Below, one piece after another: positions 1 to 28,888 of a stretch of 28,888 bases of DNA (its first letter is position 1; every line of letters begins with the position of its first letter). The DNA lies in contig JABJEE010000129.1 in assembly GCA_018665005.1 (NCBI GenBank), positions 1-28,888 of the forward strand, given 5' to 3'. Made by a program: the position numbers and the translations under genes. Origin of the DNA: Flavobacteriales bacterium (GTDB taxonomy: Bacteria > Bacteroidota > Bacteroidia > Flavobacteriales_D > Crocinitomicaceae). Under the pieces are notes generated by a model. The model searched no databases. It saw only the letters and a list, made by a program, of their open reading frames with translations, and was not told where the DNA came from.

Positions 1-638
1 ATATTATTGGTGGTAAACGTAATCAATATAAAAGCTGGAGTACTAGATGGCCCAACATACTGAAAAGGAATTGCTTTTCTTTCCCATCCATTTGTAGGCA
101 AATAATTTAAGCTCGCAACAGCAACAGTATGTGATTCAGAACCTACATCTGTAGGGTCTCTGTAGTCATAATCATCATGAATTACGGCACGAACCCTGGC
201 AGAGTCAGAATTACTGTTGGCATTGTATTTAACCCAGAAAACCAATGAATCAGGCATTGTGGTAAGTGCTTGTGAGAAATCACCATCAGTAGTACTCGAG
301 AAATTATAATTATCTGGGCTACTTGGTGTACTACTCCCCATATTAATTCTACCTAAAGTTAAATTCCCATTGGCAATAATCCCCAAGGTGCTTTTCGAGA
401 AAACTCGAGCGCTATACATTCCGGTTGAAGAAGAAGAAACGTCAGTTGACTGTTCAACTTGCTGAGAACCAAAAAAAGCAAGTCCACCTGTTGCAGACAT
501 GAAACTGTTCCAATTTGAAGGTTCTTCGGAAGATGATCCAACGTCATCCCAATCCTCCATATTTCCATTGTCAATTTGCTGTGCTATTATTCCTGTTGTC
601 AAGAATATCGATAAAATCGAGAAGTAAAATTTAATCAT
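1..638 (-). CDS. Secreted PCMD-like (putative carbohydrate metabolism domain) protein, 3'-truncated by the window edge
   Basis: Manual translation from ATG 638 stays open to base 1: MIKFYFSILSIFLTTGIIAQQIDNGNMEDW...EPSNWNS...GIIANGNLTLGRINMGS...PDSLVFWVKY...GWERKAIPFQY. It has a signal peptide ending A|Q; NG.ME.W, PDSL.FWVKY and W....IPF.Y are typical of Bacteroidota PCMD proteins. Absent from the ORF track because no stop lies in the window. Confidence 0.75.
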   Translation of the reverse strand, partial: MIKFYFSILSIFLTTGIIAQQIDNGNMEDWDDVGSSSEEPSNWNSFMSATGGLAFFGSQQVEQSTDVSSSSTGMYSARVFSKSTLGIIANGNLTLGRINMGSSTPSSPDNYNFSSTTDGDFSQALTTMPDSLVFWVKYNANSNSDSARVRAVIHDDYDYRDPTDVGSESHTVAVASLNYLPTNGWERKAIPFQYVGPSSTPAFILITFTTNN

Positions 639-657
639 AAGTAAAAAGTTTGTTAAA

Positions 658-665
658 CAAATATA
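658..665 (-). promoter_or_regulatory. Bacteroidota sigma70 -7 box (TATATTTG)
   Basis: Exact TAnnTTTG match on the minus strand, 19 nt upstream of ATG 638, in a divergent intergenic region. Confidence 0.55.
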
Positions 666-781
666 ACTAAATACTCAAACCCATAAATTTTATCTAAGAA
701 TCCATTAAAATAGGATTGATTATCAATTTACTTTATCTGAAACAAGTCAATTGATTAACTTTACGTCCAAATTTGAAAAAG

Positions 782-1384
782 ATGTCCGATGAATTACCAG
801 TAATGGAGGAGTTTTTTACCATTCAAGGAGAGGGTAAGTACACAGGAACTCCTGCTTATTTCATTCGTCTTGGCGGCTGTGACGTGGGATGCGTTTGGTG
901 TGATGTCAAAGAAAGTTGGGATGCGGAAATGCATCCCAAACACAAAGTAAGCGATATCATTAACCGGGTTAATCATGGTGCTGCTGATTTAGTCGTCATT
1001 ACCGGCGGAGAACCGGCTATGTATGACTTAACAGAGCTTTGTAAAGGATTGACATCCATCGGAAAAACAATTGCGATAGAGACCTCTGGATGTTATCAAC
1101 TAAAAGGCGCATTAAATTGGTACACCTTTTCACCGAAAAAATTTAAAAAACCGATTAAAGAAGCTTATGAAAAAGCAAATGAGCTTAAGGTGGTGATTTA
1201 CCACAAATCGGATTTTGAATGGGCAATGGACCATGCAAAAAAAGTGAATGAGGATTGTCTTTTGTATATCCAACCTGAATGGTCAAAAAGAGATCAATTA
1301 ATGGATGAAATTGTGACTTTTGTAAAACGTAACAAAGGCTGGAAAATATCGTTACAAACCCACAAATACATGAATATTCCTTAA
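782..1384 (+). CDS. queE: 7-carboxy-7-deazaguanine synthase (radical SAM)
   Basis: E.F.TIQGEG..TG.PAYFIRLGGCDVGCVWCD (CxxxCxxC), VITGGEP, IETSG, W..SLQTHK. ATG 782 preferred over TTG 773. Confidence 0.93.
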   Translation: MSDELPVMEEFFTIQGEGKYTGTPAYFIRLGGCDVGCVWCDVKESWDAEMHPKHKVSDIINRVNHGAADLVVITGGEPAMYDLTELCKGLTSIGKTIAIETSGCYQLKGALNWYTFSPKKFKKPIKEAYEKANELKVVIYHKSDFEWAMDHAKKVNEDCLLYIQPEWSKRDQLMDEIVTFVKRNKGWKISLQTHKYMNIP

Positions 1385-1393
1385 CTTTCTCTT

Positions 1394-3433
1394 ATGAAAT
1401 TTCAGTTCTTGTTTTTTCTTTTTCTTACCTGTTTTTTGGGTTCTTGCGCTAAAGCACAATTTGGTTATTCAACGAGAAGTAAAAAAGCCATTAAACTTTT
1501 TGAAAAAGCAAAAAAAATTCCAAGTGAATCCTTTGACGAAAACACCTATGAGCCGAACTATAAAGATGCTATTCAGGTATTGAAGCAGGCTTTACAAAAA
1601 GATCCTAACTTTTGGGAAGCCCATTTACTTTCAGGTGAGTTTCATGAATACTCAAATAATTACCCGTTAGCCATCAAGCATTATGAAAAGGCCTTAGACA
1701 TCAACCCTCTTCATAGCAAGTCAGGTTCTACTTATTGTTATTTGGCCAATCTTAACTTGGCTCTTGGAAATTATGACGAAAGCATAAAATATGCTGACAT
1801 TTTCTTGAAAAACCCGAATGCCAGTTCTGTTTTGAGCAAAGAAACCTACAAGATCAAACGAAGTGCTGAATTTGCACGACATGCTATTAAGAATCCAAAA
1901 CCTTTTAATCCAATAAATCTTGGACCTGGAGTGAACACTTCATTTCCAGAATATTACCCTGCCCTGACCGTTGATGGTAGTACCATTTTATTCACAAGGC
2001 TTCTGCCAATCAAAATGAGAGATTTTTACCAACAAGAAGATTTCTTTATTTCTCTAAAAAATGAGGATGGGTATTGGGGCAAATCAATGCCAATGCCGAA
2101 AAACATAAATACAAGCAATAACGAAGGTGCTCCTACCCTATCTGCTGATGGTCGAAACCTCGTATTTGTAGCATGCGCAGATCAAACAGGTTCTTATTAT
2201 GGGGAAAACAGAAGCGGTAAAGGAAGCTGTGATCTTTTTTATGCCAAAAAAATTGGAAATACCTGGTATGGTCCAATTAATCTGCCTGGATATGTTAATA
2301 GTGGAAATTGGGAGTCACAACCGTCTTTGTCTGCGGATGGTAAAACACTCTATTTTATTAAAGGTATAAAAGGCAGTAAAAATAACAACAGTGATATTTA
2401 CGTTTCCCGTATTCAAAAAGATGGTGCCTGGGGAGTCCCACAACGATTACCTGATCACATTAATACGCCTAATACTGAGGAGTCTGTACATATTCACCCA
2501 GATGGAAGGACCCTTTATTTTGCATCAAAAGGACATCCAGGTATGGGAGGTTCGGATTTATACGTTACTCGAAAGCTACCTAATGGACAATGGTCGAAGC
2601 CTGAAAATTTGGGTTATCCTATTAACACAAAGTTTGATGAAAATTCTCTAATGGTTTCAGCTGAAGGTGAGATTGCCTATTTTGCTTCAAATCGTGAGGG
2701 CGGATATGGAGATTTAGATATCTATTCATTTAAGTTGCCAAAGGAAGCTCAAGCTACCAAAACTTTATATTTTGACGGATTCGTTTATGACAAGATGACT
2801 GGAAAACCTCTTCCAGGGAATTTTGAGCTCTTTGATCTATCAACAGGAGAAAGAATCATCGTATCTGAGGCTGACGAGGTTACAGGAACTTTTATGGTTG
2901 CTTTACCCATGAATAGCAATTATGCGATATCTGTAACTTATGAAGGTTACCACCCCTACTCTCTTAATTTCGATTTATCAGAAGAAAAAGAATTAAACAG
3001 CTTCCATATTGATATCCCTATGAATAAACCCGCAGAAGGGAATACAAGCAATGACTCAATAACAACAGAAAATATTTTCAAAAATGTGTTTTTTGATTTG
3101 AATAGATCTAAATTAAGACCTGAATCGCAAATTGAACTTGATCTCTTTGCTCAATATTTAACTGAAAACAATGAAATTAAAATCGAATTAGGCGGTCATA
3201 CGGATTCGAGAGGAGATGAGAATAAGAACATTACCTTATCAGAAGAACGTGCTAAATCTGTATTTAACTATTTGATTGAAAAAGGAATTAAACCCACTCG
3301 AATGACATTCAAAGGATACGGGTCTTCAAACCCTATATTCTCTGACGAAAAAATAAGCAGCATGAAAAATTCTTCAAAGAAAGAAGCTGCACACCAACAA
3401 AATAGAAGAACAGTATGGCGGGAAATCTTATAA
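1394..3433 (+). CDS. PorE-like TPR / PD40 beta-propeller / OmpA_C peptidoglycan-binding protein
   Basis: N-terminal TPR-like helices, PD40-type repeats (EYYPALTVDG, EGAPTLSADG, ESQPSLSADG, SVHIHPDG), a carboxypeptidase-regulatory-like segment, and an OmpA_C domain (VFFD..., IELGGHTDSRG, LSEERA, NRR). Confidence 0.85.
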   Translation: MKFQFLFFLFLTCFLGSCAKAQFGYSTRSKKAIKLFEKAKKIPSESFDENTYEPNYKDAIQVLKQALQKDPNFWEAHLLSGEFHEYSNNYPLAIKHYEKALDINPLHSKSGSTYCYLANLNLALGNYDESIKYADIFLKNPNASSVLSKETYKIKRSAEFARHAIKNPKPFNPINLGPGVNTSFPEYYPALTVDGSTILFTRLLPIKMRDFYQQEDFFISLKNEDGYWGKSMPMPKNINTSNNEGAPTLSADGRNLVFVACADQTGSYYGENRSGKGSCDLFYAKKIGNTWYGPINLPGYVNSGNWESQPSLSADGKTLYFIKGIKGSKNNNSDIYVSRIQKDGAWGVPQRLPDHINTPNTEESVHIHPDGRTLYFASKGHPGMGGSDLYVTRKLPNGQWSKPENLGYPINTKFDENSLMVSAEGEIAYFASNREGGYGDLDIYSFKLPKEAQATKTLYFDGFVYDKMTGKPLPGNFELFDLSTGERIIVSEADEVTGTFMVALPMNSNYAISVTYEGYHPYSLNFDLSEEKELNSFHIDIPMNKPAEGNTSNDSITTENIFKNVFFDLNRSKLRPESQIELDLFAQYLTENNEIKIELGGHTDSRGDENKNITLSEERAKSVFNYLIEKGIKPTRMTFKGYGSSNPIFSDEKISSMKNSSKKEAAHQQNRRTVWREIL

Positions 3434-4332
3434 TACCTATTTTCAGGCTAGTTCGACCTAAAAATATATTCATTATTTTGGCAACGATGCTTGGTGTATA
3501 CTACACCTTAGCTTTTAACAATCCCATAGTTCATGTAAGTCGATTTGATTTTGTTTTACTCCTTTTATCAACCTCTTTAATTGCAGGAGCTGGTAACATG
3601 ATAAATGACTATTTCGATGTAAAAGCTGACCGCGTGAACAAGCCACACAAACTCATCATTTCCAAGCATGTAAAAAGAAGATGGGCCATTATTTTACATT
3701 GGGTTTTTAATTTTTCAGCATTGATTATCTCCATATATCTTAGCAGCAAGTACAGCACATTTTGGTATGTTTTTATTAACCTTCTCGCAATTAATACACT
3801 ATGGTTTTACAGTGTCTACTTTAAGAAAAAAATATTTCTCGGAAATCTAATTATTGCAATCATGACTGGCTTCATTCCACTTTTGGCCTTAAGCTTTTTC
3901 GTCCTTTCCAAAGAGAGCGGGATTTTTAATCAAATAAATGGCCATTGGTATGAAAACCCCGAATTCCATATCATTTACTTATTGTCTTTTTTCGCAATGA
4001 TGCAGAACTTGGCTAGAGAAATCTGCAAAGATATTTCGGATATTCCAGGCGATCGTAAAATTTATGTGAAATCAATTCCAATGAAATATGGTTTAAAAAC
4101 CACAAAAACGATCGTCGCCCTTATTCTGAGTATTCAAATCCTAATTTTAAACATCGTCTACCCTATTTATGAACTAAAAATTGGTCAATGGACCTATTAT
4201 ATATTGTTGATCGCATTGAGTTTGAATTTATTAATAATGATTTTGATGCTCAAGAATGATTTTTTCGTTAAATACAGTCAATCGCTTTTAAAGCTGAGCA
4301 TGCTTATCGGCTTGAGTGCGTTATTCGTTTAA
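3415..4332 (+). CDS. UbiA-superfamily prenyltransferase, geranylgeranylglycerol-phosphate geranylgeranyltransferase (DGGGPS)-like
   Basis: Polytopic membrane protein with RP.N, GNMINDYFDVKADRVNKP and REICKDISDIPGD Asp-rich motifs. Confidence 0.85.
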   Translation: MAGNLIIPIFRLVRPKNIFIILATMLGVYYTLAFNNPIVHVSRFDFVLLLLSTSLIAGAGNMINDYFDVKADRVNKPHKLIISKHVKRRWAIILHWVFNFSALIISIYLSSKYSTFWYVFINLLAINTLWFYSVYFKKKIFLGNLIIAIMTGFIPLLALSFFVLSKESGIFNQINGHWYENPEFHIIYLLSFFAMMQNLAREICKDISDIPGDRKIYVKSIPMKYGLKTTKTIVALILSIQILILNIVYPIYELKIGQWTYYILLIALSLNLLIMILMLKNDFFVKYSQSLLKLSMLIGLSALFV

Positions 4333-4333
4333 A

Positions 4334-4900
4334 ATGAGGCTAATATTAGGTTCTGGTTCTCCACGCAGAAAATTTCTTTTAGAGGAAATGGGATACACTT
4401 TTGATGTTTTGATTTCTCATACTGATGAGTCATTTGACTCAAGTATGGACGTTTATCATGTTGCTCCTTTTTTAGCACATAAAAAAGCAAAATCTCTATC
4501 AGGAAGACTTCAAGAAGAAGATGTGTTAATCTGCTGTGACACCGTTGTTATTTTTCAAAACTCCATTTTGGGTAAACCAAGAAATACGAGCGAAGCTTTT
4601 GAAACCATTCAGCGTTTATCTGGTGAAACTCATGAGGTGGTAAGTGCGGTTGTAATTGTGAACGGAACAAGGTGGATTGAATTTCATGAAACCACTCAAA
4701 TTGTTTTTGATGAAATACAACCAGAAGACATTCAATATTATATTGATCAGTTCAAACCACTAGACAAAGCCGGTGCATATGGAATACAAGAGTGGATAGG
4801 ATTGATCGCAGTCAAAGAAATTAGAGGCAGTTACACAAACGTAATAGGACTGCCTACCCAAAGAATCAAGAGAGAATTACAAAAGCTTAAATTAAAGTAA
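4334..4900 (+). CDS. maf: Maf/YhdE-type nucleoside triphosphate pyrophosphatase
   Basis: LGSGSPRR, CCDTVV, LGKP, DKAGAYGIQ, NVIGLP. ATG 4334 lies just after the upstream stop. Confidence 0.92.
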   Translation: MRLILGSGSPRRKFLLEEMGYTFDVLISHTDESFDSSMDVYHVAPFLAHKKAKSLSGRLQEEDVLICCDTVVIFQNSILGKPRNTSEAFETIQRLSGETHEVVSAVVIVNGTRWIEFHETTQIVFDEIQPEDIQYYIDQFKPLDKAGAYGIQEWIGLIAVKEIRGSYTNVIGLPTQRIKRELQKLKLK

Positions 4901-4907
4901 GTCCTTA

Positions 4908-6146
4908 TTAATTTAATTTGAATTCTACTCTACGGCTTTTGGCAGCTTTGAGCTCTTCATCATCTACACTAGGAGCAATTTCTCTACTTACCTCAGTATC
5001 CCTATGAGATTTTACAGAAATCCTAGAATCTTCGATACCATTTGCAAGGAAATAGCGTTTCACATAATTTGCTCTAACCATGCCCATGTCACTGAACTCT
5101 TCTTTAGACGCTCCCAAACCTTCTTCTTGGCTATCAGAATGGCCATGAACCTCAAGGCTTACACTTGGGTCAGCTTTTAATACTCCTGCAATAAATTTTA
5201 AACTTTCTTTAGAATTAGGTGTAAAGTCTTTTTTTCCAAAACCATAAAACAATTCTTGTGCAGCTACTTTTTCAGCAGTTGACATAGACTCTTCAACATG
5301 GATTGCCTTAGTGTATATCAAGGTTGAATATTCCTCCGTATGTGCAGTTTGACTGTTTACAACACAATTACAGTCCTCGTCAGAATCAATTTGTTTAACG
5401 GTGACATTGTCAATATAATAATAGGCATGTTTGAGCACCTCTACTTCAGCTGTTTTTGGCTTTTTCACTGGAATCCACTTGGTGTTGTCATTCTTGTCAA
5501 AATTTCCAATGGTAATAAATTTCTCATCTCCCTTAGCCGTGTAAATTTCACAAACTTGGTCCCAACCAAAAAATCCTTGGTGAATTCTATTGTTTTTACC
5601 TCTAATCAGGTTTTCTGGAGCGTTAATGATTCCAGATTTACTGGAAGGCGCTTCTTTCGTAAAATAAGCTCCGATATTATTACAAGCATATTTAGACGAT
5701 TCAGCTAAAGAAACCTTAAATTGAATACAATATTTTAATCCTTTCGACAATGAAACATTTCCTTTTCCTTTTAAAAATGGAATTGTAATGTAGCTTCTCA
5801 ATGAAGATTCCCTGCCTGGCTTATAAGCAACAAATCCCGCGTATACTTTCCCCCCATCAACATCACTTTCCTCACTGCCAAAAGCATTATTCGGAACACC
5901 TGCAATTGTTCCTGCACCTTTTTGAAATAAATCTGCTGCATTTTCAGTTGGTGAGAAAACACCATTGTCCAATAAAGTAATTGAACCAAGTTCAGAAACT
6001 TCCTCATCTTCCTGTAATCTTTCGAATGTCATCTTCAAGACATCAGAACTTGTAGATTTTCCTTTTTTACCTCTTTTTTGTGCTGAAGCAGTAGTACCTG
6101 CAATAAATAACAATAAGGCTAAACCAATAGATAGATTAAATTTCAT
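4908..6146 (-). CDS. OmpA_C-domain protein with N-terminal beta-sandwich (carbohydrate-binding-like) domain
   Basis: Signal peptide MKFNLSIGLALLLFIAGTTASA|Q; N-domain with YAGF, FKVSLAE.SKYA, ITIGNF, YYYIDNV; C-terminal EVHGHSD...RA..V...G....R...SRRVEF. Confidence 0.75.
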   Translation of the reverse strand: MKFNLSIGLALLLFIAGTTASAQKRGKKGKSTSSDVLKMTFERLQEDEEVSELGSITLLDNGVFSPTENAADLFQKGAGTIAGVPNNAFGSEESDVDGGKVYAGFVAYKPGRESSLRSYITIPFLKGKGNVSLSKGLKYCIQFKVSLAESSKYACNNIGAYFTKEAPSSKSGIINAPENLIRGKNNRIHQGFFGWDQVCEIYTAKGDEKFITIGNFDKNDNTKWIPVKKPKTAEVEVLKHAYYYIDNVTVKQIDSDEDCNCVVNSQTAHTEEYSTLIYTKAIHVEESMSTAEKVAAQELFYGFGKKDFTPNSKESLKFIAGVLKADPSVSLEVHGHSDSQEEGLGASKEEFSDMGMVRANYVKRYFLANGIEDSRISVKSHRDTEVSREIAPSVDDEELKAAKSRRVEFKLN

Positions 6147-7164
6147 AATTTTTAACTGTATTAATAAATGTTTTGACATTTTCAGGATGAATATCAGGAT
6201 AAACACCATGACCCAAATTTACAATATGCCGAGGACTTTTAAAAGATTTCAACATTTTAAACGTTTCAGACTGAATGCTTTCGTGAGAACCATAGAGTAC
6301 GCACGGGTCTAAATTGCCCTGAAGGGTTTTTGTATTTCCACACAAAGAACGTGCGTTGATTACACTCATGTTCCAATCCAATCCAATGGTCGTACAAGAC
6401 AAATCCATTAAATTCGGCAAGGAACTATATGCTCCCTTTGCAAATACCGTTAATGGTCCATCTATAGCGTCTACAATCTGTGTAATATATTTCATTCCAA
6501 ATTCTTGATATTGATCGTGTCCCAAAATCCCTGCCCATGAGTCAAAAAGCTGTAGTGCATTTGCTCCATGTTTTTGTTGAGCTTTGAGATACTCAATCGT
6601 TACATCAGTAATTCGTTGTAGCAATTCATGTGCCAATCGCGAATTTGTATATAAAAGTTTTCGTGTTTCAGAAAATGTTTTGGAGCCTGATCCCTCAACC
6701 ATATAACATAATATAGTCCATGGAGCCCCAGCAAAACCAATTAATGGAACCCGATTGTTTAATTTCTTTTTGGTCAGAGCAATGGCCTCAAGTACATATG
6801 ATAATCTATCCTCTACATCTATATTTTTATCAATCAAGGATAAATCTGAGTCTGTTTTGATGGTGTTTTCAAACCAAGGGCCTTTTTTCTCAATCATTTG
6901 ATAAGGCAATCCCATAGCATCTGGAATCACCAATATATCTGAAAAAATAATAGCTGCATCAACACCCAAAAGATCAACGGGCTGAACAGTAACCTCTGAT
7001 GCCAACTCGGGGGTTTCAGCCAATTCTTTAAAACCAGAAACACTTGCTCTAACCGCTCGATATTCTGGTAAAATCCTTCCCGCTTGACGCATCAACCATA
7101 CAGGGTAACGCTCTATTTCTTCCCCTCTTGATGCACGTAAATAAAGATCATTTTCCAATTTCAT
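6136..7164 (-). CDS. hemE: Uroporphyrinogen decarboxylase
   Basis: PVWLMRQAGR, DAAIIFSDIL, PLIGFAGAPWT, QLFDSWAG, LQGNLDP, NLGHG. ATG 7164 preferred over the track start at 7173. Confidence 0.96.
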   Translation of the reverse strand: MKLENDLYLRASRGEEIERYPVWLMRQAGRILPEYRAVRASVSGFKELAETPELASEVTVQPVDLLGVDAAIIFSDILVIPDAMGLPYQMIEKKGPWFENTIKTDSDLSLIDKNIDVEDRLSYVLEAIALTKKKLNNRVPLIGFAGAPWTILCYMVEGSGSKTFSETRKLLYTNSRLAHELLQRITDVTIEYLKAQQKHGANALQLFDSWAGILGHDQYQEFGMKYITQIVDAIDGPLTVFAKGAYSSLPNLMDLSCTTIGLDWNMSVINARSLCGNTKTLQGNLDPCVLYGSHESIQSETFKMLKSFKSPRHIVNLGHGVYPDIHPENVKTFINTVKNYEI

Positions 7165-7170
7165 GAGTTG

Positions 7171-7178
7171 CAAATATA
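7171..7178 (-). promoter_or_regulatory. Bacteroidota -7 box (TATATTTG) for hemE
   Basis: Exact TAnnTTTG match in the ung-hemE gap, 6 nt before the ATG. Confidence 0.55.
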
Positions 7179-7189
7179 TAAAGGAATAC

Positions 7190-7861
7190 TTACCAATTGA
7201 TAACAGATAAATTATTCTCGTTTAAATAGTCATTGGCCTTACTAAAGTGTTTACAACCAAAAAATCCTCTGTAAGCAGACAATGGTGATGGGTGAACAGA
7301 AGATAATACCATGTGCTTATCCTCATTAATGAGTGATGTTTTGGCAGTTGCCTTTGCGCCCCACAACATAAAAACAAGCTCCTGTTTTTGATCAGAAAGT
7401 AGTTCAATGACACCATTAGTGAATTTCTCCCAGCCAATCCCTTTATGACTATCAGGACTCCCCTCTTCAACGGTCAAAACTGTATTTAGTAATAAAACAC
7501 CTTGCTCAGCCCAACGCGTTAAATCGCCATTTTCAGGAAAAGAAATACCAATATCGTTGTGAATTTCTTTAAATATATTATTCAAACTTTTAGGAAATGG
7601 ATAAATATCATTATTGACAGAAAAGGATAAACCATTTGCATACCCCTTTGTAGGGTATGGATCTTGACCTAAAATAACCACTTTTACTTTTTCAAATGGG
7701 CAAACATCAAAAGCACGAAACACCTCTTTTTTTTTAGGAAATATTTGAACTTTGTCTTCTCTGTAGAATTGGTCAACTTTTTTACTTAGCTCCAAAAAAT
7801 ACTTTTGCTCCAACTCATTGTTTAAAATGTTTTTCCAAGAAGCTTCGATTTGAAGACTCAT
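7190..7861 (-). CDS. ung: Uracil-DNA glycosylase (family 1)
   Basis: VVILGQDPY, GLSFSV, GVLLLNTVLTV, FMLWG, HPSPLSA. Confidence 0.96.
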   Translation of the reverse strand: MSLQIEASWKNILNNELEQKYFLELSKKVDQFYREDKVQIFPKKKEVFRAFDVCPFEKVKVVILGQDPYPTKGYANGLSFSVNNDIYPFPKSLNNIFKEIHNDIGISFPENGDLTRWAEQGVLLLNTVLTVEEGSPDSHKGIGWEKFTNGVIELLSDQKQELVFMLWGAKATAKTSLINEDKHMVLSSVHPSPLSAYRGFFGCKHFSKANDYLNENNLSVINW

Positions 7862-9156
7862 TTTAAATCAATTATTGCCGTCCATAAAGAAATATGTCCC
7901 TTATCCATACGGGGCCATACGGGCCGAACAACATTATCACGAGCAGCTATATTCAAATAATCTCCGAAAAACACCAAGGGATTTGGCTCAAAGGGTTTTT
8001 CTGAAATGACCTGCTCTTTAAAGCTATTGCCTCCATCCATACTTTGGGCCCAAACGACATCGGTAGGTTTTGAATCTACTCCTTTTCTATAATATACAAA
8101 ATGAATATTCCCATTACTAGGGTCTACCGTGAACCAAGTTAAAAAATGATTGTAATTATCGCTTTGTTTATGAACTGTTGTTGGAATGCTCCAGCTTTTA
8201 CCATTGTCCGATGAACTCGAAAATACCACGGATGTTTGACCCGTTTTCATGTTTTGAATTGTCCAATTCAAGTATAGTTTACCATAGTGAGGAGACGATT
8301 TGTTATGATCACTCAGAAAAACTGGTAAACCATTGCATCTGAAAAAATCATCAACCTCAATATTCCAACCACCTTCATGGTCAAATAAAAATTTCTCCTC
8401 TTTAAGCCAAGTTTCACCTTGATCTTTAGAAACATTTATCATTAAACCTTTAGGACCCGACCAAGCGACATAAATCTCTCCATTTTCCCCAAGTGCTGGC
8501 ATCGCTCCTTCCACTGTATTATCGCCATCCAGGCAATCACCTCCATATCGTGAAATCCGACTTGGAGTCGTCCATGTTTCTCCATCATCCAATGATTTGG
8601 AAAACACAATTATTGAAGAATCCTTTGGGTCAGATGAATCGTATGCATCAAACTGTGTCCACGTCATGTATATTACATCTGTTTCAGGATCAATGACCAT
8701 CCAGTGCTTATCTTGAACCTTTGTTCCATTGGGTCTTGGCGCTGTTCCATTGTTAAACTTTTCATCAAACACCTCCGCTTTTTGACAAACGATACGATCC
8801 AAATGACTCGTCTTGTTATAAGATGCCAAATGAAAATAAAAAAGATTGCCCTTTGAATTGAATTTTAAGACGGGGTCTCCATACACCCCAAAAGAACTTT
8901 TTAATTGTTTCGATGTCCAATTTAAACCACCATCTTTAGAATAATGGTAACCATCTAAAATAGACCCAACGGCTAAGTAATTGTTATTCGTAGGGTGGAT
9001 ATCGATTGAAGGTTCGCAACCACTGTAAGTATAGCCACTATTCGCTAATGGGATACGAACGTTTTGATATTGGCTACATGCGGAAAAACCAATAAATAAA
9101 AAAAACAAATACAGTATTTTAACGAAGCCAGTAATTGAGAAGTTTGGTGTTTTCAT
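7858..9156 (-). CDS. Secreted BNR/Asp-box beta-propeller (sialidase-like) hydrolase
   Basis: Five Asp-boxes: SKDGGLNW, SLDDGETW, SKDQGETW, SSDNGKSW, SMDGGNSF; also EPSI, GDP, DKHW and C-terminal FFGDY. Confidence 0.75.
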   Translation of the reverse strand: MKTPNFSITGFVKILYLFFLFIGFSACSQYQNVRIPLANSGYTYSGCEPSIDIHPTNNNYLAVGSILDGYHYSKDGGLNWTSKQLKSSFGVYGDPVLKFNSKGNLFYFHLASYNKTSHLDRIVCQKAEVFDEKFNNGTAPRPNGTKVQDKHWMVIDPETDVIYMTWTQFDAYDSSDPKDSSIIVFSKSLDDGETWTTPSRISRYGGDCLDGDNTVEGAMPALGENGEIYVAWSGPKGLMINVSKDQGETWLKEEKFLFDHEGGWNIEVDDFFRCNGLPVFLSDHNKSSPHYGKLYLNWTIQNMKTGQTSVVFSSSSDNGKSWSIPTTVHKQSDNYNHFLTWFTVDPSNGNIHFVYYRKGVDSKPTDVVWAQSMDGGNSFKEQVISEKPFEPNPLVFFGDYLNIAARDNVVRPVWPRMDKGHISLWTAIIDLK

Positions 9157-10873
9157 TGTTTATATTCAAATAAAATTTGGGTTTGAATCTATTGGTCATT
9201 GTGAATTCAATAGAATATAAAATTTCGTCACGTGAAATTAATAAATCTATTTCATCTCCCTTGTCAAGGCTTTTCATTACACTTTCAACATCAGCCTTTG
9301 AAACTCTATAACCATTGCATCCAATTATTTCATCATTGACACTGAGACCCGCATCTTCAGCAGCCGAATTTGATCGAATTGATTTGATTATGGTTTTTCC
9401 TCCGGAGTTAGCAAGGCCAGCACCAAAATCAGGATATGTTGAACTCACGTCTTGTACATCAACTCCAACTTGACCGAAAACATCCTCATATGGTGGAATT
9501 TCTGTACCATATATATACTTTGCATAAAAGTCGTCTAAATTATCCCCTACAAATGTCTCCAGTTCTTTTTTAAATTCATCAGAAGTAAACCCTCTATTTT
9601 TCTGCTCATAGAATTTGGAATAAAGACTCTGTAAAAAATCATCAAGACACTTTTTTCCTTTATTGTTTTCAATGATCATTACATCCAAAAGAGCGGCAAT
9701 TATTGACCCTCTAGAATAATAAGACATACTGGTATTTGAACTGTTTTCATTTGGCCTGTATGCTTTAACCCATGCATCGAAGCTAGCATGTGCTAAAGGC
9801 TGTACTCTTGAACCGACAGAACCTTCAACATAATTTATGGCGCTTTCTACTTTTCCCAACATCTGATTTTGAGAATAATATCCAGCTCTTAGCAAGATCA
9901 GCTCATCATAATAGGAAGTAAAACCCTCCATAACCCATAACATATCCGTATAATTCTCTTGATTATAATCAAATGGCCCAAGTTCAATAGGACGAATTCG
10001 TTTTACATTCCAAAGGTGAAAATACTCGTGAGCCACAAGGCTTAAAAACTTGATGTAATTCGATCCACTGTAGGTCCACCTATTGACACTAAGGGTCGTA
10101 GAGTTTTTGTGTTCTAGTCCTCCCTGACCATTAACCACATTATGAATGATAAATAAATACTCCTTATTTGGATTTTGACCGAAAACCTTGGTTTCTTCTT
10201 CGATGATTTTGGCCATGTCTGTACGCAATTCATCAATCAAATAATTGCCGTCGCCATATATGGCAACAGTATGTTTAACCCCTGCAGCATTAAAGTCAAA
10301 AACCTGTTGATTTCCAATTTCAATGGGACAATCTACGAGATGGTCGTAATCTGTATAGGAAAACTCGAATTTTGATTTTGCTTCTGGCAATGCTGTTGAA
10401 ACTGTTGAAAATCCCTCAAAAGGAACTATTTTTAATTGACCACTAGAATCTAAATGGCCTTCAACAAACATGAATACGCCACTTCCACTAACATAACCAT
10501 GCGTTAAATCCAAAAACGAGGTGCGCACTGAAAGTTCAAAAGCATACACTTCATATTTAACAACAACTTTATTGTTTTTTGATGTATTTATAGTCCAACT
10601 GTTCTTTCTTTGCTTTTTAATTTCCAACGGGTTCCCTTTTTCATCGAATGCTTTCACCATATTGATGTTCTTAGAGAATTCTCTAACCAAATATGATCCT
10701 GGAGCCCACACGGGAAGAGAAATATCAATTTCTTTTTCCTTGAAATCTTTTAATTCCATCTCCACATGGAAATAATGATTTTGGGGTTTGGGCATGGTAA
10801 GTTTGTAACTAACAGATTGAGCATGAAGCATACTGCAAGCAAATAATATAAGGAGTGATAGACTGAATTTCAT
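9119..10873 (-). CDS. M61 family metallopeptidase (glycyl aminopeptidase-like) with C-terminal PDZ domain
   Basis: Signal peptide ending A|Q; LPVWAPGSY..REF, GGLEH, HEYFHLWNVKRIRP (HExxH), WVMEGFTSYY, YYSRG; PDZ segment SAAEDAGLSVNDEII. Confidence 0.92.
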   Translation of the reverse strand: MKFSLSLLILFACSMLHAQSVSYKLTMPKPQNHYFHVEMELKDFKEKEIDISLPVWAPGSYLVREFSKNINMVKAFDEKGNPLEIKKQRKNSWTINTSKNNKVVVKYEVYAFELSVRTSFLDLTHGYVSGSGVFMFVEGHLDSSGQLKIVPFEGFSTVSTALPEAKSKFEFSYTDYDHLVDCPIEIGNQQVFDFNAAGVKHTVAIYGDGNYLIDELRTDMAKIIEEETKVFGQNPNKEYLFIIHNVVNGQGGLEHKNSTTLSVNRWTYSGSNYIKFLSLVAHEYFHLWNVKRIRPIELGPFDYNQENYTDMLWVMEGFTSYYDELILLRAGYYSQNQMLGKVESAINYVEGSVGSRVQPLAHASFDAWVKAYRPNENSSNTSMSYYSRGSIIAALLDVMIIENNKGKKCLDDFLQSLYSKFYEQKNRGFTSDEFKKELETFVGDNLDDFYAKYIYGTEIPPYEDVFGQVGVDVQDVSSTYPDFGAGLANSGGKTIIKSIRSNSAAEDAGLSVNDEIIGCNGYRVSKADVESVMKSLDKGDEIDLLISRDEILYSIEFTMTNRFKPKFYLNINNENTKLLNYWLR

Positions 10874-11084
10874 TTTTCGCTAATTGTTTATTGCCCTTTA
10901 TTGAGCTTGTTTCGATCAATCATTAACATCATCTATGCCATTCTTAAATCGCATCGAATTTCTTGACGTATATACGACTATGTAAATATAATCGACTTTA
11001 GGGAAACGAAGAGTCTGTTTATGTGATTTCATGAATTCTTTAAAACATAAAGTAACGGTTAATATATTCTGCGTTTTCAAGAAT

Positions 11085-11663
11085 ATGAAAAAGCTATTAT
11101 TTATGTTCCTTGTGTTGATATCAAGCTGTCATTCTCAGGGAAAGCATCAGGGTCAAATTGAAAAGAAAACAAACATTTCCGTGAATTACGATACCATTCA
11201 ATTTACAAATGGATTTGATTTCCCAGTGGGAGAATTAAATACCAACGGTTACTACAATGCTCAAAAATTTACTGAGAACAATCATTTAGGGGATGATTGG
11301 AATGGAACAGGTGGTGGGAATACGGATTTAGGAGACCCTATTTATGCCATTGCCAACGGGTATGTTTCTTTTTCAGCAAATGTAAATGGCGGTTGGGGAA
11401 ATGTAATCAGAATCATTCATTTTATTGATTCAAATAAACAGGTAGAATCATTATATGCACATTGTGATAAACGCCTCATTGAAGCAGGAGAATTTGTTAA
11501 AAAAGGAACACAGATTGGTACCATAGGAACCAATAATGATCAATATTTGGCACACCTTCACTTTGAGATAAGGAATATTGTGAACCTACCTATTGGTGGC
11601 GGGTATTCTTCAGATACGGAAGGCTATCTTGATCCGACAGAATTTATAAATAGAAATAGATGA
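11085..11663 (+). CDS. M23 family metallopeptidase, possible lipoprotein
   Basis: HLGDD (HxxxD), IYAIANG.V, GWGNVIRI.H, SLYAH, HLHFEIR; signal MKKLLFMFLVLISSC. ATG 11085 preferred. Confidence 0.88.
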   Translation: MKKLLFMFLVLISSCHSQGKHQGQIEKKTNISVNYDTIQFTNGFDFPVGELNTNGYYNAQKFTENNHLGDDWNGTGGGNTDLGDPIYAIANGYVSFSANVNGGWGNVIRIIHFIDSNKQVESLYAHCDKRLIEAGEFVKKGTQIGTIGTNNDQYLAHLHFEIRNIVNLPIGGGYSSDTEGYLDPTEFINRNR

Positions 11664-11684
11664 GTCTAGACTTACAAAAAAGAT

Positions 11685-12659
11685 TCATAAAGATCTGTTC
11701 CTGAAAAAATACGCGAGGCTTAAACCTGAAACGATATGCCATATTCCCCACCATCCAGCAACAATAACCATTCCACCCATCCCATTAAAGAATGAAAAAA
11801 TTAAACCCAATCCCAAACCCGAATTTTGAATTCCAGTTTCAATGGCTAAAGTCTTTTGGTCGTTAAATGGAAGTCTGAAGAGTCTCGCAAGACCAAATCC
11901 CGTAAAAATGCCAAGAGCATTATGCGCAAAAACAACAAATATGACCAGATGAATGTATTTCAAAAACAAATCCATGTTCGCTGCAAAAGCAAATACGACA
12001 ATCAAACCAAAAATAAGCATCGAGCCATAATGGGTGAATTTATGGAATAAGTCAGCGGTTTTAGGTTTATAATATCTCAAGGCCATTCCGAAAACAAGTG
12101 GAATCAACAAAATCATTCCTACAATCTTCAGCATGGAAAAAAAATCAAGGCTTACATCATTTAGAATCACTGCAGTTGGAGGGTACAATCCACCATAAAA
12201 GGAAATGTTTAAAGGTGTCATGAAAACTGCACATACACTTGCAATAGCAGTCATACAAACAGACAAGGCAGTATTCCCATTTGCCAATGAGGTCATGAAA
12301 TTTGAGATATTCCCTCCAGGACAGGCCGCTACAATCATCATCCCCATAGCAACACTGGGCATGGGCTTAAAAATCCACACAATCAAAAAAGTTAAAAAAG
12401 GAAGAGCTATAAATTGAGAGATAAAACCGATAAGAACAGATTTAGGGGCACTGAACACTCTTTTAAAATCATCTATTTTCAGTTGAAGAGCCACTCCAAA
12501 CATGATGAACCCCAAGCTGAGATTCATGATGAAAATGTTTTTATCATCAAATTTAAGATCTGCAGTATCTAGCTCTTTATCTTCCACACATGATGATAAA
12601 AAGAGTAGAACAAAAATGGACAAAAACCATAAAAGACGATTTCTAGTGATTTTTTTCAT
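11685..12659 (-). CDS. Bile acid:sodium symporter (BASS) family transporter
   Basis: MFGVAL, ACPGGNISN, NTALSV, HNALG, ETGIQNSGLG; about 10 hydrophobic segments. Confidence 0.92.
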   Translation of the reverse strand: MKKITRNRLLWFLSIFVLLFLSSCVEDKELDTADLKFDDKNIFIMNLSLGFIMFGVALQLKIDDFKRVFSAPKSVLIGFISQFIALPFLTFLIVWIFKPMPSVAMGMMIVAACPGGNISNFMTSLANGNTALSVCMTAIASVCAVFMTPLNISFYGGLYPPTAVILNDVSLDFFSMLKIVGMILLIPLVFGMALRYYKPKTADLFHKFTHYGSMLIFGLIVVFAFAANMDLFLKYIHLVIFVVFAHNALGIFTGFGLARLFRLPFNDQKTLAIETGIQNSGLGLGLIFSFFNGMGGMVIVAGWWGIWHIVSGLSLAYFFRNRSL

Positions 12660-12807
12660 TAGTAAAACATTTAACAACTAAATACGTTTGGTTACATCTT
12701 ATAAAAATACGATTATAAATGAGCTCAAACTCTATTGAAAGAGGAATTCCTAATATTTTAAAAGACGTATCTTGTAGTGTTTGTTAACCAATTTTATACA
12801 TTCAATA

Positions 12808-13290
12808 ATGAAGCTGTTCTCTTGTTTTTTAGTTGCGATTATCATATTAACCAACTCTTCTACTCAAGCGCAAAATAATACTACAAGGGATTTGAAAAAA
12901 AACATTTTTTCAGGAACCATAGGAGGATCATCATCTATTATAGGAATCAACTATCAACGATTTATAGGAAACAAATTATCAATTGAATTTGGGATAGGTT
13001 TAATCGGAGTCGGTACTGGGCTTACGATTTACCCGAAAGGTTTAACAGAAATGGGTGCACGGTTCTACACAGGCATCAAACTCAATAGTGTCGTGCTGGT
13101 GGATGTAGGAGGAGGAACCGTTACCTACGTTCCGTTTGGGGTTACCTTTTTCTCGGAGAGTCCATTTATTGTCGGGTTTGATATTGGACCTGCATATGGA
13201 AAACTGGTTTCAAGTTCATTTGGTGGAGAAACATCTGAAACCACATACTTTTATGGGTTTGGCAACTTGAAAATTGGTGTTAGATTTTAA
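12808..13290 (+). CDS. Hypothetical small outer-membrane beta-barrel-like protein
   Basis: Signal peptide ending TQA|Q, Gly/aromatic-rich amphipathic strands, C-terminal LKIGVRF ending in Phe. Confidence 0.55.
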   Translation: MKLFSCFLVAIIILTNSSTQAQNNTTRDLKKNIFSGTIGGSSSIIGINYQRFIGNKLSIEFGIGLIGVGTGLTIYPKGLTEMGARFYTGIKLNSVVLVDVGGGTVTYVPFGVTFFSESPFIVGFDIGPAYGKLVSSSFGGETSETTYFYGFGNLKIGVRF

Positions 13291-13393
13291 ACTATACTTC
13301 AGTTTCAATTCATTACAATAAAATTCGACTCGCAAATTACACCCCTAATTAATATTAATAAAATAATGGCTTTTTTTAAAAGACTAAATAGAG

Positions 13394-13401
13394 TACATTT
13401 G
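13394..13401 (+). promoter_or_regulatory. Bacteroidota -7 box (TACATTTG) for the VTC operon
   Basis: Exact TAnnTTTG match, 5 nt before ATG 13407. Confidence 0.5.
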
Positions 13402-13406
13402 GGCTA

Positions 13407-14162
13407 ATGTTATTGTCAGATATTCAAGATATTACAAGTGCTTTTAATGCCGTTTCATTAAGTGAAATGGATACAGTTAAACTCATGAAAAGAGTGGATA
13501 CTAAGTTTGCTATATCCGAAAAAGATTTCAAAAACGTATTTGTGAATTTGAAGGATGAATACAACGTTTTAGAGGTAAATAATGATAAGTATTCTGAATA
13601 TGAAAGCCTTTATTTTGATCAAAGTGACTTGATATTTTATAAAGACCATCACAGGGGGAAAGCCAATAGATTGAAAATTCGAATTCGAAAATACAAAAGC
13701 AATGAGCTTTCTTTTTTAGAAGTCAAAAAAAAACACAAAGGACAAACTATTAAATCAAGAATTCCTTCCAAGTCTTGGAGTGAGGGTTTCACGTCAAAGG
13801 AGCGTGAATTCTTATCCCAACTTTATCCGAACCATTCGAGTTTAATCCCAAGTCTTGAGAATAAATTTATTCGAATAACACTCGTACACAAAGAAAATAT
13901 TGAAAGATTAACCTTTGACTTAAATTTATCTTACAAAAAGGATGGTCAAACCATTGAAATGGAAAATCTTGTCGTTTGTGAACTCAAACAAGAAAAAATC
14001 AATAGGCTAAATTCTTTCTACAACGAAATGAAAAAAAAATTAGTGCGACCTCTTAGGGTTAGTAAGTATTGCCTTGGAATTATGGAATTCCATTCATCAA
14101 AACAAATTAAATCGAATCGTTTTAAAAGGAAAACATTACAATTAAAGAAAATATTATGTTGA
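13407..14162 (+). CDS. VTC-domain (polyphosphate polymerase, CYTH/TTM tunnel fold) protein
   Basis: SLSEMD.VKLMKRVDTKF, Y.SLYFD, KIRIRKY, FLEVKKK, IKSR, ERLTFD, ELK, SKYC. Confidence 0.9.
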   Translation: MLLSDIQDITSAFNAVSLSEMDTVKLMKRVDTKFAISEKDFKNVFVNLKDEYNVLEVNNDKYSEYESLYFDQSDLIFYKDHHRGKANRLKIRIRKYKSNELSFLEVKKKHKGQTIKSRIPSKSWSEGFTSKEREFLSQLYPNHSSLIPSLENKFIRITLVHKENIERLTFDLNLSYKKDGQTIEMENLVVCELKQEKINRLNSFYNEMKKKLVRPLRVSKYCLGIMEFHSSKQIKSNRFKRKTLQLKKILC

Positions 14163-14185
14163 TAAACTTTATTCTAAAAAAGAAA

Positions 14186-14818
14186 ATGGAGGACCCATTA
14201 ACCTTACAATGGTTTGATGAAGATTTTTACCTTCTGTTAATGCGATTGGCCATTAATATGGTCTTTATCACAATTTTGATTCGCTTCCTCTATTATGAAA
14301 AAACAAGACGAAAGGACTACCTTTTCACCTACTACTTAATTGGGACCATTACATTTTTCCTATGCTTTGGATTGAAGAAGCTAGACATTGATACTGGAAT
14401 GGGGCTGGGACTCTTTGCTATTTTTGGAATCATTCGCTATCGGACTGATGCCATAGAAATCAAGGAGATGACCTATCTATTTCTAATCATTGGATTGAGT
14501 GTTGTAAACGCACTCGCATCCAATAAGCTTAGTATTGCTGAAATGGGTCTCATCAATGTGTTTATGGTGATTCTTACCTATATTCTCGAATTTGTTTGGT
14601 TAATGAAGCACGAAACAAGAAAAACCATAACCTACGAAAGAATTGATTTGATCAAACCAGAAAATGCGGCTGAAATGAAGAAAGACCTTGAAGTTAGAAC
14701 AGGACTTTCATTGAATAGATTTGAAATTGGAAAAATTGATTTTTTGAACGATACCGCCCAAGTTCGCGTTTATTATTATGCAGAAGAGCAAGAATTTTCT
14801 GATTACCACGTTCAATAG
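14186..14818 (+). CDS. DUF4956 family membrane protein (MgtC-like N-terminal helices plus small C-terminal domain)
   Basis: GMGLGLFAIFGIIRYRT, KEMTYLF..IG, then YERIDLI...L..RTG. An alternative ATG at 14156 overlaps the VTC stop. Confidence 0.88.
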   Translation: MEDPLTLQWFDEDFYLLLMRLAINMVFITILIRFLYYEKTRRKDYLFTYYLIGTITFFLCFGLKKLDIDTGMGLGLFAIFGIIRYRTDAIEIKEMTYLFLIIGLSVVNALASNKLSIAEMGLINVFMVILTYILEFVWLMKHETRKTITYERIDLIKPENAAEMKKDLEVRTGLSLNRFEIGKIDFLNDTAQVRVYYYAEEQEFSDYHVQ

Positions 14819-14833
14819 GAAAGCAAAAACCGC

Positions 14834-15850
14834 ATGAGATTCCTCTTGCTACCATTTTCCTGGATTTATGCCATAGGTATTTTTATAAGAAATCTACTTT
14901 TCGATATTGGTATTCTCAAATCCAATATAGTGAGGAAAAGTATCGGCATTGGGAATTTGTCCATGGGAGGTACTGGAAAAACACCACTTACTCAATATCT
15001 TGCCCAATGGCTTATTGAAAATGATCAAATCGTTTATATTCTAAGTCGAGGATATAAAAGATCGACCAATCAAAATATTCTTGTAAAAGAATCACACCTC
15101 AGCCATGAAGTTGGTGACGAGCCATTGATGTACAAAAAAAGATTTAAAAACAAGATAAATGTACTGGTATCTAAAAATAGATGGTTAGGCAGTTTAGATG
15201 CTAAAAAGAATAATTCCAATGCATTTTTACTTTTTGACGATATCTATCAGCACCGAAAGGTAGTAACCGATTTTTCAATCATTACAACACCTTACAACGA
15301 TTTATTTGATGATGACACCTTGCTTCCCGCCGGAAGACTAAGAGAACCAAAAAGAAATGTAAACCGCGCATCTTGTATACTCGTTACACGATGCCCTGAG
15401 AATATGAGTCAAGATAAGAGAACGCACATTAAAGACAAATTAAGCAAATACAATAAACCTCTTTTCTATAGCTCCATAAGCTATGAGCCTTTTGAATGTT
15501 TTGGTGAAAAAATAAGAAAAATTAGTAGCGTATTATTGGTGACAGGGATTGCGAAAAATGAAAATTTAATTGCGCATATAGAAAACACTTATGAAACGAC
15601 TACGATTTCTTACCCCGACCATTATCGTTATACCATGGATGACATTAAGGATATCCATCAAAAATTTAATAGCTTTGCAAGTGAACATACGATAATTCTA
15701 ACTACAGAAAAAGATATGGTTAGAATGTTGGAATTCGAGGAATATATCGATGCAAATAAATTACCGATGTATTACCAACCTATTTCAATTGACGTTCATA
15801 ATGAAAAAGAATTTACATCATTAATTAAAGAATATGTTGGAAAAATTTAA
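14834..15850 (+). CDS. lpxK: Tetraacyldisaccharide 4'-kinase
   Basis: GNLSMGGTGKTP, LSRGYKR, VGDEP, DD.YQHR, LLPAGRLREP, YPDHY, LTTEKD. Confidence 0.94.
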   Translation: MRFLLLPFSWIYAIGIFIRNLLFDIGILKSNIVRKSIGIGNLSMGGTGKTPLTQYLAQWLIENDQIVYILSRGYKRSTNQNILVKESHLSHEVGDEPLMYKKRFKNKINVLVSKNRWLGSLDAKKNNSNAFLLFDDIYQHRKVVTDFSIITTPYNDLFDDDTLLPAGRLREPKRNVNRASCILVTRCPENMSQDKRTHIKDKLSKYNKPLFYSSISYEPFECFGEKIRKISSVLLVTGIAKNENLIAHIENTYETTTISYPDHYRYTMDDIKDIHQKFNSFASEHTIILTTEKDMVRMLEFEEYIDANKLPMYYQPISIDVHNEKEFTSLIKEYVGKI

Positions 15851-16646
15851 TGAATCAGCTGATTATATAAGATCTAAAACAAGAATAAATCCATCTGTTG
15901 GAATTATACTAGGAACTGGACTCGGAGGTCTTGTTAACGAAATTAATATTGTTGATGAAATACCCTATGAAGATATTCCTAATTTTCCAGTCTCGACTGT
16001 TAAAGGCCATTCTGGAAAACTGATATTTGGAGAACTCGGAGGAAAAAAAGTAATGGCCATGCAAGGTCGGTTTCACTATTATGAGGGTTACACGCTTCAA
16101 GAGGTTACCTTTCCCGTTCGAGTAATGAAAATAATGGGTATTGAGAATTTATTTGTTAGCAATGCCTCAGGAGGTGTTAATCCGGATTTTGAAATTGGAG
16201 AAATAATGATTCAAAATGACCATATTAACCTTTTTCCTAGCAATCCATTAATAGGTAAGAATATTGATGAATTGGGAACAAGATTCCCTGATATGAGTGA
16301 CGCTTATGACCCAAGACTCATTGAAATAGCCTCAGATATTGCGAAAGAAAATGACATCAAAATATCCTATGGTTGCTATGCAGGACTAACGGGACCAACA
16401 CTTGAAACACCCGCAGAATACAAATATGTTTTTAATATTGGTGCTGACGCTGTGGGTATGTCAACAGTTCCTGAAGTTATTGTAGCGCGCCACATGAACA
16501 TACCCTGTTTTGCAATCTCAATCATCACGGATTTAGGTGTTCCTGGAAAAATTCAAAAAGTAAGTCATCAAGATGTAATAGAGGTGGCTGCAAAACAAGA
16601 GCCAAAAATGACTCTCATTATGAGGGAATTAATTGCACGCATATAA
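15834..16646 (+). CDS. punA: Purine-nucleoside phosphorylase (trimeric type)
   Basis: IILGTGLG, GHSGKL, MQGRFHYYEG, SNASGG, GPTLETPAE, GADAVGMSTVPE. Confidence 0.94.
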   Translation: MLEKFNESADYIRSKTRINPSVGIILGTGLGGLVNEINIVDEIPYEDIPNFPVSTVKGHSGKLIFGELGGKKVMAMQGRFHYYEGYTLQEVTFPVRVMKIMGIENLFVSNASGGVNPDFEIGEIMIQNDHINLFPSNPLIGKNIDELGTRFPDMSDAYDPRLIEIASDIAKENDIKISYGCYAGLTGPTLETPAEYKYVFNIGADAVGMSTVPEVIVARHMNIPCFAISIITDLGVPGKIQKVSHQDVIEVAAKQEPKMTLIMRELIARI

Positions 16647-16647
16647 C

Positions 16648-18105
16648 ATGAACGAAACTGTAAGAGAAAAATATGAGGCTGTTATTGGCCTTGAGGTTCA
16701 TGCTCAACTATTGACCAATTCCAAAGCGTATTCTTCTGATGTAAATGAATATGGTTCGACACCGAATTCAAATATCAGTCCTGTAACACTTGGCCATCCG
16801 GGAACCCTTCCGGTAATGAATAAGAAAACGGTTGAATATGCTATTAAGCTTGGACTTGCAATGAATTGTGAAATTGCCGATTACCAATTCTTTGCTCGTA
16901 AAAATTATTTTTACCCAGATTTACCAAAAGGATATCAAATCACACAGGACAAAACTCCAATTTGCACCAATGGATTTATTGATTTAAAATCTGAAGATGC
17001 TAAAGAAAATCGAATTGGTATTACTCGGATTCACATGGAGGAAGATGCGGGGAAAAGTATTCATGATGTTGACATCTATGATACACTTGTAGATTTAAAT
17101 CGTGCAGGAACTCCTCTTTTAGAAATTGTAACAGAACCCGATTTAAGAAGCTCAGCAGACGCGTATCAATATCTCACAGAGGTTAGAAAGCTGGTGAGGT
17201 ATTTAGAAATCTGTGATGGGAACATGGAAGAAGGATCTATGCGCTGTGATGCGAATATCTCGGTTAGATTAAAGGGAGCCACAAAGCTTGGTACAAAAGT
17301 TGAAGTCAAGAATATGAATTCAATAAGAAATGTTCAAAAAGCCATTGAGTACGAAATTATTCGTCAAATAGAGGTCTTAGAAGCTGGCGGCACTTTAAGT
17401 CAAGAAACACGTGGATTTGATGCTCTAGACAATTCAACCATTGCCATGCGCTCCAAAGAGGCAGCCAATGATTACCGATATTTTCCTGAACCAGACCTAC
17501 AACCATTATTTGTTGACGAAAAACAAATAGCCGAAATCCGTTCGGAAATGCCTGCGTTACCCAAGGAATTGTTTGATAAGTATGTACAAGAATATAAACT
17601 GACACCTTATGACGCGAATAATTTAACCGACAGTAAGGAAATTGCATTATTTTTCGAGGAGATTATCACACACAACAAGAACTATAAATCAGCAGCCAAC
17701 TGGATTATGGGAGATGTCAAATCCTATCTTAATGAACATGGAGTTCAAATTGATGATTTTCCAATTCCTGCATGTAAAATCAGTGAGCTCATTAATCTTA
17801 TTGACGAAGGTAAAGTGTCAAGTACAGCAGCATCTCAAAAAATATTTCCTGAAATGCTTAAATCACAAGAATCTGTGCAAGAAATTGCTGAAAGACTTAA
17901 CATTATTCAAGTTTCAAACGAAGGAGAACTCGCCGGGTTTATTGACGAAGTCATCAGAAGTAATACTTCAGAAGTTGAACGATATAAAAATGGTGAAAAA
18001 CAGCTAGTAGGTTTCTTTATGGGACAGCTAATGAAAGTTTCTAGAGGGAAGGCTGACCCAAAAGTCGCCAATGCTCTTTTGAGAGAAAAGCTAAATGCTA
18101 TTTAA
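16648..18105 (+). CDS. gatB: Asp/Glu-tRNA amidotransferase subunit B
   Basis: VIGLEVHAQL, PGTLP, RKNYFYPDLPKGYQITQ, HMEEDAGK, DLNRAG.PLLEIVTEP, RCDAN, YRYFPEPDL, GFFMGQLMK. Confidence 0.97.
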   Translation: MNETVREKYEAVIGLEVHAQLLTNSKAYSSDVNEYGSTPNSNISPVTLGHPGTLPVMNKKTVEYAIKLGLAMNCEIADYQFFARKNYFYPDLPKGYQITQDKTPICTNGFIDLKSEDAKENRIGITRIHMEEDAGKSIHDVDIYDTLVDLNRAGTPLLEIVTEPDLRSSADAYQYLTEVRKLVRYLEICDGNMEEGSMRCDANISVRLKGATKLGTKVEVKNMNSIRNVQKAIEYEIIRQIEVLEAGGTLSQETRGFDALDNSTIAMRSKEAANDYRYFPEPDLQPLFVDEKQIAEIRSEMPALPKELFDKYVQEYKLTPYDANNLTDSKEIALFFEEIITHNKNYKSAANWIMGDVKSYLNEHGVQIDDFPIPACKISELINLIDEGKVSSTAASQKIFPEMLKSQESVQEIAERLNIIQVSNEGELAGFIDEVIRSNTSEVERYKNGEKQLVGFFMGQLMKVSRGKADPKVANALLREKLNAI

Positions 18106-18107
18106 CT

Positions 18108-19193
18108 ATGAAATATTTAATTTTTACTTTTCTAATTGGTCTAGTTTCATGCGGAGAATCAATAGATACAGATGTATTCATTGAACGTGAGACAATAATT
18201 AACGACGTAGTCATAAGTGGAAAAATCAAAAACGGTGCAGGCTTAGAGATTTCTCTTGAGGCTCCTCTTCTTCAATCAAGAGGAACAAAAGTGCAGGTTG
18301 TAAAGGGAATAATTGATAAAGATGACTCATTTAAACTCAATACTCAAGTACCAGGACTTGGTTACTATCTATTAAAGTTAAATTCAAAAGAATCAGATAC
18401 CCTCGAATTGACATTGAATAATGGAGATCAGCTTAGCTTAAATACCTCGGTAGCTGAATTTACTTCGAAACCAAATTTTTCAGGAGTATCTTGGGCTGAG
18501 GACGCAAACAATTACCAAGAAATATTAAATGCTCCCCTTTCAAAAGAAAACCTTTCATCTTATGCCTCTAAGCGCATGAAGGAAAACGCAATAAATCCGT
18601 TTAACATTATTCATTCCATGCACCTTATGAATGATAAGGATGACTATAATGAAGCTCGAATTCAAATATTTTTTGAGGTAGCCAATGCTTTTTATTCCAA
18701 CTATCCTGGAAGTGAACCTGCCAATAACTTCCAAAAGCAAACTGTTTTTCTCAGGAAATACATGGAGAACAATGCCTTTTATGATGTACCTGAGATTTCG
18801 TTAAACACACCTAATAATCAAATTCTCAATCTCTCAGATTTAAAAGGAAAATATGTTTTGGTTGATTTTTGGGCTTCTTGGTGCGGTCCTTGTAGGAAAG
18901 AAAATCCAAACGTGGTTAAATTGTATAAAAAATACCGAAAAAAGAATTTTACTGTTTACTCCGTCTCATTGGATGAGGATGGCACAAAATGGAAGCAAGC
19001 TATTAAAAAGGATAATCTGATTTGGCCCAATCATGTCAGTGACTTAAAAGGTTGGAACTCCTCAGTTGTTCCAACATTCAATATTCAGGGAATTCCATAT
19101 ACTATTTTGGTAAATCCGGATGGGAAAATTATCGGTGTAAACCTCAGGGGACAAGAGCTTGAAAATAAGCTCGAAGAAATATTTAAATCTTAA
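18108..19193 (+). CDS. TlpA-family thiol-disulfide oxidoreductase, lipoprotein
   Basis: Lipobox LVSC; C-terminal thioredoxin domain DLKGKYVLVDFWASWCGPCRKENP. Confidence 0.9.
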   Translation: MKYLIFTFLIGLVSCGESIDTDVFIERETIINDVVISGKIKNGAGLEISLEAPLLQSRGTKVQVVKGIIDKDDSFKLNTQVPGLGYYLLKLNSKESDTLELTLNNGDQLSLNTSVAEFTSKPNFSGVSWAEDANNYQEILNAPLSKENLSSYASKRMKENAINPFNIIHSMHLMNDKDDYNEARIQIFFEVANAFYSNYPGSEPANNFQKQTVFLRKYMENNAFYDVPEISLNTPNNQILNLSDLKGKYVLVDFWASWCGPCRKENPNVVKLYKKYRKKNFTVYSVSLDEDGTKWKQAIKKDNLIWPNHVSDLKGWNSSVVPTFNIQGIPYTILVNPDGKIIGVNLRGQELENKLEEIFKS

Positions 19194-19195
19194 TT

Positions 19196-20305
19196 ATGAA
19201 ATGTATAACTGTCTTTTTCATTGTTTTATTTTTGAATGCCAATGCGCAAAAAGCGGAGCTCACTCTTTCCGGATCTATTTTTAATTCTCCAACAGATAGC
19301 TTGTATATCGCACAGCTTTTTAACCAAGGAGAATACAAATATTATGACACCATAATTTTGGATGAAAAGGGGAACTTTAGTACCAGCATCACTCTCCCAA
19401 AACAAGATTATTACATTGCAAAAATTGGCACTTCTGAATTGCATTTGGTCGTGAGAGAAAAAAATGACATCAAAATTTATGGTGATGGACGTAAACTGAA
19501 TGAATTTTGTAATATTTTAGGATCTGAAGAGTCAAATGCCATGAATAAATTTGATAAAACTGTCAAAAAATGGCAAGCCAAAAATGATTCTGCAATGATT
19601 GTCATTTCTAAGGATAAGGAAAAAGAAAAGGAGATTAATGATTATATGGCTAAAGAGTATTACAATTTCCAAAATAAACTTAAATCCTTCGTGGGATCCA
19701 ATCAAAATTCAGCGGCATTAATTATGGCACTTGGATCAGTGAATATGGAACAAGAAACTGATTCGTACGAAGCCATAATAAATCAAATCAATAAATCTTT
19801 CCCCAAAAGTGTTACCGTTAAAGAATATGTCAAGCAATTCGAAGCTTACAAAGAAAAGAAAGAAGAAGATTTGCCTTTAGCAATCGGGAAGGTTGCACCA
19901 GATTTTGAAGAACTAGGAGTAGATCAAAAATCAAAAATAAAACTTTCTGACCTTCGAGGCCAAGTTGTTTTAATCGACTTTTGGGCATCATGGTGTGGTC
20001 CTTGCCGACGTGAAAATCCAAATGTGGTGAAAACGTATGAAAAATATAAAAAAGATGGTTTCACCGTAATGAGTGTTTCTCTGGATAAAGACCTGAAAAA
20101 ATGGAAAGAAGCTATTTCCGCAGATCAGCTTTCTTGGCCTAATCATGTTAGTGATTTAGGAGGTTGGCAAAGCAAAGTATCACGCTTGTATCAAGTAGGT
20201 AGTGTACCCTTCACTATTTTATTAAATAAAAAAGGTGAAATCATTAAAAAGAATCTAAGAGGACCAGCACTCGAAGCTGAATTAGAAAAAATATTTGGTC
20301 ATTGA
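19196..20305 (+). CDS. TlpA-family thiol-disulfide oxidoreductase (DUF4369-like N-terminus)
   Basis: Signal peptide ending ANA|Q; GKVAPDF, DLRGQVVLIDFWASWCGPCRRENP. Confidence 0.9.
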   Translation: MKCITVFFIVLFLNANAQKAELTLSGSIFNSPTDSLYIAQLFNQGEYKYYDTIILDEKGNFSTSITLPKQDYYIAKIGTSELHLVVREKNDIKIYGDGRKLNEFCNILGSEESNAMNKFDKTVKKWQAKNDSAMIVISKDKEKEKEINDYMAKEYYNFQNKLKSFVGSNQNSAALIMALGSVNMEQETDSYEAIINQINKSFPKSVTVKEYVKQFEAYKEKKEEDLPLAIGKVAPDFEELGVDQKSKIKLSDLRGQVVLIDFWASWCGPCRRENPNVVKTYEKYKKDGFTVMSVSLDKDLKKWKEAISADQLSWPNHVSDLGGWQSKVSRLYQVGSVPFTILLNKKGEIIKKNLRGPALEAELEKIFGH

Positions 20306-21099
20306 AACTAATTGAACTAAATAGCAATAAAAAAGTCTATTTCGCCTCTGACTTTCATTTGGGAGCACCCAATCACGATGAGAGCAGAAAGAGAGAAAGA
20401 AAAATTATTGATTGGTTAAACTATATTCAAAAAGATGCAGAGGTTTTGTTTCTTGTGGGAGATATTTTTGATTTCTGGTATGAATATAGAAAAGTAGTTC
20501 CAAAAGGATTTGTTAGAATACAAGCCAAAATAGCCGATATGGTTGATGCTGGGATCAAGGTTTATTTTTTTCTTGGCAATCACGATATGTGGATGAAAAA
20601 GTATTTCACAGAAGAACTCGGTGTAATTATGATTGAAAATGAGCTTGAAATAAAGATCAACGACAAGTCTTTTTACATTTCTCATGGAGATGGTCTTGGT
20701 CCAGGAGATTATGGATACAAGTTCATTAAAAAGGTATTTAGAAATAAAATATGCCAGTTCTTATTTTCAATGGTTCATCCGTCTTTATCATTATCAGTTG
20801 CTAATTATTTCTCAAAAAGAAGCCGCTCATATACCGGTAAAAATGACGAAACCTTTACCAAAAAGGAAAATGAATGGCTCTATCAATTTTGCACAGAAAA
20901 ATTAAAGATTAAGCACCATGATTATTTTATTTTTGGGCATCGCCATCTTCCCATGGAAATATCAATTGATAAATCCCAATATATAAACCTGGGTGAATGG
21001 ATGAATTTTCAGTCTTTTGCTTCTTTTGACGGTGTGAAAACAGGGTTGTCAGTGTGGAACAATGAAAGTGTTGACGATTTTAACGGCATTAAATTATAA
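20302..21099 (+). CDS. lpxH: UDP-2,3-diacylglucosamine diphosphatase (metallophosphoesterase)
   Basis: SDFHLG, GDIFDFW, GNHD, HGDG, FGHRH, NLGEW; TTG start overlaps the upstream TGA. Confidence 0.88.
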   Translation: MKLIELNSNKKVYFASDFHLGAPNHDESRKRERKIIDWLNYIQKDAEVLFLVGDIFDFWYEYRKVVPKGFVRIQAKIADMVDAGIKVYFFLGNHDMWMKKYFTEELGVIMIENELEIKINDKSFYISHGDGLGPGDYGYKFIKKVFRNKICQFLFSMVHPSLSLSVANYFSKRSRSYTGKNDETFTKKENEWLYQFCTEKLKIKHHDYFIFGHRHLPMEISIDKSQYINLGEWMNFQSFASFDGVKTGLSVWNNESVDDFNGIKL

Positions 21100-21521
21100 T
21101 GACAATAACCGTTCCTGATATTGATTGTTTAGAACATGTAATAAGTGAGCACCGTGATTTTTTTAGCCATCATAAATGCTATGCTTTCAATGGAGAAATG
21201 GGTGTTGGAAAAACCACTCTAATTCAAAAAATACTTCAAATGTATGGAGTGAAAAAACTTCAAGGTTCTCCAACTTATTCAATAATCAATGAATACCAAT
21301 CGAATCAAGGTATTGATCTATATCATCTTGATTGTTATCGAATAAAGAATGATCAAGAAGCATTTGAACTCGGTTTAGAAGAATTATTGAACAAAAAAAA
21401 TCCTATCTTTATAGAGTGGCCAGAAAAAGTAAGTACTTTTCTTCCTCCAGATACCATTTGGTTGCGACTTAATGTTTCTGAAAATCATATTAGAACTATC
21501 GAAATAGCTGATGAATACTGA
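21099..21521 (+). CDS. tsaE: tRNA threonylcarbamoyladenosine biosynthesis ATPase
   Basis: GEMGVGKTT, SPTYSIINEY, YHLDCYR, IEWPE. Confidence 0.95.
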   Translation: MTITVPDIDCLEHVISEHRDFFSHHKCYAFNGEMGVGKTTLIQKILQMYGVKKLQGSPTYSIINEYQSNQGIDLYHLDCYRIKNDQEAFELGLEELLNKKNPIFIEWPEKVSTFLPPDTIWLRLNVSENHIRTIEIADEY

Positions 21522-22731
21522 TCCAGAACTTCTCAAAAAATTAATTCAAAAAGGCAGTTTTCTTCCCAAAGAAGAAATGCTGGAAGTTGAACGAAAAAAA
21601 GGCAGTCTATTCATAGGCATACCGAAAGAAACCTCTTTTCAAGAACGTCGCGTTGCGCTTGTTCCCGAAACCGTTTCTTTACTCGTTGCACATGGCCATG
21701 AGGTCAAAGTTGAATCAAAAGCGGGGGAAGGTGCTAACTTTAGTGATAACGACTACAGTGAAGCCGGAGCCCAAATTTGTAAAAGCCGCAAAGAAATTTA
21801 TGAATGTAATATTGTTTTCAAGGTAACTCCCCCATCAGACGATGAAGTGGATTTAATGCCTGGAAATCAAACCTTTATTTCTGCACTACAGATTTCAATT
21901 CAACCAAAACAGGTTTTAACGAAACTGATAAAGAAAAAAATCACAGCCATTGCCTGGGATTATATTCAAGACGAAGAAGGCGTTTTCTCTGTGGTGCGAA
22001 CTGTCGGAGAAATAGCAGGAAATACATCCATATTAATTGCAGGTGAATTGATTTCTTCATTTTCTTCTGGTAAAGGGATGATGTTAGGAGGTATAGCAGG
22101 CGTTCAGCCCACTGAGGTTGTTATTATAGGGGCTGGCACCGTCGGTGAATTTGCGACAAGAGCAGCTTTAGGGCTCGGAGCCTCGGTAAAAGTTTTTGAC
22201 AATCGGCTCTCAAAATTACGTCGATTACAAAATGATATTGGACAGCGCGTATACACCTCTATTATTCAACCAAAAGTTCTTGCAAAGGCCATAAGAAGAG
22301 CTGACATTGTCATTGGAGCCTTGAGATCTTCAGTTGGAAAAACCCCTTGTGTAGTTACGGAATTAATGATTCAAGAAATGAAATCTGGATCTGTGATTGT
22401 TGATGTTAGCATTGACCAAGGTGGGTGTTTTGAAACCTCTAGAATTACCAATCATGATGACCCGACCTTTGTTAAACATGGAGTAACACATTATTGCGTT
22501 CCAAATATTGCCTCACGTGTCTCGAGAACGGCATCATTTGCCATTTCCAACATATTTTCGCCACTACTCCTAGAAATGGGTGAACGGGGAGGAGTTGTTG
22601 ATCTCATTCGATCTCATTCTGGTTTTAGAAATGGCGTATACATCTACAAAGGAATATTGACCAATGAAGTACTTGGTAAAGTTTTTAACTTAAACTATAA
22701 GGACATCAACCTTATTCTTCCTGGAATATAA
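21511..22731 (+). CDS. ald: Alanine dehydrogenase/PNT-family NAD-binding protein (Ald-like; catalytic Lys and His substituted)
   Basis: GIPKE...ERRVA, IGAGTVG (GxGxxG), VDVSIDQGGCFETS, HYCVPN; ~30-aa N-terminal extension. The family is secure but the activity is uncertain (see findings). Confidence 0.8.
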   Translation: MNTDPELLKKLIQKGSFLPKEEMLEVERKKGSLFIGIPKETSFQERRVALVPETVSLLVAHGHEVKVESKAGEGANFSDNDYSEAGAQICKSRKEIYECNIVFKVTPPSDDEVDLMPGNQTFISALQISIQPKQVLTKLIKKKITAIAWDYIQDEEGVFSVVRTVGEIAGNTSILIAGELISSFSSGKGMMLGGIAGVQPTEVVIIGAGTVGEFATRAALGLGASVKVFDNRLSKLRRLQNDIGQRVYTSIIQPKVLAKAIRRADIVIGALRSSVGKTPCVVTELMIQEMKSGSVIVDVSIDQGGCFETSRITNHDDPTFVKHGVTHYCVPNIASRVSRTASFAISNIFSPLLLEMGERGGVVDLIRSHSGFRNGVYIYKGILTNEVLGKVFNLNYKDINLILPGI

Positions 22732-23192
22732 TGTATCCCATAGTCGCGTTAAACCTTCCCAAAACTGAACTCCAGATTAAGAAGAAAGGTGAACAGCTTT
22801 ATGTAAACTGTTTAATTCGCAAAAAACCCATTATTCTTACTCCTGAAGAATGGGTTAGACAGCATTTTATTGCATTCTTTATTAACGAACTTGGCTATCC
22901 TAAAGGCTTAATGAGTGTAGAAAAAAAAATCAAATATGGAGATCTAGACAAAAGATGGGATTTGGCTGTATTTAATACCAATCAAGATTGTTTTCTATTG
23001 ATGGAGTGTAAAGCTCCAAATATTAAAATCACAAAAGGAGTATTTGAGCAATCATTGCTGTATTACAAAAAGCTTCAAGCTGATTACCTCGTGATGAGCA
23101 ATGGATTGAATCATGTAATTATGAAAAAAAACAAGTCCTCCAATCAATTTGAGAAAATCGATATTTTTCCTGATTATATCAGTTCTGAATAA
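22731..23192 (+). CDS. Stand-alone type I restriction HsdR N-terminal-domain (HSDR_N_2-like) PD-(D/E)xK protein
   Basis: LTPEEWVRQ, D-x-ExK (RWDLAV...LMECKAP), Q...Y, SNG. Confidence 0.85.
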   Translation: MYPIVALNLPKTELQIKKKGEQLYVNCLIRKKPIILTPEEWVRQHFIAFFINELGYPKGLMSVEKKIKYGDLDKRWDLAVFNTNQDCFLLMECKAPNIKITKGVFEQSLLYYKKLQADYLVMSNGLNHVIMKKNKSSNQFEKIDIFPDYISSE

Positions 23193-23730
23193 AATTATAA
23201 TCTCCAGACTTCATTTTATGATATTCACGAACTAAGAATGCGATTTGCATTCTCATTGCGTCAAATGCCACTTCGGTTTCAGCGGTGATTTCCTTACCTC
23301 TTATTCTAAGCTGAAGTTTCATATACATGGCATGTAATATCACTTCGATATCATGATTTTCCTTTAGTTCTGATTTAGATCTATATTCTGGAATATATCC
23401 AGATGCTGCTTCACAAAGAGTTTTGTATTTACTTTCTTTATCCATGGTGTGCAATGTATTGTGCAAAAACACCAACTCTCGAAATACTTCCATTACCCGA
23501 TCAATATGTCCTTTTTTATCAAGCTTGGCAGCCTTCATCTCGTTTATGATTTCCCCATACCAATTTCGATATTGCCCCTCAAAAGACCGATCTGGTAAAT
23601 TGGGTAGAACAAATACTTCCATGAGCTTATCCAGATCGAATTCAAATGACCTAATAATATCCTCTAACTGAAAAAGATATAAAATGTATTCAGCAATATT
23701 CTCTTGCTCTTTTTTTTTAGCAATTAGCAT
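23179..23730 (-). CDS. DUF4924 family protein
   Basis: N-terminal IAKKK..ENIAEYILYLFQLEDIIR and GHI motifs, recognised from Bacteroidota DUF4924. Confidence 0.75.
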   Translation of the reverse strand: MLIAKKKEQENIAEYILYLFQLEDIIRSFEFDLDKLMEVFVLPNLPDRSFEGQYRNWYGEIINEMKAAKLDKKGHIDRVMEVFRELVFLHNTLHTMDKESKYKTLCEAASGYIPEYRSKSELKENHDIEVILHAMYMKLQLRIRGKEITAETEVAFDAMRMQIAFLVREYHKMKSGDYNFIQN

Positions 23731-23732
23731 AA

Positions 23733-24323
23733 CTATAAATCTTCTTCAAGCTTTTTTTGCTCCGAGTTTAAAAAATCAATAAACGAACCGCTTACATTCA
23801 TTTTAGGGTGAATATAATTGATTTGCTGCCCCGATGAATAGCCCATTAGAATGTCTATTCCGTGCTTTTCAGAAAACATCTTTCCAAACGCCTCGAGTTT
23901 TTTATTAATCTCTTCAAGTTTCTTCAGCATATCTCCCTCCAGTTTAGCTCCTTCTCTTTGTTGATATTGAACAATCGCTTGTTCCATTTCACCCGCTTTT
24001 TGCTGGACCTTCATCATTTCATTTTCAGAAAGTAAGCCTGCCTGAATATCCTTTTGCTTCTTGGTCACATAATTTTGATATTTCTGGGTTTTGCTTTGAA
24101 TTTGACTTTGATATGAAGCTTGCTTTGCGGTTAAACTCGCTTCGGCTTTTCGATAATATTCAAATCCAGTTTTGATACTATCATTATAATAAAACGCCAT
24201 AATAAAGCCTGTTGAATCCTGTGAGACCAAGTTGACTTGTTTCTCGACTACCTTTTGTTTTTCATTAGAATCCCCGCAAGACACCATTAATGATACGAGA
24301 AAAATAAATGCTATTTTATTCAT
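23733..24323 (-). CDS. OmpH/Skp-family outer-membrane chaperone-like protein, probable lipoprotein
   Basis: Lipobox MVSC, Gln-rich coiled coil, C-terminal GIDILMGY...INY.HP..NVS. Confidence 0.7.
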   Translation of the reverse strand: MNKIAFIFLVSLMVSCGDSNEKQKVVEKQVNLVSQDSTGFIMAFYYNDSIKTGFEYYRKAEASLTAKQASYQSQIQSKTQKYQNYVTKKQKDIQAGLLSENEMMKVQQKAGEMEQAIVQYQQREGAKLEGDMLKKLEEINKKLEAFGKMFSEKHGIDILMGYSSGQQINYIHPKMNVSGSFIDFLNSEQKKLEEDL

Positions 24324-24564
24324 TTTTATACTTATTATATTCATTTATAAAATCACTCCTCATGGAAACAAACCGCGTTAGGCATGAATGCAAAAATTTC
24401 GAATTCACAAGATTATCAAAAAAATTTAAACTATCTATCAGATTTTCATCAATTTTATACGTCTGAGCATACTGATCAAGACTTATTTTCAATAGGTATT
24501 TCTGGTTGTATTGATGAATTTCAATTAAAAACCTTTCGTGAGGTATTTTTTTTATTAGCCGCAT
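24316..24564 (-). CDS. Conserved hypothetical small protein
   Basis: 82-aa ORF (MRLIKKIPHERF..IHQYNQKYLLKI.L..Y.QTYK) filling the gap in a co-oriented run, with its own -7 box. Confidence 0.65.
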   Translation of the reverse strand: MRLIKKIPHERFLIEIHQYNQKYLLKISLDQYAQTYKIDENLIDSLNFFDNLVNSKFLHSCLTRFVSMRSDFINEYNKYKNE

Positions 24565-24574
24565 ATTTCGGTAA

Positions 24575-24582
24575 CAAAATTA
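24575..24582 (-). promoter_or_regulatory. Bacteroidota -7 box (TAATTTTG) overlapping the upstream stop codon
   Basis: Exact TAnnTTTG match, 10 nt before ATG 24564. Confidence 0.45.
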
Positions 24583-24963
24583 CACGAATTCTTTAACTAA
24601 TTTCATTTGAAAGTTGAAACCACTTTGTTTGGACAATTCAAAACCGATCTCCCTCATATAAATATCTGTCTCATTGTAATGCCATCCAATGTATAAGTCA
24701 GATTCAGAGCTACTTATTGAAGCAATCAAAATCAAAAACTTATTTAACTCCTTTAGAGAAGCAGAATTTAAATAATCAATTTGAAGATTTACGATGGTTT
24801 TAGATGGCTTATTCGATTTAAATTCTTCTATCCATTGATTAATTTGCATCCAAAACTCAGCATTCTGGTCTAGGATGATTTTCCCAGACATTTGAATATC
24901 TCCGTTATTTTTAAAGTGCACAAGGGGTGAAGTGGCAGATGCGGTGATAAATAAGTCGTTCAT
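24580..24963 (-). CDS. DUF1987 / SiaC-family regulatory protein
   Basis: MNDLFITASATSPLVHF, EFW..I..WI, IDYLNSASLK, WHYNETD..MRE.G; ~127 aa. ATG 24963 preferred. Confidence 0.82.
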   Translation of the reverse strand: MNDLFITASATSPLVHFKNNGDIQMSGKIILDQNAEFWMQINQWIEEFKSNKPSKTIVNLQIDYLNSASLKELNKFLILIASISSSESDLYIGWHYNETDIYMREIGFELSKQSGFNFQMKLVKEFV

Positions 24964-25047
24964 TTGATAGTTTGAGTGCTGCAATTTACTTATTTTAAAT
25001 TATATATGCTGAATTATGTCTCTTCTATTGCATTCTTGTTGAACTTT

Positions 25048-25066
25048 ATTTAGAATCATTCTAAAA
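25048..25066. promoter_or_regulatory. Fur-box-like palindrome (TTTAGAA-N3-TTCTAAA)
   Basis: ATTTAGAATCATTCTAAAA, a perfect 7-3-7 inverted repeat at 25049-25065, upstream of a FecA-like TonB receptor. Confidence 0.7.
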
Positions 25067-25128
25067 TACCATAAAAAAGGTATTGTGTAAACTGAACATC
25101 TTTATCAATTTTGTAAAAAAAATATAAA

Positions 25129-27579
25129 GTGAAATACATCATAGCATTATTCTTTCTCTGCATCTTCTCAATTGTGTCTTCCCAGGCAAACAATCACTCT
25201 ATTTCAGGATTTATTATTACGCATAATAAAAGTGTAAACGGTCAGGTATCGATTAAGAATCTTAATCAAAACAAGACTGCGAATGAAAAAGGTTATGTGA
25301 AATTCGAGAATATACCGAATGGTATTTATTATTTAAATATTCATGCCCCGGGGTATACGAACATTGAAGATACCATTCAATTAAAAGGTGAGGATATTGT
25401 TGACCTTTTTTATGAACTCAAAGAGAACGTAACACAACTCCCAGAGGTTTTTGTTGGTTCTGAATCTATGACGGGTGGTGAATTAGGCATACGAAAATTA
25501 CCAGGCTCTGCTTATTATATATCGCCCCTTGAAATCGAAAAATTTAATTACTCTGATATCCATTGTGTTTTAAAGTCAATTCCTGGAGTAAATATCCAAG
25601 AAGAAGATGGCTATGGTTTACGTCCAAATATTGGCTTGAGAGGGTCGGGAGTTTCACGATCGAGTAAGATTACTTTAATGGAGGATGGTATTCTAATGGC
25701 ACCTGCCCCCTACTGCGCTCCGTCTGCTTATTATTTCCCTACTACTGGAAGAATGTATGCCGTAGAAGTTCTAAAGGGAAGTAGTCAAATAAAATATGGG
25801 CCATTTACTACTGGAGGAGCATTAAACTTAATTTCTACCCCCATACCGCAAAATCTATCAGGTAAAATAAATATTACCGGCGGAAGCTTTTGGGGAAGAA
25901 ATATTCATGGATATATTGGAAATACGCACGGTAACTTTGGATACCTCGTTGAATCTTTTAATTATGGTTCGAATGGATTTAAACAATTAGACAACGGTGG
26001 AAACACCGGATTCAACAAAAATGATTTTATAACGAAATTTCAATTTACTTCAAAGGCCGATGCGAGGATTAATCAATCTATTTTAATAAAGCTTGGTTAC
26101 TGCCAAGAAACTTCTAATGAAACCTATGTCGGACTGACCGATAATGATTTCGAAATAAGTCCGTATAGAAGGTATGCCGGTTCGCAGATGGACGTAATGA
26201 ATTCAACGCAAAACCAGCTTTCTTTAACTCATAAGATAAAGCCAAGAAAAGGATTAAACTTGGTTACCACATTTTACAGAAACAATTTCCAGAGAAATTG
26301 GTATAAACTCAGTTCTGTAAGAGATAGCTTGGACAATAAGGTGGGTATTAGTAGCATTCTTTCAGCACCTGATAACCATCAAAGACATTATGACTTGTTG
26401 ACAGGGACCTCTTCCGTTTCAGGAGAATCTTTTTATGTTAAAGGCAACAATAGATCCTACTATGCACAAGGAATTCAAAGTGCCCTAAACATGAATTTTA
26501 AAACCGGTCAAATAAACCACGAAATACAAGTAGGAATTCGGTATCATCAAGATGAAATGGACCGCTTTCAGAATCAAGATCAATATTCAATGAACGACGG
26601 AGTCATGTTTCAAACTAGTGTGGGCGAATTAGGTACTGAAAGTAATCGCGTAAGATCAGCATATGCCCTTGCGTCTCATATTCAATACAATTTAAAATAT
26701 AATAATTTAGATATTACCCCTGGGCTGCGATATGAGAAAATTGACCTGAAGGAAGTCGATTATGGTAAAGCTGATCCAGAAAGACAAGGAATAGACGTAA
26801 ACTTCAAGGAAAACGCTATTCAAGTATTCGTGCCAGGAATAGGAATTAATTATTCTTTAAATTCGAAAACATCAATTTATGGAGGAATACATAAAGGATT
26901 CGCTCCTCCGGGAGTTACTGAAGGATCACTTCCTGAAAAAAGCATTAATTACGAGCTCGGAACAAAACACTTTAGTCCTTATCTTAATTTTCAAACGGTC
27001 TTGTTCTATACAGACTACAAGAACTTACTTGGAAATGACTTAGCCGCAACGGGTGGAAATGGATCTGGTACTTTCTATAATGGAGGAGCAGCAAGAACAT
27101 TGGGAGTAGAACTCTTTGCCACAATGCGTACTCTAAAGATGTTTAAGGTTAAAAGTAAATTCACAATGCCAATGACTTTGTCATATACCTATACCAATGC
27201 AGAATTTTCATCATCATTCGAGAGTGACTTTGAAAGTTGGGGGAATGTCTATGAAGGATATGAATTCCCATATCTTGCAAAGCATCAAGTGTCAGGGAGG
27301 TTAAGTCTCTGTTACGATAAGTTTGAATTCTATCTTAATGCAAAATACAACTCTACAATGAGGGCTCAGGCCGGAAATGATGAAATATCTTTGGTTGAAA
27401 ATATTCCTGGATATCTCATTGTTGATGGTGTTCTCAAATATCACATCAACGAAAAAATTTGTATCAATTTAAATATTCAAAACCTGACCAATAAAGCTTA
27501 CGTAGTTGCTTTAAGACCTGCAGGATTGAGACCTGGTTTACCTAGGATTATTCAATTTGGAATTAATGCCAACTTATAA
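25129..27579 (+). CDS. TonB-dependent receptor, FecA (ferric citrate)-like
   Basis: Signal peptide, CarboxypepD-reg-like N-domain, plug (IPGVNIQEEDGYGLRPNIGLRG, EVLKGSSQIKYGP.TTGGALN), barrel with PGLRYE, E.S.NYELG and C-terminal NL.N..Y...RP; GTG start. Confidence 0.93.
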   Translation: MKYIIALFFLCIFSIVSSQANNHSISGFIITHNKSVNGQVSIKNLNQNKTANEKGYVKFENIPNGIYYLNIHAPGYTNIEDTIQLKGEDIVDLFYELKENVTQLPEVFVGSESMTGGELGIRKLPGSAYYISPLEIEKFNYSDIHCVLKSIPGVNIQEEDGYGLRPNIGLRGSGVSRSSKITLMEDGILMAPAPYCAPSAYYFPTTGRMYAVEVLKGSSQIKYGPFTTGGALNLISTPIPQNLSGKINITGGSFWGRNIHGYIGNTHGNFGYLVESFNYGSNGFKQLDNGGNTGFNKNDFITKFQFTSKADARINQSILIKLGYCQETSNETYVGLTDNDFEISPYRRYAGSQMDVMNSTQNQLSLTHKIKPRKGLNLVTTFYRNNFQRNWYKLSSVRDSLDNKVGISSILSAPDNHQRHYDLLTGTSSVSGESFYVKGNNRSYYAQGIQSALNMNFKTGQINHEIQVGIRYHQDEMDRFQNQDQYSMNDGVMFQTSVGELGTESNRVRSAYALASHIQYNLKYNNLDITPGLRYEKIDLKEVDYGKADPERQGIDVNFKENAIQVFVPGIGINYSLNSKTSIYGGIHKGFAPPGVTEGSLPEKSINYELGTKHFSPYLNFQTVLFYTDYKNLLGNDLAATGGNGSGTFYNGGAARTLGVELFATMRTLKMFKVKSKFTMPMTLSYTYTNAEFSSSFESDFESWGNVYEGYEFPYLAKHQVSGRLSLCYDKFEFYLNAKYNSTMRAQAGNDEISLVENIPGYLIVDGVLKYHINEKICINLNIQNLTNKAYVVALRPAGLRPGLPRIIQFGINANL

Positions 27580-27687
27580 AATTTAAATTATTTTCGTATC
27601 AATAACCCCAAGAATATCAACTATTTAAATTTTTTGTTCTAATTTCGAGGCGAATTAATATATAAACAGAAAGAACAGATTTTTTCT

Positions 27688-28245
27688 ATGACAAGTATTT
27701 TTGTTGCCAAATTAGATTTTGGTGTAAGCAAGGAGCAATTAACCGAATTGTTCGAAGAATATGGGAAGGTAAGCAAAGTAAATATACCAACCGACAAAGA
27801 CACCGGTAAACCAAGAGGGTTCGCATTTGTTGAAATGTTTGACGCTGACGAAGCCAAAAATGCAATATCCGCACTTGACGGTTACGAAATTAATAATAGA
27901 CGTTTAGCAGTCAAAGAGGCAGAAAACAGAAATGATCGATCTCGTCCATCAAATACTGGAAATAGAGACCAAAGATCATCTCACACTTCGGCACCAAGAC
28001 AAAACAACAATACAGATCAATCGGCTTCAACTCCAACAGAAGAATCAAAAAACGATCCTCGTAAGAAGTCTTTTAAAGGAAAATCTAAGGGTTATGATTC
28101 CGATCAAGGAGGAGGAGGCAAAAAAGCCAAAAAAATGACTGCGCACAAAAAAAGCGGCAAAAACATCCGTTATTTTGATGATGACGAACCAATTGAAGGA
28201 GGGCTTTTTTCTTTTGATTCAGATGATGACGAATCGACGGAATAG
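27688..28245 (+). CDS. RRM (RNP-1) RNA-binding protein with long low-complexity tail
   Basis: RNP2 IFVAKL and RNP1 RGFAFVEM, then ~100 aa of polar, Lys-rich and acidic tail. Confidence 0.9.
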   Translation: MTSIFVAKLDFGVSKEQLTELFEEYGKVSKVNIPTDKDTGKPRGFAFVEMFDADEAKNAISALDGYEINNRRLAVKEAENRNDRSRPSNTGNRDQRSSHTSAPRQNNNTDQSASTPTEESKNDPRKKSFKGKSKGYDSDQGGGGKKAKKMTAHKKSGKNIRYFDDDEPIEGGLFSFDSDDDESTE

Positions 28246-28275
28246 AATAATTAGTATCACCTTATTTAGTTTCGT

Positions 28276-28283
28276 TATTTTTG
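28276..28283 (+). promoter_or_regulatory. Bacteroidota -7 box (TATTTTTG)
   Basis: Exact TAnnTTTG match, 9 nt before ATG 28293. Confidence 0.5.
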
Positions 28284-28292
28284 TGTAATTCA

Positions 28293-28888
28293 ATGCACCG
28301 AGATTTTACATCATACCTATCACATCCAGTCTTTAAAGTAATAAAGAAATATCTTGAAGATAATGAAGGTTCTGCTTTTGTTATTGGAGGATTTGTTCGG
28401 GATTTATTGCTTGAAAAAAAATCAAAAGATATTGACATAGTTGTTTATGGTGACGGTCTTCAATTTGCCAAGAATGTTGCTGAAATATTACGCGTCAAGA
28501 AAGTTTCTGTATTTAAAACATTTGGAACTGCACATTTTCGATATAAGGATGTTGATGTCGAATTTGTTACCGCTCGAAAGGAGTCCTATTCAAAAGACTC
28601 GCGGAATCCAAAAGTATCTCCCGGATCTTTAAAAGATGATCAATACAGAAGAGATTTTACCATTAATGCGTTAGCCATTGACCTACATCCGAGTTCATTT
28701 GGCGAGCTTATTGATCCTTTCAATGGCGAAACAGACATTGAGAACGGAATGATTAGAACTCCCTTAGATCCTTCCGAAACCTTCAGCGATGATCCATTAC
28801 GAATGTTAAGAGCAATTAGATTTGCCAGTCAGCTTGACTTTAAGATTGATATTTCATGTCTAAAATCTATTCGAGATCAATCCGAAAG
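28293..28888 (+). CDS. cca: CCA-adding tRNA nucleotidyltransferase / poly(A) polymerase family, 3'-truncated
   Basis: Manual translation: MHRDF...FVIGGFVRDLLL...KDIDIVV...FGTA...EFVTARKESY...DDQYRRDFTINAL...FSDDPLRMLRAIRFA. Absent from the ORF track because it runs off the window. Confidence 0.9.
   Translation, partial: MHRDFTSYLSHPVFKVIKKYLEDNEGSAFVIGGFVRDLLLEKKSKDIDIVVYGDGLQFAKNVAEILRVKKVSVFKTFGTAHFRYKDVDVEFVTARKESYSKDSRNPKVSPGSLKDDQYRRDFTINALAIDLHPSSFGELIDPFNGETDIENGMIRTPLDPSETFSDDPLRMLRAIRFASQLDFKIDISCLKSIRDQSE

Follow-up and report, generated by a model that had tools for sequence, protein, structure and literature searches.

The eukaryotic system taken here for comparison is the yeast VTC complex, which comprises Vtc4, Vtc3 or Vtc2, Vtc1, and Vtc5 (PDB 3G3Q, 3G3R, 7YTJ, 8I6V, 9UMG). 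Nine residues of Vtc4 (K200, R264, R266, K281, Y359, R361, E426, S457 and K458) are reported to be needed for polyphosphate (polyP) in yeast, where K200A lowers polyP and Y359F does likewise, and the inactive Vtc2 and Vtc3 carry Ile or Leu at the position of K458 (10.1101/2023.01.27.525886). Other triphosphate-tunnel (TTM) proteins, namely the E. coli tripolyphosphatase YgiF (5A60), the CYTH class IV adenylate cyclases and the archaeal TTMs, have the same eight-stranded tunnel with a basic lining. PPK1 and PPK2 share with the locus reported here the proposed product, polyP, but belong to unrelated folds and families. Neither of them is known to be coupled to a membrane partner. Reviews of polyP still assign VTC to eukaryotes and PPK to prokaryotes (PMC12526157, PMC10657179), and a 2026 preprint describes extracellular polyP of Bacillus cereus that is made without PPK, gives its source as unknown and states that a VTC4 homologue is missing from B. 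cereus (PMC13484657). In Gram-positive bacteria, pel loci are reported to have accessory genes for CotH, a polyphosphate-polymerase domain and DUF4956, and C. perfringens NELoc-2 to have VTC-domain genes (10.1101/768473; 10.1101/2024.04.20.589940; PMC2879425). As far as these sources are available, the sets are described by annotation and structure prediction without assay, as is our pair. No experimental study of a bacterial VTC-DUF4956 pair was found in the literature, in agreement with the first-pass annotation, which had called the pair uncharacterised, and the literature searched gives no measured activity for any bacterial VTC protein.

We present here such a pair from a marine Flavobacteriales genome, in a window of 28,888 nt (the whole stretch of DNA that was analysed). 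Like the yeast complex, it has a catalytic tunnel domain of family PF09359, with Vtc4 as the best match in both sequence and structure, with eight of nine active-site residues identical, including the equivalent of K458, and with a membrane protein that has conserved basic residues, as in the yeast channel. Unlike in yeast, the VTC protein has neither an SPX domain nor a fused transmembrane domain, and the membrane partner is DUF4956, not the three-helix DUF202/PF02656 domain; moreover, the membrane to be crossed would be the bacterial inner one. PF02656 has no match in either protein or in the genome; at 84.6% completeness this does not prove its absence from the organism. The Gram-positive sets are alike in that the genes of both families are neighbours and have a link to a secreted CotH-like kinase, whereas our host is a double-membraned member of Bacteroidota with CotH outside the locus, on other contigs, and those sets have no counterpart of the outer-membrane DUF2490 partner described below. 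The reading that we tentatively favour, with less than firm confidence, is a polymerase of the Vtc4 type, docked at the membrane, which supplies the envelope and is linked to secreted CotH kinases.

The gene pair and its surroundings

Both reading frames are found on the forward strand exactly where the first-pass annotation had placed them, and the split module that it proposed proves real, with both Pfam matches far beyond chance (Table 1). The two genes are joined by a 7-nt overlap (ATGTTGA) and would form a translationally coupled unit. After DUF4956 the run continues with lpxK, a nucleoside phosphorylase gene and gatB, with no terminator in between according to a terminator scan, which is uninformative for Bacteroidota; the order in the window is VTC, DUF4956, LpxK, nucleoside phosphorylase, GatB and a thioredoxin-like protein, all with gaps of at most 15 nt or overlaps. 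The same order up to the thioredoxin-like protein is seen in 36 of 80 related loci. Lying directly upstream of lpxK in this order, the pair might modify lipid A or another envelope lipid, adding phosphate or pyrophosphate to lipid A precursors. We hold this to be very improbable, since the lpxK-linked order is limited to close relatives (records named Crocinitomicaceae or Flavobacteriales), the other loci have unrelated neighbours or DUF2490, CotH, HlyD and OEP, and co-occurrence singles out CotH and not lipid A genes.

Table 1. Features of the VTC-DUF4956 pair. A1, first, narrow VTC profile; A3, wider VTC profile and alignment including other Bacteroidota VTC proteins; A2, DUF4956 alignment of 25 sequences, down to 21% identity.
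Feature	Position	Strand	Remarks
Spacer 5' of the VTC gene, weak candidate for a promoter region	13291..13406	+	116 nt; sole sizeable gap in the co-directional run
Stand-alone VTC/TTM domain protein, candidate Vtc4-type polyphosphate polymerase	13407..14162	+	251 aa; PF09359
Motif RVDTKF	13491..13508	+	strand 1
K33 codon, Vtc4 K200	13503..13505	+	in RVDTKF; invariant in A1 and A3; 8i6v_E position 195 starts VRQTTK
Motif SLYFD	13605..13619	+	
Motif KIRIRKY	13674..13694	+	
R92-I93-R94, Vtc4 R264 and R266	13680..13688	+	invariant; aligned with HRLRWY
Motif LEVKKK	13716..13733	+	
F154-I155-R156, R156 = Vtc4 R361	13866..13874	+	F154 at the place of Y359; aligned with YNR
Motif RLTFD	13905..13919	+	
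Motif ELK (E192-L193-K194), E192 = Mn-binding E426	13980..13988	+	invariant in A1, nearly so in A3; aligned with LEVK
Motif SKY (S219-K220-Y221), Vtc4 S457 and K458	14061..14069	+	K220 and Y221 invariant in A3; aligned with FSKF
Strongly basic C-terminal helix of VTC, residues 229-251	14091..14159	+	8 K+R, 0 D+E; helix 236-250 in the model
DUF4956 inner-membrane protein	14156..14818	+	220 aa; PF16316; alternative start M11 at 14186
Most conserved DUF4956 stretch, GMGLGLFAIFGIIRYRT	14396..14446	+	invariant G85, L86, R94, R96, T97 (A2)
C-terminal soluble beta-alpha-beta-beta domain of DUF4956, possibly ACT-like	14612..14779	+	from the model; residues 153-208

For the spacer before the VTC gene, a sigma-70 scan gives 17 promoter-like sites against a shuffle mean of 22.8, and is uninformative for Bacteroidota because the sites are fewer than in the shuffles. 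The word TAcaTTTG at 13396-13403 resembles what we take to be the -7 motif of Bacteroidota. Short marine metatranscriptome contigs, at least 99% alike, fall on both the VTC and the DUF4956 gene, which does not by itself show transcription. Those of the sets X3, X4 and X1 begin at 13424-13429, a weak hint on the promoter region; none of the contigs lies over 13300-13423 in the spacer, bridges 14103-14167 or lies over lpxK, and X1 and X2 are apparently a single data set. The upstream reading frame at 12781-13290 was considered as an outer-membrane partner and dropped: its conservation is limited to the closest relative, Pfam gives no family for it at E <= 10, and it bears no likeness to the barrel found 5' of VTC in one other locus (L102). 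NCBIfam has no family for VTC, DUF4956 or this upstream frame.

Fold and active site of the VTC protein

The VTC protein matches PF09359 with an E-value of 1.4e-23 and 84.1 bits (cut-off 23), its residues 29-227 being placed on profile positions 2-233 of 235. This is the only domain above the cut-off in the protein, Pfam giving no SPX domain. A single-sequence query against the PDB sequences yields chance hits only, and the narrow profile A1 reaches Vtc2 and Vtc4 only at E 0.003-0.03; the wider profile A3 was needed, which matches Vtc4 (3g3q) at E 1.4e-24, Vtc2 at 1.8e-14 and Vtc3 at 1e-11. The AF2 model (pLDDT 90.3, pTM 0.88) agrees with this, as the top 12 rows listed by Foldseek are all tunnel domains of Vtc4, Vtc3 or Vtc2, with the best being 3g3r_B (E 1.9e-11, TMq 0.64), and YgiF and the CYTH cyclases rank behind the rows of the VTC complex (E 2.3e-08 and weaker, TMq at most 0.51). 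The predicted fold is Vtc4-like, its best structural matches being yeast Vtc4. The other TTMs match clearly less well, and they also differ in not being paired with DUF4956.

All the motifs quoted in the first-pass annotation are present in the translation. Its statement that the basic tunnel residues are apparently intact holds for eight of the nine residues that the yeast study found necessary for polyP synthesis: the alignment places K33, R92, R94, K107, R156, E192, S219 and K220 at Vtc4 K200, R264, R266, K281, R361, E426, S457 and K458, and the family (A1, A3) shows little or no variation at any of the eight. It does not hold for Y359, where F154 is the sole deviation from the Vtc4 active site. 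In A3, Phe occupies this column in our protein and most of its subfamily, and Tyr in most other Bacteroidota VTC proteins.

This residue bears on another explanation, in which the VTC protein would build no polymer but act as another kind of TTM enzyme, such as a tripolyphosphatase or NTP phosphohydrolase, or transfer phosphate or pyrophosphate to a non-polymer acceptor, and so power or feed a DUF4956 transporter with some other cargo for the exported CotH kinases. In its favour, F154 takes the place of a Tyr that in yeast cannot be changed to Phe without a defect, the structural matches continue after the VTC rows with YgiF and the CYTH cyclases, and many reactions are reported for TTM enzymes that share this tunnel and its basic residues (PMC4641920). 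Furthermore, DUF4956 works without VTC in many genomes, and its cargo therefore need not be a VTC product. We nevertheless judge this explanation unlikely, as the sequence and the predicted fold are clearly nearer to Vtc4 than to any hydrolase TTM, the lysine that sets the active polymerase apart from its inactive paralogues is invariant in A3, and the Tyr is kept in most VTC proteins of the wider family.

As for the basic tail of the protein, the Flavobacteriales subfamily shows N237, F239 and K240 without variation, but conservation of the tail does not extend to the wider set (A3). The helix may serve as a contact to the membrane or to a partner.

DUF4956 and its association with VTC

The first-pass annotation had described a multi-TM DUF4956 protein after VTC, and this is well founded. 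The match to PF16316 is full-length (1-169 of 169; E 6.7e-55, 185.8 bits, cut-off 30.6), and the model (pLDDT 74.9) has five long helices (22-46, 54-75, 80-96, 102-120 and 127-149) and then a small beta-alpha-beta-beta domain. Among the database relatives, a 210-aa form with M11 as its start is common. The most conserved stretch ends in RYRT, and by the positive-inside rule this end would face the cytoplasm.

The same annotation had also named DUF4956 as the channel, which is a conjecture. Foldseek with the DUF4956 model finds no solved fold at E <= 0.001, and no VTC chain occurs among its rows or among the 50 best VIA rows, so Vtc1 likeness is not detectable, a further difference from the yeast complex besides the Phe at Y359. 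In the VIA-wide comparison the best Z is 8.6, to helical viral coat proteins, which is below the level meaningful for helix bundles, and helices of RND/NPC1 type are at Z 6-7, within the helix-bundle background; the Atlas gives no usable match. Five helices and a small C-terminal domain resemble what we take to be the architecture of the MgtC/SapB family. That likeness was dropped, with 1 of the 25 members matching PF02308 at E 0.11, far below the cut-off.

These results bear on an explanation in which polyP is made on the cytoplasmic face only, DUF4956 being a membrane anchor and regulator whose ACT-like domain senses a small molecule, with no export, and the link to CotH being regulatory or indirect. 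The catalytic evidence is the same as for export, no pore-like fold is recognised in DUF4956 by Foldseek or VIA, and the soluble C-terminal domain, which would face the cytoplasm by the positive-inside rule, has weak Foldseek rows to ACT-containing proteins (5uyy_A at E 0.039; 9s4v_A; 3ab4_N). A preprint on the S. intermedius homologue names this C-terminal part an ACT domain, and its authors suggest that the polyP may stay in the cytoplasm. On the other hand, DUF4956 is the more conserved partner, and its conservation peaks in the membrane core with the invariant arginines, not in the soluble domain. With the export parts and the genomes considered below, this leads us to rate a purely cytoplasmic role as rather improbable.

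The co-conservation of the two genes, on which the first-pass annotation had made its proposal depend, is well demonstrated. In 77 of 80 related Flavobacteriales loci VTC is followed directly by DUF4956 in the same orientation, with gaps of -23 to +12 nt, and the remaining three are all at contig ends. Among 401 Bacteroidota genomes, every one of the 62 with VTC has DUF4956 as well, and for 65 of 68 VTC matches it is encoded in the same orientation no more than 1 kb away; in addition, both families are found in the same 3 of 14 control genomes (Bacteroides, Corynebacterium and Methanosarcina). The median identity to the window is 69.3% for DUF4956 versus 43.3% for VTC, and DUF4956 is higher in 76 of 77 pairs, so that by sequence identity it is under tighter constraint than VTC. 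Within DUF4956 the medians are 73.8% for the TM part and 68.3% for the C-terminal part. DUF4956 also occurs without VTC, in 53 of the 115 DUF4956-positive genomes, and the VTC-less rows are scattered on the DUF4956 tree, forcing at least five changes; DUF4956 is therefore not a dedicated VTC channel.

VTC-DUF4956 fusions are seen neither among the longer VTC relatives (in a weak search) nor among the 150 best DUF4956 representatives, and the searches of the 401 genomes show no long open frame shared by the two. Four long proteins do occur among these 150 representatives, one joined to CotH and three to DUF2490; they may be read-through gene calls, because each join has a signal-peptide-like or lipobox segment. 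A 1:1 complex prediction of VTC (A1) with DUF4956 (A2) scores 0.00 against a mark of 0.32 and gives no answer either way.

CotH, DUF2490, PPK and a possible route into the envelope

By genome occurrence VTC is nested in DUF4956, and DUF4956 in CotH. CotH is present in all 62 VTC-positive genomes, and in 110 of 115 DUF4956-positive versus 46 of 286 DUF4956-negative genomes. The first-pass annotation had noted the absence of CotH and supposed a minimal two-gene version. The absence holds for the contig of the window, where CotH has no match and where the window is also without an outer-membrane partner, but the minimal version fails, as the genome has six CotH matches and two DUF2490 outer-membrane barrels, all on other contigs. 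A signal-like segment stands at the start of all six CotH proteins, two of which have type-IX sorting domains; one of the barrels, very basic (K+R 36, D+E 16, pI 9.9), is encoded beside a CotH gene. In other Flavobacteriales the VTC-DUF4956-DUF2490-CotH set is contiguous, and the genome studied here is thus a dispersed form of it, since CotH and DUF2490 are on other contigs. That the module can be spread over a genome is one thing added by the present instance. In other Bacteroidota the neighbours of the pair include DUF2490 barrels (10 of 80 loci), CotH (6 of 80), HlyD and OEP, and once a Porin_O_P-like protein. Cultured carriers include Crocinitomix catalasitica and a Polaribacter, and for Bacteroides thetaiotaomicron, a tractable carrier, a published table lists BT3498-3499 as proteins of DUF4956 and DUF2490. 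The recurrence of DUF4956 beside HlyD/OEP export parts, outer-membrane barrels and exported CotH speaks against polyP being confined to the cytoplasmic face.

Returning to the membrane-docked polymerase, we infer its activity, the docking, the translocation and the use of the product by CotH as follows. The VTC protein would be a cytoplasmic Vtc4-type triphosphate-tunnel enzyme, most likely polymerising the gamma-phosphate of ATP into polyP, and would act at the inner membrane with DUF4956 as its obligatory partner. DUF4956 most likely takes the nascent polyanion at the conserved, putatively cytoplasm-facing RYRT arginine motif, and would then hand it to the periplasmic side, where it may be handled or used by basic outer-membrane barrels of DUF2490 and by CotH kinases secreted through the type-IX system, all of which the genome encodes elsewhere. 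In a more specific form, which we consider doubtful, the polyP made at the inner membrane would be threaded via DUF4956 and the DUF2490 barrels, and would be the phosphoryl donor (or scaffold) for the type-IX-secreted CotH kinases. If true, this would be a supply line for phosphorylation outside the cell, would answer how kinases work where ATP is absent, and would be the third polyP route in bacteria, one coupled to export. More generally, a Vtc4-type polymerase in bacteria, if it is indeed tied to a membrane partner and exported kinases, would be a new polyP route, and could likewise explain how phosphate chemistry in the envelope is powered.

The pair had further been proposed as PPK-independent, with co-occurrence with PPK as a check. 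This stands only in the sense of a separate enzyme, because the presence of VTC does not track the absence of PPK1. On the whole, PPK1 is found in 345 of the 401 sampled Bacteroidota genomes irrespective of VTC, and is as frequent with VTC (55 of 62) as without it (290 of 339). Since PPK1 is present in a complete genome of the same genus, VTC is probably not indispensable to the organism for polyP; the absence of PPK1 and PPK2 from the assembly was set aside in view of this genome and of the assembly's completeness of 84.6%. Two complete small genomes (G074 and G118) have VTC, DUF4956 and CotH, with no PPK1, PPK2 or PPX match. That the module is kept there also argues against a purely cytoplasmic role of the polyP, and the two genomes are natural test cases.

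Gene order and the VTC enzyme

The VTC and DUF4956 reading frames overlap by 7 nt, and with them begins a long co-directional run whose genes overlap or are separated by gaps of at most 15 nt. Upstream of the pair there is a 116-nt spacer, preceded by a small ORF whose 169-residue product (pI 9.3) begins with a signal-like stretch, ends in Phe and has glycine-rich repeats resembling beta strands. It has the look of a small outer-membrane barrel, finds no Pfam family even at E <= 10, and is conserved in the closest relative, L009, alone. The window, contig C18, belongs to a 2.22-Mb assembly of 305 contigs, 84.6% complete by estimate, and its closest named relatives are metagenome genomes of Crocinitomicaceae and Flavobacteriales.

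Features of the window and of related loci elsewhere
Feature	Position	Strand or direction	Remarks
Small ORF before the pair	12781-13290	+	
VTC gene	13407-14162	+	251 aa; Pfam PF09359, E 1.4e-23
DUF4956 gene	14156-14818	+	220 aa; Pfam PF16316, E 6.7e-55
LpxK gene	14834-15850	co-directional with the pair	
Nucleoside phosphorylase gene	15834-16646	co-directional with the pair	
GatB gene	16633-18105	co-directional with the pair	
Two thioredoxin-like protein genes		same co-directional run	after GatB
Metallophos gene (calcineurin-like phosphoesterase)	20302-21099	+	E 5e-09; same co-directional run as lpxK
DUF2490 barrel with CotH gene, window's genome	G000:C226 ~8270-12426 (L006, L130)	CotH gene divergent	
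Gene of ~345-373 aa directly 5' of VTC	L099:3929-4999; L103:9540-10613; L089:3950-4996; others	same strand as VTC	no Pfam family
DUF4956-led gene sets in VTC-less genomes	L116:5671-7901; L121:2513-4806; L122-L124		
Long open frame with VTC domain	L107:3500-5836 (G223)		778 aa; VTC domain at 518-743

NCBIfam holds no model for either protein of the pair. The seven sequence motifs quoted in the first-pass annotation are all present in the VTC protein at the expected codons. The AlphaFold2 model, built on a narrow alignment (A1, 35 of 121 sequences: the window and 34 of 120 listed relatives, 44-80% identity), is confident (pLDDT 90.3, pTM 0.88), and each of its 12 best listed Foldseek PDB matches is a tunnel domain of Vtc4, Vtc3 or Vtc2, headed by 3g3r_B (E 1.9e-11, TMq 0.64). 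Below these VTC-complex domains rank the CYTH cyclases and, at E 2.3e-08, E. coli YgiF. Against PDB sequences, the single window sequence finds no genuine match and the A1 profile only marginal ones. A wider alignment with VTC proteins from other Bacteroidota classes added (A3, 32 sequences with 18-75% identity to the window) gives a profile matching Vtc4 along almost the entire domain (E 1.4e-24), as well as Vtc2 (E 1.8e-14) and Vtc3 (E 1e-11).

According to the yeast VTC cryo-EM preprint (10.1101/2023.01.27.525886), triphosphate is held in Vtc4 by K200, R264, R266, K281, R361, K458, S457 and Y359, and Mn2+ by E426; cellular polyphosphate falls when any one of the eight that bind triphosphate is mutated, and in the inactive Vtc2 and Vtc3 the one residue replaced is K458, by Ile/Leu. 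Mapped through the A3-profile alignment to Vtc4 and the A3 columns, eight of the nine residues are identical in the window, where K33, R92, R94, K107, R156, E192, S219 and K220 correspond to K200, R264, R266, K281, R361, E426, S457 and K458, respectively. The ninth, Y359, is F154; this is a conservative change, though yeast Vtc4 carrying it is defective, and in A3 Tyr is retained in this column by most other VTC proteins of Bacteroidota. A main rival reading, that VTC is a tunnel enzyme but not a polymerase, we consider unlikely. As judged from model and alignment, the window VTC is closely related to the yeast polymerase in structure and active site. In the model its C-terminal 23 residues make up a helix that is very basic (8 K+R) and free of acidic residues, and whose conservation is limited to the Flavobacteriales subfamily. 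In one related locus, L107, about 500 residues without a Pfam family precede the VTC domain in a single frame; the start is that of the longest ORF, and this N-terminal extension may not be real.

The DUF4956 membrane protein

The DUF4956 alignment (A2) has 25 sequences, namely the window, 23 of 77 locus neighbours and one distant member, down to 21% identity. Conservation peaks at GMGLGLFAIFGIIRYRT, with G85, L86, R94, R96 and T97 invariant, and polar residues are conserved in or near the helices (R43, E104, N118, E129, N134 and E145). Five helices, at 22-46, 54-75, 80-96, 102-120 and 127-149, precede a beta-alpha-beta-beta domain (residues 153-208) in the model (pLDDT 74.9). Since positively charged loops follow helix 1 (EKTRRKD) and helix 5 (KHETRK), we infer an N-out, C-in topology, which would leave the soluble domain, like the RYRT motif, facing the cytoplasm. 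The protein has no other Pfam family, an Atlas search was empty, and structure searches with the model matched no solved fold, with no yeast VTC transmembrane chain among the matches listed; on these searches DUF4956 would be at best analogous, not homologous, to the yeast channel. Of the split VTC-like module proposed by the first-pass annotation, the enzyme part stands, being Vtc4-like in predicted fold and active site, and the membrane part shows no detectable likeness to the yeast VTC transmembrane chains. Compared with yeast VTC, the pair has the same catalytic module and a different membrane module, and is without SPX control.

Four database proteins (P0266, P0284, P0318 and P0345) join DUF4956 in a single frame with CotH (one) or DUF2490 (three). 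A signal-peptide-like segment is retained at each join: either read-through in gene calling has produced these proteins, or they are naturally fused and the segment would serve as an extra membrane helix.

Conservation of the pair

A scan with one genome per species found 488 stretches encoding relatives, and the best 80, all Flavobacteriales-type, were retained. VTC is followed by a same-strand DUF4956 in 77 of these 80, with gaps of -23 to +12 nt (most commonly -11, in 35 loci); in the other three the contig ends 105-482 nt past VTC. DUF4956 is far better conserved than VTC, with a median identity to the window of 69.3% vs 43.3%, and higher in 76 of 77 pairs.

Of 401 Bacteroidota genomes, namely the window's own and 400 with a completeness of 90% or more, 62 have a match for VTC, 115 for DUF4956, 156 for CotH and 345 for PPK1. 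All 62 VTC genomes have DUF4956, which lies within 1 kb on the same strand for 65 of 68 VTC matches and within 3 kb for two more, the remaining match being a 54-position fragment. Of 14 control genomes, the three with VTC, namely a Bacteroides, a Corynebacterium and a Methanosarcina, are also the three with DUF4956. VTC-DUF4956 is a real, conserved unit, as the first-pass annotation had supposed, and DUF4956 is obligatory for VTC. The converse fails, as DUF4956 is found in 53 genomes that have no VTC. A DUF4956 tree was built from the window, 26 of the 77 first-set loci and 28 second-set ORFs, 55 rows in all; the ORFs are those caught by a profile made for this analysis, which missed several Pfam-positive genes (e.g. 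in L089, L090 and L092), so that the tree is without these. The 14 rows lacking VTC lie dispersed over it, and its well-supported branches demand five changes or more. Because kin are not independent, tree and genome counts describe the pattern and are no test.

Possible envelope partners, polyphosphate enzymes and earlier reports

CotH is found in all 62 VTC genomes, in 110 of 115 genomes with DUF4956 vs 46 of 286 without, and, among the controls, in the three carriers of the pair and Bacillus subtilis. The LpxK-phosphorylase-GatB order of the window is seen in 36 of the 80 loci, and a DUF2490 outer-membrane barrel adjoins the pair in 10, followed by CotH in six. In 40 further stretches from other classes the pair is adjoined by CotH proteins, several with lamin-tail domains and type-IX sorting tails; loci there also carry HlyD-type adaptors and OEP ducts (L126, L095 and L102), with a Porin_O_P-like protein in a single case (E 1.1e-4 in L102). 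DUF4956 genes without VTC either are followed by an HlyD-like and a family-less gene or are grouped with DUF2490 and CotH. The former arrangement (DUF4956, a weakly HlyD-like gene of ~331-343 aa, then one of ~412 aa) looks like an export set in which DUF4956 is the inner-membrane component. A different gene, of ~345-373 aa and with no Pfam family, lies directly 5' of VTC in many non-Flavobacteriales Bacteroidota and may there be another conserved component of the module; at the window locus it is absent from this position.

The first-pass annotation suggested that the locus may be a minimal, CotH-free two-gene system. This has to be given up, since the window's genome has six CotH matches, all on other contigs, and two DUF2490 matches. 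All six CotH proteins open with signal-like hydrophobic segments, two having type-IX sorting domains and two lamin-tail domains. On contig C226 a very basic DUF2490 barrel (pI 9.9) adjoins a CotH gene whose 1041-aa product has lamin-tail, TSP3-repeat and type-IX sorting domains. The window locus represents the inner-membrane half of a set whose remaining members lie dispersed in this lineage. Taken as a whole, the pair would most likely be a polymerase docked at the membrane that supplies the envelope and is linked to secreted CotH kinases; we hold this complete chain only tentatively. The other main rival, a polymerase working on the cytoplasmic face with a regulatory anchor, seems improbable.

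PPK1 and PPK2 have no match in the window's incomplete assembly. As the complete same-genus genome G098 has PPK1, and the assembly itself two PPX matches, PPK1 is probably just unassembled. PPK1 is present in 55 of 62 VTC genomes vs 290 of 339 others, and two genomes of a single genus in another family, G074 and G118, both complete and 2.0-2.3 Mb in size, have VTC, DUF4956 and CotH with no match to PPK1, PPK2 or PPX. VTC neither substitutes for PPK1 nor needs it; it is "PPK-independent" only as an enzyme in its own right.

Relative to known systems, the pair is of the VTC kind in a new form, annotated before. It was rightly called uncharacterised: the non-subscription literature searched (bacterial Vtc4, CotH/polyphosphate, extracellular polyphosphate export and PF09359) yielded no assay of a bacterial VTC protein, and of the five papers there that name DUF4956 none tests it. 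In the pel-locus and C. perfringens papers (10.1101/768473, 10.1101/2024.04.20.589940, PMC2879425), cotH, a polyphosphate-polymerase gene and DUF4956 appear as accessory genes of pel loci, a streptococcal protein is predicted to have a Vtc4-like fold with catalytic residues, and VTC-domain genes adjoin cotH in C. perfringens. A DUF4956-DUF2490 pair also figures in a transcriptome table of B. thetaiotaomicron.
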